This document shows, piece after piece, positions 1-64,000 of a DNA stretch of 64,000 nt. Location of the stretch: IMG/VR virus record IMGVR_UViG_3300048591_000147, positions 248,001-312,000 of that record. One strand, written 5' to 3'. The translations under genes were made by a program, and so were the position numbers. The notes under the pieces were generated by a model. The model saw nothing but the letters and a program-made list of their open reading frames with translations, searched no databases and was not told where the DNA came from. Within the stretch, counting starts at the first letter, position 1. Each line of letters begins with the position of its first letter.

Positions 1-1320
1 GTAGCATTTATAAAAAGTTATTACGAAAAATACAATTCTATAGTACCTATAGAAATATTACACGCTAAGTACGACGAAACCTTTCTCATCAAAGAGACTG
101 CTAGGGGCGAGTACAAGTTTGCATGTGATACGATAGAACTATTCTGTAAACAGCAAGCGTGCGTAAATGCGGTCATGGATTCAATGCCAGAAGTCGAAAA
201 GGGCAATGTCTCGGTGTTGTATGATAGAGTGATGAAAGCCGTTTCAATCGGTTTGTCTGTTGATCTTGGTTATGACGTTTTTAAAGACTCGGAAAAGATC
301 TTCGATAAACTTATGAATAGCGCGAAACCATATACAACTGGTATCAAAGCGCTGGACGATAGAATAGCCGGTGGAGGATACAGAAAACAACTAACGTTGT
401 TCTCAGCTAACTCTGGTGGTGGTAAATCAGTTGTCCTAACCAATCTAGGCGTCAATTACGCTCTACAAGGGCTCTCAGTGCTTTATCTATCGCTAGAGCT
501 ACCAGAAGATCAGATCTTCCTTAGAGCCGCTTCTATGCTGTCTGGCATAGCAATCAAGACATGGCGCGATAGCATACCACAGTACGTATCATCTTTATTA
601 CGTAATAGGAATGAAGGTGCTGGCGACTTTATGATAAAGCGCATAAAAGGTGATGCTTGTACCAACGACATCAGGTCTTATATCAAACAATATGAATTAG
701 AGTTTGGAAAAGTCCCTGACGTGTTGATCGTAGACTATGTGGATAAAATGTCTCCAAATGGAGGAAAGAAACAGATGTCGATTTCCGAACAAGACAAAGA
801 AAAAACTGAACAACTGGCTGAACTAATATTTGACCTAGACATGATAGGTTTCTCAGCTTCACAGCAGAATAGAGAAGCAATCGGTAATGGTGCACCAACG
901 CAAGGCGTAATTGCTGGTGGTCTTACGAAGGTGAATACGGTTGACAACTACATCTCAATCTTTATGCCTGAAGATATGAAGCTAAAAGGCGAAATGTTAT
1001 TTTTCTTCCTCAAGACAAGATACTCAGATGGTGTCGGTGAACAAGCTCTACTGAAATACAATTCGTCTACGTTGAAGATTACAGACCTTTCTGGGCCAAT
1101 GACATTGAAGTCAACCCTGAAGGATAGAAAGCGCCAAATAGAAGAGTTGATTTTTGATGGACTTGTCAATAATGGTAGTGTAGAATATGCAGAGAATAAT
1201 CCTATAGTGAAAGAGATTCTTTTCGCAGAATCACCAGAAGTGGTGATTGACGAGTCAATCCCGATATTTAAATCTATATTGGATGATGCATTCGGTATTG
1301 AAGATCAGGTTAGTATTTAA
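1..1320 (+). CDS. 41: Replicative DnaB-like helicase (T4 gp41-like), 5'-truncated by the window
   Basis: Frame is open from base 1. Walker A SANSGGGKS, LSLEL, Walker B LIVDYVD, ASQQNR and LKTRY motifs. Confidence 0.92.
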   Translation, partial: VAFIKSYYEKYNSIVPIEILHAKYDETFLIKETARGEYKFACDTIELFCKQQACVNAVMDSMPEVEKGNVSVLYDRVMKAVSIGLSVDLGYDVFKDSEKIFDKLMNSAKPYTTGIKALDDRIAGGGYRKQLTLFSANSGGGKSVVLTNLGVNYALQGLSVLYLSLELPEDQIFLRAASMLSGIAIKTWRDSIPQYVSSLLRNRNEGAGDFMIKRIKGDACTNDIRSYIKQYELEFGKVPDVLIVDYVDKMSPNGGKKQMSISEQDKEKTEQLAELIFDLDMIGFSASQQNREAIGNGAPTQGVIAGGLTKVNTVDNYISIFMPEDMKLKGEMLFFFLKTRYSDGVGEQALLKYNSSTLKITDLSGPMTLKSTLKDRKRQIEELIFDGLVNNGSVEYAENNPIVKEILFAESPEVVIDESIPIFKSILDDAFGIEDQVSI

Positions 1321-1328
1321 GGAGTAAT

Positions 1329-1586
1329 ATGATGTTAGATGTAGAAAAAACAAAGTTCTTGGTGTTAAATGGAAAAAATGTAGCCATTGAAGATTTTCCA
1401 AAAAAGATTCGACAAGAAATTGATCTCTTTGATGACATAAAGACAGATCTGCGAGATGCTGAAAAGCGGGTTAGAATTCTCGTATTAGCGTTAACTGCGC
1501 AAAATTCCAAGGTCGGTCAATTGATTGAACAGTATACGAAATCTTCGGAAGCACCTATATCACCAGCGGCAGAACGAGATGTTTAA
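1329..1586 (+). CDS. Hypothetical protein
   Basis: 85-aa ORF with a GGAG RBS, in operon context. Confidence 0.7.
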   Translation: MMLDVEKTKFLVLNGKNVAIEDFPKKIRQEIDLFDDIKTDLRDAEKRVRILVLALTAQNSKVGQLIEQYTKSSEAPISPAAERDV

Positions 1587-1818
1587 TAGGGACGTTTGCC
1601 TCTCATCGTATAGGTCGTACTGCCAGTTTTATATTAAGCAAAGGGGATACCTTGCTGATATGGCAAATGTGCCCGTCGATGACGTAGAATTAATAAATCA
1701 TTTACATCAAAGATTGCTTACATTTAAGGCATGGTTCGAAACTCATTATGATTATGCTAAGTTTCCTGACGAGTGGAATGACATAGCAGACATAAAATTT
1801 GGTCCAATAAATATCTAA
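1579..1818 (+). CDS. Hypothetical protein
   Basis: Start moved to the ATG at 1579, which overlaps the end of the upstream gene. Confidence 0.6.
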   Translation: MFNRDVCLSSYRSYCQFYIKQRGYLADMANVPVDDVELINHLHQRLLTFKAWFETHYDYAKFPDEWNDIADIKFGPINI

Positions 1819-1833
1819 ACAATTGGACAAATC

Positions 1834-2295
1834 ATGAATAAGAAAAACGTTACAATACAAACGGATCACCCTTTAGAATCATTTCTTGGAATAGAAGACA
1901 ATTCTACGCTAATGACTCATACTGAAAGGCAACAACAAGACCTTGTTGTTTCTGACTTGTATGACGACAAGGACTGCGATATAGAAGAACAAATATCAGA
2001 GATTCAGCGCGAAGCGTTGGATGCACATGATGCTTTACGTGAGAAGATGGACAGCGGCACAGATCCAAAATATCTGGCCCGGTTGGGCGAAGTTGATAAT
2101 CAATATCTTGGCACGGCATTAAGTGCCATAGCCATGAAAGCCAAAATAAAAGCCGAGAAAGACAAGCTGGCCAATAAAAAGAATAATCCTAGTGGTCCGA
2201 ATAAGATTGTAAATAATACGGTCATAATGGATAGAAACGAAATGCTTAAGAATATGATGAATGGAAACACAATAATAGACGGGGATCAATTATAA
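1834..2295 (+). CDS. Putative terminase small subunit (gp16-like)
   Basis: Helical 153-aa protein with C-terminal NNTVIMDRNEMLK resembling the gp16 tail. ATAAATA late promoter at 1807-1813; about 3.7 kb upstream of TerL. Confidence 0.5.
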   Translation: MNKKNVTIQTDHPLESFLGIEDNSTLMTHTERQQQDLVVSDLYDDKDCDIEEQISEIQREALDAHDALREKMDSGTDPKYLARLGEVDNQYLGTALSAIAMKAKIKAEKDKLANKKNNPSGPNKIVNNTVIMDRNEMLKNMMNGNTIIDGDQL

Positions 2296-3980
2296 TGGCT
2301 AAAAATAACGTACTTTCACAGAAAGAATTCATAAAACAATACATGACTGCGGCAAAGATTGGTTTTACCAAGGAACAATTAACAAATTACCTTGGTATCC
2401 AGATCGATAGCTTACGTCGAAGAAAACTATCCGTGAAAAAGGAAACTGGTGTTGAATTACCAGAATTAAAAAGTGGAAAAGACAATGTCATTCCACAGGA
2501 CAAATTGGAAAAATTCTTAGCAGTATTGGAAGTAGCCGAAGATAAGCCACCGATAACCGGGTATAAAAGATATGTCATAACATCTGCGCAAAACGCAACA
2601 CCAGTTCATCAGAAGTTTTTAAACACGCTATTAAGCTATTGTAGAGTTAATAACGCTAGACTATTAGTTATTCCTTACAGATATAAGAATCCAACGTCAG
2701 TATGGACGCAGAATAGCAAGGGTGATGAGTGGTGGGCGCCACAGATAAAAGAATTCATCTGTGATGACGACGTTAGACTTTGTGACTCACTAATAGTTGT
2801 GGGTAAAGTTAAAATGCAACCGACAGCCACAGAGCCATTATTAGGAATGGATAGTTATACACACTTGTGCTCTGCGATATTTGGGCATCCTAAAGTGCAA
2901 CTAAAGACTGTTCCGACACCTAATAAAAAACTACCAAAAATATTAACTACAACTGGTAGCGTAACCGACAAAAACTATACAGACTCTAAAGCAGGATGGA
3001 AGGGCAATTTTCATCACTCTTTTGCAGCGACCGTTATTGAATTGGAAGATGATGGCACGTTCCATCTAAGACAGATAAACGCGGATGATATTGATGGATC
3101 ATTTTATGACCTCAATAGATTTTACAACGGTGCTGCGGTATCAGAATCGACAATATCTGCGCTGGTCACTGGTGACGAGCATGCCATTTTCGCAGATGAT
3201 AAGGTAAAGCACGCGACATACTTAGATGATAACAGTATAGTAAAAATGCTCAAACCTAAGTCCATCGTAAGACATGACTCGACCGACTTCTATTCAAGAT
3301 CGCATCACCACAATTCAAATTTCTTGCTACAGTATGCAAAGCATTTATATGCTAAGGATGCCAATAACAAGAATACGGTTGCTAGAAATAATGTAGAAGC
3401 TGAATTACAGATAACGGCTGATTACATAGACGAAACCACTCCAGCATTTGCGCAAAACATAATTGTTAAGTCGAATCATGATGAGGCATTTGACAGATGG
3501 TTGAGCGAATGTAATCCAAAAGACGATCCTGAAAACGCCATGTTCTACTTTTACATGCGTTATAACCAATACAAATATGTAACGCCAACAGAGACTGGCT
3601 TTACTTCGATAGACCCATTTGAATTTTGGTGTTCGAATCCTGAGTCACAGACTGGATTAAAGTGCGTTGATCAAACTACGTTTCTAAATCGTGACCAAGA
3701 TTATATGATCGAAGGTATCGAAGTTGGTTTCCATGGTGATGTTGGTCCAAATGGTTCACGAGGAAATATAAAACAATTTAGTAAGATCGGTCCTAAAACC
3801 ATCATAGCGCACTCTCATAGTTGCGGTATCTACGAAGGATGTTTCCAAGTAGGTGTTAGCGCTAAATTGAACCTAGAATATAGAAAAGGTCCATCGTCAT
3901 GGTTGCACACTCATTGTATAATTTATCCAAATGGATCTAGAACTTTAATTAATATAATCAACGGGAAATGGAAGATATGA
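2295..3980 (+). CDS. Calcineurin-like metallophosphoesterase with N-terminal HTH-like region
   Basis: GDEH, HDSTD, SNHD, FHGD and AHSH metal-binding motifs in the C-terminal half. Confidence 0.7.
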   Translation: MAKNNVLSQKEFIKQYMTAAKIGFTKEQLTNYLGIQIDSLRRRKLSVKKETGVELPELKSGKDNVIPQDKLEKFLAVLEVAEDKPPITGYKRYVITSAQNATPVHQKFLNTLLSYCRVNNARLLVIPYRYKNPTSVWTQNSKGDEWWAPQIKEFICDDDVRLCDSLIVVGKVKMQPTATEPLLGMDSYTHLCSAIFGHPKVQLKTVPTPNKKLPKILTTTGSVTDKNYTDSKAGWKGNFHHSFAATVIELEDDGTFHLRQINADDIDGSFYDLNRFYNGAAVSESTISALVTGDEHAIFADDKVKHATYLDDNSIVKMLKPKSIVRHDSTDFYSRSHHHNSNFLLQYAKHLYAKDANNKNTVARNNVEAELQITADYIDETTPAFAQNIIVKSNHDEAFDRWLSECNPKDDPENAMFYFYMRYNQYKYVTPTETGFTSIDPFEFWCSNPESQTGLKCVDQTTFLNRDQDYMIEGIEVGFHGDVGPNGSRGNIKQFSKIGPKTIIAHSHSCGIYEGCFQVGVSAKLNLEYRKGPSSWLHTHCIIYPNGSRTLINIINGKWKI

Positions 3981-4639
3981 AAAATGTAAAAATGAAGGTG
4001 ACACACAATACACAAATAGAAACGGTTACATGCCATGAAATGGTGTGCGATCCTAAAGCGGTGTCGGCACAAGTAAGTTTGAGTGATATAAAAAATCTGT
4101 TTCTTGGTCAAACATATGAATTAGAATATGAGTATGACGACCTAGTAACTAAATGTTATAAAGCTAAAATCGTAAAATATCAGATCGATGATGAATTCCC
4201 AAGCAGATCATTCATCAAGTTCATATACGAATCCACCGTGGTGAGTAAGAGTAAGTTTAAGGTTTTGAAAGAAACCGTATCAACGCTATTAAATGGATCT
4301 GAGTCTAGATTAATATGTTTAAATCTTGATAGACATGCGGGCCATACGTCAACGTTATTGTGGCTCTTAAATAAAGATCCAGACGCAATTCTTTTGGTCC
4401 AAACCTTGGATCTTAAAGAACGTGCTAAACGTTTAGCACATGAACTTCAATTATATGACGTAAGGACAAGTAATATCGTAGTGGTGAATGACAAGACCGA
4501 TTTATCTTCATTATTTGAAGGTAGGAAATTTAGTAAGATACTCATAGACGATTTTTCACTGTTTACAAAAACTCGTATAGGACAAATTTTCTATAATACA
4601 AGATATGATGAATCGGTAAGATATGTCTGTTTAGGTTGA
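3968..4639 (+). CDS. Hypothetical protein with degenerate P-loop-like C-terminal domain
   Basis: DRHAGHT (Walker A-like) and ILIDD (Walker B-like). Confidence 0.45.
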   Translation: MEDMKNVKMKVTHNTQIETVTCHEMVCDPKAVSAQVSLSDIKNLFLGQTYELEYEYDDLVTKCYKAKIVKYQIDDEFPSRSFIKFIYESTVVSKSKFKVLKETVSTLLNGSESRLICLNLDRHAGHTSTLLWLLNKDPDAILLVQTLDLKERAKRLAHELQLYDVRTSNIVVVNDKTDLSSLFEGRKFSKILIDDFSLFTKTRIGQIFYNTRYDESVRYVCLG

Positions 4640-4686
4640 TGACACAGCATTTCTGCGGTCATATATAATCTCAAAAGGATTAAGAT

Positions 4687-5670
4687 ATGACCGCAGAAAT
4701 AGATATAGAAGATTATAAATCACAATACAATGAAAGAGAATGGGCGATAGCAAAACCATTGTTAAGTAACGCTTATAGAAGTGTTACTGGTACGTATACA
4801 ATATTAAACAACTACCCATCAGTTAAATTAGATACTGTATTAAGATTGACAAATGCCACGATTAAAAAACTATTATTCTTTACAAATATTGTCGGCATAC
4901 AATCAATGCAGGGTCCAGTTGGCCTTATATATCTTATGGATTATTATTCCAAACCCAATGCCATGCAATTGAAATCAAGCGCGGTCGAGGCTAAATCACG
5001 AAAAATGAGAGCGGGCTGGTATATCGAAGCAGTACAAGATGCTAAAGCTCTTCATGGACAATCAACCGAGGCGGTATTCGAAGACGCACTCGCACAAGAA
5101 ATTATCGTAGAGTATACCGATATGATCTTGGAATCACTAAGAAATGCAGCGTTTAGAACATTAGGCGCTGATATCGCACATATGTCAGTTGAAAATATAA
5201 CACGTAGAATTAAATTAGAGTCTTCGTATATTCAAAACAAAGCAAGCTTTAAGAAAGGTAACTATACAATTTTGTCCAGTAAAAATTTTAAGTTACTATT
5301 TCCAGACGTTGTATTAGCTAAATCTGATATGGGAATTTTGGATAGCGGCATGACCATCGATAATGATGATACGGATATAAAAGTTTATGTGTCGGATTTT
5401 ATGGAAGATGATGTGTTAGTTGGTTTGAATGATTCTAATGGTAATACTGATGTCGGTTTTGTTTTATGTCCATATGTATTATTGCTGTGTAATATTGTAT
5501 GTAAACCTGACACGATGGAGCCGTATATGTCTATTACTACTAGATATCGTATGGAATGTACAAAAGAACGCGCAGAAAGATATTACACGGTATTTCGATT
5601 GGGTGAAAGGGTAGTGGAGCCAATAGTTGAACGATTGTTTGAAAATGATGATATGTATAAATTGATGTAA
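4687..5670 (+). CDS. Major-capsid (gp23/gp24)-like paralog
   Basis: IVGIQSMQGPVGLIY, VEAKSRKMRAGWYIEAVQD, LAQEI and GFVLCPYV...TRY match gp23-family motifs. Confidence 0.8.
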   Translation: MTAEIDIEDYKSQYNEREWAIAKPLLSNAYRSVTGTYTILNNYPSVKLDTVLRLTNATIKKLLFFTNIVGIQSMQGPVGLIYLMDYYSKPNAMQLKSSAVEAKSRKMRAGWYIEAVQDAKALHGQSTEAVFEDALAQEIIVEYTDMILESLRNAAFRTLGADIAHMSVENITRRIKLESSYIQNKASFKKGNYTILSSKNFKLLFPDVVLAKSDMGILDSGMTIDNDDTDIKVYVSDFMEDDVLVGLNDSNGNTDVGFVLCPYVLLLCNIVCKPDTMEPYMSITTRYRMECTKERAERYYTVFRLGERVVEPIVERLFENDDMYKLM

Positions 5671-5715
5671 CAATGTAAGTGGAACACCATTAAAATCCCA
5701 TCATATATAATTTAT

Positions 5716-5976
5716 ATGATGGGATTTTTTATGAAAAAAATAAAACAAGTTGACGACAAATTACAAAAAGAGAAAGCAGAAAAAGAGCGAATTGAGAAGT
5801 TACAGCGAGAGCATGCCGAGAAATTACAAAAAGAATATGCAGCAAAAGTAGCAGCACAAAAGAAATGGCTAGACTCTTTAGAATATCCGCACGAGATACA
5901 TAATCCGGCGTCTTCGCAGGAAGATTTTTTTGTTAGTTACTGGAAAGAAAATAACAACAGGATTATTGAGAGATGA
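5716..5976 (+). CDS. Hypothetical coiled-coil protein
   Basis: 86-aa ORF overlapping the TerL start (ATGA). Confidence 0.55.
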   Translation: MMGFFMKKIKQVDDKLQKEKAEKERIEKLQREHAEKLQKEYAAKVAAQKKWLDSLEYPHEIHNPASSQEDFFVSYWKENNNRIIER

Positions 5977-7535
5977 GTAGGAGAGTTTATGGCATTAAAA
6001 AGGCCAATGAGCCAGTTGCGTATGATGTCGATAAGGCAAGAGAACTTGCCAAGTGTGCTAGAGATCCAATATATTTCATCAAGAATTATGTAAAAACACA
6101 ACACCCTATATTGGGGTTCTTACCATTTAAGCTTTATGATTATCAGGAAGAAATGATAAGAAGTTTTATGACCAATACCAAGCTGATCGTTCGTTCTGGG
6201 CGACAAACTGGTAAGACGGTTACGGTATGTTCATACTTATTATGGTTCGCAATGTTTAATGAGCACAAGACGGTGTTATGTGTCTCTAAGGACGCGGATG
6301 CCGCTAAAGTAATTGTCAATCTTATCCAAAAAATGTATCTGGAAGTGCCAGACTTTTTAAAGTGTGGTGTCGCAGATGATGACTGGAACAAACACACTGC
6401 CAAATTCGACAATGGCTCTATGATAGTTTCATTAGCTACATCAGAAACTGCTGGTCGTGGTCGCTCAATAAGTCTGTTATATGCTGACGAAATAGCATTC
6501 GTTAGACCGGCAATCCAAGAACTATTTTGGACATCAATTCAGCCGACACTATCCACGGGCGGATCATGTATTGTGACTTCTACCCCTAATGGTGATACAG
6601 ATTTATTTTCTAAATTGTGGAGGGGCGCAGAGCTTGGAGCAAATGATTTCAAATATATCTATGTGCCATGGAATTCACCACCCGGTCGTGATGATGAATT
6701 CAAGCGCAAAGAAATAGCAAATATTGGCGAGCGCAAATGGCGTCAGGAGTATGAGTGTGAATTCATTACATCTGAAGGTACATTGGTCGATGATTTGATT
6801 ATTAAGAATTTGAAGAAAATTGTAGAAGACAAAGTACCCGTAATGGAGATTGCTGGCGAAAAGCTATGGGTGAATATAAATCCAAGAAGATCATATATTA
6901 TCGCATGTGACCCCGGTACTGGCACAGGACTGGATAATTCTGCAATTCAAGTAGTCGAATTTCCAACGATGGTCCAAGTATTAGAAAGCGCTACCAATAC
7001 ATTAGATTCTGCGACAGTCTATTCTAAGATTAAGAATATCGCAAGGTACATTACATCGTTCGGTGCGGATGTATTCTTTTGCTTTGAGCAGAACGGTGTT
7101 GGTGAAGGTATTGCCGCGTTATATACGACAGATGAACAGCCAATTGAAGCCGTATTATTAACATCACAGACTGGTAAAGACGGTAAGAAGCGATTAGGAT
7201 ATGTGACTGACATAAGGAACAAAGTGAAATTCTGTTTAAGACTGAAGAAAGTTATTGAGTCAGAGATTCTCAAAATAAACTCAGTAGACTTTTTGGTCGA
7301 ACTTCAGCGCTTCGTTAGAGATGGGCATACATATTCAGCACAGCCGGGTGCCACGGACGATAGAATCATGGCAATGATATTGGTTCTGAGAGCGGTAGAG
7401 CAAATGGCAGAATATGATGAGAACGCATACACGATATGCTATTCATTCCATAACGAACAACAAGAAGACTGGAATGGCTTTCATAATAAACCGGAAGAAG
7501 AAGACGATTTATTACCATTACCAATGTTCGGGTAA
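5973..7535 (+). CDS. 17: Terminase large subunit (gp17-like)
   Basis: GRQTGKT Walker A, LYADEIAF Walker B, TSTPNG, IACDPGTG RNase H motif, DDRIMA. Confidence 0.95.
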   Translation: MSRRVYGIKKANEPVAYDVDKARELAKCARDPIYFIKNYVKTQHPILGFLPFKLYDYQEEMIRSFMTNTKLIVRSGRQTGKTVTVCSYLLWFAMFNEHKTVLCVSKDADAAKVIVNLIQKMYLEVPDFLKCGVADDDWNKHTAKFDNGSMIVSLATSETAGRGRSISLLYADEIAFVRPAIQELFWTSIQPTLSTGGSCIVTSTPNGDTDLFSKLWRGAELGANDFKYIYVPWNSPPGRDDEFKRKEIANIGERKWRQEYECEFITSEGTLVDDLIIKNLKKIVEDKVPVMEIAGEKLWVNINPRRSYIIACDPGTGTGLDNSAIQVVEFPTMVQVLESATNTLDSATVYSKIKNIARYITSFGADVFFCFEQNGVGEGIAALYTTDEQPIEAVLLTSQTGKDGKKRLGYVTDIRNKVKFCLRLKKVIESEILKINSVDFLVELQRFVRDGHTYSAQPGATDDRIMAMILVLRAVEQMAEYDENAYTICYSFHNEQQEDWNGFHNKPEEEDDLLPLPMFG

Positions 7536-7554
7536 GAATTGATAAATATATCTT

Positions 7555-8070
7555 ATGAATGAATTACAGATACAAGAATCCACAATACATCAGCTTAAGT
7601 CTACTGTTAATGTATTTTTCGATAACCAGCGAAATCAAAAGTCGCGACAGGTTACTGTTTCCGATATTAAATATATTGAAATAGTAAACAAGGCAGAACT
7701 GGAGGTTAAGGCGAAAACTAGAACAAATACAAACACATATGACACAACTATAATCTTTACTGGTGTAAAGTTCTTGGAGAAAGATGACAAGCGCTCTAAG
7801 ACGCAAGTGTTCGGTTCTAATGGTATGAATTACTATATGGTCCCAATAAAGAAGAACTTGTCTGAAGTGAGAGTATCTTGTTCTTGTTTGGATTTTTACT
7901 ACATGTTCTCTGTATGGAATCATAAACAGGGATCATTAGATGGTGATGCTCCGAAGCCTTACATTAAGACAACTAACAGACCAGTTCGTAACCCTCAGAA
8001 GGTTGATGGCATGTGCAAACATATAATAAGATTATCTGATGAATGCATTCGAGTTGGAATATTGCGTTGA
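7555..8070 (+). CDS. SWIM zinc-finger protein
   Basis: CSC...CKH pattern; GATAAATA late promoter at 7541-7548. Confidence 0.7.
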   Translation: MNELQIQESTIHQLKSTVNVFFDNQRNQKSRQVTVSDIKYIEIVNKAELEVKAKTRTNTNTYDTTIIFTGVKFLEKDDKRSKTQVFGSNGMNYYMVPIKKNLSEVRVSCSCLDFYYMFSVWNHKQGSLDGDAPKPYIKTTNRPVRNPQKVDGMCKHIIRLSDECIRVGILR

Positions 8071-8115
8071 GAAAATGATAAATAGATGTATGGATGTATT
8101 AAAATACATTCTATA

Positions 8116-8158
8116 TTGAAATTGACACAGTTAAAATTTCAAGTTAATATGAAACTGT
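8116..8158 (+). promoter_or_regulatory. Candidate H-type pseudoknot in the gene 32 leader, overlapping a sigma70-like promoter
   Basis: S1 TTGAAATT 8116-8123 / AATTTCAA 8135-8142; S2 ACAGTT 8127-8132 / AACTGT 8153-8158. Also TTGACA(8122)-17-TAATAT(8145). Confidence 0.5.
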
Positions 8159-8215
8159 AGTAGATTGAATAGATTGATTAATAAACGTTTTTATAGACTG
8201 ATAAAGGAGATTGAT

Positions 8216-9136
8216 ATGTCAAGAAAAACAATAGCTGAATTAAGAGCATACTTAAAGCAGGAAACAGAAAAAAAGACTGGCGACTTCACCCAAAATAGAG
8301 AAATATACCCATTTTGGAATATGCCTGTCGGCTCTGTCGCAAGAATACGAATTCTTCCAGACGCAAATGAAGATAATCCACGCACATTTTATGAATATAA
8401 GTATAATCATAATTTGATCATCAAAGGTAAGAAAAGAAACGTTCAGTGCCTCTCACAGTATGGTGAGAAGTGTCCTATTTGTGAATTGAGTAGAGCGTTT
8501 TACAAGGAACAGGGTAAAGAGTCAAAGGAAGGTAAGTTCTTTTACAGAAAGAAGAGTGCATTAGTTAGCATTCTAGTATTAGACGATCCACTTCCACCCG
8601 ATCCAGAAACTGGTGAAACATATAAAGGTAAGGTGACTAAGACTATTTTAGGAAACCAGCTTTTGACTAAAATGCTTTCGTCCATAACTGACGTACTAGA
8701 ACCGATGGAAAATGATCCTTGGGATTTTGATAAGGGTTATGACTTCTTCATCAAGAAAGGTCAAAGCGGTTCACACGCAACGTATGACGTCGAATCCAAG
8801 TTCGCTACTCGTAGCTCACCGATTCCGGCTGAATACAGAGAGTCGATCCAGTTAGTCGATCTTGCATCATGCTTAGCGCCAAATCCCGGTTTCGAAAAGA
8901 TTGAAGCGCTGTTGAATAACCATTTGCATGGTTCTGATATCGAAGACGAAGCAGGCATAGAAAAGGATAGCGAAGTGGAAACACCAGCACACGTTAATTC
9001 TGCGCCAGCCCAAGCAGCGGCACCAGCGGCAAAGGTTACCAAGCCAGTCGTAGATGCAGAAACACCAGCAGAACCAGCATTGTCTGAGCTAGAATTGATT
9101 GCAAACATCAAGAATAGATTTAAGAAAGCAGGTTGA
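8216..9136 (+). CDS. 32: Single-stranded DNA-binding protein (gp32-like)
   Basis: RIRILPD, CLSQYGEKCPICE, GYDFFIKK and an acidic/Ala-Pro tail. Start at 8216 follows an AAGGAG RBS. Confidence 0.9.
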   Translation: MSRKTIAELRAYLKQETEKKTGDFTQNREIYPFWNMPVGSVARIRILPDANEDNPRTFYEYKYNHNLIIKGKKRNVQCLSQYGEKCPICELSRAFYKEQGKESKEGKFFYRKKSALVSILVLDDPLPPDPETGETYKGKVTKTILGNQLLTKMLSSITDVLEPMENDPWDFDKGYDFFIKKGQSGSHATYDVESKFATRSSPIPAEYRESIQLVDLASCLAPNPGFEKIEALLNNHLHGSDIEDEAGIEKDSEVETPAHVNSAPAQAAAPAAKVTKPVVDAETPAEPALSELELIANIKNRFKKAG

Positions 9137-9151
9137 TTAAACAGTTGGACC

Positions 9152-9190
9152 AAAGGCGCAATAGTTAATGCTTAGCTATTGCGCCTTTTT
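9152..9190 (+). terminator. Rho-independent terminator
   Basis: AAAGGCGCAATAG/CTATTGCGCCTTT stem plus T tract. Confidence 0.85.
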
Positions 9191-9207
9191 CATTAAAGGA
9201 ATTTAAT

Positions 9208-10284
9208 ATGAGCGTATTTACAAAATACAAAAAAGATTTAGCAAAGGTGTCTGGCGTTTCTATGGGTGATGGTATTCCAAAATTCTGGATTAATACTGGA
9301 AGTTTCGTTTTAAACAAGATCATATCAGGAAAGTATGACAGAGGTATTCCTCAAGGAAGATTAACGCTATTAACAGGACCATCGGGGTCTGGAAAGTCCT
9401 TCGTTCTCGCGAACATAATAGCATCTGCACAAAAAAGTGATTGCTCCGTTCTAGTAGTAGATACAGAAAACGCATTAGACTTTGATTATCTGAGTGCAGT
9501 AGGCGTTGATGTTACTCAGGAAGACTTCTTAAGAATCACTGTGAATGAGGTTAATACATGCTTAACAGCTATTAACACCATTCTCTCAGTGTACAGAGAA
9601 GCTGAGAAAAATGGTGAGCCGATGAAGAAGCTTATTATCTTTATAGATTCATTGGACTTTCTATTTTTGACGCATGCATTAGAAGCATATGAAAAAACGG
9701 GTGAATTAAATAATGATCAGGGATTACATGCCAAGAAATTAAAGCAGTTGTTAACTACATTGATGCAGGATATTCAAGAAATGCCAGTAGCAATTGTTGC
9801 CACAAAACAGGTGTATGTCGATCAAGATCCTAAAGCATTCCCACCATTCAAATTAACGGAATCGCTGAAATTCCCATTCTCTCAGATAATTCTATTATCT
9901 AGATACTTTGAAAGAGATGCGAAAACTAGAAGCATTGACGGTATCAGAATGAAGGCGTTCGGATGGAAGGTTAGATTTACAAAACCATTCCAACAAGTCG
10001 AATTGACAGTGCCGTATGATACTGGGTTAGATCCATACGATGGTATCTTATCAGCGGCTGTATCATTGGGTATCATTACTAAGAATGGGTCGTGGTATCA
10101 GTATAAAGGAAAGAATTTCTACTCAAAGGATTTCAATACGATTCAGGAAGAAATCTTAGCAATATTGATCTCTAGAGAATCGGAGTCATTATGCGTTCAA
10201 TTAGAAGGCGTAGAAGATTTACCAGCTTCGACACCAGACGACATAAAGAGACAGAAATTAGAAGAAATCTCGCTAAGAGACTAA
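9208..10284 (+). CDS. uvsX: RecA-like recombinase UvsX
   Basis: INTGSFVLN, GPSGSGKS, VDTENA, IFIDSL motifs. Confidence 0.93.
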   Translation: MSVFTKYKKDLAKVSGVSMGDGIPKFWINTGSFVLNKIISGKYDRGIPQGRLTLLTGPSGSGKSFVLANIIASAQKSDCSVLVVDTENALDFDYLSAVGVDVTQEDFLRITVNEVNTCLTAINTILSVYREAEKNGEPMKKLIIFIDSLDFLFLTHALEAYEKTGELNNDQGLHAKKLKQLLTTLMQDIQEMPVAIVATKQVYVDQDPKAFPPFKLTESLKFPFSQIILLSRYFERDAKTRSIDGIRMKAFGWKVRFTKPFQQVELTVPYDTGLDPYDGILSAAVSLGIITKNGSWYQYKGKNFYSKDFNTIQEEILAILISRESESLCVQLEGVEDLPASTPDDIKRQKLEEISLRD

Positions 10285-10302
10285 TTTTTAATCTAAATAT
10301 GC

Positions 10303-10337
10303 AAGGTGAGATGGATTAAGTTCCATCTCACCTTTTT
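10303..10337 (+). terminator. Rho-independent terminator
   Basis: AAGGTGAGATGGA/TCCATCTCACCTT 13-bp stem plus T tract. Confidence 0.85.
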
Positions 10338-10352
10338 CTGGGGATACATTAT

Positions 10353-10979
10353 ATGAGTGTTATACTAACGTCGTCTTTACTGTATAAAAGAGATTTTGAT
10401 TATGATGAGTTTACGCAAAACGTAATTAAAATCATTGCCGACAATATGGAAGCTGCAACAAAGTTGTTCATAAAAAAGAATAGAAGCATAACAATAAAAC
10501 AGATTGATTTGAAACCAGAGGTTCTACCGGGATACGCATTCATGCAATTGGGTGTTAAACCTAATCTGGGTGATGTAGTACTGATTAACAACATTGAGAT
10601 GTTGGTAGATGAAAGTAATATAAACAATATCTCACAAAATGTGCATGCGGTTATTTCGTTAAAGGCTCTAGATAGTAACTCTTCGTTGATAATGTACAAG
10701 AATTTGTGTGACGTCAAAGTTATTTTAGAATCCTCTAAAGAGGATTCAGTGGCTAAGTTACTCCAGCTAGATTTAATAGAGATGAAGGAAACTCCAGAAC
10801 TCGTTAATAAGGTTCATGTAGAGATATTGGAGAATCCAGAATTTATAAATTTATTGGAAGTTTTGACTAATCCACCCGAACTGGATATAATGGGTTTTGA
10901 TAAATCAAAATTGACAAAGACGCAAATAGATTTGCTGAATATAAGAAAGATAATACAACAGGACACATTAATATCATGA
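10353..10979 (+). CDS. Hypothetical protein
   Basis: 208-aa ORF between uvsX and uvsY. Confidence 0.7.
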   Translation: MSVILTSSLLYKRDFDYDEFTQNVIKIIADNMEAATKLFIKKNRSITIKQIDLKPEVLPGYAFMQLGVKPNLGDVVLINNIEMLVDESNINNISQNVHAVISLKALDSNSSLIMYKNLCDVKVILESSKEDSVAKLLQLDLIEMKETPELVNKVHVEILENPEFINLLEVLTNPPELDIMGFDKSKLTKTQIDLLNIRKIIQQDTLIS

Positions 10980-11440
10980 GTATCTTAGACGTCTTAAATG
11001 ACGACCTATCCAATATAAATCAGGTTTTATCCGCATATGGTGATCTTTTCACGGAAGCAAAAGCGGACATATCAATCAATAATAAAACCTTGCAACAAGC
11101 TAACATGGAACAGCCATCAAACTATGCCAGATTCGATCAGATAAGGGTTGAGTTAGAGATCATAATGGAACTAGCTGATCTAAAGGTTAGCCAAGTAAGA
11201 GCGCAGGCAATGCGTCAGATTATAAAGGATGACTCAAAGCATTATGGTGAGCGTATGTTGGACAAGATGATTGATGAGAATCCATCTTACTTAAAGTATT
11301 ATAAAATTTACTTAAGGTGTAAAGAGATGTATACGAAATCAAAGTCCATCGTGGAATCAATGTCTCAGAGAGGATATTCTCTTAACAATATAACAAAGAT
11401 TAAGGTAGCAGCATTGGAAGATACTGTACTGTATGATTAA
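10976..11440 (+). CDS. uvsY: Recombination mediator UvsY-like
   Basis: Helical 154-aa protein ending in RGYSLNNITKIKVAALED; sits between uvsX and uvsW. Confidence 0.75.
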   Translation: MSILDVLNDDLSNINQVLSAYGDLFTEAKADISINNKTLQQANMEQPSNYARFDQIRVELEIIMELADLKVSQVRAQAMRQIIKDDSKHYGERMLDKMIDENPSYLKYYKIYLRCKEMYTKSKSIVESMSQRGYSLNNITKIKVAALEDTVLYD

Positions 11441-12941
11441 GACTGTTACCGTAACATATTTGGATGAAGTTAGATGTTTGTTCAGTGGTATAGCGCCAGA
11501 CCACATGAAAACGCTGTGGCAGGAATATGGTATATTCGCGCCTAAGTATTTCTTTAATCCAAATTACAAACTGAAACGATGGGATGGTAAGAAGCGATTC
11601 TTTAGTGAGACTGGGATAACATTTATAACGCTATTACCAGAAATAATAGAGTTCTTACAGCAGCAGGGATATACCAGCTTTGCTGTTAGAGATAAGCGCA
11701 AGAAATTTGAAATAGAACTAGAACATATCACCGCAGATTATTTTTCACATAAACAGATAACCTTAGCAGACCATCAAGTTGCAGCCATTAATGCGCTGTT
11801 TGATAACTATGGTGGAGTATTGAGAGCGGGTACGGGTGCTGGTAAAACCATAATAACCGCCGCACTGTGTGATAAATTTAATCAAAAAAATCTCAATGCC
11901 ATTGTTATCGTACCAAACTATGATCTGGTGCTACAGACAGTTGCCGCGTTTCAGCGATGTGGTGTAGATGTCGGTGAATTTTCTGGAAAGAAAAAAGACG
12001 TCGAGCATGCCAATGTCATAAGTACTTGGCAGGCATTGCAAAACAATTCCGATGTATTGAAGTTATTCAATGTTTTGATATTGGATGAATGTCAAGGTAT
12101 TGGCGGAAACGTATTACAGAAGCTTATCACAGAAGACGGCAAACACATGCCAATTCGCATTGGTATGACTGCAACGATTCCAGACGATGAATGTAATCGC
12201 TTAACCCTTAAATGTAACATAGGCGATATCGTATATGAAGTTACCGCTGGAGAGTTGATAGAAAAGGGTTGGTTGTCTGATGTCCATATTAATTGCATAA
12301 CTCTTAAAGAGGATCTTACATATGAATATAAAAAATTCAAAAGAGACAATCCAGAAGCTGACATCTCATATGCTGAATATTTTGATGGATACTTTCCAGA
12401 CTTCGCATCTGAAATGGGATACTGTGTCAAGAGTGAGAATAGAAACTTAAAAATATCTGAGTTGGTCACTAATTGTATTGATAATACGGGCAACGTGCTA
12501 ATAATACTTAACTCCGTCAAACACGGAAAACATTTAGAACATTTAATACCCGGATCAGTATTCGTATATGGAAGCACCAAAACGAAAGATCGCACAAGGA
12601 CGTATGCTTCCTATAAGGATAATGATAACATCATTATGATTAGTACATATAAGCTGGTGCAGGCTGGACTAGATGTTCCACGAATCTATAATTTATTCCT
12701 GATAGATGCTGGAAAGAGTTTCGTCCGCACCGTTCAATCTATTGGTAGAGGATTGAGAAAGGCTGAAGACAAAGTACACATCGAAGTGTTTGATATACAC
12801 TCCAATTTTAAATATTCCACAGAGCATTTGAAAGAGCGAATCAAACATTATAAAGCTGAGAAGTTTCCATATAGTAAAGTTTCCGTAAATTTACCGCCAG
12901 TAACAAGACCAATTATAGATTCCGCTATTGACTTTGATTAA
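11433..12941 (+). CDS. uvsW: SF2 DNA helicase UvsW
   Basis: WDGKKRFF, GTGAGKT, LILDECQ, GMTAT, QSIGRGLR. Confidence 0.93.
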   Translation: MIKTVTVTYLDEVRCLFSGIAPDHMKTLWQEYGIFAPKYFFNPNYKLKRWDGKKRFFSETGITFITLLPEIIEFLQQQGYTSFAVRDKRKKFEIELEHITADYFSHKQITLADHQVAAINALFDNYGGVLRAGTGAGKTIITAALCDKFNQKNLNAIVIVPNYDLVLQTVAAFQRCGVDVGEFSGKKKDVEHANVISTWQALQNNSDVLKLFNVLILDECQGIGGNVLQKLITEDGKHMPIRIGMTATIPDDECNRLTLKCNIGDIVYEVTAGELIEKGWLSDVHINCITLKEDLTYEYKKFKRDNPEADISYAEYFDGYFPDFASEMGYCVKSENRNLKISELVTNCIDNTGNVLIILNSVKHGKHLEHLIPGSVFVYGSTKTKDRTRTYASYKDNDNIIMISTYKLVQAGLDVPRIYNLFLIDAGKSFVRTVQSIGRGLRKAEDKVHIEVFDIHSNFKYSTEHLKERIKHYKAEKFPYSKVSVNLPPVTRPIIDSAIDFD

Positions 12942-12980
12942 TTTTTTTGATATATTGATATTAAATACGGATAACAGTAA

Positions 12981-13466
12981 ATGATAATTTCAGACGATAA
13001 TTCAAAACCAATTCTTATTGACGATTTGGAAAGTCCAATACGCAGTAATTATTTTTGGACACTAAATCTAACGGATTTGGACTTCAAATTAGCAAAGATA
13101 AAAATGCTTGAATGTATTAATACTCCAGCCTTAGTGCTAGATGTTTTGGGATATGTTATAAAAGTGCCAGCAAGCTGGCACTTTCTTATCTCTTCTGAAG
13201 ACACACACGCACTAGATACTGCTTTAGTCTCGGACTTAACTAAAGGTATGTTTACAGGTCTTGTAATCAATCACAAGACAATGAATGTTAACTATATACC
13301 TATAAGATGTATAGATTATTTACCATCGGTGAACATTTATACTGTCGCATTGCATAGAAATCAAATGATATGCCATGCTCTTGGGGCTAACTATTGGGTA
13401 TGTTTGTCTGGTATAGACGTATACAATAAGTATTTGAAAAAATTAACAGTATGGGATATATTATGA
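12981..13466 (+). CDS. Hypothetical beta-rich protein following uvsW
   Basis: 161-aa ORF; fold not assigned with confidence. Confidence 0.6.
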   Translation: MIISDDNSKPILIDDLESPIRSNYFWTLNLTDLDFKLAKIKMLECINTPALVLDVLGYVIKVPASWHFLISSEDTHALDTALVSDLTKGMFTGLVINHKTMNVNYIPIRCIDYLPSVNIYTVALHRNQMICHALGANYWVCLSGIDVYNKYLKKLTVWDIL

Positions 13467-13774
13467 CAGTTTCAGAATTTAAAATTTGGTTAGAAGGTGT
13501 AATGGCATTTCAGGAAGCAAATTGGAAGCCAACCGCGAAACAATGGGATCTTATTTTTCAAAAGATAAAAGATCTACAAGATGGCGGTAGACCACAACAA
13601 TTTGCCCAACAACATCCAGCACCGTATCCACAACGACCACTGTTACAAGAACATCCACAATACGAGCAGGAAGTTGTGAGAATACCCGCGCCACAGATCC
13701 AGCCTTTGGATTACGACCCATCGTTGGTCCCTAAGATGGGTGAAGGTAAATACGTTTCTGAATTTGACGTATAA
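13463..13774 (+). CDS. Hypothetical protein (P/Q-rich C-terminus)
   Basis: ATGA overlap with the upstream stop; begins MTVSEFKIWLEG. Confidence 0.65.
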   Translation: MTVSEFKIWLEGVMAFQEANWKPTAKQWDLIFQKIKDLQDGGRPQQFAQQHPAPYPQRPLLQEHPQYEQEVVRIPAPQIQPLDYDPSLVPKMGEGKYVSEFDV

Positions 13775-14335
13775 ATGTATTCTGAACTGGCTAATAGGAT
13801 CTTATGGTATGATGGTAAATCGTCAATGGATATTGACGATATAGTGCGTATGATATTGAATAATGAATCTATAGCCGATGTAAATTGTTTAGAATACGAC
13901 TACGAAGTTGAGATGTATAATAAATTGCCTAACTGTGATCTACAAGTCAAGTACGGTAATGAAGACATAAAGGCCGATTGGAACATACCAGACAAGTATA
14001 AAGAAATTAGTCTTCGTGAATATATCTTAGACAAGGCAGCGGCACACAACTTGAATAAAGATCTAGAATACATTAAGAAGAGTAACGAAAGGATAGATTA
14101 CGAATTACGCTTAATATCTGACATGAATTTGGTTGGACTATTTCAATGTATATTGTACTTAATCGATGTATTCATAGAACAAGGCATCGTGTGGGGAGTT
14201 GGGCGCGGTAGCTCATGCGCTAGTTATATATTGTATCTGATGGATCTCCATTGTGTAGATTCGATTCAATACGATATACCAGCGAACGAGTTCTATAAAG
14301 AAGTTATAAATAAGGTACACAATGAAGGCGAATAA
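13775..14335 (+). CDS. dnaE: DNA polymerase III alpha (DnaE)-like N-terminal palm fragment
   Basis: RIDYELRLI...GIVWGVGRGSSCASYILYLMDLHCVDSIQYDI matches the DnaE GRGS region. Confidence 0.85.
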   Translation: MYSELANRILWYDGKSSMDIDDIVRMILNNESIADVNCLEYDYEVEMYNKLPNCDLQVKYGNEDIKADWNIPDKYKEISLREYILDKAAAHNLNKDLEYIKKSNERIDYELRLISDMNLVGLFQCILYLIDVFIEQGIVWGVGRGSSCASYILYLMDLHCVDSIQYDIPANEFYKEVINKVHNEGE

Positions 14336-14340
14336 GAGAT

Positions 14341-14730
14341 ATGAGTAAGAAAATTGTAAAGTCATTACGTGGTGAAGATGTGGATTTTGATATGCTGCGT
14401 ATTAAGTCTGATTTAGGCGCGATACCTGAAACCGCAGACGTAAAGTTCAGAGAGAATATTATTCAATCTAGACGTAGAAGAAAGAATTCTTCTAAGCGAA
14501 AAGTCAAAGACATGCTGGCTCAGCAACAGATTAATCAAAAGGCTGTTATGATAGGGCTAGAAAAGCAGCGCAAACAGCGTGCAGACGAAGGCGTTAAACC
14601 TGTCGATGAGTTAGCGGTTCCAGTACTTGAGCTTGACACAAGTGTGGTAGATACCGAGAGTACAGAAACAAAAGAAAACTTCAATAGAAAAATAAGGAAA
14701 AATCAATCTAATGGACCTATCAGCGATTAA
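14341..14730 (+). CDS. Hypothetical protein
   Basis: 129-aa ORF with RBS, begins MSKKIVKSLRGEDVDFDML. Confidence 0.65.
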   Translation: MSKKIVKSLRGEDVDFDMLRIKSDLGAIPETADVKFRENIIQSRRRRKNSSKRKVKDMLAQQQINQKAVMIGLEKQRKQRADEGVKPVDELAVPVLELDTSVVDTESTETKENFNRKIRKNQSNGPISD

Positions 14731-15019
14731 GAATCATATATTATTTGAGTTTAGTGATCAAGTAATTAATAAAGCGTTTGCAAATGAAACAACTTGGGGC
14801 TTCACAGTTTTAGATAGAAATGAAGACGTTAAGTTGGCGAGATGGGCTAAGGTTTTGGCTTGTGGACCAGATGTCAATTCAGACATCAACGTAGGTGATT
14901 ATATTTACATAGAGCCATTAGCATGGACTACTAAAGTAGCAATCAACAAGAAGGATTACTGGATGACCAATGATACGAAGGTATTATTAGTATCCGATGA
15001 GTTACCCAAAGCACTTTAA
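14711..15019 (+). CDS. groES: GroES-like co-chaperonin
   Basis: About 100 aa with AKVLACGPDV...VGDYIY pattern. Confidence 0.7.
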   Translation: MDLSAIKNHILFEFSDQVINKAFANETTWGFTVLDRNEDVKLARWAKVLACGPDVNSDINVGDYIYIEPLAWTTKVAINKKDYWMTNDTKVLLVSDELPKAL

Positions 15020-15032
15020 CATTGTTTAACAT

Positions 15033-15074
15033 AATTAGCCCCCTAGATTGATAACTCTTTCTAGGGGGCTAATT
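15033..15074 (+). terminator. Long hairpin / terminator
   Basis: Perfect 15-bp inverted repeat AATTAGCCCCCTAGA/TCTAGGGGGCTAATT with a 12-nt loop. Confidence 0.75.
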
Positions 15075-15096
15075 TATTGTAAAGTCCGTTTATGTA

Positions 15097-15126
15097 TTGA
15101 CATATATGTCCCGGATATTGTAAAGT
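15097..15126 (+). promoter_or_regulatory. Sigma70-like promoter
   Basis: TTGACA-18-TAAAGT upstream of the clamp loader gene. Confidence 0.55.
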
Positions 15127-15154
15127 ACTCTCCACAATGTAGAGAGATAACTGA

Positions 15155-16105
15155 ATGAGTAAGAAAATATGGTCATTGTCATATAGACCACGCAAAATAG
15201 AAGATTATGTATTTTCATCACAACATACCAAAGATATAATCGAAGGCTTCATCAAAAACAAGAGCATCCCACACCTAATGTTTTATGGTAGTCCGGGGAC
15301 TGGTAAGACTACTTTGGCGTTCTTACTAAAAGAATATCTTGGGGTGGACGACTCAGACTTTCTTTTCCTGAATGCATCGAAAGATAATTCGGTCGATGTA
15401 ATAAGAACACGAGTAACAGACTTTATAACTACGTGCTGTATATCAGAGTCTGGATTCAAAATAGTGTTATTGGATGAAGGTGATGCACTGACTAAAGCCG
15501 CTCAAGACACATTGAGATCAATGATGGAGACTTATGAGGATAACGCTAGATTCATCCTCTGCTGTAATTATCCACACAAGATAACCGACCCACTAAAGTC
15601 AAGATTTCAGGGTATTGAATTCAACTCAATCGACAAAGAACAGATGTTCGTCAAGACGGTTGAAATCCTCCAACAGGCTGGTGTCACTATAGACGAATCT
15701 ACGTTAGACATTGTGGAAAAACAGCTAATAGCAGATTATCCAGATTTCCGAAAGTTGCTAAACAGCTTACAGAAGAACACCATTAACAATGTGTTGGTTG
15801 ACTGTGAACAGGCGGAAGACGCATCCATGATGGATAAGATAACGCTGTTTGACATCGTTACTGCGACAAGTGCCATAGACTGGTCAAACGTTAGAGATAA
15901 TGTCGTGACCAATATCAGTGACTCCGACTTCCTAGAATATTATCGATTCTTCTATGACCATCTACACGAGTCTGACAAGTTTAAGGACGTGAATAAATGG
16001 AAAGCCGGGATAGTCATCATAGCTGATCACCTATATAAGCACTCGCTTGTGGCTGATCAAGAAATAAATTTCACGGCAATGTTAGTACGAATTAACGGAG
16101 TATAA
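15155..16105 (+). CDS. 44: Clamp loader large subunit (gp44/RFC-like)
   Basis: YRPRKIEDY, GSPGTGKTT, LNAS, IVLLDEGD, SRF. Confidence 0.93.
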   Translation: MSKKIWSLSYRPRKIEDYVFSSQHTKDIIEGFIKNKSIPHLMFYGSPGTGKTTLAFLLKEYLGVDDSDFLFLNASKDNSVDVIRTRVTDFITTCCISESGFKIVLLDEGDALTKAAQDTLRSMMETYEDNARFILCCNYPHKITDPLKSRFQGIEFNSIDKEQMFVKTVEILQQAGVTIDESTLDIVEKQLIADYPDFRKLLNSLQKNTINNVLVDCEQAEDASMMDKITLFDIVTATSAIDWSNVRDNVVTNISDSDFLEYYRFFYDHLHESDKFKDVNKWKAGIVIIADHLYKHSLVADQEINFTAMLVRINGV

Positions 16106-16106
16106 G

Positions 16107-16430
16107 ATGTCAAATTTAGAAGATACATATAAAAAAGATATAGATCCAGCCAAGCTGAAAATCATACGCTCTCATATGGAGAAGGCAGATATACTGTCAT
16201 GGCGTCGTAAGAAAGAAAAAATGGAAAAGATGATTGAAGAGGAAATTCAACCAATAGAAGACGACATCTTAGCTTTGATACTTAAAAAGCAACCGTATAT
16301 GGATGAACTACTCGGCCTTCGTTCTACCATGGTAGAAACGTGTATCCATCCAGAAGATCTTTTAGTGGAATATGATGACGGTACACTGTTTTGCAACTTT
16401 TGTAATAAGAGACTGAAAATTCATGGCTAA
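16107..16430 (+). CDS. Hypothetical protein with C-terminal Cys/His motif
   Basis: CIHP...CNFC. Confidence 0.6.
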   Translation: MSNLEDTYKKDIDPAKLKIIRSHMEKADILSWRRKKEKMEKMIEEEIQPIEDDILALILKKQPYMDELLGLRSTMVETCIHPEDLLVEYDDGTLFCNFCNKRLKIHG

Positions 16431-16863
16431 AAAAATAGACATATTCGAAGTATTGAGAAAGATAGATGCTTGCGATATTGCTTATTTTCAGAATCTGGAT
16501 GAAGAGGAAATGAAATCTGTTCAACCATTAGTTATCATGCGATGGATGTCAGGGACGAAAGATTCAACACAGATTCAAAGGATCAATGCGCTTACTAACT
16601 CATTCGTGTTCTCTTTGCAGAAAGAGAAAATGCTGTTAATAAAGTTGTTGATGGCGTCTTCCACTTCTAAGAAAACGTACAAGTGGTATGGTAAGAAGTC
16701 TTCAGTCATTCTCCCTAAATCAAACGTGGAGATTGTCATGGACTATTACACATGTTCGAAGAAAGAGGCTGTAGAAGCTGTTAAACTGCTGAGTAAGGAT
16801 GATATACTAGCGCTAGCGATTGAGTTGGGTTACCAAAAAGAAGATATGACTGGTATAAAATGA
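16423..16863 (+). CDS. 62: Clamp loader small subunit (gp62-like)
   Basis: Helical protein with PLVIMRWMS and YYTCSKKEA...LLS pattern, near gp44. Confidence 0.6.
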   Translation: MAKKIDIFEVLRKIDACDIAYFQNLDEEEMKSVQPLVIMRWMSGTKDSTQIQRINALTNSFVFSLQKEKMLLIKLLMASSTSKKTYKWYGKKSSVILPKSNVEIVMDYYTCSKKEAVEAVKLLSKDDILALAIELGYQKEDMTGIK

Positions 16864-17531
16864 AGATAAAATGTGATTTTTGTGAGTACGTTTTTAAAAG
16901 CGAACAAGACGGTAAAGATCATTCTTGTAAATATTCCGAACGCTTCCAGAAAGTAAGGACGCTTACCGGGCTATTGGCCTTCGATTTGTATAAATCGTGG
17001 AGGCAAAAGAAGGGGTTCTTCACTGGTGACGAATCGACCTTTATCATGTCAAAATATTTTACGGTATTCTTTAATCTTGGTGAATTCATGAACAAGAAGT
17101 CCATACCACTGCGCCAGCATTACTTAGACTTCTGTATAAAAGCTACCTTACTGCCCAACAATTGGTATTCAGAAACAGTCTACATGGAATACCTAATGAC
17201 ATTCGACAATGAGGTAGACCCAGAATTACAGTACAAGATTAGTAAGAAGACGATAAACTCATTGGCTGATATGATTGATTGTCAGCCGAATCAGGTTTTA
17301 CACTACCTGAATTTTGATGAAATTGCTAAATTGGTGTATACGAAGAATCTGTCACCATGGTTTTTGCTCTTCAGTAAGGTATTCAATCATATCTATAAAA
17401 ATAAATTAACAAACGAAGAACGTATCCTGTGTGATAGATTGATAAATCGTGATGTATGGGTAGAGAAGTTAAGAGCCAACCGGGAAACTTCACAAACTAT
17501 AATCAATTTGATAAAAGAGGATTCGTTTTAA
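16860..17531 (+). CDS. Hypothetical protein with N-terminal zinc finger
   Basis: CDFC...HSC at the N-terminus. Confidence 0.65.
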   Translation: MKIKCDFCEYVFKSEQDGKDHSCKYSERFQKVRTLTGLLAFDLYKSWRQKKGFFTGDESTFIMSKYFTVFFNLGEFMNKKSIPLRQHYLDFCIKATLLPNNWYSETVYMEYLMTFDNEVDPELQYKISKKTINSLADMIDCQPNQVLHYLNFDEIAKLVYTKNLSPWFLLFSKVFNHIYKNKLTNEERILCDRLINRDVWVEKLRANRETSQTIINLIKEDSF

Positions 17532-17543
17532 TCGTAACTGGAC

Positions 17544-17567
17544 ATAAATACATCTGATAAATAAATA
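17544..17567 (+). promoter_or_regulatory. Stacked T4-like late promoters
   Basis: ATAAATA at 17544, 17557 and 17561 immediately upstream of a structural gene block. Confidence 0.65.
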
Positions 17568-17584
17568 AAATTCAGGGATTTTTA

Positions 17585-19411
17585 ATGGCCAGTTGCAATG
17601 ACAATACATATGTGGTTAGATTTACGGACCCAATCAGAGGCACTATATCAGTTGGTAAGAATGCACTAATCACTGATGAAGCTGACGTTGCGTTTCCGGG
17701 GAAATCTAGATTGGAGTATGGTGAAATTTTCAATGAGAATGTTTTACACATGCTCGAAAATTTCGCATGTTCAGAAGATGAAGCCAACCCCGGTAATCCA
17801 GATTTAGATGTAGCGTATGGTGCATTATTACAACTGCCAGTGTATGGCCAGTTCTGGTTAAATACAACACAAGGTAGATTATATTTTTGGGATGATACTA
17901 ATTGGGTGCCATTTGGATTGTCAGATGACATCTATGGTAACGCTGGTGTTATCTTTAATGGTGAATTCATCCCAGTTCCAGTAAGCCCGGTAACAGGATT
18001 GCCTTTTGACACAGCAGAATGTATGTTCGTTGTTTCACCGTTTTACACACCAGAAGAAACAGATTATATAGAATGCACTGTAAATCGTCTAACTGGACAA
18101 GTGTCATCGCATTATAGACTGGCAAGCGGTGGTGGATTAGTAGATGCTTGTGCAAACTATTTAGTGTTAGCTATCAGAGGTAACGTAAATCTAGGTACGG
18201 ATGCTTGTAGTGTATTAGCAGTTCCAACTGCCACACCGACACCGACACCGACCATAACACCATCTGTGACCACTACAGTAACTCCTACGATCACCCCTAC
18301 GTTGACACCAACAATCACAACAACTGTGACTCCTACAGTTACTCCGACTATTACAATATCTCCATCACCGGGGTCATCGCCAACACCAACACCAACTATT
18401 ACTCCAACTGTGACGCCAACTATATCTGTGACGCCTACTCTTGGATTAACTCCAACTGTGACGCCAACTATATCTGTGACGCCAACTATATCTGTGACGC
18501 CAACTATATCTGTGACGCCAACTATATCGGCGCCAGCAGCGTCACCACCAGCATTAGGACCATTTGGCGCCTCTGCCGGTGGCGGTCTAATATCACCAAG
18601 TTGTGGCGTATATTATCCTTCTACTAGCACACCAATCGGATCTGGTAGTTTGGTTTATAATAGTATTTCGCATATATTAACTGGTAGAGGTTCAGGTGCT
18701 ATAGCAGGTGGAGTAGGTTGCCCTACAACATCTACATATAGTGGTGGTATAACATTTACTGCGTCTGGCGGCACCCGTGTCGGTCCAACTGGGCCGTTCT
18801 ACTCTTGGACATTAACAGGGGTGGCTAGTGGCTCAGCGGCGATTAATGTTACAAAACTTGTTTACGGTGTAAACAATAATAAATGTGGTATCAATGTCAG
18901 TTCGTCTGGACCAGACGGATCATTCGGATCATGGCAAGGTACATTAACATTGGAAGCTAGATCAGCGTTGCATTTGCCGCCTACGCATACATTAGATATA
19001 GATATAGATATAGTTATTAATCACACTGGGGCTACGGCCCTGATAGTGTCTCCATCCATTACAAACACCGATTCTGCTTGTGGGCCAGCACCTGTTTCAG
19101 GTTGGAGACACAGTTTTAGTGGTTCCTTGGGCGGTACAATAACAGGCGGTATTTATCGTGAGATAATAGCTCAATCATTAACAACCTCTCCGGGCTACAC
19201 AATCAATTCTGGGTGGACTGCATCACTAATTGGTAATAATATTGTGAGCCCCGGTTTTACTGGTTATGGACCAACTAATAATTCAGGCGCGTGTGGTGAC
19301 ACCGGAACGATTACGATCTATGTAACGTTCTCGGTGACCGCTACTGATGGATTAGGCAACACAGCAACCAATACACGTCAAGTTCCTATAATATTGCAGA
19401 ACACCCCATAA
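17585..19411 (+). CDS. Tail/baseplate-associated protein with Pro/Thr-rich linker (paralog 1)
   Basis: YGEIFNENVLHMLENFA...GQFWLNT N-terminal domain, ~100-aa TP-rich tract, G/S/T-rich C-terminal domain. Confidence 0.65.
   Translation: MASCNDNTYVVRFTDPIRGTISVGKNALITDEADVAFPGKSRLEYGEIFNENVLHMLENFACSEDEANPGNPDLDVAYGALLQLPVYGQFWLNTTQGRLYFWDDTNWVPFGLSDDIYGNAGVIFNGEFIPVPVSPVTGLPFDTAECMFVVSPFYTPEETDYIECTVNRLTGQVSSHYRLASGGGLVDACANYLVLAIRGNVNLGTDACSVLAVPTATPTPTPTITPSVTTTVTPTITPTLTPTITTTVTPTVTPTITISPSPGSSPTPTPTITPTVTPTISVTPTLGLTPTVTPTISVTPTISVTPTISVTPTISAPAASPPALGPFGASAGGGLISPSCGVYYPSTSTPIGSGSLVYNSISHILTGRGSGAIAGGVGCPTTSTYSGGITFTASGGTRVGPTGPFYSWTLTGVASGSAAINVTKLVYGVNNNKCGINVSSSGPDGSFGSWQGTLTLEARSALHLPPTHTLDIDIDIVINHTGATALIVSPSITNTDSACGPAPVSGWRHSFSGSLGGTITGGIYREIIAQSLTTSPGYTINSGWTASLIGNNIVSPGFTGYGPTNNSGACGDTGTITIYVTFSVTATDGLGNTATNTRQVPIILQNTP
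18410..18529 (+). repeat. 18-bp coding tandem repeat (VTPTIS)
   Basis: GTGACGCCAACTATATCT at 18410, then four tandem copies at 18458-18529 (last ends in G). Confidence 0.95.
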
Positions 19412-19431
19412 TTGAGAATGAAGAGAATTAA

Positions 19432-20190
19432 ATGGCATATAATGTAAAATATACAAATAATAACAAACCAGATATAGTGGTGCAAAGCGAGTCTGAATTA
19501 TCAGAATCGCTAAGTGTTAATTTGTTCGGTAGAGCATTTCTAGAATATGGGGAACAATTAAACGAGAGTTTATTAAAACTGTTGGAGAATTGCGCATGCC
19601 CAGAGTTCACTGATAACCCCGGAAGACCCGATTTGGGCAAGGGTCCACGTTTAATAAATCCGGTTGAAGGGCAATTATGGTACAATACAACGCAACAATT
19701 ATTCTTTTATTGGAATGCTTTTGAATGGGTGCCGCTATCAATTCGCTCCGATGTTGCGGCGAATTGGGGTCAAATAGCTCATGGTGAAGTATTACCACGC
19801 CCTGTTAATCTTACTAATAATTATGAGTTTCCATATTCTCAATGTATCTGGATGGTTTCGCCACAAGAAATCCCAACCAGATTCAATTATTATGTGTGCA
19901 CCACAGATAGTGAAGCGGTAGTAACTATGTTATATCGCACAGTTGGTGATGCAGTTCCAACACCGGGAACTGCAAACTATCTAATTATCGGTATTAAGAA
20001 TAACGGTAATACTGGTATTATAGATTGTACGTATGATGTTATTACACCATTGACACCGACCCCAACAGTTACTCCAACCCCTACTTCAACACCAGCGCCA
20101 ACTCCGGGTGAAGGATTCTTCATAATGCTAGAGACTGATGTAGATATCTTATTATTAGAAACTGATGGCGGACTGTTGAAGGAAATATAA
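19432..20190 (+). CDS. Tail/baseplate-associated protein (paralog 2)
   Basis: YGEQLNESLLKLLENCA...GQLWYNT, short TP tract, LLLETDGGLLKE tail. Confidence 0.65.
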   Translation: MAYNVKYTNNNKPDIVVQSESELSESLSVNLFGRAFLEYGEQLNESLLKLLENCACPEFTDNPGRPDLGKGPRLINPVEGQLWYNTTQQLFFYWNAFEWVPLSIRSDVAANWGQIAHGEVLPRPVNLTNNYEFPYSQCIWMVSPQEIPTRFNYYVCTTDSEAVVTMLYRTVGDAVPTPGTANYLIIGIKNNGNTGIIDCTYDVITPLTPTPTVTPTPTSTPAPTPGEGFFIMLETDVDILLLETDGGLLKEI

Positions 20191-20198
20191 GGATAATT

Positions 20199-20369
20199 AT
20201 GTATATAATGGTTAGGGTGACAGACAATATGATCATAGGAAGTGCAAACAATCCTATAAATAAAAAGACTGCCATGGATAGGGGCTACTTGGTATATGAA
20301 CTTAGTAGTTCGGAATATTCCGAAGATTTAATTGGCCAAATATTAGAGAGCTTTGAAGAAAAACAATGA
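20199..20369 (+). CDS. Small hypothetical protein (56 aa, not in ORF track)
   Basis: MYIMVRVTDNMIIGS...FEEKQ; AAGGA RBS; ATGA overlap with the next gene. Confidence 0.6.
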   Translation: MYIMVRVTDNMIIGSANNPINKKTAMDRGYLVYELSSSEYSEDLIGQILESFEEKQ

Positions 20370-21148
20370 CAGACTATAATGTGAAATTCACCAATATTGA
20401 TGTACCATCTATATTGCTTGAACCTAAAGACATCAATAAAGATTATGGCGTAACGCTGTTTGGTAGAACTAGGTTACAATATGGTAGGGACATGAATGAA
20501 AATATCCTACACTTGCTTGAGCATTTTGCTTGTAGGGAGGACGCAGACAATCCCGGAAATCCAGATCTAGCATTAGCACTAGATGATGATACGACAGTGA
20601 ACGATTTTCTAGGCAACCCAGTAGAAGGCCAGATATGGTTGAATTCTACTACTGATTCACCATTTTTTTGGGATGGTAGTAGATGGGTTCCATTTGGCAT
20701 GGCCGACGATTACGCCGCTAATTCCGGTAGAATCGCACATGGTGAGCAGATACCGTTACCAGTGAGCGTAACCGGATACGGATTTTCACCACAAGAATGC
20801 GTCTGGATTGTTAGTCCTTCTAATCTGCCAGCAGTTGTAGACTATTTTATTTGTAGAACAGATTCTGAAGCAATAGTAAATATGCAATATAGTCTGACTA
20901 CTAGCGGAGCGCTTATTGATGGTTGCGCGAATTATTTAATTTTTGGATTAAAGCATAATACTAATAATGGCGAATTGCCACCTGATATAACTCCAACTCC
21001 AACACCTTCAGTCACTCCAAATCCTGTTGTTACGCCTTCGGTTACACCCGGCGCAGAATTTATTATATCTGAAGACGAAGATTATTACTTCATTGTGCAG
21101 GAATATACTGCATATGATAGTCAGAACGAATACATAGTACAAGAATAA
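20366..21148 (+). CDS. Tail/baseplate-associated protein (paralog 3)
   Basis: YGRDMNENILHLLEHFA...GQIWLNS, short TP tract. Confidence 0.65.
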   Translation: MTDYNVKFTNIDVPSILLEPKDINKDYGVTLFGRTRLQYGRDMNENILHLLEHFACREDADNPGNPDLALALDDDTTVNDFLGNPVEGQIWLNSTTDSPFFWDGSRWVPFGMADDYAANSGRIAHGEQIPLPVSVTGYGFSPQECVWIVSPSNLPAVVDYFICRTDSEAIVNMQYSLTTSGALIDGCANYLIFGLKHNTNNGELPPDITPTPTPSVTPNPVVTPSVTPGAEFIISEDEDYYFIVQEYTAYDSQNEYIVQE

Positions 21149-21170
21149 ATAGACATTAAAGGAATATAAA

Positions 21171-21713
21171 ATGCCAAATTTAAGAATCAGTGAATTTACC
21201 TTGAATACCACCTTAAACGGTAGTGAGATAGTTTTAGGGGTGCAATCTGGAAATACAGTCAAAATCAGTATGGATGCAATAAAAACATTCGTCCTTGATG
21301 TAGATGCTTCCAGTATTGGTGATGTTGTAATAGCCGATGTTTTGTTAACAGATGTTAACTCGACAGTTTTGAACATAGCTGTTAATAGTTCTACGATGTA
21401 TCAAATTGATGCGATGCTGTTTATAGAAAACCCAAATACTGACGGGTTAATATTTGATATAGGTGTATATGATTTAACGACAGATATATTTAATATTGGG
21501 TATGTGGGTGGTGCTAGTTTTGGTGTCATGGAGATAGCTGTTCAGGAGGTCATTTCGGATGCTACTGGAATCCCGTTCATCAGAATGAGTGGGATAATAT
21601 CAGTGACTGGAACTGGCGGTACGATGACAGTGACTGCGAGAGTAGATAATAACGTTATAGGCACTACAAGCATTCTCAAGGGTAGCTATATCGTCGCTAC
21701 AAAAATTCAATAA
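21171..21713 (+). CDS. Tail fibre/spike-associated protein
   Basis: N-terminal RISEF...LNGSEIVLGVQSGNTVKIS motif typical of phage fibre attachment regions. Confidence 0.5.
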   Translation: MPNLRISEFTLNTTLNGSEIVLGVQSGNTVKISMDAIKTFVLDVDASSIGDVVIADVLLTDVNSTVLNIAVNSSTMYQIDAMLFIENPNTDGLIFDIGVYDLTTDIFNIGYVGGASFGVMEIAVQEVISDATGIPFIRMSGIISVTGTGGTMTVTARVDNNVIGTTSILKGSYIVATKIQ

Positions 21714-21721
21714 TTTATAAC

Positions 21722-22381
21722 ATGCATATAACAAATCTAGTCGTCAAAACAACCCCATTTAATGAAAATAAAAAATGGGGTGACGCTTTATCTCTGAAAA
21801 TAAGATTATTACAAAATTCTGATTGGGTCTTATTACCAGACTCTTCTGTTTACAATCTGGAAGAATGGGTATTGTGGCGTCAGAAAGTAAAGCAAGTATC
21901 AAGAGAATCATCAGAGTCTCCAGAACAGGCTAAGCAATTACTTACCAAGTTAATGGAGTCTACACCACAGGTTATCAAGCTGGATACTGGTAGTATAGAA
22001 TCATTTAGATTTGAGCTGATAGCTAAAGTAAAATATTACTACAATCGTAAAATAGAGACGCAGTGTATCGATAGTGATCTAATTCCATTATTAGTGAATG
22101 AGCGGTATGAAGAGGCGATAGCATATAAAACAAAATCAAAAATACAGGATTTTGTTTTGATTCTTAATGAAGTGACATCAACTGGAAAAACCGTCAAAGA
22201 AGTGATATCATCCTTTAAAGACGATAAGTTACGCATGAAGTTAATAATAGCGACTAACTACAATGCAATGGTGCGGATGATCGCCTCTATTGAAGGGGCT
22301 AATTTCGAGGAACTTACGTCCATTTATGATAGAGTACGCACATGGATATTGATATCGACATTAAACCAGTTAGTAATCTAA
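21722..22381 (+). CDS. Tail fibre assembly chaperone-like protein
   Basis: SDWVLLPDS...WVLWRQKVK motif. Confidence 0.6.
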   Translation: MHITNLVVKTTPFNENKKWGDALSLKIRLLQNSDWVLLPDSSVYNLEEWVLWRQKVKQVSRESSESPEQAKQLLTKLMESTPQVIKLDTGSIESFRFELIAKVKYYYNRKIETQCIDSDLIPLLVNERYEEAIAYKTKSKIQDFVLILNEVTSTGKTVKEVISSFKDDKLRMKLIIATNYNAMVRMIASIEGANFEELTSIYDRVRTWILISTLNQLVI

Positions 22382-22911
22382 CTGACAGGCTATACGGCAC
22401 CAGAGCTTCAACAATAGAAAACAAAGAACTAAAGCCCCACTTAGTAGGATGGTATTTTCAAACCATTCCGGTAGATCATATCACCGGGCTGGCAGCAATA
22501 CCATACAATAAAGCCGAAGAATTAGACTTCAAAAAAATAGACATATTGAACTTGAACTTGTTGAAGTTGTTCGATTCTAGGGCAGAGTTGAAAGCCGTGC
22601 TGGACATAAAACCTAACTGGAAAATGTTAGAACATGAATCCGTAGTTACTAGATTATTTCATATCAAAAATCATTTTGACATCGTGATACGATGTAAGCC
22701 GAAGTCGGTAGAAGACATTGCAGATATATTAGCATTGATTCGTCCGGGCAAAAAAGAACTTTTAGATAAATATTTAAAAGACAAATCGGCTGTAAGACCG
22801 TTGTTGTATGATAAACACCTAGATAGCGATCTACGTAAATCGCATGCGGTGGCATATGCAATGAACATTGTAGTCCAGATGAATCTTATTCAACTAGGAA
22901 TAGATATATGA
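22342..22911 (+). CDS. dnaE: DNA polymerase III alpha (DnaE)-like catalytic fragment
   Basis: MDIDID, HLVGWY, KKIDILNL, KPKSVEDIADILALIRPG, LRKSHAVAY. Confidence 0.85.
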   Translation: MDIDIDIKPVSNLTDRLYGTRASTIENKELKPHLVGWYFQTIPVDHITGLAAIPYNKAEELDFKKIDILNLNLLKLFDSRAELKAVLDIKPNWKMLEHESVVTRLFHIKNHFDIVIRCKPKSVEDIADILALIRPGKKELLDKYLKDKSAVRPLLYDKHLDSDLRKSHAVAYAMNIVVQMNLIQLGIDI

Positions 22912-23222
22912 AATTTTTAAATTGGTTAATGGAGAAACAAGAGAATGATAAAGCATTGTCGTTGTATCAGTCCCTTGCACTCTTGATAATAAACTCTAGT
23001 CCTAGTACGGAGTTAGCCACAGAACTTATCAATAAAAACTTGAAACTCATTAATGCCGTGAACTTCCTGAAAGGGACTAGATTGATTTCATATAATCCTA
23101 GTGGATATAAGTGCACCCCGCATGGAATTCAGCAGTTAAAATATAATGGGTTTGTCAACGACAATGGATCATTAACCGATAAGGGTAAAAAATTAATCAA
23201 CACCAGAAGCGAATACTTATAA
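22908..23222 (+). CDS. Hypothetical protein
   Basis: 104-aa ORF, ATGA overlap. Confidence 0.6.
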   Translation: MKFLNWLMEKQENDKALSLYQSLALLIINSSPSTELATELINKNLKLINAVNFLKGTRLISYNPSGYKCTPHGIQQLKYNGFVNDNGSLTDKGKKLINTRSEYL

Positions 23223-23666
23223 TATTTGCTCGGAATTCTCTTTAATTCTACCAGAGTAGATAATTTCTATAGAGTCTGGAATATCTTTCTTTCTCTTTCT
23301 CTTTATCTTAATAGGGTTTCCCATATTGAACACAAATAATGGCCCTAATATTCTTGACACGTAGTCAACCGGGAAACATTTTATTATAGTGCTATACTCT
23401 GTTACATTGTTTCTTGATAAGAATACAGAGAATGGGATCAGGTGTGAGTAATCTTCATACCATCTCTTACCGTAAGACACTATCTCATTTTCATTCAGAC
23501 TAGCCGGTTGACATTCATCTAATACATACGCATGAATAATATCATTAATAATATTATCTACGATTGTTATCTGCGGCTTGTCCATATATTTAATCAATGA
23601 TATGAAACGGTATCCATTGTAATTTTCTGGATATTCTTCTGGAACTAATTTTGAATATTTTTTCAT
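23217..23666 (-). CDS. Hypothetical protein
   Basis: 149-aa ORF, ATGA overlap with its upstream minus-strand gene. Confidence 0.7.
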   Translation of the reverse strand: MKKYSKLVPEEYPENYNGYRFISLIKYMDKPQITIVDNIINDIIHAYVLDECQPASLNENEIVSYGKRWYEDYSHLIPFSVFLSRNNVTEYSTIIKCFPVDYVSRILGPLFVFNMGNPIKIKRKRKKDIPDSIEIIYSGRIKENSEQIL

Positions 23667-23944
23667 AGTAATATCAACACCTTAATCTCGTCTATGGTTG
23701 TTACAGTTATTTCTATTGTATTTAGATCTACTATTTTAATTTTATCCGGGATTATGGGCGAGTTGTTATCATCAAATACGAAACATAGCACTGCATTTGT
23801 GCTTGCATTGTGCTGTAATGTATACACGGTATTTCCAGACAATGTTATTACGCCAGACGAGTCATTGTTGTCATTATCGAAAATGACTTTCTCACCTGTG
23901 TTCAAGTCTAGGTATTGTTGGTAGTATCTTTTTGTCATTATCAT
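23663..23944 (-). CDS. Hypothetical protein
   Basis: 93-aa beta-rich ORF. Confidence 0.6.
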   Translation of the reverse strand: MIMTKRYYQQYLDLNTGEKVIFDNDNNDSSGVITLSGNTVYTLQHNASTNAVLCFVFDDNNSPIIPDKIKIVDLNTIEITVTTIDEIKVLILL

Positions 23945-23992
23945 ATTTATGAAATTGGTTTTAATAAATATACAAAACAGGCAATATACTAC

Positions 23993-24643
23993 ATGGGCAT
24001 CATAAAAGAATACAAACTATATAAAATGCAAGAACTCGAAAGTAATGAGTTGGAATCAGATGAAGCTGAAGGTGAAAATCCAGACTTGGATATACTAGGC
24101 GATGATGGTATGGAAGCATCAGTCGATGATGGGATGCCAGATTTTGATATGTCAGATCTAGATGATGACGAAGCCGCTTCTATGGGTGATGAAGAAATTG
24201 ATGGTCTGGATGATAACCTAGACGGCGAGTCCGACTTAGATATGACAGATTTAGAGGGTGAAGACTCTGACGAATTATCTGATGATGAAGACATGGATAT
24301 GGATGACCTAGATTTAGATGATGAAGACCTAGATTTCGATATGGAAGACGGTGAAACTGAGGGCGATGAGAACAGCGAGGATTCAGACTTTCAGGGTGAC
24401 ATAAGAAGCGTTACTGGAGCGTGCCTGATATACAAGCGCGTTGCTGAAGATTCCACGTATGAAGAGTTGTGGGTGTATAATGTGGGCAAGGACATCAACA
24501 CTGAAGTAAAAATCAGAAGAGCTATCCTAGATGGTACTGACATTAAACCACAATTGGGTAGATCAGAAGATGGCCAACAAACCGTCAAGGTATGGTCATT
24601 AGGCAATGTACAGTATTTGAATATATTTGGATTACCAAATTGA
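23993..24643 (+). CDS. Highly acidic protein with folded C-terminal domain
   Basis: Long D/E tract; ATAAATA late promoter at 23964-23970 favours a start at 23993. Confidence 0.75.
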   Translation: MGIIKEYKLYKMQELESNELESDEAEGENPDLDILGDDGMEASVDDGMPDFDMSDLDDDEAASMGDEEIDGLDDNLDGESDLDMTDLEGEDSDELSDDEDMDMDDLDLDDEDLDFDMEDGETEGDENSEDSDFQGDIRSVTGACLIYKRVAEDSTYEELWVYNVGKDINTEVKIRRAILDGTDIKPQLGRSEDGQQTVKVWSLGNVQYLNIFGLPN

Positions 24644-24681
24644 CAATATGATTTCCATAATGTAGGATATAATACACAACA

Positions 24682-24990
24682 ATGGAAATCATCATGCAGG
24701 AACTAAAATACAACCCAACAACAGAAGAAGTGGAAGCGGTTCCACAGAGAACCGCTATTACTGATTTTCTAACCGATCTACAGAATCTAAAATTAGTCCA
24801 AAAGGACGCTAGTGCTTCTTCTTTGAAGAAGGACTTAGCTAAGAAAAAGTACGCAAAACTCATAGCAAAATTATCTAGAGGGATCGTTCCAGATAGGTCT
24901 AAACAATATAGAATAGCCGACCAACCGATTAGCCCAGAGCTTCAAGCTGCACTAGATGAGGACATGAGAGAGGTAATGGGTAATGGCTGA
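24682..24990 (+). CDS. Hypothetical protein
   Basis: 102-aa ORF; TTGACA at 24640 upstream. Confidence 0.6.
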   Translation: MEIIMQELKYNPTTEEVEAVPQRTAITDFLTDLQNLKLVQKDASASSLKKDLAKKKYAKLIAKLSRGIVPDRSKQYRIADQPISPELQAALDEDMREVMGNG

Positions 24991-25576
24991 TATAATAACT
25001 ATTTCTGCGGCTCAGGGACAAGGTAAGAGCACCTTCATACGAGATATAATGGCAAATTCTAAACACGCCAATGACATTGATGTGTACAAAAGCAAAACGG
25101 CAAGAAGTGTACTGGCAGAAATGCAAGTACCTCTCGAAGAGATATTCAAAGACGCTGCGCTATTAAAAGACTTTCAAGGCAAAGTCCTAGAAAAACATTT
25201 CGACATATTCTCATTTCAGGTGGAATCATCTAAGAAATTTGTTCTGGTTGAAAGAGGATTTATTGATATCGCTGTATTTTCAATCATGAATTTGGGTAGA
25301 CTGAATGAGTACTCCGATTGGCTTGATGATTTTGTTGGGACGTGTATAAAGAATCAACAGTCATTTGTGAAACACGCACTCTATATACCAATGCGCATAA
25401 TAGATATCAAGAAAGATGCGGTTAGACCGTTTAACATGAACTACAACTTTGCCTACGACTCAGTACTAGCGAACTATATGGAATTTGCTGGAGTGTCAAT
25501 CGGATGCATTACGCAGAAAGACAGATTAGACCGGGTCACACAATTCGACACCTTAATGGATAAAATTCATGAATGA
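24983..25576 (+). CDS. P-loop nucleotide/nucleoside kinase (NadR/dNMP kinase-like)
   Basis: SAAQGQGKST and VERGFID motifs. Confidence 0.7.
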   Translation: MADIITISAAQGQGKSTFIRDIMANSKHANDIDVYKSKTARSVLAEMQVPLEEIFKDAALLKDFQGKVLEKHFDIFSFQVESSKKFVLVERGFIDIAVFSIMNLGRLNEYSDWLDDFVGTCIKNQQSFVKHALYIPMRIIDIKKDAVRPFNMNYNFAYDSVLANYMEFAGVSIGCITQKDRLDRVTQFDTLMDKIHE

Positions 25577-26147
25577 TATGTATGTAATTTCAATAGATAC
25601 GAACGGGCTTCCGGTCAATGGCGATTTTTCCAAAGTCGATATGGTAAGCTTTTCGATAGTGCAGGTTAATTTTCATGACATGTCTCAGGTAAGAGAGCCC
25701 TTATCGGTCTTGATTAAAGTAGACAATCTACATGGTACTGAAAAGTACCATGGATGGACGAAAGAAATTATAGACGAGATTGGAATAAGTTTGGACGATG
25801 CGATTGCAGAGTTTCTGTCATATTTACTTATTGGCCATGATAATAGTCTAACCTCAAAGCTCAATAATATACAACTTATCGGAGTGAACATATATAATTA
25901 TGTATTACCGATACTAAAGAAATACCTAGATGCATATGAAGTTAATCTACCGTTTTCTAAGAATCACATCGATCTATCAGGTGCCTGTAAAATATTATTG
26001 AATACCGATTACTTTGATGACACATTAGACGTGCTGGGCTTGCAGATGAATAGAGTTAGACATTCAGGTGTAAAGATGGACGGTATGATAGCAGTTGTAA
26101 ATACGTTACGAAACCTTGTCATGGACCCCTTACTACATGGAAAATAA
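25569..26147 (+). CDS. Divergent DEDDh 3'-5' exonuclease-like protein
   Basis: ISIDTNGL, IDLS and RHSGVKMD resemble ExoI/II/III motifs. Confidence 0.55.
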   Translation: MNDMYVISIDTNGLPVNGDFSKVDMVSFSIVQVNFHDMSQVREPLSVLIKVDNLHGTEKYHGWTKEIIDEIGISLDDAIAEFLSYLLIGHDNSLTSKLNNIQLIGVNIYNYVLPILKKYLDAYEVNLPFSKNHIDLSGACKILLNTDYFDDTLDVLGLQMNRVRHSGVKMDGMIAVVNTLRNLVMDPLLHGK

Positions 26148-26430
26148 ATTTATCGAATGGTTTAAAAAAGCAAAACCATGGTTTGATTCTTTGAAAGAAC
26201 AAATCGAAAGTAATCAAAAGCTTTTGAAAGAGATAAACAAAACGCTCAAAGAGCAAGAGAAGATTATAAACGATCTGATCAAAAAAGAAAAAAAAGCAGG
26301 TATCGACAGTTCTCAGAAATTCAAAAAAGTCAGACACGAATTAGATATGATAAAAAATGACGTGGGTAATATTTCCACGGCAATAAATAGCATTAATAAA
26401 AGTAGGATAGTAACAAATGGAAGAAAATAG
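26137..26430 (+). CDS. Hypothetical coiled-coil protein
   Basis: K/E-rich heptads; upstream of the spanins. Confidence 0.6.
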   Translation: MENKFIEWFKKAKPWFDSLKEQIESNQKLLKEINKTLKEQEKIINDLIKKEKKAGIDSSQKFKKVRHELDMIKNDVGNISTAINSINKSRIVTNGRK

Positions 26431-26860
26431 TCCACAGGGGTTTTTCATGCCGACCCCAGTATCTGGAATGTCATTGTTCTTTAAATTCTTATTCAATTTC
26501 AAGACCATCAGTTTTATAGTTGTGGCAGCATTAGCGCTGACAATATACATACAGCAGAATAAGATTGATTCTTATAAGTTCCAACTTGAGAGCCAAGTAG
26601 CAAAAGCTGCATTGATTGAAAACGATTTGACATATTGTCGAGCTAATTTCCAAGAACTCAAATTATCAGTAGAGAATGCGGCAGTAGAGAGTAAGAAGTT
26701 GAACGAAGAATTTTTTGACCTAAAGACAGAAATTGAAAGATTCAACAACATCAATAGAAACAATTCAAAGCAGATTGACGATATACGAAATAGTGCATTG
26801 GCCAATACCTGTGATGACGCTATTAAAGAATTGGTTGAAGCCATTGAAGGTGACAAATGA
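26417..26860 (+). CDS. Inner-membrane spanin (Rz-like)
   Basis: N-terminal TM helix, periplasmic coiled coil, CDD near the C-terminus; overlaps a lipoprotein gene. Confidence 0.75.
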   Translation: MEENSPQGFFMPTPVSGMSLFFKFLFNFKTISFIVVAALALTIYIQQNKIDSYKFQLESQVAKAALIENDLTYCRANFQELKLSVENAAVESKKLNEEFFDLKTEIERFNNINRNNSKQIDDIRNSALANTCDDAIKELVEAIEGDK

Positions 26861-27324
26861 AGAAACTAATCCTAGCGCTGGGAATATTAATGATTTCAGC
26901 GTGTGCTACGACAGAACCAAAAGAGACTATCATCTATGTCGATAAGCCAGTGCCATTTTATATAGTACCATATCCAAGTGATATTGCGAAACCTGATTTT
27001 GAAATAGACAAGATAGACAAAAATAATTACGCACCCGGTCAAATTGCTAAAGCATATAGAATAACAATTCAACAATATAAACAATATACTAATCTATTAG
27101 TCGAGGTTATTGATAAATATAGAGAATTGGCAGAAAAAAGTAAACAGAAGTTGACAGATTTAGAGACTTCAGTGGATGGCATGCAATCAGCAGGAAATCC
27201 AATGGTGCCTAAAGAGTCGTTTGTTGAGAGTAATCTACAACATATGTTAGAACTTTATTCTACCGAAGAAGAGTTTAAAGAGTTAGAAAAGAAATCACAA
27301 ACACAAAAGGTTGATATTGAATGA
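26857..27324 (+). CDS. Outer-membrane spanin lipoprotein (Rz1-like)
   Basis: Signal peptide with lipobox ISAC, followed by a Pro-rich segment. Confidence 0.75.
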   Translation: MKKLILALGILMISACATTEPKETIIYVDKPVPFYIVPYPSDIAKPDFEIDKIDKNNYAPGQIAKAYRITIQQYKQYTNLLVEVIDKYRELAEKSKQKLTDLETSVDGMQSAGNPMVPKESFVESNLQHMLELYSTEEEFKELEKKSQTQKVDIE

Positions 27325-27638
27325 GGCACTTGAGAGATATTTTAAACGAGGGTAGACCACCTAAAGCTAAGGGTATATTTGTGTCTGATGATACGAATGA
27401 ACCGTATCCAAAGGACACGATGGTCTACATCCAAAAAGATATCAACAAGCGAAGTAAAGATAAGGAAATGGATTGGAACAGTCCTATTGAATTGGTTGAC
27501 TCATCATTAGACGAACTAAATGTGCCGAAACCGTTAGCCTATATGAGAGAAAGGTGGAAGCAGTATCAGGAAATGATAGCGTATGCTGTTAGAAATTTGG
27601 CCGATTCTAGAGGTTTAAATGGCAAATGGAACCGTTAA
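27321..27638 (+). CDS. Hypothetical protein
   Basis: 105-aa ORF starting MRHLRDILNE. Confidence 0.65.
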   Translation: MRHLRDILNEGRPPKAKGIFVSDDTNEPYPKDTMVYIQKDINKRSKDKEMDWNSPIELVDSSLDELNVPKPLAYMRERWKQYQEMIAYAVRNLADSRGLNGKWNR

Positions 27639-27666
27639 ATCATAAATATATTAAAAGGGCGTCATA

Positions 27667-28575
27667 ATGAATAATTTACAAGAACTACAGAAGTTGGCGG
27701 GTATTGATATAACAGAATCATTACGTAGGACTTCGGAAAAAATCAAGGGGTTAGATGGCCCGTTTAATACCAATAAGCGTAGAGGGTTGTACTTCGATCC
27801 AAAAGAAAATCGTTTCTATGATAGAAATAGCGACCATTACGTTGACTTGGTTGATGGCGAGGACGATCCACGTAAGGCACAAGTTAAAACAATAACAGAT
27901 GCTAAGAATATTGACGAGGAAGTAGAAGTCAAAGAAGCTGTAGATGCGCCTAGATTCGACCACGCAGCATATAAGGCAAAGGTTCGTACTATGTCAGATG
28001 ATGCATTGCGATTCACTATGAAAGATGCACATGAAGCTATTAAGGCAAATCCAGATAGTGAGAAGGCCAAATCAGGGTATTATGCTGATGAGATTAATTA
28101 TTGTTCAGATGAACTACATAGACGTAAGACGACCAACGAATCAACAACACCAGAAAAGGTAGGCTTACTATTTGATCCCAATGACTTTGTCAAGCAGATG
28201 GAGAAGACCTTTAGGGATAGTGTGGAGTCAATATCTTATCATCACACAGATGCTGATGCTGACCGCGCAGATAAGTACAAGTTACCTAAAGATGTCAAAA
28301 AGGCATGTACTGAAAGAATAGCAGAGCTTAAAGCGGCTATTGACGTTGAAGATGATAAAGGTTATAATGATAAGAGCATTAAAGAGCAGGCAATTGAATG
28401 TATAGAACAGATTCTTCAGAATCTTTCTTCTAATGACGCAGAAGGCTTCAAACAGTCCGTCATATATTTGGACACCTTAATGTCTATATTGGTAGATTTG
28501 ATGCCTGCGCAGTTACTAAAATATTTGAGAGTAGGTAGAAATTATGGCAAAGATCCTTCCACCGAACCCGTGTGA
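27667..28575 (+). CDS. Hypothetical protein, possible head/internal protein
   Basis: CATAAATA late promoter at 27641; starts MNNLQELQKLAGIDITE. Confidence 0.65.
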   Translation: MNNLQELQKLAGIDITESLRRTSEKIKGLDGPFNTNKRRGLYFDPKENRFYDRNSDHYVDLVDGEDDPRKAQVKTITDAKNIDEEVEVKEAVDAPRFDHAAYKAKVRTMSDDALRFTMKDAHEAIKANPDSEKAKSGYYADEINYCSDELHRRKTTNESTTPEKVGLLFDPNDFVKQMEKTFRDSVESISYHHTDADADRADKYKLPKDVKKACTERIAELKAAIDVEDDKGYNDKSIKEQAIECIEQILQNLSSNDAEGFKQSVIYLDTLMSILVDLMPAQLLKYLRVGRNYGKDPSTEPV

Positions 28576-28581
28576 TCACAC

Positions 28582-28749
28582 ATGATAATATGCGTCTGTG
28601 AGGGTTTATCCTCAGACCAGATAGTAAAAATCATAAAAACCTCGTCTTCTATAGACGAGGTTTTTTGCTCTGGGGCTGGCACATGGTGTGGTTGCTGTAG
28701 AGGCACGATCCATGCTATGATTGAGGATCACAATAAAGATTTGAGTTAA
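28582..28749 (+). CDS. bfd: Bacterioferritin-associated ferredoxin (Bfd-like [2Fe-2S]), 55 aa, not in ORF track
   Basis: MIICVCEGLSSDQI...GAGTWCGCCR gives CxC-x29-CxxC. Confidence 0.85.
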   Translation: MIICVCEGLSSDQIVKIIKTSSSIDEVFCSGAGTWCGCCRGTIHAMIEDHNKDLS

Positions 28750-28752
28750 ATT

Positions 28753-29373
28753 ATGATAGAATACCCTTCGATTAGAAACACTGGAAAGTATAAAAGAATT
28801 CCAGTTATGTTGTTTGATAAAGTGGATGGGTCTAACATCCGCGCAAAGTGGACTCGTAAAGGTGGGTTCAAAACGTTTGGAACGCGAACACAGTTAGTCA
28901 ATGAAGACACTCCGTTTTGGGGTGACGTGATCACGCTCTTTAATGAAAGTTTAGCTGATAAATTGAACACCTATTTTAGTAAACTGAAGGCAGATAAACT
29001 GATAGTTTTTGGAGAGTTCTATGGCCATAACTCATTTGCTGGAAGACACGTCGATGAGGCGCATAGTATTGTACCATTTGACGTATATGACGAAAAAATA
29101 AAAGCGTTTATGCCTCCAGAGAAGTTCTACAACGAATTAGGCTCTATAGTTACCATTCCTAAAGTATGGGAGACTAATGTAGAGTTAAATGCTGAACTGA
29201 TTCAAAGTGTTAGATGCGGCTACTATGGGGTATTTGAGGGTGTCATCTGTAAGGGTTTACACCGTGATGGTTCCTTCTCTGGTGGTGTACCAATGTATAA
29301 AATTAAAACAACATCTTACCTTCAGAAATTAAAAGAAACATTCAAACATGACTGGGAGCGATACGCAGAATGA
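28753..29373 (+). CDS. RNA ligase-like nucleotidyltransferase
   Basis: KVDGSN motif I, FGEFYG, PFDV, EGVIC, YKIK. Confidence 0.8.
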   Translation: MIEYPSIRNTGKYKRIPVMLFDKVDGSNIRAKWTRKGGFKTFGTRTQLVNEDTPFWGDVITLFNESLADKLNTYFSKLKADKLIVFGEFYGHNSFAGRHVDEAHSIVPFDVYDEKIKAFMPPEKFYNELGSIVTIPKVWETNVELNAELIQSVRCGYYGVFEGVICKGLHRDGSFSGGVPMYKIKTTSYLQKLKETFKHDWERYAE

Positions 29374-29540
29374 AAACATACGCAGAGTATACATTTAGAA
29401 TATTACTGTTGGCAGTTTGGATTGCTGGAATTGTATTGGCCAAGGGTTTCTGGTCAACATTTTTTGCAATATTTTTTGCACCATATTCATGGTATCTTGT
29501 GATGGAGAGGGTGCTGACCATGAACGGGATCATTACTTGA
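29370..29540 (+). CDS. Small membrane protein (56 aa, not in ORF track)
   Basis: WIAGIVLAKGFWSTFFAIFFAPYSWYLV, two hydrophobic segments. Confidence 0.65.
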   Translation: MKTYAEYTFRILLLAVWIAGIVLAKGFWSTFFAIFFAPYSWYLVMERVLTMNGIIT

Positions 29541-29593
29541 CGATCACGCGAAATCGTGGGATCATATGTCATCAAATTAAAGGTTATACGAAC

Positions 29594-29848
29594 ATGACTG
29601 ACGCAGAACAGATGGAAAAGGTCTTAGTGGAGATGAGTAAGGGCTGGAAAAAATTTCTAGAGTCCTTCAATTCTTTTAAAAATCAAGAAATTTCAGAGGC
29701 TGCATTTCTGCTACAAGCATCATGCATAATTATGAACAATACCTATCTCTTCACTGATACGAGTGATGAGCCAACGGATATTATAGATCATCTTCCACCA
29801 GCACTTGAGATGGAAGTTAGTGATATGTTGGATGACGGAGCACTCTAA
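29594..29848 (+). CDS. Hypothetical protein
   Basis: Start moved to 29594 (AAGG RBS); the longer track ORF overlaps the membrane gene. Confidence 0.6.
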   Translation: MTDAEQMEKVLVEMSKGWKKFLESFNSFKNQEISEAAFLLQASCIIMNNTYLFTDTSDEPTDIIDHLPPALEMEVSDMLDDGAL

Positions 29849-30486
29849 TGGCTAATCTACCTGAAATCATTCGCAATGTTGATGGGTTATATGAAGGTGA
29901 TTTAAGACATTATTTTAAAGTGGTTCTAGAGTGTGCAAAAAACCTTAAGAATCCATACCATAATTTCCGTCACATGTTTCATGTAACGTGGTTGTGTTAT
30001 GATGCGTGTATCCATTATAACGAAGTCTTATCACCTAAACAAATGCGTAGATTGCTGATAGCCGCTATGTTCCATGACTTCGATCATGCTGGTAGAAGTG
30101 GAAATGACGATCTGAATATAGAAATCGCGATCAGAGGATTGAGAAAATACGCTCATCCTCAAGATGCCGATGATCTTGATGAGATTGAAAAATTGATTAG
30201 AACTACACAATTTCCGCATATCATCGCGGCGGATAAATTGAGTCTTTTGGGTGCTATCCTACGAGATGCCGACCTCAGTCAGGGCCTAAGTCCTGTGTGG
30301 GTGCAGGAAATCATCTTTGGGCTTTCGTCTGAAATGTGCGTTGATCCAATCGATGTATTCAAGATGCAGGCTGGATTCTTTTCGAATTTGAAGTTCCTGA
30401 CCGATTGGGCGCAACTCAAATTTCCAGAGTCCTTGGTGAAAGACAAGATTAAAGAAGCTCAGGATTATTTGGAGATTATCGGATGA
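29848..30486 (+). CDS. HD-fold phosphohydrolase resembling class I cyclic-nucleotide phosphodiesterase
   Basis: NPYHNFRH, FHDFDHAG, LIRTT, DADLS, QAGFF. Confidence 0.75.
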   Translation: MANLPEIIRNVDGLYEGDLRHYFKVVLECAKNLKNPYHNFRHMFHVTWLCYDACIHYNEVLSPKQMRRLLIAAMFHDFDHAGRSGNDDLNIEIAIRGLRKYAHPQDADDLDEIEKLIRTTQFPHIIAADKLSLLGAILRDADLSQGLSPVWVQEIIFGLSSEMCVDPIDVFKMQAGFFSNLKFLTDWAQLKFPESLVKDKIKEAQDYLEIIG

Positions 30487-30887
30487 ATGACGCATCAAAC
30501 ATGATTGGAAATTATGTAGCAGTTGTACACACTGCGAAACAATTGTTCAAATATAAGTTATATGAATGTGTGAGGATAGATCTGCTGGGGGATAAAAAGG
30601 AATCTTTGTACGTAATGCATGTGGCTCAACCAGAGTCAGATGCCTATGTATCAGTTCGCATATCGAGATATACAGGATATGTGAGTCCAGATACCAATAA
30701 GTTAGAAACAACACTGTATCCACATCTTGTGGCGCTCTTATCTCCATCTGAGATGTTAGGCGCGTATGATGAATACGGTTTCTCTAAAGAGGAAATACCA
30801 TTGATACTACAGCAGTTGACTGATACCGCATCCAGACAGATAGCCAAAACAGAGATTTTAGAAACTGAAGGCATTGTGTATATATGA
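30483..30887 (+). CDS. Hypothetical protein
   Basis: 134-aa ORF, ATGA overlaps on both sides. Confidence 0.6.
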   Translation: MNDASNMIGNYVAVVHTAKQLFKYKLYECVRIDLLGDKKESLYVMHVAQPESDAYVSVRISRYTGYVSPDTNKLETTLYPHLVALLSPSEMLGAYDEYGFSKEEIPLILQQLTDTASRQIAKTEILETEGIVYI

Positions 30888-31306
30888 AGCACACAACTTA
30901 TAACGTAATTTTGAAAGAAGCTGGCGTAAAGGATAGATTCGGAAGAATGTACCCACTTGACGAGTTGCAGAAGCTGTGCGATCATATAAACGAGAATACA
31001 CCGTTTGGCAAGATAGGCGCTGATGACGCAGGGGCGGCAGGAATAGAGTTAGAGAAAGTATCGCATTCGATAACAAACGCAATCATAAAAGATAACAAAT
31101 TGATGGTAACACTGAAAGTGCTACCCACACCACAGGGTGAGATTTTGTTAGATAAATTGAACAATTATGAAGAACGATCTGGTAATGGTGGACTTCTTGA
31201 TCGTGATCATGTTATGATGAATGGTGTTGGACATGTAGATGGTGATGGTACGGTAAAAAACTATTCATTACTTTCAATAAATGTAAAAGCTGATTTAGAA
31301 TCATAA
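30884..31306 (+). CDS. Degenerate prohead protease (gp21)-like protein
   Basis: AGVKDRFGRMYP...LEKVSHSIT...KVLPTPQGEIL; the catalytic His and Ser motifs are absent. Confidence 0.65.
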   Translation: MKHTTYNVILKEAGVKDRFGRMYPLDELQKLCDHINENTPFGKIGADDAGAAGIELEKVSHSITNAIIKDNKLMVTLKVLPTPQGEILLDKLNNYEERSGNGGLLDRDHVMMNGVGHVDGDGTVKNYSLLSINVKADLES

Positions 31307-31315
31307 ATAGATGTA

Positions 31316-31341
31316 CTGACCGATAGGAGTTATCGTCATGA
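31316..31341 (+). repeat. SD-in-loop hairpin leader, copy A
   Basis: CTGACCGATAGGAGTTATCGTCATGA. Confidence 0.8.
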
Positions 31342-32411
31342 GTAAAAATAATCAATACAATTACGCAGTATATATTGGAAGGTTTCAACCCTTTCACTTA
31401 GGTCACCTGAACACCATCAAGTCTGCACTGGAAATAAGTAAAAAGCTTATTGTAGTTCTCGGTTCAGCAAATTCCCCACGTACAATCAAATCACCATTCA
31501 CGGTCAACGAAAGAATCGAAATGATTCAGGCATGTCTGACTGGCGAAGAGTGTGATAAAATCACCTTCACTTCCGTAGAAGATCAGCTTTACAACAATGC
31601 TAATTGGGCTGCTTCGGTTTTAAAGACCGTTGGAGAGATCACAAATGGCGATACCTCAATCACATTACTTGGCGCGAAGAAAGATCAGAAGACAGAATCC
31701 TATATAAATTTCTTTAAGCAATGGGACTATACGGAAACAGCAATTCTGAATTCTGCTGGTGGGAAAAATATCGATGCAACAAAAGTTAGAGAATTGTATT
31801 TCTGCGGACACTTACAGTTTGTCAAATCTGCCGTGCCAGATGGAGTATATAATTTCTTAGAAAAGTTCCAAACTAAAGCAGAGTTCCACCCATTGTGCGC
31901 ACAGTACGATGATGCGGTAAACTACGATAAGAAGTTTGCGTCTTTTCCAAAAGAGTATTCATTGAATTTCGTCACCGTTGATGCGATTGTCGTTCAATCT
32001 GGGCATATTCTATTAATCAAGAGAAAGAAGAATCCGGGTAAAGACCTCTGGGCAGTGGTTGGCGGGCATGTTAATCCAGATGAAACACTGGAAGACGCTA
32101 TGATCAGAGAACTTAGAGAAGAGACTGGAATTAAAGTTCCAGAAAAAGTGTTAAGAGGATCGATTGTAGATCGTAAGATATTTGATCATCCTGATCGTTC
32201 ATTGCGTGGAAGGGTATTCATCAAAAACGGTAGAACTATTACTAGTTCTTATTGTATTAAATTAGATGATAACAATGACCTCCCCCGTGTTAGTGGATTG
32301 GACGATGCCGCTGATGCACATTGGTTCACTTTCTCTGAAGTAAGAAATATGAGAAATAAGTTGTTTGAGGATCACTACGATCAAATCTTGTACTTCCTCA
32401 ATCGGTTGTAA
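31338..32411 (+). CDS. nadM: Bifunctional NMN adenylyltransferase / ADP-ribose pyrophosphatase (NadM-Nudix)
   Basis: GRFQPFHLGH; Nudix box GGHVNPDETLEDAMIRELREETG; DDAADA. Confidence 0.95.
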   Translation: MSKNNQYNYAVYIGRFQPFHLGHLNTIKSALEISKKLIVVLGSANSPRTIKSPFTVNERIEMIQACLTGEECDKITFTSVEDQLYNNANWAASVLKTVGEITNGDTSITLLGAKKDQKTESYINFFKQWDYTETAILNSAGGKNIDATKVRELYFCGHLQFVKSAVPDGVYNFLEKFQTKAEFHPLCAQYDDAVNYDKKFASFPKEYSLNFVTVDAIVVQSGHILLIKRKKNPGKDLWAVVGGHVNPDETLEDAMIRELREETGIKVPEKVLRGSIVDRKIFDHPDRSLRGRVFIKNGRTITSSYCIKLDDNNDLPRVSGLDDAADAHWFTFSEVRNMRNKLFEDHYDQILYFLNRL

Positions 32412-32419
32412 AATAAAGT

Positions 32420-32445
32420 CTGACACATAGGAGTTATGGTCATGA
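32420..32445 (+). repeat. SD-in-loop hairpin leader, copy B
   Basis: CTGACACATAGGAGTTATGGTCATGA, identical to 34556-34581. Confidence 0.9.
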
Positions 32446-32789
32446 AAACATTGCAAGAAATTAAAGAAACTGTTAGTCAAATCCAATTTTCTAATTGGGA
32501 ATTCATCGTAAAAGAAAAGAACGATGTGCCGTATCTACAAATACAGTTCATGGGCGCCTGTAATAACACAGGGGACGTCGAGAGACAGTATTGTAGGAAG
32601 TGGCAACTGTCTTACTACATGGTAACCTCAGAGATCGTTAGAACAGCGTACAAGGCGGTTCTAGCCGCTGTCGAGCATGAGGCTAGTGAGAACTTTTATT
32701 ACAAGAGTGCTAGAATATTCGATCCGCATGTAGATGTTGAAGCGCTTGTGGAAGTTTCAAAGTCTGGTAGAATAGAAACTAGAAACTAA
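32442..32789 (+). CDS. Hypothetical phage protein
   Basis: RKWQLSYYM...SEIVRTAYKAV...EHE pattern; start set by SD spacing. Confidence 0.7.
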   Translation: MKTLQEIKETVSQIQFSNWEFIVKEKNDVPYLQIQFMGACNNTGDVERQYCRKWQLSYYMVTSEIVRTAYKAVLAAVEHEASENFYYKSARIFDPHVDVEALVEVSKSGRIETRN

Positions 32790-32829
32790 ACAATTAACAA
32801 CAATGCACAAACTATTGTCTAGAGAACAA

Positions 32830-33354
32830 TCATTTCACGATGAGCGGATGATCATCTTCTGTACATCCACCGTGTAATGTCTTTGCTTGATGACAATTGG
32901 CGCATAACAACTGTAGGTTGTCTGGGAAATTATTTTTAAACGCCCATGGATAAATGGAGCCTTTTCTATGATTATTATTAAATAATTCTTTTCGGTGCTG
33001 TGCACCATCGTTATCTACATGATCCAACTGCAAATATTTATGATTGTTTTGCCCGCAACAGGCACACTTATTACCATAACCATTTAGGCATGCTTGTCTC
33101 AAATTTTGATAATTTTGTTTTTGTTTTTTACCGTGTTTATACAAGCATGAGGCGCACATGGACTTTGTGTCTTCTTTAGGATTTATTAAACAATACCTAC
33201 AAATACCATTGGCGATAGCTTTATTTTTGGATTTTTCTTGATATGCTAAATGTGCTTTATGACAAGTACTACATCTGGTCTTTCCGATATCCCTTTCATT
33301 ACCACATCTAACACATTTCCCCAATTCTTTATATTTTTTATATAATTTATCCAT
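32830..33354 (-). mobile_element. Free-standing HNH homing endonuclease
   Basis: N-terminal CxxC repeats; CACCG...LQLDHVDN...LLCANCH. GGGAGA RBS and GATAAATA late promoter at 33373-33380. Confidence 0.85.
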
Positions 33355-33454
33355 AATATTTCTCCCATACATTATTTATCATGTGGTGAAAAATATTTGA
33401 AACAGTTGATATGATGTGATATGATGTATCATCATATTTAATTAGGTTCTTATT

Positions 33455-34087
33455 ATGAACAACGAATATAAAAAATATCCTCGAACTTTTCACCTACCTT
33501 GGAGTGAAGGTGCAACTAATGATGATAAAATATTAAAAAACGCTGCGCATTTCGAACAGAAGCGAATTATAGTATCTGTCAAGTATGACGGTGAAAATTT
33601 TTCTGGATATTATGATTACATGCATGCGCGTAGTATAGATTCTAAGCATCACCCTAGTAGGGATTGGATCAAAAAGTTTTGGTCAGAGAGGCAAAAAGAT
33701 CTTCCTATTGGATTTCGACTGTGCGGAGAGAATTTGTTTGCAAAGCATTCAATCGAATATAACGATTTGGAATCGTATTTTTATGGTTTCTCCATGTGGG
33801 ATGAGAGTAATACTTGTCTTTCTTGGGACGAGACTGTAGAATGGTTTCAGTTGCTCGGCGTCACCCCGGTGAAAGTTCTGTATGATGGTATCTATGATGA
33901 AAAACTTATCAAACAGTTGTTCGTGAATGACGGGACGATGGAAGGCTACGTGGTAAGACTGGCAGATGCTTTTCGCTATGAAGATTTTGCACAATCTGTA
34001 GCAAAATTCGTTCGTAAGGACCATGTAACTACGGGTACACACTGGATGCACGAAGAAATGGTGTCTAATAAACTAATGCGAGCATAA
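33455..34087 (+). CDS. RNA ligase family protein
   Basis: KYPRTFHLPWS, KYDGEN motif I, CGENL, EGYVVR, KFVR. Confidence 0.85.
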   Translation: MNNEYKKYPRTFHLPWSEGATNDDKILKNAAHFEQKRIIVSVKYDGENFSGYYDYMHARSIDSKHHPSRDWIKKFWSERQKDLPIGFRLCGENLFAKHSIEYNDLESYFYGFSMWDESNTCLSWDETVEWFQLLGVTPVKVLYDGIYDEKLIKQLFVNDGTMEGYVVRLADAFRYEDFAQSVAKFVRKDHVTTGTHWMHEEMVSNKLMRA

Positions 34088-34102
34088 TATTATGCTCGCA
34101 TT
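34075..34102 (+). terminator. 28-bp perfect palindrome / terminator
   Basis: AATGCGAGCATAATATTATGCTCGCATT followed by T residues. Confidence 0.75.
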
Positions 34103-34155
34103 TTTCCTAAAGATATTTAAAAGTAATATCACAACAATCCAAAAAGGTATCATTC

Positions 34156-34497
34156 ATGTCTAACAAAAAAACGAAACTAAAGCGCCCAGTATACGAATAC
34201 AAGATCGAGCATTGGTGTCGGAGAAACCAACATTCGGATGCCATTATGAATGAAAGATACCGCCTTTGTGTTAAAAGTAAGTTAGGCGCATTCAATGGTT
34301 ATTTTAACCGATGGGTATTTGTGGACTCTTGGGGAGCAACTTATGAAGGGGATTCTAAAAAAGAGGGGTTCATTTTTGGTTCCTTGGCTCTTGCTGAAGA
34401 TGCTTTAAGAAAGTTTGAAGACATTGAAAAGACCCGGTTCAATAGTTTAGATTACACTGTCGTATACATGGCAAACGCCGGTACGTTGCGCATCTAA
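34156..34497 (+). CDS. Hypothetical protein
   Basis: 113-aa ORF with AAGG RBS. Confidence 0.6.
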   Translation: MSNKKTKLKRPVYEYKIEHWCRRNQHSDAIMNERYRLCVKSKLGAFNGYFNRWVFVDSWGATYEGDSKKEGFIFGSLALAEDALRKFEDIEKTRFNSLDYTVVYMANAGTLRI

Positions 34498-34517
34498 AAA
34501 ACGCTTTGAAGATCATG

Positions 34518-34546
34518 TTGACAACCAACCACATAAATAGTATAGT
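34518..34546 (+). promoter_or_regulatory. Nested sigma70 and late promoter for nadV
   Basis: TTGACA-17-TATAGT, with CATAAATA (34532-34539) in the spacer. Confidence 0.8.
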
Positions 34547-34555
34547 ACAAACACA

Positions 34556-34581
34556 CTGACACATAGGAGTTATGGTCATGA
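34556..34581 (+). repeat. SD-in-loop hairpin leader, copy C
   Basis: CTGACACATAGGAGTTATGGTCATGA. Confidence 0.9.
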
Positions 34582-35984
34582 CAAATCTAAGAAACAATCT
34601 TATCCTCAATCTCGTGGATAGTTACAAAACCAGCCACTTTGGCTTTATGGAAACTGGCACCACAGAAATCTTCTCTTACATTGAGAGTCGCGCTGGTAGC
34701 GAGTACAAAGAAACATTATTCTTCGGTCTTCAGTATTTCTTAAAGGAATATATGCAGACTCCAATCACCATGGAAATGGTGGATCAGGCAGAAAAATTCC
34801 TAACAGCACATGGCGAACCGTTCAATAGAACGGGTTGGGAATATATCGTTAACAACCTTAAGGGTAAAATCCCACTTCAAGTCCGCGCAGTGCCAGAAGG
34901 CACCATTGTAACTGAAGGCAACGTATTAGTTACCTTTGTGAACACTGATCCCAATTGTGCGTGGGTTACCGGATATTTCGAAACAGCGTTTCTTCGCGCG
35001 GTGTGGTATCCGTCCACCGTTGCTACTCGTTCGTTTAATATTAAGCGAACCATTAGCAGTTATCTACAGCGCACCGGTTCTATTGAATCTCTACCATTCA
35101 AGATGATTGACTTTGGTGCACGAGGCGTTTCCAGCCTTGAATCAAGCATGCTAGGTGGTGCTGCGCATTTAGTTAATTTCTTAGGTACTGATAATATTTC
35201 GGGCATCATTTGTTCGATGGATTATTATTATTCCAAGGAAGTTACAGGATTTTCTATCCCTGCGAGTGAGCACAGTGTTACAACAGCATGGGGCAAGAAT
35301 CGGGAAGCAGATTTCTTTTCAAATGCCATTGACGTATATGGTGGTCCCGGAAAACTAATCTCATTGGTTGCAGACTCTTATAGTTTGGAAAACGCCATTA
35401 AAATTATTGGTACAACCTTAAAACAGAAGATTATTGATAATGGGTGCACTATCGTTGTTCGCCCTGATTCTGGTGATCCTGCCAGTATGGTGCTGGTTAC
35501 TGTTAGATTGTTGGACCAGTATTTTGGCTGTAATAAGAATGCTGCTGGATATAACGTGCTGCACAACTCGGTCAGAGTTATTCAAGGTGACGGAATCACC
35601 ATTGAATCCATTAAGGAAATTTTAGATCTTCTGGAAAAGAATGGATACAGTGCCGATAACGTTACTTTCGGATGTGGTGGCTATTTGCTCCAGCAATTGA
35701 ATCGTGATACACAACGATTTGCCATGAAAGCATCCTCAGTCGTAGTTGGTGGTGATCGCAGAAATATTTGTAAGACGCCTAAGACTGATATGTCCAAGCA
35801 GTCTAAATCTGGTCGCTTGGCATATGTCAAATTTATCGGTCAAGATATTAAGCGTACCATTACTGTCGAACAGTTTGATCCAACCATCCACGAAGATTTG
35901 ATGGAAACTGTTTACAGAGATGGTGAGATTTTGAAAGTGTATACGTTTGACGAAGTTAGGGCGAATGCAACCAAGAGTTTATAA
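34578..35984 (+). CDS. nadV: Nicotinamide phosphoribosyltransferase (Nampt/NadV)
   Basis: DSYKTSH, IDFGARG, PASEHS, SLVADSY, VVRPDSGD, IQGDG, GCGG. Confidence 0.95.
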   Translation: MTNLRNNLILNLVDSYKTSHFGFMETGTTEIFSYIESRAGSEYKETLFFGLQYFLKEYMQTPITMEMVDQAEKFLTAHGEPFNRTGWEYIVNNLKGKIPLQVRAVPEGTIVTEGNVLVTFVNTDPNCAWVTGYFETAFLRAVWYPSTVATRSFNIKRTISSYLQRTGSIESLPFKMIDFGARGVSSLESSMLGGAAHLVNFLGTDNISGIICSMDYYYSKEVTGFSIPASEHSVTTAWGKNREADFFSNAIDVYGGPGKLISLVADSYSLENAIKIIGTTLKQKIIDNGCTIVVRPDSGDPASMVLVTVRLLDQYFGCNKNAAGYNVLHNSVRVIQGDGITIESIKEILDLLEKNGYSADNVTFGCGGYLLQQLNRDTQRFAMKASSVVVGGDRRNICKTPKTDMSKQSKSGRLAYVKFIGQDIKRTITVEQFDPTIHEDLMETVYRDGEILKVYTFDEVRANATKSL

Positions 35985-36249
35985 TCTATCTGACGATAGT
36001 AGACCAGACGATTGTGTGTACATTGGAAGGGGTTCCCTATATGGGAACCCCTTTTTGCGTGGTGAGCACGGTACACGAAGCGAAGTTATTAAAAAATATA
36101 TTGAATACGTAGAGAGCGATCCAGTGTTAAAAGGTGAAGTCATTAAAAACCTAAAAGGAAAAAATCTAGTGTGTTTCTGCAAGCCCAAAGCATGTCACGG
36201 TGACTATCTGATACAAATTTGTAATATCATTGAAGAAATAGAATTCTAG
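35965..36249 (+). CDS. DUF4326 family protein
   Basis: YIGRGSLYGNPF...LKGKNLVCFCKPKACHGD. Confidence 0.85.
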   Translation: MQPRVYNLSDDSRPDDCVYIGRGSLYGNPFLRGEHGTRSEVIKKYIEYVESDPVLKGEVIKNLKGKNLVCFCKPKACHGDYLIQICNIIEEIEF

Positions 36250-36284
36250 GTTATATTGTTGAACTTATCATAAATATATGATAA

Positions 36285-36509
36285 ATGGGGATTAGTGTGG
36301 TTTATTCATTATTAAACACTTTAGATACAACTAAAATCAAAAGAAAAGAAAGCTTTGTCGAGTATGTTTTACATATTGATAAGGAAGATCATTCATTTCT
36401 AGTTCAAGAATCTTTTGCGGCGGATTTTGAGAAAGCATTCACAGAAAGTGACGTGCAGTCGTTTGAGAAGTTCATGGACCTTTTTGGTTCGACCATAATC
36501 CAGAAATAA
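36285..36509 (+). CDS. Hypothetical protein
   Basis: 74-aa ORF after a CATAAATA late promoter (36269). Confidence 0.55.
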   Translation: MGISVVYSLLNTLDTTKIKRKESFVEYVLHIDKEDHSFLVQESFAADFEKAFTESDVQSFEKFMDLFGSTIIQK

Positions 36510-36527
36510 TATAACTAGGAAAATAAA

Positions 36528-38222
36528 ATGACAATCGCAACCGATTTTGAAATACAAAATGATGGTGACATTAGATATATTGGCGCAGCCCACGGTGCAT
36601 CTGGTGCTGGCTATTATACTGTATTAGAACTACACAGGTGGTTACAGTCTTTAGCGGCAGATTCAAGCGCAAGCGGCGATGATTTCATGGATATTACCAG
36701 AAATACACCATCTGATAAATCATTCGATACTATCATAACGCTTATCAATGGATATAATATCGATGCTACCGCTGCTGAGCATCTATATGGCGGTTCCATT
36801 ATTCAATCTTCTGGTGGTGAGATCTATGACGGTGTGCAGGTTATCGCAAACATTGGATGTCACGTAGAAATTGTTCAAAACGGTGCAGTCATTGCAAGCG
36901 ATTTTTGGAATTCAATTCCATTTGGTGAAACTGAAAAAGGTTTGAATGCTGACGCTGCAAACGGTATATCTCACAGATTCATAGTTAGAGTTAGAACTGG
37001 TGCCGCTGATATTGATGCTAGAAAATTATTATTCCAGACTAGAGAATGGGGGAAGACCTTCTCAGAGTTTAAAATTAATGGTACAGGTCGTGGTGTCAAC
37101 GTTGTGCCATTGACGTACTCTGATGACTTAAACAACGCTACAGCGAGCCTTACAGTGGCTGGTTGGACTACAATCACTAATGTCACCGAAGGCTACAATG
37201 GTATCGATGTTAACAACGATTCCGTACTAGAATATTATTACAGCGAATGGGATAAAGATATCTATTCAATTAACCAATTCTATGAATACATGAAATATGT
37301 TTCCAGAAGAGGTACGGCAGAGACAATTTATGGTCTAAACGGTGAATTGTTTAGAGGCATAACACACGAAATAACAACAGATACACCTACCGGCACATTT
37401 GATCCGTTTGAGCCTGTTTCTTGGTCCGGTGGTACTGGTCAGATGTTGGCTATTAATTCACCAACAGCACCAACTAAAATGTGGATTCAACTGTTAACTG
37501 GCGTTGCTCCAACCAATAATCAAGTAATTACTGGTGGTACTAGTACCGCTACGTGTCAAGTGAATATCACTGTAGTGGAGCGCAGCTTAAGCTTTCCATT
37601 CTGCGGTGTATCAACTGGTTCAGCATTAATCGGCGCATTTGGATTTGGTGTGGAAGCTTCTGATCTAACAAACAATGACAAAGTATTCGATTTAACAAAC
37701 ACCTTGTATCAGGCACCAAACTATGTTACATTTACGGTTAATGGTCTTGTTATAGGTGAAGACACAGTCTTAGTAACTCCTAACGATACTGGCGCGATAG
37801 ATGTCAACCAGTTTACATTAGATGGTGCCCTAACAGGTGCCGCAGTTACAAGCGTTGTAGTTAATGAAGCTATACCCACTGACACGCCAGCAACTGGTAC
37901 GATACGAATCCAGAGAACTAGTGGTGGATATTCTAAACACGTATATAGCGCTTATAATGCTGGAACAAAAACTTTCACCATCGCTTCGTATGATTTTAGC
38001 GGAGTTGGTGCAGCAGATAATGCAAATACATATTTGTCATATATTGATAAAGTAGCTACTGCCACAAGCGAAAGTTTTACGGCTGTATATGCTGGTTCAG
38101 ATAGAAGTCTATATATACGAGTAAGAGATGGTGGAGTAACTCCTATTAAAACATTTGAATCAACTGGTACATTGGGTGCCGCTGGTGGCTCTGCTACAGC
38201 AGTTAGAACGTCGGATGCATAA
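36528..38222 (+). CDS. Virion structural protein (tail/appendage module)
   Basis: 564-aa G/T/A/S-rich all-beta composition, in a late-promoter operon. Confidence 0.6.
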   Translation: MTIATDFEIQNDGDIRYIGAAHGASGAGYYTVLELHRWLQSLAADSSASGDDFMDITRNTPSDKSFDTIITLINGYNIDATAAEHLYGGSIIQSSGGEIYDGVQVIANIGCHVEIVQNGAVIASDFWNSIPFGETEKGLNADAANGISHRFIVRVRTGAADIDARKLLFQTREWGKTFSEFKINGTGRGVNVVPLTYSDDLNNATASLTVAGWTTITNVTEGYNGIDVNNDSVLEYYYSEWDKDIYSINQFYEYMKYVSRRGTAETIYGLNGELFRGITHEITTDTPTGTFDPFEPVSWSGGTGQMLAINSPTAPTKMWIQLLTGVAPTNNQVITGGTSTATCQVNITVVERSLSFPFCGVSTGSALIGAFGFGVEASDLTNNDKVFDLTNTLYQAPNYVTFTVNGLVIGEDTVLVTPNDTGAIDVNQFTLDGALTGAAVTSVVVNEAIPTDTPATGTIRIQRTSGGYSKHVYSAYNAGTKTFTIASYDFSGVGAADNANTYLSYIDKVATATSESFTAVYAGSDRSLYIRVRDGGVTPIKTFESTGTLGAAGGSATAVRTSDA

Positions 38223-38224
38223 TT

Positions 38225-38386
38225 ATGAATCTACAAGAATTGATTGGCGAACTATTAACATTATCACAAGCATATCCACCAGAAACCATTGTTGCAATAC
38301 AAACTGTGGATTTTAAACATAACATATCCGCTGTAGAGGTAGAAAGCTTACCAACTGGGGTGGAAATTACACTGAGAGTACAGTAA
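38225..38386 (+). CDS. Small hypothetical protein (53 aa, not in ORF track)
   Basis: MNLQELIGELL...ITLRVQ fills the gap between two large genes. Confidence 0.5.
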   Translation: MNLQELIGELLTLSQAYPPETIVAIQTVDFKHNISAVEVESLPTGVEITLRVQ

Positions 38387-38389
38387 AAA

Positions 38390-41300
38390 ATGGCAACAAT
38401 TACATCAAATACATTTTTAGACGATGGTGTTGCCAGAACAGCAGGTGAAGCTATGGCTATCGGTAATGGTGCAATATTTACCATTAGAACTGATTCTCGC
38501 ATCCACGCTAATGCGCCAGCTTCATTTACTGGGAGTTTAGGTAGCCCTACATTTACCGGTATTGGTGGCGAATTTGTTATAGACGCCACTAATGTGAGAT
38601 GGCTTGCCTATAATTCAGGAACCGGAGTAGTGCCCCCTATTGGCACTTCGATTGTTGGAAATACCTCTGGTGCTACTGGATATTTGTTAGGGGTATGGGC
38701 ACCAGAATCTGGGACATATCCGACTACTACATGGCCCACCGTAGTACGTGCGGTAGGTGCCGCTATGCCAACTTCTGGATTTATTAAATTACGAGAAGTT
38801 AGCGGTGGACCGTATAACGCATCAGAAACTCTGACTGGTATCGGGGCATCTACAACTGCCGCAGATGTTACTGGTTGGATTGAAGTCGCATTCGACGCGG
38901 GTACTAACTTTGTGGTTGGTCGAGTTGGTAAATTTAAGACCCGTGGTGACTGGTTTTATCTTGAAAATACACAGGACGGACAAGACATACAGGTGCCTTC
39001 ATCTATTGCCGCCGGTGCCGCTCATTCATCGTATCCATTAGGAGCATGGGTGGAAACTAGTCCGGGTACGGATGAATATGAGTTTTGGCCCTGCTTACAT
39101 TCCGGGTTAATTAATATGAGTAATTTTGGTGATCTATGGGGTGAGTTCGAAGTGGACCGAAATCCTAGAGCTAAATTTTTAACTCCTAATGGCGCAGGCA
39201 CATTTGGATTCGGAGCATCCACTTATTCAGATGCTCCAACATATACGTCAGTGGCTGCTCAAGTTGGCACATACGCTGGTATTGCTATAGCTGGCACATA
39301 TACATGGGCGGCAGACGTTGTAACGGTAAACACTGCTGCAACAGCACACCTTTTGGAGGACGGGCAGACGATAGGATTAGATTTCACGTCTGGAAGTGGG
39401 GTGGACGCAGCAACATTTGTGGTAAATGTTATAGACGCATTTAATTTTTCGTGTGCGTATGTTGGCTCTGGTACTGGTGGTAACGTAACAGTGCGTCCGG
39501 GAGTAACAATAACATTTACTGCGCACGGATTAAACCAAGGTGAAGATGTTTATTGTGATTTTACTTCTGGTACAGGAGTAGATGGTACATATCAGGTATA
39601 TTCTGTAGGTTCTGCGAACGCTTATAGCGTGTCATACCCCCACACTGCCGCCCTGACAGGCGGTAATGTATCATGTATTCATTCCATTGATATAACATAT
39701 ACATCACATGGGTTAGCACAAGGTCGTCGTATTAGCATTCGATCTCCAATTACTGGCGCAATTACTGGCGGTCACTATGTTGTTAAATCCGCACCAACAG
39801 CTAACACATTGAGAATAAACCACCCAAGTTCCACCATAATATCTGGAACTTGTAGGGTCGGAAATACACTTACCTATCAACCACCGGCAGGATGTAAGGT
39901 GAGAGTACCTAACATATTTTTACAGGAGTGTGCCACTGCTACTCGTGCAGTAAATTCACAACCCAATGGTACTGTAACATCGCGCCCCGAATTCACCACC
40001 ACAACCGCTGGTGCTATTGACATTGAATATCTGTACTCTTTTTCATTACGTTCTGTTTTTGCCCAACCATATTCCGTGCGTATTCATCATTCTTGTTTAC
40101 AAGAATCATTAGATATATCAGAATGTGCTACGGCAATTGACATTAACGATGTTGGTATAGGTCATTGGTCATCACAAGACGTTAGATCATTACAACTTAC
40201 TTCAAATTTTGCTGGTGGCACTATTAGTAATGTAGTAGCACCACGAGTATCTTTAGGAACAACTGACCATGCAACAGAAATAATTTACTGTAAAGACTTA
40301 GTTATAGAGAACTTAAACACGGGTATCACAGGTTATATCCGTTCTACTGGAATACCTCTTAATATTCAGACTTGTTCTAATCTTACTATAGATGGTGTTA
40401 AAGTATTTAATGGTAATATATCTATTGCTACTAGCAATGGTGTCTATATTTCAAATATAGATTATAATGATAGATATGCTGGTTACACTTCTATCACCAC
40501 CCCACTAAATGCTGTTGTAATAGGTGCTGGATGTAATGATATTATTATTGACGGTATGACATTTGGTTTAGGTGGCACAGTTCCAAACTGTCAACCATAT
40601 ACTGGGTTAGTTTCAATTACGGGTGCGTCTAATGTAAAAATTAGAAATTTAGGAACATCTTCTAATTATCTATCGACTGGTGAATGGGCTCCAAATTTAG
40701 TTGCTACTGGTGTTGTACACACTTCAGGGGGTAACAATTCGAATATATCTATACAAAAAGTGTTTGTAAATAAAATGAGAACCGGGTTAGTTTCCACAAT
40801 TAACTCAGATAAAAATGTATTATATGAACAGATTTTATCTAGTGATCCATGCCTTCACAGCGCTAAGGCGGCGTATATTTCGCTCGTTGCTTCTCTGGAT
40901 ACTGATATTAAGGGTATGACAACTGGTGGGTATCCAGTTACAGCCCAAGTTTCCGTATACGGAACACATTGGTATGATATGTTCTTGGGAACTGCATATG
41001 GTGCTTTGATATTGGCTATGAATGAGCCAACGACAGATACATCACCATATTACACCAATAATGCTGGTATCGTGAAATTTAATTCATCCGGTGGCGTTGA
41101 AATGCGTGCTATAGGTGCAACCAGTACTTGGGAAACTCCATATTATATACAAGGGCACACGGGATTCCAAAACGTGTCACCAGTGATGTCAGGTGGTACT
41201 ATAGGTAACTATAGATTTAAATATCAGATAGATTTAAATGACGGTAATAGTTGGTCTACATTATCAGCCCAATTAACTGCCGCACAATTAGCAACCGCGT

Positions 41301-41749
41301 TAAACGGTGAGATTGTCGATCCTGTTGATGGCTTTAAACTTCGTATCCAAATTGAAACCACTACGGGTAATGCAACAGCAATAACATTCCTAAGAATTTA
41401 TACCACAACTAGTACAGCAGCACAAAATGCTATTAACTATCCCCTTGATATTGTTCCAATTACTGTTACTGTTAAAGATGTTAACACTGGTGATCCTATA
41501 GAAAATGCTAGAGTTTTCATAGAAGCTGCTGCCGGTGGTCCAGCTACATTAGGGACTGATATATTAACCGGCTTAACGAATGCTAGTGGAATACTAACTG
41601 GTACAACAGAATATGTAGATCAACCTATATCTGGTCGTGTTAGACGTGCAAGTGTTGCGTATGGTACTCTATATAAGAGTGCAACTATAAGTTCTACAAT
41701 CGAATCAGATGGATTGAATTTGACTGTTCTTATGATACCGGACGAATGA
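38390..41749 (+). CDS. Large tail fibre/spike-like protein with HGL repeats and probable beta-helix
   Basis: Three (A/S)H(G/L)L..G repeats, an I/N/S/T-rich beta-helix-like region, and a C-terminal ITVTVKD...IENARV beta-sandwich. Confidence 0.65.
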   Translation: MATITSNTFLDDGVARTAGEAMAIGNGAIFTIRTDSRIHANAPASFTGSLGSPTFTGIGGEFVIDATNVRWLAYNSGTGVVPPIGTSIVGNTSGATGYLLGVWAPESGTYPTTTWPTVVRAVGAAMPTSGFIKLREVSGGPYNASETLTGIGASTTAADVTGWIEVAFDAGTNFVVGRVGKFKTRGDWFYLENTQDGQDIQVPSSIAAGAAHSSYPLGAWVETSPGTDEYEFWPCLHSGLINMSNFGDLWGEFEVDRNPRAKFLTPNGAGTFGFGASTYSDAPTYTSVAAQVGTYAGIAIAGTYTWAADVVTVNTAATAHLLEDGQTIGLDFTSGSGVDAATFVVNVIDAFNFSCAYVGSGTGGNVTVRPGVTITFTAHGLNQGEDVYCDFTSGTGVDGTYQVYSVGSANAYSVSYPHTAALTGGNVSCIHSIDITYTSHGLAQGRRISIRSPITGAITGGHYVVKSAPTANTLRINHPSSTIISGTCRVGNTLTYQPPAGCKVRVPNIFLQECATATRAVNSQPNGTVTSRPEFTTTTAGAIDIEYLYSFSLRSVFAQPYSVRIHHSCLQESLDISECATAIDINDVGIGHWSSQDVRSLQLTSNFAGGTISNVVAPRVSLGTTDHATEIIYCKDLVIENLNTGITGYIRSTGIPLNIQTCSNLTIDGVKVFNGNISIATSNGVYISNIDYNDRYAGYTSITTPLNAVVIGAGCNDIIIDGMTFGLGGTVPNCQPYTGLVSITGASNVKIRNLGTSSNYLSTGEWAPNLVATGVVHTSGGNNSNISIQKVFVNKMRTGLVSTINSDKNVLYEQILSSDPCLHSAKAAYISLVASLDTDIKGMTTGGYPVTAQVSVYGTHWYDMFLGTAYGALILAMNEPTTDTSPYYTNNAGIVKFNSSGGVEMRAIGATSTWETPYYIQGHTGFQNVSPVMSGGTIGNYRFKYQIDLNDGNSWSTLSAQLTAAQLATALNGEIVDPVDGFKLRIQIETTTGNATAITFLRIYTTTSTAAQNAINYPLDIVPITVTVKDVNTGDPIENARVFIEAAAGGPATLGTDILTGLTNASGILTGTTEYVDQPISGRVRRASVAYGTLYKSATISSTIESDGLNLTVLMIPDE

Positions 41750-41753
41750 CCCT

Positions 41754-42530
41754 ATGGCGATTACAATTGATTGGAACACAAAAATAATTTCGGTTCCCCA
41801 ATCGGATTTGACATTGATTTCTCCAAATATTTATGAATTGGATGTCGATTGGTTTAGATTGCAACTTAAATCTATTGAGGATAGTGAAGAGGGTATAGTA
41901 TTCCCTAGCACTCACGAGCATGTACAGGAATCTGTATTATCGGGTGTTACATATGCTAGACAGGTTAAAATTATAAATGGGTATACAGTTACATTTGAGG
42001 ATGGGCCTTATACTATCCGTTGTGTTGGTGCAAACCATAATCTTGGTGATGTTAAAAACGTGAATCAAGTATCATTGATCATCGGTAACTCTGGTGGTCT
42101 TATCGTCACTTCATCGTCTGGTGGTTCTTCTGGACCAACGGCAGCACAGATAGCAACCGAAGTTTGGGAAAGATTATTAGCATCACACACAAACCCATTA
42201 ACTATGGGTGGTATGATCAATCTACTTAATACAAGAACACAAAATATCGTTAATTACTGTGTCGGTTTGGATCTTAAAGCTGATCTGAATTTAGGCAAGA
42301 CTGATGATGTATTAGTTGACACAGCATCTTTAATCAATAGTCTACAATCGGCCATAGATTTGGTTAATGAAATCTTGAAATATAGTTCTAATAGAACTAA
42401 GATAGATCGAAATGCGAAAACACTTACCATCTATGATGATAATGGCACAACACCATTAAGGGTTTTTGACTTGAAAGATTTCAATGGTGTTGCTTCCATA
42501 TCTGAGATCGCTGAAAGAGCGCCGCGATAA
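41754..42530 (+). CDS. Virion structural protein
   Basis: MAITIDW...YELDVDWFRL...IINGYTVTFEDG; C-terminal TLTIYDDNGTTPLRVFDL. Confidence 0.6.
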   Translation: MAITIDWNTKIISVPQSDLTLISPNIYELDVDWFRLQLKSIEDSEEGIVFPSTHEHVQESVLSGVTYARQVKIINGYTVTFEDGPYTIRCVGANHNLGDVKNVNQVSLIIGNSGGLIVTSSSGGSSGPTAAQIATEVWERLLASHTNPLTMGGMINLLNTRTQNIVNYCVGLDLKADLNLGKTDDVLVDTASLINSLQSAIDLVNEILKYSSNRTKIDRNAKTLTIYDDNGTTPLRVFDLKDFNGVASISEIAERAPR

Positions 42531-42877
42531 TGGATTCATTAGGTGGCATATTAACTGGTGGACTACTCGGTAATCCCATACTAGGATATTTTAACTTAAG
42601 CCTCTTCAATATTATTGAAATTCAAGTTGAGAGAGTCATAGGACATTCGGTTGGTTACACTGATTACGTAGAAGACGAACCGGGTAAATTAACATTTAAA
42701 ATAAATATGTTTAAGAATAGTTACATTAAAACATTCACTATTTCCAATAATAAAATAAATATAATGATGAGGCTGATTAAAACTTTTAAGAAGCTTAAGA
42801 AACGAATTCTGAACGTAACGATGAACAAACAAATCAAGATTGATAACATAAAGGTCAAAATCAATGCAAAAAATTAA
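42530..42877 (+). CDS. Hypothetical protein
   Basis: 115-aa ORF in the structural operon. Confidence 0.55.
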   Translation: MDSLGGILTGGLLGNPILGYFNLSLFNIIEIQVERVIGHSVGYTDYVEDEPGKLTFKINMFKNSYIKTFTISNNKINIMMRLIKTFKKLKKRILNVTMNKQIKIDNIKVKINAKN

Positions 42878-43292
42878 CATAGAACAAGAATCGTCTTTCG
42901 AGCTTGAAATGGAAATTCACGGTGACGTGCCATCCGGTACGAAAAGTAATTTATTCTTTACGATAATCTCAGAAAAAATGCGACTATCGTTTGAAGGTGA
43001 GAAGCTTGACAACGGTGTGTATAAGATAGATATTCCAGTGTTGAAGAATATATTGGAAGCTGGTAAATATGAATTTGAGGTTAATGTATTAATCGATGGT
43101 AAATATTTCTCACCAATAACAGAATCAATAGAATTGATTGAAGAGATCAAGCCTGTCGTAAAGATGAAAGAGGCAGAGAAGACCAACGGCGGCATTTCTG
43201 TAAAAATAAATGAGACAACTAAAGTTGCGCCTGCGGTGAAAGATGTACCTAAGAAGGTCGTACTAGAGAGAGTTGGAACGGTAGAAAGATAA
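42864..43292 (+). CDS. Hypothetical protein (Ig-like beta fold likely)
   Basis: 142-aa ORF, last gene before a terminator. Confidence 0.6.
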   Translation: MQKINIEQESSFELEMEIHGDVPSGTKSNLFFTIISEKMRLSFEGEKLDNGVYKIDIPVLKNILEAGKYEFEVNVLIDGKYFSPITESIELIEEIKPVVKMKEAEKTNGGISVKINETTKVAPAVKDVPKKVVLERVGTVER

Positions 43293-43305
43293 AGTTATCC
43301 AATGT

Positions 43306-43352
43306 TTGACTCGAAACCAGTGGCTATGTTATAGTAGCCACTGGTTTTTTTA
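43306..43352 (+). promoter_or_regulatory. Terminator hairpin containing a sigma70 promoter
   Basis: 13-bp stem AAACCAGTGGCTA/TAGCCACTGGTTT plus T tract; TTGACT(43306)-18-TATAGT(43330) with extended -10 TG. Confidence 0.7.
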
Positions 43353-43363
43353 TTGGAGATTTT

Positions 43364-43894
43364 ATGCATAATTTTAAACAAAAAGTTCCCGGTCATTTTG
43401 AGAATGATCAGTATGTTTTCTTTTGGGCTGGTCCGTTTTCAAATTGGCACCCTTGTAAATATCGTTTTAATGATCTAGAGTTCAATTGTTCAGAGCAACA
43501 GTTTATTGCTCATAAAGCAATTCTGTTTGATGATAAAGCAGCGTTTAATGCAGTCATGAATTCTGACGATCCAGCGGTACAAAAACGTGCTGGTAGATTG
43601 ATTGAAAATTTTGATCAGACAGTCTGGGATCAAAATAAAGTCGAATTAATGCAACTAGCGGTATACCTAAAATTCAGTCAGAATGAAGATCTTAAGAAAA
43701 TCCTTCTGGACACTGGAGACAAAATTTTGGTAGAAGCTAGCCCATACGATAAGATATGGGGCATAGGAATGGGCGCTGATCATAAGGACATTTTGGATGA
43801 ATCAAAGTGGAATGGCGAAAACCTATTGGGTAAGGTACTGATGGAGGTTCGTGATTTGATTAGGGAAGATATCGTTCAAGATTTGGAATCGTAA
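43364..43894 (+). CDS. NADAR (YbiA) family ADP-ribosylhydrolase
   Basis: FSNW, SEQQFIAHKA, KFSQN, LVEASPYDKIWGIG, GENLLGKVLMEVR. Confidence 0.92.
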   Translation: MHNFKQKVPGHFENDQYVFFWAGPFSNWHPCKYRFNDLEFNCSEQQFIAHKAILFDDKAAFNAVMNSDDPAVQKRAGRLIENFDQTVWDQNKVELMQLAVYLKFSQNEDLKKILLDTGDKILVEASPYDKIWGIGMGADHKDILDESKWNGENLLGKVLMEVRDLIREDIVQDLES

Positions 43895-44361
43895 TGTTCG
43901 AAGATGAATGGAACAAAAGATTCTTAAGAATGGCACTGTACGTGCAGACATGGTCTAAGGACGATTCCACCAAAGTTGCGGCAATCATAGTTGACTCTAA
44001 TAAGATTGTTAGAGCAACTGGTTACAATGGCATTCCAAGGTTGTTGGATGACAACAACCGACTCAGACATGAGCGACCAGAAAAGTACAAATGGTTCAGT
44101 CATGCCGAAGAGAATTTGTTCTGCAATTGTGCTAGACTAGGTGTCTCTACAAATGATTGTACTATTTTTATAACAGCATGCCCTTGCAACACATGTACCA
44201 GAATGATCATACAGTCTGGAATTACAAACGTAGTATTTTTAGAAAATAAAGAATTTGAAACACGATGGGCTGACGCTATCAAGACGACTAAAGAGATGTT
44301 AGAAGAAGCGTCTATTCCAATCACTAAATACGAATATGAGCAATTATATGAAAATCAATGA
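43894..44361 (+). CDS. dCMP deaminase
   Basis: SKDDSTKVAA, GYNG, HAEEN, PCNTC. Confidence 0.92.
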   Translation: MFEDEWNKRFLRMALYVQTWSKDDSTKVAAIIVDSNKIVRATGYNGIPRLLDDNNRLRHERPEKYKWFSHAEENLFCNCARLGVSTNDCTIFITACPCNTCTRMIIQSGITNVVFLENKEFETRWADAIKTTKEMLEEASIPITKYEYEQLYENQ

Positions 44362-44848
44362 ATTACAAAATAAACAGCAGCCGGTCATCTATGTGTTGGT
44401 TGGCGCTCCATGCAGCGGAAAGAGCACATGGACTAAGAAATTGCTTGCAACAGACTCGTCGTTTGTAGTAATATCAACTGATGATCTATTAGACGAATAC
44501 GCAGAAGCCGAAGGCTTGACTTATGGTGAAGCTTGGAATAAATACTTCGGTAGGGCTAATTCAGCAGCGAAGCAGAAGTTTGCATCTGCTGTCACTAATA
44601 AGTCAAACATGGTTTACGATCAGACGAACATGAGTGCTAAGAAACGTAGGGGCATCTTGTCAAACGTTCCTGATCACTTCAAGGTCGCAGTTGTATTCGA
44701 TGTTGATACAAAAGAATTGTTTCGTAGAAACAAGGAACGTGCGGAAAAAACGGGGAAGAACATTCCAGAACATATCATTAAAAAGATGCTAGGGGATTAT
44801 CATCCTGTAACTAAGGAAGAGGGCTTCAATAAAATCATAAGGGTGTAG
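44348..44848 (+). CDS. Polynucleotide kinase-like P-loop kinase (AAA_33)
   Basis: LVGAPCSGKSTW, STDD, YDQTN...R. Confidence 0.8.
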   Translation: MKINELQNKQQPVIYVLVGAPCSGKSTWTKKLLATDSSFVVISTDDLLDEYAEAEGLTYGEAWNKYFGRANSAAKQKFASAVTNKSNMVYDQTNMSAKKRRGILSNVPDHFKVAVVFDVDTKELFRRNKERAEKTGKNIPEHIIKKMLGDYHPVTKEEGFNKIIRV

Positions 44849-44853
44849 GTGTC

Positions 44854-45465
44854 ATGTTACAGAAAACAAATAAAGTAAAAACAGCATTACCAAAAATTCT
44901 TGCCTTGAACAAGAACGGCGAAGCATTGAAATGGATCGATTATCAGGACTGTTGCACACATTATGCAAAGGGTAATATTTTATGGTCACTAGGTGAACAT
45001 AAAGTAAACTTGCGTGGTGGTACTAACGCAAAGACTGGTTTACCAACTGTCATGGTCATGGATACCATTATTGCTATCGATAATGGCGTGTCACCATCGA
45101 AATATCGTAAGATGAATCCGGTGTTGACAAACAAGACTCTATTTGAACGTGACAGAAACCTTTGCGCGTACTGTGGTGCCGTATTCAAGAAAGCGGATTT
45201 GACTAGAGATCACGTAATACCATCTTCAAAGGGTGGTAAGGATACATGGGAAAACTGTGTAACAGCGTGCTATCACTGTAACCAATGGAAGGCTGACAGA
45301 ACACCAGAGGAAGCAGAGATGAAGTTGTTATATGTTGCATACGTGCCATCTTTCAATGAGCATTTGATTTTGCAGAATAGAAACTTATTGGCAGATCAGA
45401 TGGAGTTCTTGCTTTCTGGTGTATCGCCACATTCAAGACTACGCACAGAGAATCTATTAAATTAG
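44854..45465 (+). CDS. HNH endonuclease (McrA-like)
   Basis: LFERDRNLCAYCG...LTRDHVIPSSKGG...WENCVTACYHCN. Confidence 0.9.
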   Translation: MLQKTNKVKTALPKILALNKNGEALKWIDYQDCCTHYAKGNILWSLGEHKVNLRGGTNAKTGLPTVMVMDTIIAIDNGVSPSKYRKMNPVLTNKTLFERDRNLCAYCGAVFKKADLTRDHVIPSSKGGKDTWENCVTACYHCNQWKADRTPEEAEMKLLYVAYVPSFNEHLILQNRNLLADQMEFLLSGVSPHSRLRTENLLN

Positions 45466-45474
45466 ATTGATTAC

Positions 45475-45508
45475 AAAAATCCGCCAGAGTAACATCTGGC
45501 GGATTTTT
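45475..45508. terminator. Rho-independent terminator
   Basis: AAAAATCCGCCAGA/TCTGGCGGATTTTT 14-bp stem. Confidence 0.85.
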
Positions 45509-45557
45509 TCGTACAGATTCAAATAGCGTCACTATATACCTAAAAAGGAAATAATTT

Positions 45558-45725
45558 ATGTCAGACAAAATTGTTTATCGGCTAATTGCTGGTAATAGAA
45601 TCATTAAAGAATCACTTAACGAAGATGAAGTCTTTCAGGCGCAGCAGCGTTTATCAGAGGCAGAAAGGTTGACATCTCGCATCATACCAATAACCGAAAG
45701 CGGTTCGCAGTTTTTACTAGGATAA
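45558..45725 (+). CDS. Small hypothetical protein (55 aa, not in ORF track)
   Basis: AAGGA RBS; MSDKIVYRLIAG...GSQFLLG. Confidence 0.65.
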   Translation: MSDKIVYRLIAGNRIIKESLNEDEVFQAQQRLSEAERLTSRIIPITESGSQFLLG

Positions 45726-45730
45726 TAATA

Positions 45731-45913
45731 ATGAGCGATGATATTTTACAAAATTTGGCACAAAAGTTTATAGAATTAAAACAGATGTTGATGGATGAAT
45801 ATGATATTGATTTACGGGATTATGACCCACAAGACTACGAAGATAATGATGATCTTATAGATGTATTAGAATCTTTGTTCTTCACCAACCAGATTTTGGA
45901 ACGACACGAATGA
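45731..45913 (+). CDS. Small acidic hypothetical protein
   Basis: 60-aa ORF, ATGA overlap with the next gene. Confidence 0.55.
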   Translation: MSDDILQNLAQKFIELKQMLMDEYDIDLRDYDPQDYEDNDDLIDVLESLFFTNQILERHE

Positions 45914-46278
45914 GATACTCGGCATTAGTACTAACACAACAAAGTAGAAACCATCTGAAATCGATATTTCCTCCGAAGTATCCTGATTTTATTGGGCACC
46001 ACGTTACTTTAAAATTCGGTGTAGATCGAAAAGAATTACCAGCACCATTACCAGACAGAGTATCTGTTGTTGGTTATGTGGACGATGGTGAAGGTCTGGA
46101 AGCATTATTAGTCGCATTAAATGGTAATACGGATAGACCAGATGGTAGCAAATACCATATCACATGGTCGTTGGATAGATCGCTAGGCAAAAAGCCAGTG
46201 GATTCTAATGCCATTATAGGCAATGCTAAAAAGACGGTTGATGTAAAGGTTGATGTGACATCTGAGATACTAGGATAA
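45910..46278 (+). CDS. 2H phosphoesterase
   Basis: Two HxT motifs: HHVTL and YHITW. Confidence 0.8.
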   Translation: MRYSALVLTQQSRNHLKSIFPPKYPDFIGHHVTLKFGVDRKELPAPLPDRVSVVGYVDDGEGLEALLVALNGNTDRPDGSKYHITWSLDRSLGKKPVDSNAIIGNAKKTVDVKVDVTSEILG

Positions 46279-46281
46279 TGT

Positions 46282-46548
46282 ATGGACTGGATAATAAAAC
46301 CCACTCTAGCATTTGAGCAGATAGAGACAATTAGAGATGATGGATCGGTTTGTTGGCAGGGTGGAGAGCATATGTGGTGGCCCGCAGCAATCAGATTCGA
46401 CACGATTGACGAGTTGGTTGAATTTTTGGCAAAAGACCAAACAGAGTTTCTAGGCTTCCAATTCGAGAATGTCCACGTTTCCAAAATAGTACATAATGAA
46501 AAAATGTATGATGTTACGTTTACATTTGATCACGCTAGAATATTATAA
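46282..46548 (+). CDS. Hypothetical protein
   Basis: 88-aa ORF in operon context. Confidence 0.55.
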   Translation: MDWIIKPTLAFEQIETIRDDGSVCWQGGEHMWWPAAIRFDTIDELVEFLAKDQTEFLGFQFENVHVSKIVHNEKMYDVTFTFDHARIL

Positions 46549-46565
46549 CAATAGGATAAATAATT

Positions 46566-46832
46566 ATGATTGATTTAGGAAAGGCTATTAAAAACACAGA
46601 ACGTAAGTTTGGATCGGCTGATACATACTTCTTCTCACCAGTAAAGTTATCTACTGGTGAATTAGTCTATGGTCTGTTCACTGAACACGAAGTTACAACA
46701 GCAATTAAACGTGCTGAAGGTAATTTAGAAGATATCTCAGCGATTCTCATAGAAGACGAAATACAGGAAAGCCGATTCGGTAGATTTACCCGCTGGCTGT
46801 CTGGTTTCTTCGGATCAACTACCAGAGAGTAA
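46566..46832 (+). CDS. Hypothetical protein
   Basis: 88-aa ORF with AGGA RBS. Confidence 0.6.
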   Translation: MIDLGKAIKNTERKFGSADTYFFSPVKLSTGELVYGLFTEHEVTTAIKRAEGNLEDISAILIEDEIQESRFGRFTRWLSGFFGSTTRE

Positions 46833-47243
46833 TCTGGCGGTTCGTCTAGCTCTATTTGGTACTTGGGTAGCCCATTTACTATTTAACGCCTCTCTTGACG
46901 CTTCCTGAAATTTACCTTCATTAAGTAATTGGATGGTTTTAGAAAATTGTCTAAAACCATTTTCACCTAGATTGAAAACCATATCAAGAATGCCCAACTG
47001 CGTATTAGCAGGAAACTTATAAAAGTTTGGGAATAACTTCACACACGATCTCGTCGCAATGTCTAAGTCTGCTTCTAACATTGCATATGCTTGGTTTCTA
47101 GTGACTATTTGCAACCCCATTTCATGCGGCAACAGTTTATGCCCAATACCAATGGTTGCGAATTGCTCTGTATCTAGATATCGGCTTAATACTAAACCTT
47201 CTTCAGCGACAAAATGGTCAACAACATGTTTTGGATATTTCAT
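46815..47243 (-). CDS. T4-type lysozyme (GH24 endolysin)
   Basis: EEG...YLDT...TIGIGH (E-x8-D-x5-T), DMVFNLG, SKWATQVPNRA. Confidence 0.92.
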   Translation of the reverse strand: MKYPKHVVDHFVAEEGLVLSRYLDTEQFATIGIGHKLLPHEMGLQIVTRNQAYAMLEADLDIATRSCVKLFPNFYKFPANTQLGILDMVFNLGENGFRQFSKTIQLLNEGKFQEASREALNSKWATQVPNRARRTARLLSGS

Positions 47244-47611
47244 TATGAGAAGTCCGGGAATATGAAAATAGGTTTTCTAACAGCGGCTGGATCTTGCTCT
47301 TCACCATCTGGTGGTAATTCACCTTCACCATCGCCTTCGATATCATCAAAATTCAAATCTTCTTCGCCGTCTAATGCAGCGTCTGGATCAAGAGTATCAA
47401 GCCCTGCTTCGTCATCAAATTCTCCAGATTCAGCATCTATAGCCTCTTCATCAGAGAATTCATCAAAACCGTCCTCATCATCCATTCCGTCTAAGTCAGC
47501 AATAGAATTAATGTCAGCTTCTGGCTCGACGTCTTCATCATCATAATAATCATTTAAATCGTCATCAATGCCCGTGTCGATATTAAAATTGAACGAAAAT
47601 TCTTTATCCAT
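47243..47611 (-). CDS. Extremely acidic protein
   Basis: 49 of 122 residues D/E by my count; ATAAATA late promoter at 47629-47635 on the minus strand. Confidence 0.75.
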   Translation of the reverse strand: MDKEFSFNFNIDTGIDDDLNDYYDDEDVEPEADINSIADLDGMDDEDGFDEFSDEEAIDAESGEFDDEAGLDTLDPDAALDGEEDLNFDDIEGDGEGELPPDGEEQDPAAVRKPIFIFPDFS

Positions 47612-47669
47612 AATTTTTCCCTTTTGTATATTTATGTTGACTTACTAGTAAAATGTGGTATTATTGCAT

Positions 47670-48599
47670 TTAATATATAATCTTGTCCCATTTTCTATTT
47701 AATATCGGTAGACTATTTTGTATCGTAAAATCCAGTAATCCGCTCAAAATCATTTTAGAACCAATTCGCATTCTAGGAAATTTAATGTGAGATAACAATA
47801 CTGTATTTTTTTTAACTACATTGAAGTAATCGTGTAAAAAATTATTAATATAGTTTAAATTTTCTTCCCATGCGCTGTGAGTCGTTATTGCTATGGAATA
47901 TCCGCTTTTAGTTTTTTGTATACATCCGTCACCATCTATAAATCCTATTATTATAGATAATATTTGTTCTTTTGTAAATTTATATTCTAAAAATTTTGGT
48001 GGGTTATAAGTTTTGTTATAATTTATCATAAATTTATTCATTATTTGTGGTACTATGTTCTCATTTGCCAAACTCACTCTGCAATAAGGTGCGTTATTCT
48101 TATACCCTGTTTTCGTAACACCACTTGTTATTTTTTGAGTTTCTATGAAATTTGCAAATTTTTCTAAATGTGCGTTATCATTAGCACTAAGTGCTAATAT
48201 TAAATAATTTCCACTGAAACACCCGTCAGCCAGTATGAAACCCATCCAATAAAATGCTTCTAAATCATCGTTTAATAACTTTTCAATTTTATTATCATAT
48301 TCAGTTTTTCTTAATCCTAAGTTACCAGCCTTCCAATGAATGCTATCATTACTTCTACATAGTTTTTTGCATAAAAAATTAATATCTTGTGAATCATAAT
48401 TGAGTTTTAAATATTCAATCTCTTCATCTTCCCATTTTTTAGATTTAAATCCTCTTAACAGACCTAATGATACTGCTTTACCTTTAACTGTGTTATAATT
48501 TATTTGCAGCATAGATGCGAGTTCTTTAGTAGTGTATTTTGAAAAATTGTCTATTAAAAAATTAATACTAGATGTAGACCAGCAGTTGGGATTGCGCAT
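47670..48599 (-). mobile_element. Free-standing LAGLIDADG homing endonuclease
   Basis: WMGFILADGCF and IIGFIDGDGCI motifs; AT-rich; AGGAG RBS; TATAAATA at 48636-48643 on the minus strand. Confidence 0.9.
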
Positions 48600-48670
48600 G
48601 TATATTCTCCTATGATATGATATAGCATATAACAGTATTTATATACCGTGCAGACTTTATTAGGAAAATT

Positions 48671-49366
48671 ATGAGAATAGTAGCTACTAGTGACACCCAC
48701 TTTCCGGTGAAACCCGGAATGATCCCCTTCGGTGACGTTTTTTTGCATTGCGGTGATCTTATGCAGAATGGGTATCCGTCAGAATGGCCAGATTGTTTAG
48801 ACTGGTTAAATGAATTACCACATAAGGTAAAAATAATTACATTTGGAAATCATGATTTCCATCCATTCCTATATCCCGGACCATCGTTACAAGATTTAAG
48901 AAAGATTGGAGTAACCGTATTAGGATATCCGGGCAATTCACATTATTATGCAATGACATTACCCAATAACATGGTGGTTGCAGCTTGCCCCTATGTTAAT
49001 AATTTACCAAGATGGGCATTTAATGCCAGTCGAGAGCAAGTAGTATATCATTTAGAACAGCTAACACGACTACAGATTGTGGATATAATGATGACTCATA
49101 TGCCAATATACGGAGTATTGGATACAGTGAATAATCGTCATACTGGTTCATTGGAATATCAAAGCTTTCTCATACGCCAACAACCTCCTATAAAATATTG
49201 GTTTTGCGGACATATTCACGAAGGCTACGGACATTACATTGATGATGAGCCATATGAGAAAAAGTTTCATAATCCATTTGGTCGCACTGGTTGCAATATC
49301 TACAATGTCGCCATGTGTAATAGATTACAACAGCATGTTAATAAGCCAGTAGTTATAGACGTTTAA
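48671..49366 (+). CDS. Calcineurin-like metallophosphoesterase
   Basis: SDTH, CGDL, GNHD, MTH, GHIHE. Confidence 0.9.
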   Translation: MRIVATSDTHFPVKPGMIPFGDVFLHCGDLMQNGYPSEWPDCLDWLNELPHKVKIITFGNHDFHPFLYPGPSLQDLRKIGVTVLGYPGNSHYYAMTLPNNMVVAACPYVNNLPRWAFNASREQVVYHLEQLTRLQIVDIMMTHMPIYGVLDTVNNRHTGSLEYQSFLIRQQPPIKYWFCGHIHEGYGHYIDDEPYEKKFHNPFGRTGCNIYNVAMCNRLQQHVNKPVVIDV

Positions 49367-49378
49367 TAGGAATTAGTC

Positions 49379-49909
49379 ATGACATCATATTCAGCAATAG
49401 TAGCTTTAACTTTAGAAAATGGAATGGGCATGAATGGAAAGATCCCATGGAGGGTGCCAGAGGACTTTAAATACTTTAAGTCGTTCACCATGGGCAAGAC
49501 CTGTGTGATGGGTAGAAAGACATATGAGGATATTCTAACATATGCAAAGGACAAAGATAATCCATTACCCGGAAGACAATTAGTAGTACTATCAACTACT
49601 TATACTGAGATTGATGATCCGTCTTGGGGCGCAAGACCCATCGTGCCTAAAATCGTTAGAAGGATTAATGGCATGCATCAGTTGTCTGGAACGGCTGGCC
49701 CGATATGTTTTATTGGCGGCGCAGCGATATACAAAGAGGCTGCTGATAGATTCAGTAATATAATATTATCAGTTACTAGACTTCATTTTCCAACTGTAGT
49801 AGAGTGTGATACGTTCTTCGTCCCTGAAGAGTCTGGATTCAAGCGAATTCATAGATTTTTCTTAGGTGAGACACCACACGTTATTGAAACCTACATGAAT
49901 TGGAGGTAA
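49379..49909 (+). CDS. folA: Dihydrofolate reductase
   Basis: MGMNGKIPW...EDFKYFK, VMGRKTY, IGGAAIY, CDTFF. Confidence 0.92.
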   Translation: MTSYSAIVALTLENGMGMNGKIPWRVPEDFKYFKSFTMGKTCVMGRKTYEDILTYAKDKDNPLPGRQLVVLSTTYTEIDDPSWGARPIVPKIVRRINGMHQLSGTAGPICFIGGAAIYKEAADRFSNIILSVTRLHFPTVVECDTFFVPEESGFKRIHRFFLGETPHVIETYMNWR

Positions 49910-49911
49910 GT

Positions 49912-50118
49912 ATGAACGCAAAATATAGAGTCGCTTTTTACGAGCATGAAAGTGGTTGGGGTAGTAGATTGGATAGTGAAGAGTTCTTCGAAACATACGA
50001 AGAGGCTTCGAAAAGGGTTGAAGAATTCAACGCACATAATAATAAGAAACCAGTACCAGATTGGTATATGACAGCATCAGAACCACAATTAGTAGACTTA
50101 GATAGGATTAAGAAATGA
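49912..50118 (+). CDS. Hypothetical protein
   Basis: GGAGG RBS before ATG 49912; EHESGWGSR motif. Confidence 0.7.
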   Translation: MNAKYRVAFYEHESGWGSRLDSEEFFETYEEASKRVEEFNAHNNKKPVPDWYMTASEPQLVDLDRIKK

Positions 50119-50537
50119 CAGACAATAAAATTTATACAACAGAACTAAGACTTTATAGTTTTGTAAACTATTACTTATCAGATTTGCAAAGAGGTTTGCA
50201 GACCGCACACCTAGTTGCAGAGTTGTATAAGAAGTATACAGTCGGTAAACATAAAAAAGTGTTAGTTGAATGGGCTACAGATCACAAAACAATAATCATC
50301 TTGAATGGTGGGAATTGTAGTGGATTAGCGGACGTATCTTCTAATCTTAAGTATTACTCAGAACGATTGGAACTTCCAGTAGCGTCATTTTCAGAAGATA
50401 TGCAATCATTGGGTGGCGCGTTAACAGTCACTGGTATCATAGTAGATGTAAATGCATTAAGAACCTCACCGTTCGGATTTGCGAATACGGATATCCAAGA
50501 ATTATTGACGTACCTGTCACAATTTAGATTAGCGTAA
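50115..50537 (+). CDS. Peptidyl-tRNA hydrolase 2 (Pth2)-like protein
   Basis: QRGLQTAH, W...KTIIILNGG, ED...LGGALT match the Pth2 fold pattern. Confidence 0.55.
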   Translation: MTDNKIYTTELRLYSFVNYYLSDLQRGLQTAHLVAELYKKYTVGKHKKVLVEWATDHKTIIILNGGNCSGLADVSSNLKYYSERLELPVASFSEDMQSLGGALTVTGIIVDVNALRTSPFGFANTDIQELLTYLSQFRLA

Positions 50538-50546
50538 GGATAGTAA

Positions 50547-51602
50547 ATGAGACTGGAATTACAGGAACAACTAGATTTCTCAGATGTTTTGATTTTACCA
50601 AAACGATCCACACTAAAGTCTAGGAAAGATGTTGATATTACTAGAACGTTTGCATTTAGACATACTGGTAAAACGTGGACCGGGACACCAATTATTGCAT
50701 CAAATATGCTCACTGGCACGTTTGCTATGGCAAACGCGCTATCGAAATACAATATGATGACAGCGCTGCATAAACATTATTCTATCCACGAGTTGATAAA
50801 GTTTTTTAAACACACCGATCAGTCAGTCATTAACAATGTATGGTATTCCATGGGCATAACTGATACAGATTTTCAAAAATTTTCTGATGTATATCAGGTG
50901 TGCGACAATTCAATAGAAAAAATTCTTTGTGAAGTAGCTAATGGCTATACAGATCAGTATGTACAATCGATTAAAAAATTAAGAGATGCATACCCAGATT
51001 TAATCATAATGGCAGGTAATGTCGTTACTGGAGAAATGGCGGCAGAATTGATTCTGGCTGGGGCAGACTGCGTAAGAGCAGGAATTGGCTCGGGACAAAT
51101 GTGTAAAACTCGAACCGTAGCCGGTATAGGTAGGCCACAATTGTCAACAGTAATTGACACCGCTGATGCCGTCCATGGATTGAAAGGTTTGTTATGTAGT
51201 GACGGTGGGTGCACACAGTCAGCAGATGTTAATATAGCATTATGTGCGTCAGCGGATTTCGTTATGCTGGGATCGATGTTGTCAGGTACTGATGAGTGCG
51301 TTGGTGATATTGTAGAAATTGATGGAAAGCAATTCAAGAAGTTCTACGGAATGTCGTCCAATAGCGCCATGGAAGCGTTTTATGGTGGCAGGGCATCGTA
51401 TAGAGCGTCTGAGGGCAGAACGACTATGGTGCCTTACAGAGGTTCTGTAGAGGCTATTGCAGAAGAGTTGTGCGGAGCAATCAGAAGTATGTGCACATAT
51501 GTTGGCGCAGAGAAGTTGAAAGAAGCTACAAAACGCGCTACACTTATCAAAGTCAATAATAGACTTAACACAACTTATGAAAAATATACGATTGGAAACT
51601 GA
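50547..51602 (+). CDS. guaC: GMP reductase
   Basis: LDFSDVLILPKRS, CEVANGY, AGNVVT, GIGSGQMCKTR, SDGG, FYGMSS, SEG. Confidence 0.93.
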   Translation: MRLELQEQLDFSDVLILPKRSTLKSRKDVDITRTFAFRHTGKTWTGTPIIASNMLTGTFAMANALSKYNMMTALHKHYSIHELIKFFKHTDQSVINNVWYSMGITDTDFQKFSDVYQVCDNSIEKILCEVANGYTDQYVQSIKKLRDAYPDLIIMAGNVVTGEMAAELILAGADCVRAGIGSGQMCKTRTVAGIGRPQLSTVIDTADAVHGLKGLLCSDGGCTQSADVNIALCASADFVMLGSMLSGTDECVGDIVEIDGKQFKKFYGMSSNSAMEAFYGGRASYRASEGRTTMVPYRGSVEAIAEELCGAIRSMCTYVGAEKLKEATKRATLIKVNNRLNTTYEKYTIGN

Positions 51603-51888
51603 TGAAGAACTTGTAATCCCACGATTCGCATTCTTCCATGAAGAATCCCAGATGTGGTTTGGACTAGAGTTTAGAATTAATGATTATAATAGATGGTATA
51701 TCAGAACATCTAGTTTTTGGAATCTGTCAACCGAAATTCAGTTGGTGATTGAGCAGGCATTATACGAAGCAGAATCAAGTTATCAACACGTATTATACAA
51801 AGGTACAATACAAACTGTGGTTATATATTGTGGTAATAATATTAATAGTAGAATATTATTACAAATAAGAGCATTTAGGTTTCAATAA
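51577..51888 (+). CDS. Hypothetical protein
   Basis: 103-aa ORF. Confidence 0.5.
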   Translation: MKNIRLETDEELVIPRFAFFHEESQMWFGLEFRINDYNRWYIRTSSFWNLSTEIQLVIEQALYEAESSYQHVLYKGTIQTVVIYCGNNINSRILLQIRAFRFQ

Positions 51889-51899
51889 AAGGATTAAAT

Positions 51900-52604
51900 A
51901 TGAAGTACGATGATTTTGGCAACAGAATGAAAAAATATGAAGCGGTAAGCCAATCGGTCTTGACCACAAGAACGCCAGTTATTATGCGTCTTGATGGCTG
52001 CGCATTCCACACATTTACTAAAGGGTTGAACAGACCGTTTGATTCAGTTTTAAGTGATGCTATGGCAGCGACTACCGAACACTTGTGTAGTAAGATCCAA
52101 GGTGCTGTCTTTGGTTATATGCAATCAGATGAAATATCGATCTTGATTCAAGACTGGAAAAATCTGAATACTGATAATTGGTTTGGAAACAATGTCCAGA
52201 AGATGGTGAGTGTTTCCGCGAGCATTGCAACAGCATTCTTTAATAAGACTTATAAGCACCCCTCCAAGGATGCTTTGGCACTATTTGATTCAAGAGTGTT
52301 TAACATTCCCAAAGAGGAAGTCGCTAACTATTTCGTATGGCGCCAGAAAGATTGTACTAGAAATAGTATTAACTCTTTAGGGCAGGCGCACTTTTCAGCT
52401 AAACAGTTACACGGAAAGAATGTTTCACAGGTTCAAGATATGTTGATGGAAACACATAATGTCAACTGGAATGATATCCAAACGCGCTATAAGCGTGGGA
52501 CGTGTGTTGTCAATGGCGTGATTGACTTGGAATGCCCGATCTTTACGCAGGATAGGGGTTACATCGAAAAAACATATGAATTTTCTGAAAGTGTGGTTGT
52601 ATAA
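51900..52604 (+). CDS. thg1: tRNA-His guanylyltransferase (Thg1/TLP)
   Basis: RMKKYE, MRLDGCAFH, QSDEISI, FDSR, YFVWRQKDC.RNS. Confidence 0.93.
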   Translation: MKYDDFGNRMKKYEAVSQSVLTTRTPVIMRLDGCAFHTFTKGLNRPFDSVLSDAMAATTEHLCSKIQGAVFGYMQSDEISILIQDWKNLNTDNWFGNNVQKMVSVSASIATAFFNKTYKHPSKDALALFDSRVFNIPKEEVANYFVWRQKDCTRNSINSLGQAHFSAKQLHGKNVSQVQDMLMETHNVNWNDIQTRYKRGTCVVNGVIDLECPIFTQDRGYIEKTYEFSESVVV

Positions 52605-52621
52605 CGAGAGCAGACATCAAT

Positions 52622-52873
52622 ATGGATTACGAACGAATAAAAAAACACTTCCAGTATGTTGGATATTTACATGATTTAACTATGGTTTTAAACATGGCCA
52701 AGTTAATTTCGGAAGATCTTGAACATGTGGATTATTCACAAGATTATCGCGACAGGATACATTTCGTACATGATGATTTAGACGCAAGAATTTCGTTATA
52801 TGAAGCTGATGACGAAAATAAAGACCCTCTGCGCGAAAATTTTGTGATTCGTAATAGAGCTGGAATGACTTGA
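52622..52873 (+). CDS. Hypothetical protein
   Basis: 83-aa ORF. Confidence 0.5.
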   Translation: MDYERIKKHFQYVGYLHDLTMVLNMAKLISEDLEHVDYSQDYRDRIHFVHDDLDARISLYEADDENKDPLRENFVIRNRAGMT

Positions 52874-53010
52874 TAGTAACAAGACAATGCTGTTATGAGA
52901 GAGGTAAAGAAGAGTTTTTCGATTTTGCAGATATGCGTGAAGAGTTATTTAATATATGCAATATATTGATTGACAAGTTCCACAAACAAAAATAACAAAA
53001 GGAAGTAAAA

Positions 53011-53589
53011 ATGGATTTATATGAATTTCAAAATTTGGCTCTCCGTACAGAGAGTATCATTGGAGATGTAGTGGTAAATAAAGAAGAGCTTCTATGTTTA
53101 ATAGAAGCATATGCGATTTTAGGAGACATGCTTGACTGTTACAAAAAGAAGATTTTCTATAAGAAAGATAAGAAGTATGATGAGACATTTTTATCATCGC
53201 TACGTAAGATCCAAAATCTAACATTCAACATTAGTTATAGACATGATAATGATGTGGAATTGGTAGAACATTTGTCTGGTGAGTCTAGTAGAATCTTACA
53301 CGGCATGTTAGGTATATGTACCGAGAGTGCCGAACTCGCACAAATTCTTCATAAGTTTGTAGATGATGGTGGCTTAGATACAATCAATCTAATGGAAGAG
53401 ATGGCAGACGGTGCTGGAGGCACCAACTCATGGTATGGAGCAATTCTGTGTGACGTATTAAACATCGACCCTTATGATCCCATGGACAAAGTCATTAGAA
53501 AACTAAAGGCTAGATTTCCAGATAAGTATTGCGATGAAAAGGCAGATAATAGAGATATTGCTGCCGAAAGAGCAGAGTTAGAATCGTGA
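53011..53589 (+). CDS. mazG: MazG-like NTP pyrophosphohydrolase
   Basis: LHGMLGICTESAEL, EEMAD, KLKARFP. Confidence 0.8.
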   Translation: MDLYEFQNLALRTESIIGDVVVNKEELLCLIEAYAILGDMLDCYKKKIFYKKDKKYDETFLSSLRKIQNLTFNISYRHDNDVELVEHLSGESSRILHGMLGICTESAELAQILHKFVDDGGLDTINLMEEMADGAGGTNSWYGAILCDVLNIDPYDPMDKVIRKLKARFPDKYCDEKADNRDIAAERAELES

Positions 53590-54146
53590 GAAAGATAGCT
53601 TGTCTGGATTTGGACGACACAGTTGCGAATCTGCGCGACAGTTTAATGCATGCCCTCAATGGATATACTGGAAAGGATATCCATTGGAATGATTGGGATT
53701 GTTATGATCTGAATAAAATTTATGATCTTGACACCCCATCGGTCGTAGACTGTATCCAAAGCAATAAGCTATTACAAAATGTAGAACTCATGGACGGATC
53801 GCTGGATTTCCTGAACTTACTCAAAAGTAAAGGATATTTAATACATTTTGTAACTGCGCGAGCATGGCATGAAAAGGGCTATGAGTTGACCAAGGAATGG
53901 TTGCAGAGTAGAAATGTCCCATACGATGCATTGAATGTGACCAGCCATCAAGTGGCCAAAATAGATGCCGTCAGATGCTATTACAATAAGGTGGATTTGG
54001 CGATTGATGATTGCTATAGTCATATAGCTGATTACAAGAAAAGTGGCATAGTCACCCATGCGGTGCTATTCCACCATCCTTGGAATAGAAATCAACCATA
54101 TGACAAGATCATAAATCATATCTCAGAAGCTGAATTGTACATTTAA
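53586..54146 (+). CDS. 5'(3')-deoxyribonucleotidase (HAD)
   Basis: DLDDTVA, VTAR, AIDD, HPWN. Confidence 0.85.
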   Translation: MRKIACLDLDDTVANLRDSLMHALNGYTGKDIHWNDWDCYDLNKIYDLDTPSVVDCIQSNKLLQNVELMDGSLDFLNLLKSKGYLIHFVTARAWHEKGYELTKEWLQSRNVPYDALNVTSHQVAKIDAVRCYYNKVDLAIDDCYSHIADYKKSGIVTHAVLFHHPWNRNQPYDKIINHISEAELYI

Positions 54147-54162
54147 TAAAACACTAAATAGC

Positions 54163-54204
54163 TTGCATATGACAACCAGTGATGATAGTATCGTCACTGG
54201 TTGT
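54163..54204 (+). promoter_or_regulatory. Sigma70-like promoter with -10 box in a hairpin loop
   Basis: TTGCAT-17-TAGTAT with extended TG; 15-bp stem 54172-54204 (one G-T pair). Confidence 0.6.
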
Positions 54205-54224
54205 TATTAATTTGGAGAGATACC

Positions 54225-54509
54225 GTGAAGAAAGTTAGCAAGCAAAAAGCATTAGACCTAATCACTAAGGGTGCGCTCTTGGTTGATTTGCGTAGTCCCG
54301 TGGCGTTTCGTGATGGAACCATCAAAGGTGCCGTCAATCTACCATTTAAAAACTTCTTGAATAAACTGTTGGCTATTAAGGCTACGGAGAAGGTCATTAT
54401 CTTTTCTGACAAGTACACTGATACCGACATCAGAGATGTTCTGACTTATGCCGATCAGCTAAGAAAAATCGATAATATCTTTGTATCTACTTATAGCGAT
54501 CTTCTATGA
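54225..54509 (+). CDS. Rhodanese-like domain protein (no catalytic Cys)
   Basis: LLVDLRSP..F..GTIKGAVNLP; GTG start after GGAGA; IIFS in place of the active-site Cys. Confidence 0.8.
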   Translation: MKKVSKQKALDLITKGALLVDLRSPVAFRDGTIKGAVNLPFKNFLNKLLAIKATEKVIIFSDKYTDTDIRDVLTYADQLRKIDNIFVSTYSDLL

Positions 54510-54730
54510 ATGTATTGCTATATGGTAGTGAAGTGAGGCGTGCAAATCTATTATCACTAGATGATAGAATCGTTATAGTAGATGAGACTCGCATGCATGT
54601 GCTTTGTGATATATCCGAAAATTGTTATTACATGTTAAGAGATCGTGGTTATATTGTCGAAATCCACGAATTAAAGAATATCGATAATAACTTATATAAC
54701 ATCATCTCTAGGATGACTGGACTGTCATAA
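54506..54730 (+). CDS. Hypothetical protein
   Basis: 74-aa ORF, ATGA overlap. Confidence 0.5.
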   Translation: MNVLLYGSEVRRANLLSLDDRIVIVDETRMHVLCDISENCYYMLRDRGYIVEIHELKNIDNNLYNIISRMTGLS

Positions 54731-54731
54731 G

Positions 54732-54760
54732 AAAAAAGGGTCGCAATAGCGACCCTTTTT
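54732..54760. terminator. Bidirectional terminator
   Basis: AAAAAAGGGTCGC-AATA-GCGACCCTTTTT between convergent genes. Confidence 0.9.
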
Positions 54761-54769
54761 CGTTATACA

Positions 54770-55561
54770 TTATGCTGCTTTCAGCGAAACGACATTAGCG
54801 TCATCGTCTTCTACGGCACAAATCCACTTCTTAACAAATCCACTTCTAACAATATCATCTCTAGTGAATATAATTTCGTCGAACACATTGGATCGTCTTG
54901 CAACATTCAGGAACTTCGGCATTCCGGTAAGTTCATTCTTCTTGTTGAATAGATCATTCTGTGCAACGTCACCACAAGCGATAATTCTGGAGTTTTCACC
55001 TGTTCTGGTTACCACTGAATTTATTTCATGGAAATTCATATTTTGAATTTCATCAATGAAAATAATAGCGTTGTCCCAAGTTAATCCTCTCACGAATGAT
55101 GTTGGAATGAATTCAATACAGCCAAGTGACTTCATTGTATCGTATGCGTCATACTTACCCATTAGATGATTTACTATATCTTTATATGGTAGCTCATAAA
55201 CCGCCAACTTCTCTTCGATTGAGCCGGGAAGGTGCCCAATTTCACGATTTTGCACTGCGCTTCTTACGATGATTATTTTAAACACGCCATTTTGCTTATT
55301 AAGCATTTCGGCTAATGCTAGATACAATGCCACGAAGCTTTTCCCAGTTCCAGCAGAGCCGTGGGCAATGATGTTATTACCTTGGAAAAATGATTCGAAC
55401 ATGGTTTCTTGTATGTGATTTAACGGTTTGACTGTTTTCAAGTCGTGCGGGGAGAAATGCTTTTTTCTTGGTCCTTCCATAGTTGCTTTAGCATTCGTGC
55501 TAATCATAGTTGATAGTTCTTCAATTTGTTTATCTTTTTTTGTGCGACTTTTTTGCGCCAT
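54770..55561 (-). CDS. phoH: PhoH family ATPase
   Basis: GSAGTGKS, IVRS, SFVRGLTW, IDEIQN, CGDVAQND, IVRSGFVK. Confidence 0.95.
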   Translation of the reverse strand: MAQKSRTKKDKQIEELSTMISTNAKATMEGPRKKHFSPHDLKTVKPLNHIQETMFESFFQGNNIIAHGSAGTGKSFVALYLALAEMLNKQNGVFKIIIVRSAVQNREIGHLPGSIEEKLAVYELPYKDIVNHLMGKYDAYDTMKSLGCIEFIPTSFVRGLTWDNAIIFIDEIQNMNFHEINSVVTRTGENSRIIACGDVAQNDLFNKKNELTGMPKFLNVARRSNVFDEIIFTRDDIVRSGFVKKWICAVEDDDANVVSLKAA

Positions 55562-55652
55562 AGTTTTGAAGCTCCTGAGTTATATAAAGATTACTGATTT
55601 CGTCACACGATATAATTTCCTCCTATAAATATTACCATGCTTAATATTATTT

Positions 55653-55889
55653 ATGGAAATCAAAATGAAAACCTATGTGTATAAAGAAAAGGAATGGCTA
55701 CCAACGGGTAGACAAGCAATTAGAAGTAACAAAAGAGATAGAAACAAAGACGATTCATTAATGGAATTGAAGCCGGTGGAGATCGTTGACAAAGACGATA
55801 ATTCGTTTAACATATGGGTCAGATTCGAAGACCTGTATCATGTCAAAGACGTAGGCACTTTAGGGGATAACAATGAAGACCAGAACTAA
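55653..55889 (+). CDS. Hypothetical protein
   Basis: TATAAATA at 55624-55631 upstream. Confidence 0.6.
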   Translation: MEIKMKTYVYKEKEWLPTGRQAIRSNKRDRNKDDSLMELKPVEIVDKDDNSFNIWVRFEDLYHVKDVGTLGDNNEDQN

Positions 55890-56148
55890 AAATATTCTAA
55901 ATATTTTCAAGAGTCTATCGAAGAGACTAGGAGAAGATTTGGTTTATTCCATTGCATATGATAATGGAAAATTATTAATATGCATTTCAGTACATAAGTC
56001 AAAGCGACTTACATATGGCACTGATTCACAAACAAGAACGGTTGAAATAAATGGCACGGCATTAGACCGTCAAATAAATGACGTATTGGCAGAAGTTGTA
56101 GATTATTTTAAAACTCACCTAAAGGAAAGGGAAAATGAAATTGAATGA
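55873..56148 (+). CDS. Hypothetical protein
   Basis: 91-aa ORF in operon context. Confidence 0.55.
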   Translation: MKTRTKNILNIFKSLSKRLGEDLVYSIAYDNGKLLICISVHKSKRLTYGTDSQTRTVEINGTALDRQINDVLAEVVDYFKTHLKERENEIE

Positions 56149-56644
56149 GATCACACAACCGGCAAATCCTCCCAAGGGAACCTTTGTTGGTGTAAAATTA
56201 GACGCAGAATCTAAGCAAAAAATTCTGGATTTAATAGGTAAGTTAAAATTGGAGGAACCAATTCCTGAAGACAAGTTACACTCCACGCTAGTGTACTCCG
56301 ACAAGAAATCTTTGGATGGGTTTAAATCTAATACTAGTTTCGGTGAGAGTGGCTTTCCAAAGGTTAAGCCGGTCAACTTTAATGTCTTTCCAAATTCACA
56401 AAACCCCGGTACTGGATGTCTGGTCATGGAGTTGGATTCGGATTACTTACATACTAGACATGATGAAATTGTTTCGAAATATGATGTTCAAGAAAAATTT
56501 CCGACGTATCGCCCACATATAACACTTTCATACAATTATGCTGGTGAACCACCAGACAGTAAATATTTACAAGACCTTGGTGAATTGAATATTGAATCAG
56601 AGTATGATGAGCCCATAAACGATAACTTTGCTAAATCTTTATGA
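56135..56644 (+). CDS. acb1: Anti-CBASS nuclease Acb1-like 2H phosphodiesterase (T4 57B family)
   Basis: PIPEDKLHSTLVYS, LVMELDSDYL..RH, YRPHITLSYN and EYDEPI follow the T4 Acb1 pattern. Confidence 0.88.
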   Translation: MKLNEITQPANPPKGTFVGVKLDAESKQKILDLIGKLKLEEPIPEDKLHSTLVYSDKKSLDGFKSNTSFGESGFPKVKPVNFNVFPNSQNPGTGCLVMELDSDYLHTRHDEIVSKYDVQEKFPTYRPHITLSYNYAGEPPDSKYLQDLGELNIESEYDEPINDNFAKSL

Positions 56645-57381
56645 AATCAATTTTTATGTCGGACTTGCACCTTGGCAACCCTCATTGCCAAGCCGATAAG
56701 CTTTACAATTTTTTAAAGTCGTTAGAGATGGAAGATGGTAATTATTGTATAGAGAATCTGTTCTTGGTCGGTGACATCATCGATATGACCGGGTTCAACA
56801 ATAAGGTATTCTGGTCCCATCATAGAAAAGTAATAAAGAAATTTCTTAGAATGGCTGATCGTGGTGTGAAGCTCTATTATGTTATTGGTAATCACGACTA
56901 CCATTTAGAAAATGAAATACTGAATAGTTATGAGGACGTACAGTCATTCAATAATATTACATTTTGTAGAGAGTACGTCTACAATAATATTTTACTGATC
57001 CATGGTGATCAGTTTGACGGAGTAGTTAAGGCATACCCGATTCTTTATACTATTGGTGATTTTGGGTATCATTTATTGATACATATCAATCACTTACAGA
57101 ATAAAGTAAGGAGATTATTCGGTATGAAGGAATGGAGCTTCTCACTCTGGGTAAAGACTAAAGTTAAGAAGGCTATCCAGTTTATTAATCACTTTGAAGA
57201 AGCGGTGTGTAGGTACGCAAAAGAAAAAAACGTCACAACCGTTATAGCTGGTCACATTCATAAAGCCGAAGATACGATGTTTGATGGTATCAGGTATCTT
57301 AACACTGGCACCTATGTAGAATTCTGTTCTTATGTGGTAGAGTATAAGGATGGAACTTTGGAGCTAAAATTTTATGAGTAA
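56641..57381 (+). CDS. plcP: PlcP-type phospholipase C (LpxH-like metallophosphoesterase)
   Basis: SDLHLG, LVGDIID, GNHD, HGDQFD, WSFSLWVKTKVKKAIQFI, GHIH, YLNTG. Confidence 0.8.
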   Translation: MKSIFMSDLHLGNPHCQADKLYNFLKSLEMEDGNYCIENLFLVGDIIDMTGFNNKVFWSHHRKVIKKFLRMADRGVKLYYVIGNHDYHLENEILNSYEDVQSFNNITFCREYVYNNILLIHGDQFDGVVKAYPILYTIGDFGYHLLIHINHLQNKVRRLFGMKEWSFSLWVKTKVKKAIQFINHFEEAVCRYAKEKNVTTVIAGHIHKAEDTMFDGIRYLNTGTYVEFCSYVVEYKDGTLELKFYE

Positions 57382-58417
57382 CGAAAAAGTATTAATAATT
57401 TGTGAAGCTAGACCACCACAGGTCAATGGCGTTGTTACAACCTTTAGAAATGTTCAAAGAGAATTAGAAGAGATGGGGTATACAGTAGATATAATTGGTC
57501 CTGATTGGGAGCAATTTAAAACGATGTCCCTTCCCTTTTATAAAGAGATTCAGATTGTATTGAACCCTTGGAAGATAAGAAACCTTATTAACTCTGGATA
57601 TTATGATTTTATTCATATCGCTACTGAAGGGCCATTGGGATATTATGCGGCCAAATATTGTGAAAAGAAGAAGATAAAATTCACAACGTCATATCACACC
57701 AAGATGCCAGAGTATGTGAATGCTAAGTTTCCGTTGATCCCCACAAACTTAGTATACAGATATATGAGAAGACTGCACAAGCGCTCTAGTAACATTCTAG
57801 TTACTAGCGAATCTATGCGCAATGAATTAATTGCTAAGGGCTTCAATAATAGTTTTATAGTATGGGCCAGAGGCGTAGATGAAACTGTTTTTAATTCTTC
57901 CACCAAACAGAAATTGGCTAAACCATACTTATTATATGTGGGTAGAGTTTCTGTAGAAAAGAACATCGATGCGTTCATGAAGTTGGACTTTCCAGACCAT
58001 ATTAAAGTTATAGTTGGTGATGGTCCAGATTTGGCACGATTGAAGAGTGAGAATGAACACAGACAAGATATACTTTTTGTTGGCGTCAAGTTCGGTAAAG
58101 ACCTAGCAGCGTGGTATGCCGGTGCCGATTGTTTCGTTTTCCCTTCAAAAACAGATACTTACGGTATTGTCATGATCGAATCACTGTGTTGTGGCACCCC
58201 CGTAGCCGGATATGATGTTACTGGGCCAGTAGATATCATTACTCGTCCAGAATTTGGAGAAGCGTATCCACATTTACAGACAGCAGTAGAAATAGTATTA
58301 GATGAATTCAAACATGACCCTGATAGAAGACAGCAATGTGAGGATTTAAGTAGACAGATGTTTACGTGGTATAATTGCGCCAGCATCTTTGCAAAATCAT
58401 TGGTCGCTAAGTCATGA
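57374..58417 (+). CDS. agt: GT4 glycosyltransferase, Agt-like (diacylglycerol glycosyltransferase)
   Basis: PQVNGVV, HIATEGPLG, FTTSYHTKMPEYV, YVGRVSVEKN, VFPSKTDTYG.V.IES. Confidence 0.8.
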   Translation: MSNEKVLIICEARPPQVNGVVTTFRNVQRELEEMGYTVDIIGPDWEQFKTMSLPFYKEIQIVLNPWKIRNLINSGYYDFIHIATEGPLGYYAAKYCEKKKIKFTTSYHTKMPEYVNAKFPLIPTNLVYRYMRRLHKRSSNILVTSESMRNELIAKGFNNSFIVWARGVDETVFNSSTKQKLAKPYLLYVGRVSVEKNIDAFMKLDFPDHIKVIVGDGPDLARLKSENEHRQDILFVGVKFGKDLAAWYAGADCFVFPSKTDTYGIVMIESLCCGTPVAGYDVTGPVDIITRPEFGEAYPHLQTAVEIVLDEFKHDPDRRQQCEDLSRQMFTWYNCASIFAKSLVAKS

Positions 58418-59049
58418 TCATATTACCAGTAATACATTATTCTACATTATCAGTAGCATTAGAAAATGCTGAAATAGCTTTTCAGAATGGGTGCGATGGC
58501 GTTTTCGTCATCAATATGGACTATACACCAGAAACTGATCTGGAAATTCCAGCAGTGTGCGCCCATATCAAGAAGCTGTTTCCTAATAAGAAAGTTGGTG
58601 CTAATTTCCTATATGCTGATTTCATAACAATGTTTGTAAATGCTGTTGACAGCATAGATATGATTTGGACAGACGACTTAATTCCCGAAGAGCATGATGA
58701 GGTCATCCGGCTACAGGGATTTGTCAAAGACATAGATATCTTCGAATCATTCGCGTTCAAATATAAAAAAGCCGATCCAGATTTCGTTAACACCGGAAAC
58801 AATATCTTAGCTAAGGGTAGGATTCCAACTACATCAGGAAGTGGTACTGGTCATGCAGCACCATTAGAAAAACTCATTCAATTATCTGAGCTTCCCAGAC
58901 TAGCATTAGCCAGTGGACTGACACCGGATAATGTATCCATGTTTAAGCCATATATTACACATGCGCTAGTCGCTACTGGAATCTCTGATTCATTCTATAC
59001 ATTCGATCCAACCAAGGTTAAAGACTTCGTACAAGCCGTTAGAGGTTGA
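58414..59049 (+). CDS. BtpA/SgcQ-like TIM-barrel protein
   Basis: LPVIH, GCDGVFVIN, TTSGSGTG, ALASGLTPDNV, LVATGIS. Confidence 0.65.
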   Translation: MIILPVIHYSTLSVALENAEIAFQNGCDGVFVINMDYTPETDLEIPAVCAHIKKLFPNKKVGANFLYADFITMFVNAVDSIDMIWTDDLIPEEHDEVIRLQGFVKDIDIFESFAFKYKKADPDFVNTGNNILAKGRIPTTSGSGTGHAAPLEKLIQLSELPRLALASGLTPDNVSMFKPYITHALVATGISDSFYTFDPTKVKDFVQAVRG

Positions 59050-59097
59050 GTTTTAGACGGAAGTCTGATACGATTAACAAAAATCATAGGACGTACA

Positions 59098-60213
59098 ATG
59101 GACAGAGTTACAGAGTTAGTTGAGAAGTTAAAGCACTTTGACGAAGCGTATTTCAATGCTTCCATAACCGATGAAGTGCTTGATGACAATGAATACGATA
59201 ATCTTAGGAACAAGCTAAAACTATTGGACCCATCTAACCAGTATTTTACTGGTATTGGGTCTGATGTTCGCGGTGGTAAGGTTCCCCTACCATTCCCGAT
59301 GGGATCATTAAATCAAGTATATGATGATAATGACATCCTGAATTGGATAACGAAGTATGGCATTTCGAGTGCTGTCATATCTGATAAATTGGATGGATGT
59401 TCTTGTGAGCTAATCTATAGAGATGGCCAGTTTGCACAGGCGTTCTCTAGGGGTAATGGCGTCGAAGGCGCTGACATAACAAGAAACATTGCGCTAATCC
59501 CTAATGTGCCTAAAACTATATCTGCTGGTTATTTGTTCCCAGATGACATCGTAGTCAGAGCGGAAGTGATCATCAAGAATTTAGTATTTGATGTGAAATA
59601 TTCAAAAGAATTTAAGAATAGCCGCAATATGGTGGCTGGTATTCTTAATAGAAAACTTCCAACAGAAGACGTACTGGGTGACTTCGAAGTTATTGTTTAT
59701 GAAATAATGGACGGTGTAACCAATCTTACGAAGGCCAAAGAATTGGAGCTTCTTAAGCAATATGGTTTTACCGTTGTGGAATATCAGACTCATCCAATTG
59801 ACATTCTGAATGATAATGATCTGGGTAAAATGGTCTTTGATCGAAAGGCAAAGTCTGCATACCTGTTAGACGGGTTGGTAATAACTACAGACACGTATAA
59901 AAACATTTCTGCACAGTCTAACTCGTCATCGTTAAATCCAGAACATTCAGTAAAGTATAAGAATCTTTCTAGAGATGCATACCGTGAAGTGTCGGTAGTT
60001 GACGTCCTATGGGAATTGTCAATGAATGGACTATGGAAGCCTCGCGTACAGATTGTCCCAACGGAACTAGATGGTGTCACTATAACCTACGTCACTGGAC
60101 ATAACGGGCGTTTTATATACGATAACAAGATAATGCCGGGGACTGTAGTTAAAATCGTCAGAGCAGGATCAGTTATACCTCAAATCGTCGGGGTGATATC
60201 CGTTCCTACGTAA
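59098..60213 (+). CDS. ligA: NAD-dependent DNA ligase, N-terminal part (Ia + adenylation + OB)
   Basis: YFNA...YD, KLDG, SRGNG, DGLVI, VKYK, VRAGSVIPQIV followed by a stop. Confidence 0.93.
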   Translation: MDRVTELVEKLKHFDEAYFNASITDEVLDDNEYDNLRNKLKLLDPSNQYFTGIGSDVRGGKVPLPFPMGSLNQVYDDNDILNWITKYGISSAVISDKLDGCSCELIYRDGQFAQAFSRGNGVEGADITRNIALIPNVPKTISAGYLFPDDIVVRAEVIIKNLVFDVKYSKEFKNSRNMVAGILNRKLPTEDVLGDFEVIVYEIMDGVTNLTKAKELELLKQYGFTVVEYQTHPIDILNDNDLGKMVFDRKAKSAYLLDGLVITTDTYKNISAQSNSSSLNPEHSVKYKNLSRDAYREVSVVDVLWELSMNGLWKPRVQIVPTELDGVTITYVTGHNGRFIYDNKIMPGTVVKIVRAGSVIPQIVGVISVPT

Positions 60214-60963
60214 AAAATCATAAATTATACTTCTCAAGGAATCAAAAGAACGATGCTTGTGATTAATTCGTAATAATGGGATGTTGTTATTGTAAGCATA
60301 CATATATTTTTTGTAGTCATATTCGGCATTTTTTGTAAATTTTTCCAATGCTTCCTTGTCCGTAGTTATACCACATCTGAACATTCTCTTTGGATCAGTG
60401 TGTTGTACCCCATCATATTCTATCAATAAGTTAAAATCGTTTAGATAGAAATCGAAGCGTAGGTCACAATAATCACCAACTAAACCGTTGAATTTCTTAT
60501 CAAATGTATGTTTTATTCCATAGACATTTGTTAATATATCTGATATTTTTCTCTCAGCACTTGACATTTTTTTAGAACATAGAGGACAACCTTGACCAAA
60601 TAAATGTTTCCCCGGAGCTATCTTAAAATCAGCATGAATAGGACACATGACGATTATCTTGGTGGTGGAATTTGTATATTCTACTTTATCGTAATTATAT
60701 CTACCACCATGAATGAAATTGAATTGTGATTTCAATGTATTGATATCTTTTCTCTTTATGTTCCCTATTTTATCAGACTTACATTTAGCACAGCCGGATT
60801 TGTCTAAGTGTTGATTAGGAACTTGTTCAAAGTCTCCATGAATTGGACAAGTTATAGTAACTTTCGATTTTACTGTAGTATACGTGGTTTTATCATATGT
60901 ATATTTGTTATTATGTATCTTATTAGCTTTTTCAATAAATTGTTCTGTTGTGACTCTTTTCAT
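60169..60963 (-). mobile_element. Homing endonuclease (Vsr/EDxHD-like nuclease with Zn repeats) inserted antisense in ligA
   Basis: Two CPIH...GC..C repeats; RFDFYL...IEYDGVQH. Start at 60963 after an AGAGGT RBS; TATAAATA at 61018-61025 on the minus strand. Confidence 0.88.
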
Positions 60964-60978
60964 GTACGGAATTACCTC

Positions 60979-61006
60979 TTGATTCTTTTTGTTTCCGGTG
61001 TATAAT
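60979..61006 (+). promoter_or_regulatory. Sigma70-like promoter for the ligase C-terminal gene
   Basis: TTGATT-16-TATAAT; AAGGTG RBS at 61025-61030 before ATG 61042. Confidence 0.65.
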
Positions 61007-61041
61007 ACCATTCATTGTATTTATAAGGTGTGTAGATTTTT

Positions 61042-61854
61042 ATGGATAAATTTGAAAAATATTTTAACGATTCAATGAATAAACTAATGGGCGAGGGTAA
61101 TTGGTGTTGGAGTCCATCTGGTGTAGAAGTTATGATCCCAGATCATAATAACAATCCGAAGGTAAAATTTAAACAAGCCTTAGCGTTCTTTGATACCCTG
61201 AACGTTGATTTGTTGAAAGAGGCTTCCCTGAAGTCCGTGTTTGACAAGTACAATCTATACAATCTTTCATATGATAACATCATTGTATTCTTGGTTGAGC
61301 TTCTTGAACTGGAGTGGGTCAGGGTAATTGGTTCGAATGGTAAAAAGATTTTCAACAGCTTACATAATAAGCTACAGAAATTACCTCCTGAAGAGTTTTT
61401 AGGCGCCCTCAGATATTTTGGCGCAGGGTTCGGTGTTAGAAAATCCAAAATGCTGTTAAATCAATGTGATGGTATACATGCTGTCAAACATTTATCAGAG
61501 AACGATATTGTTAATATGGTTGGATTTGACACAACCACTGCAAAAATGATACTTTCAGGTATTGATGAAGCACTACTTTTATTAGAGCGCTTGAAGGATT
61601 ACATCACATTAGTTAAGAAGGTGGCAGTGTCCGCTGATCTTTCACACCTTAATGTGGTGCTGACGGGTTTCAGAGATTCTACATTACAGAATTTTATTGA
61701 AATGAATGGCGGTAAGGTTGGTTCGGGTGTAAGCAAAAAGACAACACACCTAATCTGCTCGTCAGTGGATTCCGGCTCTTCAAAATATAAGAAGGCACAG
61801 GAACTGGGTGTTACTGTAATAACACTTGAGGATTTTAAAAATCAATACCTATAA
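61042..61854 (+). CDS. ligA: NAD-dependent DNA ligase, C-terminal part (HhH + BRCT)
   Basis: FGAGFGVRK and VGFDTTTA HhH motifs; VVLTGFRD...GGKVGSGVSKKTTHLI...KYKKAQELGV BRCT. Confidence 0.9.
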   Translation: MDKFEKYFNDSMNKLMGEGNWCWSPSGVEVMIPDHNNNPKVKFKQALAFFDTLNVDLLKEASLKSVFDKYNLYNLSYDNIIVFLVELLELEWVRVIGSNGKKIFNSLHNKLQKLPPEEFLGALRYFGAGFGVRKSKMLLNQCDGIHAVKHLSENDIVNMVGFDTTTAKMILSGIDEALLLLERLKDYITLVKKVAVSADLSHLNVVLTGFRDSTLQNFIEMNGGKVGSGVSKKTTHLICSSVDSGSSKYKKAQELGVTVITLEDFKNQYL

Positions 61855-61875
61855 ACAACACATCGAAAAGGAATA

Positions 61876-62115
61876 ATGAAAATGTTATATAGAAAAAGAG
61901 ATAATACGGGCGCATTAAATTTGTCTACAGTTACGTCTATACGGAAATTCCAATTTCCCGAGGATACTCCAGCGCGTTATGCATTAATGTTTTATACCAA
62001 TTTTAGCTCATCGACGTATGATTTTAGCTTTAATTATACTTCAGAAGCAGATCGAGATGAAGAATATGAGGCAGTTATTAAACATATAAATTCAGATTTA
62101 CCATACTCAGCATAA
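61876..62115 (+). CDS. Hypothetical protein
   Basis: 79-aa ORF with AAGGA RBS. Confidence 0.6.
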   Translation: MKMLYRKRDNTGALNLSTVTSIRKFQFPEDTPARYALMFYTNFSSSTYDFSFNYTSEADRDEEYEAVIKHINSDLPYSA

Positions 62116-62125
62116 GGACAATAAT

Positions 62126-62389
62126 ATGAATTTTTCAGAAGCATTAGTAGAAATAAAAAACGGTAAGAAGGTTTCAAGAGAAGGGTGGAATGGTAAGGGG
62201 ATGTTTGTATTCTTAGTACCGGGTTCTACCTTTAAAGTTAGTAGAGCACCATTACTTGGAATTTACCCAGAGGGTACTGAAATAAAGTATCATGCCCATG
62301 TTGATATGAAAACTGCGGACAATCAGGTAGTTCCATGGTTAGTTTCTCAGACTGATTTATTGGCTGATGATTGGGGCGTTGTTGAATGA
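62126..62389 (+). CDS. DUF2829 / Tad2-like anti-Thoeris sponge family protein
   Basis: MNFSEAL...GKKVSREGWNGKGMF...PWLVSQTDLLADDW. Confidence 0.88.
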   Translation: MNFSEALVEIKNGKKVSREGWNGKGMFVFLVPGSTFKVSRAPLLGIYPEGTEIKYHAHVDMKTADNQVVPWLVSQTDLLADDWGVVE

Positions 62390-62610
62390 AAATATCTCCA
62401 GAGATGCTCGACCAATTCAAAGATGATAAAGCGGGATTGTTAAAGTTAATTAGAGAGATGGCACCTAAGAAAATTGCAGAAGAACTTTGTAGCGTCCAAC
62501 CGATGGATGGCATCGATTTGATGACTGTAGCGGACGCTTTAGAAAATTATAAATGGGCTACACCACATTGTAGGCTGGGTGTTCCATATAATGAAGAAAA
62601 TGATAAATAA
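62386..62610 (+). CDS. Small protein with gp23-like VQPM motif
   Basis: LIREMAPKKIAEELCSVQPM. Confidence 0.55.
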   Translation: MKISPEMLDQFKDDKAGLLKLIREMAPKKIAEELCSVQPMDGIDLMTVADALENYKWATPHCRLGVPYNEENDK

Positions 62611-62616
62611 GAATAT

Positions 62617-62680
62617 GGTTGTATGATGTGACTCGAAAAGCTTTGCGGAAGCGATCTTCGACTGGTCGCCTACTCCACCA
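62617..62680 (+). ncRNA. ssrA: Two-piece tmRNA, acceptor piece (5' boundary approximate)
   Basis: T-arm GCGATC-TTCGACT-GGTCGC, then CTACTCC-A-CCA; GATAAATA late promoter at 62602-62609. Confidence 0.92.
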
Positions 62681-62822
62681 AAATTACTAGTAGCCACTAA
62701 GGTAGGAAGGGTATCGTGAACCTTTATCCTAGTGACCTTGACAAGGCCAAGGTAGGGATTAGTTGCCTAACAGCTTAGAATGTGTCGGTTTGATTTCTAG
62801 GCGTGCTAATAGTAATTTTGAT

Positions 62823-62990
62823 GGGGTAGTAAGGATTCGACGGAAAGAATAGTACAGAAGCGGACAACCGGATAGATGACTGACCTAATCAGCATAAAAA
62901 CTATAAATGCAAGCAATGACGCATTTTATGATGTCGAGTACGCGCAAGCGGCATGAACTATCACGGGGCCTAATCCGCCTTGTTACCCAA
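62823..62990 (+). ncRNA. ssrA: Two-piece tmRNA, coding piece (3' boundary approximate); tag ASNDAFYDVEYAQAA
   Basis: GGGGTAG pairs with CTACTCC including G3-U70; conserved GGATTCGAC; resume GCA at 62909, stop at 62954-62956. Confidence 0.92.
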
Positions 62991-62999
62991 TAAGATTGC

Positions 63000-63026
63000 A
63001 AAACACCAGCGAAAGCTGGTGTTTTT
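63000..63026. terminator. Bidirectional terminator after tmRNA
   Basis: AAAACACCAGC-GAAA-GCTGGTGTTTTT. Confidence 0.9.
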
Positions 63027-63028
63027 GT

Positions 63029-63271
63029 TTATATGGAAAATGCTTCTACAGAATTTCGTCTAACAGAATCAATCATTTTCTTGTTTCTAAAATAGTAATG
63101 TAAATCGTCTTCAAGAATGACTTTTCTAAATATGAGCCGACGCTCTGCCTTTACCTCTTGTTCCGCCAATACCATTGGCGGAAAAACAAATTGGGTCCGC
63201 GTCGGTTTTAGCTGATAACGAATTAATTTAATATATATGTCTTTCTTTGGTTTTCTAGGTTTATTGTTCAT
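63029..63271 (-). CDS. Hypothetical basic protein
   Basis: 80-aa ORF with AAGGA RBS. Confidence 0.55.
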   Translation of the reverse strand: MNNKPRKPKKDIYIKLIRYQLKPTRTQFVFPPMVLAEQEVKAERRLIFRKVILEDDLHYYFRNKKMIDSVRRNSVEAFSI

Positions 63272-63358
63272 GTTATTTTCCTTTTAAATTATGATATACC
63301 AGTTATCGACAAAAATCAATTACTTGAGCATAAATAATGCCTGACAACGGAGATTATT

Positions 63359-64000
63359 ATGCAGCAAAATAGAAACAGAAACAACTCTGAATTACCGGGT
63401 AACGACTTTCTCGTATTACAGCCACAAGATGCAAGCGCTATTAGATGTTTCAAGCAAGTAATACCATTAACAATATACCACTATTACATTTCTGATCCTA
63501 TTGAAGATCATGCACCATTCTACGATCTATTGAATACATTGAAGACCGCAGAGGCACATGATAGAATCATCATTTACTTAAATTGTCCGGGCGGCGCATT
63601 ATACGTTGCTATCCAAATCGTTAATGCAATACAAACCTCTCAGGCTACTGTTATAACATGTTTAGATGGCCAAGTGTGTTCAGCCGCTACACTGATCTTT
63701 TTAGTGGGTCACGAATACATAGTAAATAAACATGGTAGTTTCATGATTCACAACTACTCCGAAGGTGTCGTTGGTAAGGGTAATGAAATAATTTCAAGAG
63801 TTAAACACGCGACTGACTGGTTTGAAAAATTAACTTATGACATATATGGTAATTTTTTAACTGCAAAGGAGATCGAAGATATATTACAGGGTAAGGATCT
63901 ATGGCTAGACAGTGATGCAGTTCTAGAAAGATTGCAAAAAAATGAACAGAAAGAAGATGCAGAGGAACAGGCAGAAGAGGAAGTCGAAGAAATTGTTCCA
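63359..64000 (+). CDS. clpP: ClpP-like serine protease, 3'-truncated (not in ORF track)
   Basis: IYLNCPGG, VCSAAT (Ser), FMIH (His), DLWL (Asp); GGAG RBS and CATAAATA late promoter at 63329. Confidence 0.88.
   Translation, partial: MQQNRNRNNSELPGNDFLVLQPQDASAIRCFKQVIPLTIYHYYISDPIEDHAPFYDLLNTLKTAEAHDRIIIYLNCPGGALYVAIQIVNAIQTSQATVITCLDGQVCSAATLIFLVGHEYIVNKHGSFMIHNYSEGVVGKGNEIISRVKHATDWFEKLTYDIYGNFLTAKEIEDILQGKDLWLDSDAVLERLQKNEQKEDAEEQAEEEVEEIVP

What the first reader, a model, noticed from the sequence alone, without database searches (positions are those of the whole stretch)
62602..63026. Circularly permuted (two-piece) tmRNA gene in a phage, under a late promoter
The 3' tRNA-like half (T-arm + CCA, ends 62680) precedes the 5' half (GGGGTAG at 62823). 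The acceptor stem is 7 bp with G3-U70. Inter-piece pairing is visible (GGTTGT 62617 with ACAACC 62864). The tag ASNDAFYDVEYAQAA ends in AA, typical of ClpXP degrons. Permuted ssrA is known from alphaproteobacteria and some cyanobacteria and betaproteobacteria, so it hints at host or origin. The GATAAATA promoter shows integration into the phage programme. I cannot verify how often it is reported in phages.
Basis: partly seen in the sequence, partly recalled or inferred. Interest (0 to 1): 0.85.

Follow-up and report, generated by a model that had tools for sequence, protein, structure and literature searches.

The report
Two-piece tmRNA gene in jumbo phage
A 315-kb wastewater phage carries a real, conserved gene for a split ("two-piece") ribosome-rescue RNA (tmRNA); this kind of gene is already known in phages, so it is a slightly unusual new example, not a new phenomenon.

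Summary
Rfam's permuted-tmRNA model matches window 62617-62956 (+) at 83 bits against a gathering score of 47 (E 2e-14). The 3' tRNA-like half ends in ACCA at 62680. The 5' half starts at G62823. The acceptor stem has 7 bp with G3:U70. GGTTGT pairs with ACAACC. The tag is ASNDAFYDVEYAQAA, and a terminator closes the gene. Seven relatives in phage and metagenome contigs, including Stenotrophomonas phage Marzo, show compensatory changes in these helices and synonymous changes in the tag. A strain 13% diverged in the neighbouring ORF has no change in the acceptor piece. The gene is therefore functional and under selection.

It is of the betaproteobacterial (Rhodocyclales) type, but it belongs to a phage-borne group whose 23-nt signature is absent from 185,579 bacterial species genomes. 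Two features are unusual: a 6-bp T stem and a 142-nt spacer (bacterial ones parsed here: 4-44 nt). They push it below ARAGORN's default threshold.

The ATAAATA motif upstream is a real, enriched gene-upstream motif. Its "late" timing is inferred, not shown.

Two-piece tmRNAs in phages are already published and annotated. Verdict: a new member of a known kind, of modest interest. Processing, charging and tagging remain untested.

The parts
62602..62609 (+). Promoter-like motif GATAAATA (NATAAATA class), ending 7 nt before the first base of the mature RNA
   Evidence: Sequence. ATAAATA is enriched 11-fold in the 60 nt upstream of ORFs. The same motif stands upstream of the gene in L009 (GATAAATA, 14 nt before GGTTGT) and L007 (TATAAATA, 7 nt before), but not in L004. 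Activity and timing were not tested.
62617..62680 (+). Acceptor piece (the 3' tRNA-like half): 5' strands of the inter-piece helices, T arm, acceptor 3' strand, discriminator A, encoded CCA
   Evidence: RF04321 alignment. No substitution across 62612-62692 in a strain 13% diverged in the adjacent ORF. Only 2 differences from L009.
62651..62669 (+). T arm: a 6-bp stem GCGATC/GGTCGC (including one U:G pair) and the 7-nt loop TTCGACT
   Evidence: The CM treats the extra pair as insertions. L009 is identical here. The other six relatives and all 73 bacterial beta-type genes parsed have 5 bp.
62681..62822 (+). Intervening segment (spacer) of the precursor, predicted to be removed. Its base (about 62679-62689 with 62810-62820) continues the acceptor stem as a helix
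   Evidence: Folds. L009 has a spacer of similar length (132 nt), but the aligned spacer regions share little sequence. The basal helix is kept through different sequences in all relatives with a spacer longer than 5 nt. An inner helix is not supported: changes at 62730-62732 in a strain are uncompensated.
62823..63027 (+). Coding piece: acceptor 5' strand, D-loop analogue, 3' strands of the inter-piece helices, PK1 region, tag frame, 3' hairpins
   Evidence: RF04321 alignment. Near-identity to L004 from 62864 to the terminator.
62823..62829 (+). Acceptor 5' strand GGGGTAG (G1, G2, G3:U70); predicted RNase P site 5' of G62823
   Evidence: The acceptor covaries at positions 4-7 across 8 relatives (6 stem versions), while G1, G2 and G3:U70 stay fixed.
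62864..62869 (+). ACAACC, the partner of GGTTGT 62617-62622 (outer inter-piece helix)
   Evidence: RNAalifold pairs at columns 1-6/289-294, with both-sides changes in L005 (U-A) and L012 (A-U, A-U).
62870..62892 (+). 23-nt signature of the phage-borne group (GGATAG, two variable bases, GACTGACCTAATCAG), covering most of a hairpin at 62876-62895 in the PK1 region
   Evidence: Exact matches in 5 viral contigs and 7 metagenome contigs, and in none of 185,579 bacterial and archaeal species genomes. The hairpin shows AU to GC covariation at two pairs.
62909..62956 (+). Tag reading frame: resume codon GCA, then ASNDAFYDVEYAQAA, then the stop codon TGA
   Evidence: L004 encodes ASNDEFFDVEYAQAA with three synonymous codon changes, including Ser AGC to TCT.
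63000..63025 (+). Intrinsic-terminator-like hairpin followed by a T run; predicted 3' end of the coding piece
   Evidence: 11 pairs, loop of 4, tail TGTTTATATG. Conserved in L004 and L007 with changes in the loop and stem.

Best explanation
This is a working gene for a two-piece (circularly permuted) tmRNA of the betaproteobacterial type, carried by a jumbo phage of about 315 kb.

Shown here:
- The gene has the complete anatomy of a permuted tmRNA.
- Its helices covary in relatives.
- Its tRNA-like halves and its tag frame are under purifying selection.
- It stands as its own unit between an enriched phage upstream motif and a terminator-like hairpin.

Inferred from knowledge of tmRNA, not tested here:
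- A precursor of about 410 nt is made from roughly 62615 to roughly 63030.
- The two halves pair through the acceptor stem and the helices 62617-62647 with 62841-62869.
- The 142-nt spacer hairpin is cut away by RNase P, 5' of G62823, and by 3' trimming back to the encoded CCA at 62680. This leaves a 64-nt acceptor piece and a coding piece of about 205 nt held together by base pairing.
- Host AlaRS charges the RNA with alanine through G3:U70 and the discriminator A.
- With SmpB and EF-Tu it enters ribosomes stalled on broken mRNAs. No smpB was found in the 67 kb seen, so SmpB is presumably the host's.
- Translation resumes at GCA 62909, and ASNDAFYDVEYAQAA is added, marking the product for host proteases.

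The likely benefit to the phage is to keep ribosomes free during infection, when mRNA is being degraded and non-stop complexes accumulate. It may be made under the phage's own (possibly late) transcription programme.
For: - RF04321 matches at 83 bits against a gathering score of 47, end to end. ARAGORN calls a permuted tmRNA with the same tag at 90% of its thresholds.
- RNAalifold on 8 relatives recovers the outer and inner inter-piece helices, the T stem, part of the acceptor stem, the trailer/leader helix and the PK1-region hairpin. Of 39 predicted pairs, 24 have at least one both-sides change.
- The acceptor stem has 6 different versions, with G1, G2 and G3:U70 fixed.
- In a strain from another run, 29 of 222 positions differ in the upstream ORF, mostly at third codon positions. 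It has 0 differences across 62612-62692, 1 in 62823-62911, and 5 of 142 in the spacer.
- L009 shares both tRNA-like halves almost exactly, but its spacer shows little sequence similarity.
- The tag differs from L004's by three synonymous codons and two conservative replacements.
- An identical sequence occurs in an independently sequenced wastewater run.
- The motif is enriched and conserved, and a terminator-like hairpin follows the gene.
- Bacterial beta-type genes carry a sigma-70-like promoter at the same place in the RF01850 consensus. Here a phage motif replaces it.
Against: - There is no RNA-level evidence. All four runs laid were Logan contigs. X1 and X2 were flagged probably DNA, X7 is a DNA run, and the RNA run (X18) shows only that a relative is present.
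- The 6-bp T stem would give a 13-bp acceptor/T stack, which departs from the standard tmRNA and tRNA geometry and could affect EF-Tu, SmpB or AlaRS binding.
- The gene scores below ARAGORN's default threshold and far below the gathering score of RF01850.
- A plain energy fold of the two pieces prefers a non-canonical pairing of the acceptor piece with the tag region.
- The tag ends in QAA, not the LAA preferred by E. coli ClpX (own knowledge).
- No SmpB or gp55 homologue was found in the part of the genome seen.
Confidence: 0.7

Rival explanations
1. The RNA is made and processed, but it acts against the host system; it does not supplement it. It could compete with host tmRNA for SmpB, AlaRS or stalled ribosomes. 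Rescued products would then receive a phage-specified tag with a different fate, for example slower ClpXP degradation because of QAA. Alternatively, host trans-translation would be damped.
For: The tag is longer than its relatives' tags and ends in AQAA. Tags are swapped between close strains exactly at the resume codon, with ANDSVYEIRA... in place of SNDAFY..., which suggests selection on tag identity. The T-arm geometry is unusual. A TLD-only phage tmRNA (DS6A) resembles a molecule shown to inhibit tmRNA in E. coli (PMC4131195, PMC11915505).
Against: All elements needed for full trans-translation are intact and conserved: G3:U70, ACCA, the resume codon, the in-frame stop and a C-terminal AA. 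Relatives carry ordinary ...ALAA and ...LAA tags. Nothing here distinguishes competition from supplementation.
Confidence: 0.15
2. The tmRNA and the ClpP-like protease gene that follows it (63359-64063) form a phage-encoded tag-and-degrade module.
For: The order tmRNA, ClpP-like, primase is conserved in the window, L004/L010 and L007/L008. The ClpP-like proteins are 65-74% identical.
Against: XacN1 and Xoo-sp13 have ligase, Clp protease, primase with only about 150 nt between ligase and Clp, and no tmRNA annotated there. The ClpP gene therefore predates the tmRNA at this spot, and the tmRNA sits in a variable insertion zone. In the window a reverse-strand ORF and a terminator separate the two genes. 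Other carriers (Marzo, L005, L006) have no ClpP-like gene in the DNA held. The three syntenic phages are relatives, so this is a single observation.
Confidence: 0.08
3. It is an inert relic, a captured tmRNA gene that is decaying, or only a fragment used as an integration site.
For: ARAGORN's default run misses it. The beta model gives 15.6 bits. The T stem is odd and the spacer very long.
Against: The gene is complete with both halves, and both halves are far better conserved than the flanking ORF and the spacer. The 6-bp T stem itself is conserved in L009. The tag shows synonymous substitutions. No integrase was found among the neighbours scanned.
Confidence: 0.05

Closest known systems
Betaproteobacterial two-piece tmRNA (Rfam RF01850 beta_tmRNA; Rhodocyclales such as Thauera, Azoarcus, Azonexus/Dechloromonas, Accumulibacter)
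   Same: The gene order is the same (acceptor piece, spacer, coding piece), as are the helix layout, the G3:U70 acceptor, the single PK1-region hairpin and the CCTTGTTACC-like element after the tag. The promoter abuts the GGTTGT start. Seven close relatives of the window gene pass the RF01850 gathering score.
   Different: The window gene itself scores 15.6 bits against a gathering score of 84. Its T stem is 6 bp against 5 bp in all 73 bacterial genes parsed, and its spacer is 142 nt against 4-44 nt. The full CCA is encoded, whereas most bacterial genes encode only ACC. The phage sequences fall on the other side of a well-supported branch from 68 bacterial sequences (100/97). That split is partly a result of how the two sets were collected. 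The promoter is a phage motif in place of a sigma-70-like one.
Permuted tmRNA of Stenotrophomonas phages of genus Menderavirus (Marzo, Mendera, Moby, YB07, IME-SM1, BUCT608, Ps15 and others)
   Same: It is a phage-borne, beta-type permuted tmRNA that shares the 23-nt signature and the ...NDxxY... tag style. It is already annotated as tmRNA or ssrA in several GenBank records.
   Different: Identity is about 77% over 92 nt only. Marzo has a 5-bp T stem and a 57-nt spacer, sits in a tRNA cluster, and has the tag (A)ANDDSYTVRIAA. The phage genomes are about 160 kb and are not close relatives of this one.
Two-piece tmRNA of OM43 phage Melnitz and other marine phages (Buchholz et al. 2022, PMC9004378)
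   Same: A permuted ssrA in a lytic T4-like myophage, for which a role in keeping the hijacked translation machinery running was proposed. That survey found tmRNA genes in 402 of 18,146 phage genomes, with 133 unique structures, 53 of them two-piece by ARAGORN.
   Different: The Melnitz gene is of alphaproteobacterial type, lies behind an early promoter and is associated with a glutamine riboswitch. This one is beta-type, lies behind a T4-late-like motif, and has no riboswitch hit.
Caulobacter crescentus two-piece tmRNA (Keiler, Shapiro and Williams 2000, cited in PMC9004378)
   Same: It is the experimental model for the mechanism assumed here: one precursor, an excised loop, and two base-paired pieces active in tagging.
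   Different: It belongs to the alphaproteobacterial lineage, which is an independent permutation event, and it is cellular, not viral.
One-piece phage tmRNAs (mycobacteriophage Bxz1 group, Bacillus phage G) and the TLD-only DS6A RNA (PMC4131195)
   Same: These are also phage-encoded tmRNA genes.
   Different: They have the standard gene order or lack a tag frame. They are not permuted.

Membership tests
Permuted (two-piece) tmRNA, Rfam RF04321 | Covariance-model score at or above the curated gathering score | tested here: met
   83.0 bits against 47, model positions 1-213 of 213, E 2.2e-14.
Permuted (two-piece) tmRNA, Rfam RF04321 | Permuted gene order: T arm, acceptor 3' strand and CCA lie upstream of the acceptor 5' strand and the tag frame | tested here: met
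   CCA ends at 62680, G1 is at 62823, and the tag runs 62909-62956.
Permuted (two-piece) tmRNA, Rfam RF04321 | 7-bp acceptor stem with G3:U70 (the AlaRS identity element), discriminator A, and CCA | tested here: met
   GGGGTAG pairs with CTACTCC, followed by ACCA. G1, G2 and G3:U70 are fixed while positions 4-7 covary in 8 relatives.
Permuted (two-piece) tmRNA, Rfam RF04321 | T arm with a 7-nt TTCGAnT loop on a 5-bp stem | tested here: inconclusive
   The loop TTCGACT is present. The stem is 6 bp, not 5, in the window and L009, where the CM needs two insertions. The effect on function is unknown.
Permuted (two-piece) tmRNA, Rfam RF04321 | Helices that hold the two pieces together, supported by covariation | tested here: met
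   Columns 1-6/289-294 and 26-32/264-270 have many both-sides changes. In the window itself three pairs of the model are non-standard.
Permuted (two-piece) tmRNA, Rfam RF04321 | Pseudoknot PK1 between the helices and the resume codon | tested here: inconclusive
   A hairpin at 62876-62895 is supported by covariation at two pairs. The second stem of a pseudoknot could not be tested because the region is invariant in the set.
Permuted (two-piece) tmRNA, Rfam RF04321 | Short tag frame starting at an Ala codon, ending in hydrophobic ...AA plus a stop, and constrained as a peptide | tested here: met
   GCA ... GCG GCA TGA. There are three synonymous codon differences from L004, including AGC to TCT.
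Permuted (two-piece) tmRNA, Rfam RF04321 | Processing into two pieces, alanylation, SmpB binding and tagging activity | not testable with these tools
   Only contig-level public data were available, with no read ends. No smpB was found in the 67 kb seen.
Betaproteobacterial subtype, Rfam RF01850 | Score at or above the gathering score of 84 bits | tested here: not met
   The window scores 15.6 bits. Relatives L004-L008, L010, L012-L014 and Marzo score 94-125 bits. The window is assigned to this type through those relatives and shared motifs, not through its own score.
T4-type late promoter (TATAAATA read by a gp55-type sigma factor) | 8-bp motif placed about 6 nt upstream of the transcript start | tested here: inconclusive
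   GATAAATA matches 7 of 8 bases and ends 7 nt before the mature 5' end. The first base is not conserved in this genome's copies. The transcript start was not measured.
T4-type late promoter (TATAAATA read by a gp55-type sigma factor) | The motif recurs upstream of genes more often than its composition explains | tested here: met
   16 of 101 ORFs have ATAAATA within 60 nt upstream. Only 33 copies occur on both strands of a 95%-coding window, an 11-fold enrichment. Only one other 7-mer passes the same filter, and it overlaps this one.
T4-type late promoter (TATAAATA read by a gp55-type sigma factor) | The phage encodes a gp55-like sigma factor, and the motif-bearing genes are expressed late | tested here: inconclusive
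   No T4 gp55 homologue was found among window ORFs (phmmer, E up to 10), but about 250 kb of the genome was not seen. The genes behind the motif include SSB-, NAMPT-, nudix- and HNH-type genes. No expression data are available.

The most novel reading that the evidence does not exclude
There may be a phage-adapted lineage of beta-type two-piece tmRNAs that has left the bacterial gene pool. It would move between unrelated phages (54 kb to 315 kb, low to high G+C) and exchange tag cassettes at the resume codon. In this jumbo-phage clade it would work with the adjacent phage ClpP-like protease as a virus-controlled tag-and-degrade system with altered tRNA-like geometry (a 13-bp acceptor/T stack).
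Probability: 0.1. Interest if true: 0.6.

Novelty: new member of a known kind. Interest (0 to 1): 0.3.

Why it matters
The finding adds a well-supported example to the small, functionally untested set of phage tmRNAs.

It also shows a practical blind spot. Surveys that rely on ARAGORN at default settings, such as the huge-phage survey PMC7162821 and the two-piece count in PMC9004378, would miss this gene. The newer Rfam model RF04321 finds it.

The conserved 6-bp T stem and the very long spacer are natural variants. They could be used to test how much the tRNA-like domain and the precursor loop of two-piece tmRNAs can vary.

The finding does not open a new mechanism or settle what phage tmRNAs are for.

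Tried and rejected
- ARAGORN at default settings found nothing in the window. It succeeds only at thresholds of 90% or lower.
- Megablast against 50,697 phage records found no match. Blastn found only a 92-nt match to Stenotrophomonas phages.
- The Rfam beta, alpha and cyano subtype models do not reach their thresholds on the window. The beta model gives 15.6 bits, and the standard tmRNA model gives a 19.6-bit partial hit on the 3' half.
- The exact 5'-half 21-mer found only the source contig and L003. L003 has that motif but no tmRNA by Rfam or ARAGORN. I did not pursue it.
- The minimum-energy co-fold of the two pieces recovers the acceptor and T stems. However, it pairs the acceptor piece with the tag region and not with ACAACC. 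I rejected it in favour of the CM and covariation structure.
- Structure inside the spacer has a fold z-score of only -2.4. A predicted inner helix is broken by uncompensated changes in a strain, and the L009 spacer aligns poorly. I treat the spacer as spacer, apart from its basal helix.
- Public runs gave no read ends or joints. All four were Logan contigs; X1 and X2 were flagged probably DNA, and the RNA run shows only presence. There is no evidence on processing either way.
- Searches for gp55 and SmpB in the window were negative. They are uninformative for the unseen 250 kb.
- A functional tmRNA-ClpP link is weakened by XacN1 and Xoo-sp13, which have the ligase-Clp-primase order without the tmRNA.
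- The idea that the permuted type reveals the host is rejected, because Stenotrophomonas phages carry the same type.
- I did not test which feature lowers the ARAGORN score by editing the sequence. L005, with a 104-nt spacer, is detected at default settings.

Full report
**1. The observation**

- GATAAATA at 62602-62609.
- GGTTGT at 62617-62622.
- A T arm at 62651-62669.
- The acceptor 3' strand CTACTCC at 62670-62676, then A and CCA ending at 62680.
- GGGGTAG at 62823-62829.
- ACAACC at 62864-62869.
- The resume codon GCA at 62909.
- The frame ASNDAFYDVEYAQAA, closed by TGA at 62954-62956.
- A hairpin with a T run at 63000-63025.

The two acceptor strands give seven pairs, with G:U at the third. 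Rfam's merged permuted-tmRNA model RF04321 matches 62617-62956 over its full length at 83 bits (gathering score 47, E 2e-14). It is the only family above threshold in the 64 kb.

ARAGORN at default settings finds nothing. At 90% of its thresholds it calls a permuted tmRNA with the same tag. The subtype model beta_tmRNA gives only 15.6 bits.

**2. The genome**

The window is identical to part of IMG/VR contig IMGVR_UViG_3300048591_000147, which is 314,956 bp long. It encodes a large terminase closest (43% identity) to those of the Xanthomonas jumbo phages XacN1 and Xoo-sp13. It also encodes UvsX-like and gp32-like proteins, NAMPT and an NAD-dependent ligase. G+C is about 38%. Near-identical or related DNA occurs in wastewater, activated-sludge and freshwater runs. 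The window contains no tRNA gene.

**3. Relatives and structure**

A 23-nt stretch at 62870-62892 occurs in five viral contigs and seven metagenome contigs. It also lies in the region that matches the Stenotrophomonas Menderavirus phages. It occurs in none of 185,579 bacterial and archaeal species genomes.

Together with the window these give eight distinct genes. For the seven held in full, ARAGORN or Rfam calls a permuted tmRNA, and all seven pass the beta_tmRNA gathering score. The eighth, L009, is cut off by the end of the stored DNA but still matches RF04321.

A table of their parts shows:
- six versions of the acceptor stem, with G1, G2 and G3:U70 fixed;
- a 5-bp T stem in six genes, and 6 bp in the window and L009;
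- spacers from 5 to 142 nt.

RNAalifold on the eight genes, with no structure supplied, recovers both inter-piece helices, the T stem, part of the acceptor stem, a helix between the 3' trailer and the 5' leader, and a hairpin in the PK1 region. Of 39 predicted pairs, 24 have at least one both-sides change.

In every relative with a spacer longer than 5 nt, the spacer folds into a hairpin whose base continues the acceptor stem, although the sequences are unrelated. This is the precursor form expected for excision of the loop.

**4. Selection**

A wastewater run holds a contig identical to 61900-62895. A second run holds a strain with these differences:
- 29 of 222 positions in the upstream ORF, mostly at third codon positions;
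- none across 62612-62692;
- one in 62823-62911;
- five of the 142 spacer positions.

L009, from a 173-kb contig, has both tRNA-like halves nearly unchanged (two differences each). That includes the 6-bp T stem. Its spacer is 132 nt and shows little sequence similarity to the window's.

The tag of L004 (ASNDEFFDVEYAQAA) differs by three synonymous codons, one of them AGC to TCT, and by two conservative replacements. The RNA and its tag frame are therefore under purifying selection, and the odd T stem is not an assembly error.

In the diverged strains the sequence changes abruptly right after the resume codon to a different tag (ANDSVYEIRA...). Tags thus appear to be exchanged as cassettes.

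**5. Type and origin**

A looser pattern retrieved 120 bacterial loci. Of these, 73 could be parsed as beta-type permuted genes, almost all from Rhodocyclales. All 73 have a 5-bp T stem and spacers of 4-44 nt, and most do not encode the final A of CCA.

In a tree of the tRNA-like domain plus the PK1 region, the eight phage sequences lie on one side of a branch (support 100/97) and the 68 distinct bacterial sequences on the other. The two sets were collected with different patterns, so the split is partly built in. The absence of the phage signature from bacterial genomes is the independent part of this result.

The host cannot be read from the type, because Stenotrophomonas phages carry the same type. 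That gammaproteobacteria have one-piece tmRNA is my own knowledge; I did not test it here.

**6. The promoter claim**

ATAAATA occurs 33 times on both strands of a window that is 95% coding. Sixteen of 101 ORFs have it within 60 nt upstream, an 11-fold enrichment. Only one other 7-mer passes the same filter, and it overlaps this one. The base before the motif is not conserved.

The motif ends 7 nt before GGTTGT. It recurs upstream of the gene in L009 and L007, but not in L004. In the bacterial beta consensus a sigma-70-like promoter occupies the same place.

The gene therefore looks like a stand-alone unit driven by a phage motif that resembles the T4 late promoter. The T4 consensus and its spacing are from my own knowledge. 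Late timing is not shown, for three reasons:
- No gp55 homologue was found in the window.
- The genes behind other copies of the motif are not mainly structural.
- No expression data exist.

**7. Neighbours**

The order around the gene is as follows:

| Position | Strand | Feature |
|---|---|---|
| 59098-60213 | + | NAD-ligase, N-terminal part |
| 60169-61011 | - | HNH endonuclease |
| 61042-61854 | + | NAD-ligase, C-terminal part |
| 61876-62115 | + | ORF of 79 aa |
| 62126-62389 | + | Tad2-like ORF |
| 62386-62610 | + | ORF of 74 aa |
| about 62615-63030 | + | tmRNA gene |
| 63029-63271 | - | ORF of 80 aa |
| 63359-64063 | + | ClpP-like protease |
| from about 64101 | + | DNA primase |

The order tmRNA, ClpP-like, primase recurs in L004/L010 and L007/L008. 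XacN1 and Xoo-sp13 have ligase, Clp, primase with nothing between ligase and Clp. The tmRNA therefore lies in a variable zone next to an older ClpP gene, and a functional link is possible but not supported. No smpB was found in the 67 kb seen.

**8. What is known already**

- Permuted tmRNAs in phages are published. Buchholz et al. found tmRNA genes in 402 of 18,146 phage genomes, with 133 unique structures, 53 of them two-piece, and described the two-piece gene of phage Melnitz (PMC9004378).
- The 2025 tmRNA database lists 79 unique phage sequences and introduced RF04321 (PMC11915505).
- Huge phages are reported to carry tmRNA and SmpB (PMC7162821).
- Several Menderavirus GenBank records annotate the gene.

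No function has been demonstrated for any of these in the papers I read.

**9. Verdict**

This is a genuine, selected two-piece tmRNA gene of beta type in a jumbo phage. It is a new member of a known kind with two unusual, conserved features: a 6-bp T stem, and the longest spacer in the set examined. It falls below ARAGORN's default threshold. The mechanism I propose is the standard trans-translation pathway using host factors, and it is inferred, not shown. Interest is modest.

Noticed in passing
window 59098-60213 (+), 60169-61011 (-), 61042-61854 (+): The NAD-dependent DNA ligase gene is split into an N-terminal ORF (371 aa) and a C-terminal ORF with a BRCT domain (270 aa). An HNH homing-endonuclease gene on the opposite strand lies between them. 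The ligase is a single ORF in XacN1 and Xoo-sp13, and appears uninterrupted in L009. No group I intron hit was found in the window.
   Followed up: partly
window 62126-62389 (+): This ORF of 87 aa matches the Pfam Tad2-like (Thoeris anti-defence 2) domain at E 1e-26, two genes upstream of the tmRNA. In L009 the homologue matches in two pieces about 550 nt apart, as if interrupted.
   Followed up: no
window 62386-62610 (+): This ORF of 74 aa directly upstream of the tmRNA has a weak, sub-threshold match to the N-terminal region of T4 major capsid protein gp23 (motif CSVQPM). Differences in a diverged strain fall mostly on third codon positions, so it is probably a real gene. Its stop codon overlaps the GATAAATA motif.
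   Followed up: partly
window 63359-64000, continuing to 64063 (L002:3028-3732): A ClpP-family serine protease gene (Pfam CLP_protease, E 1e-14; phrog_1827, E 1.5e-60) lies downstream of the tmRNA and is followed by a primase gene. The adjacency to the tmRNA is shared with L004 and L007 but not with XacN1 or Xoo-sp13.
   Followed up: yes
window 62909-62956, in runs X2, X18, X1 and X7: Closely related strains keep the acceptor piece, the spacer and the 5' part of the coding piece, but switch to different tags right after the resume codon (ANDSVYEIRA... or ...YGETALAA). This suggests recombination that swaps tag cassettes.
   Followed up: partly
L003:1089-1109 (-), IMGVR_UViG_3300031857_002715: This viral contig has the exact 21-nt 5' tRNA-like motif (GGGGTAGTAAGGATTCGACGG), but Rfam (gathering) and ARAGORN detect no tmRNA. 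It may be a fragment, a very divergent form, or a TLD-only element.
   Followed up: no
L012:3170-3244 and L012:6252-6562: This 43.5-kb metagenome contig carries the relative with the shortest spacer (5 nt between CCA and G1). About 3 kb upstream is a tRNA with anticodon CUA, which ARAGORN labels tRNA-Pyl and which is a possible amber suppressor.
   Followed up: no
window 1-64000: NATAAATA sites lie 0-37 nt upstream of many ORF starts, for example at 7541, 17556, 27641, 31302, 34532, 36269, 46555, 55624, and on the minus strand at 33373, 47629, 48636 and 61018. Several lie so close to the start codon (0-9 nt) that the transcripts would be nearly leaderless, or the start codons are miscalled.
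   Followed up: partly
L091, L135, L049 (genome contigs): Beta-type permuted tmRNA genes also appear in records labelled Pseudomonas indica, candidate division WWE3 and Rhodospirillales, outside Rhodocyclales. This could be transfer, a binning error or mislabelling.
   Followed up: no
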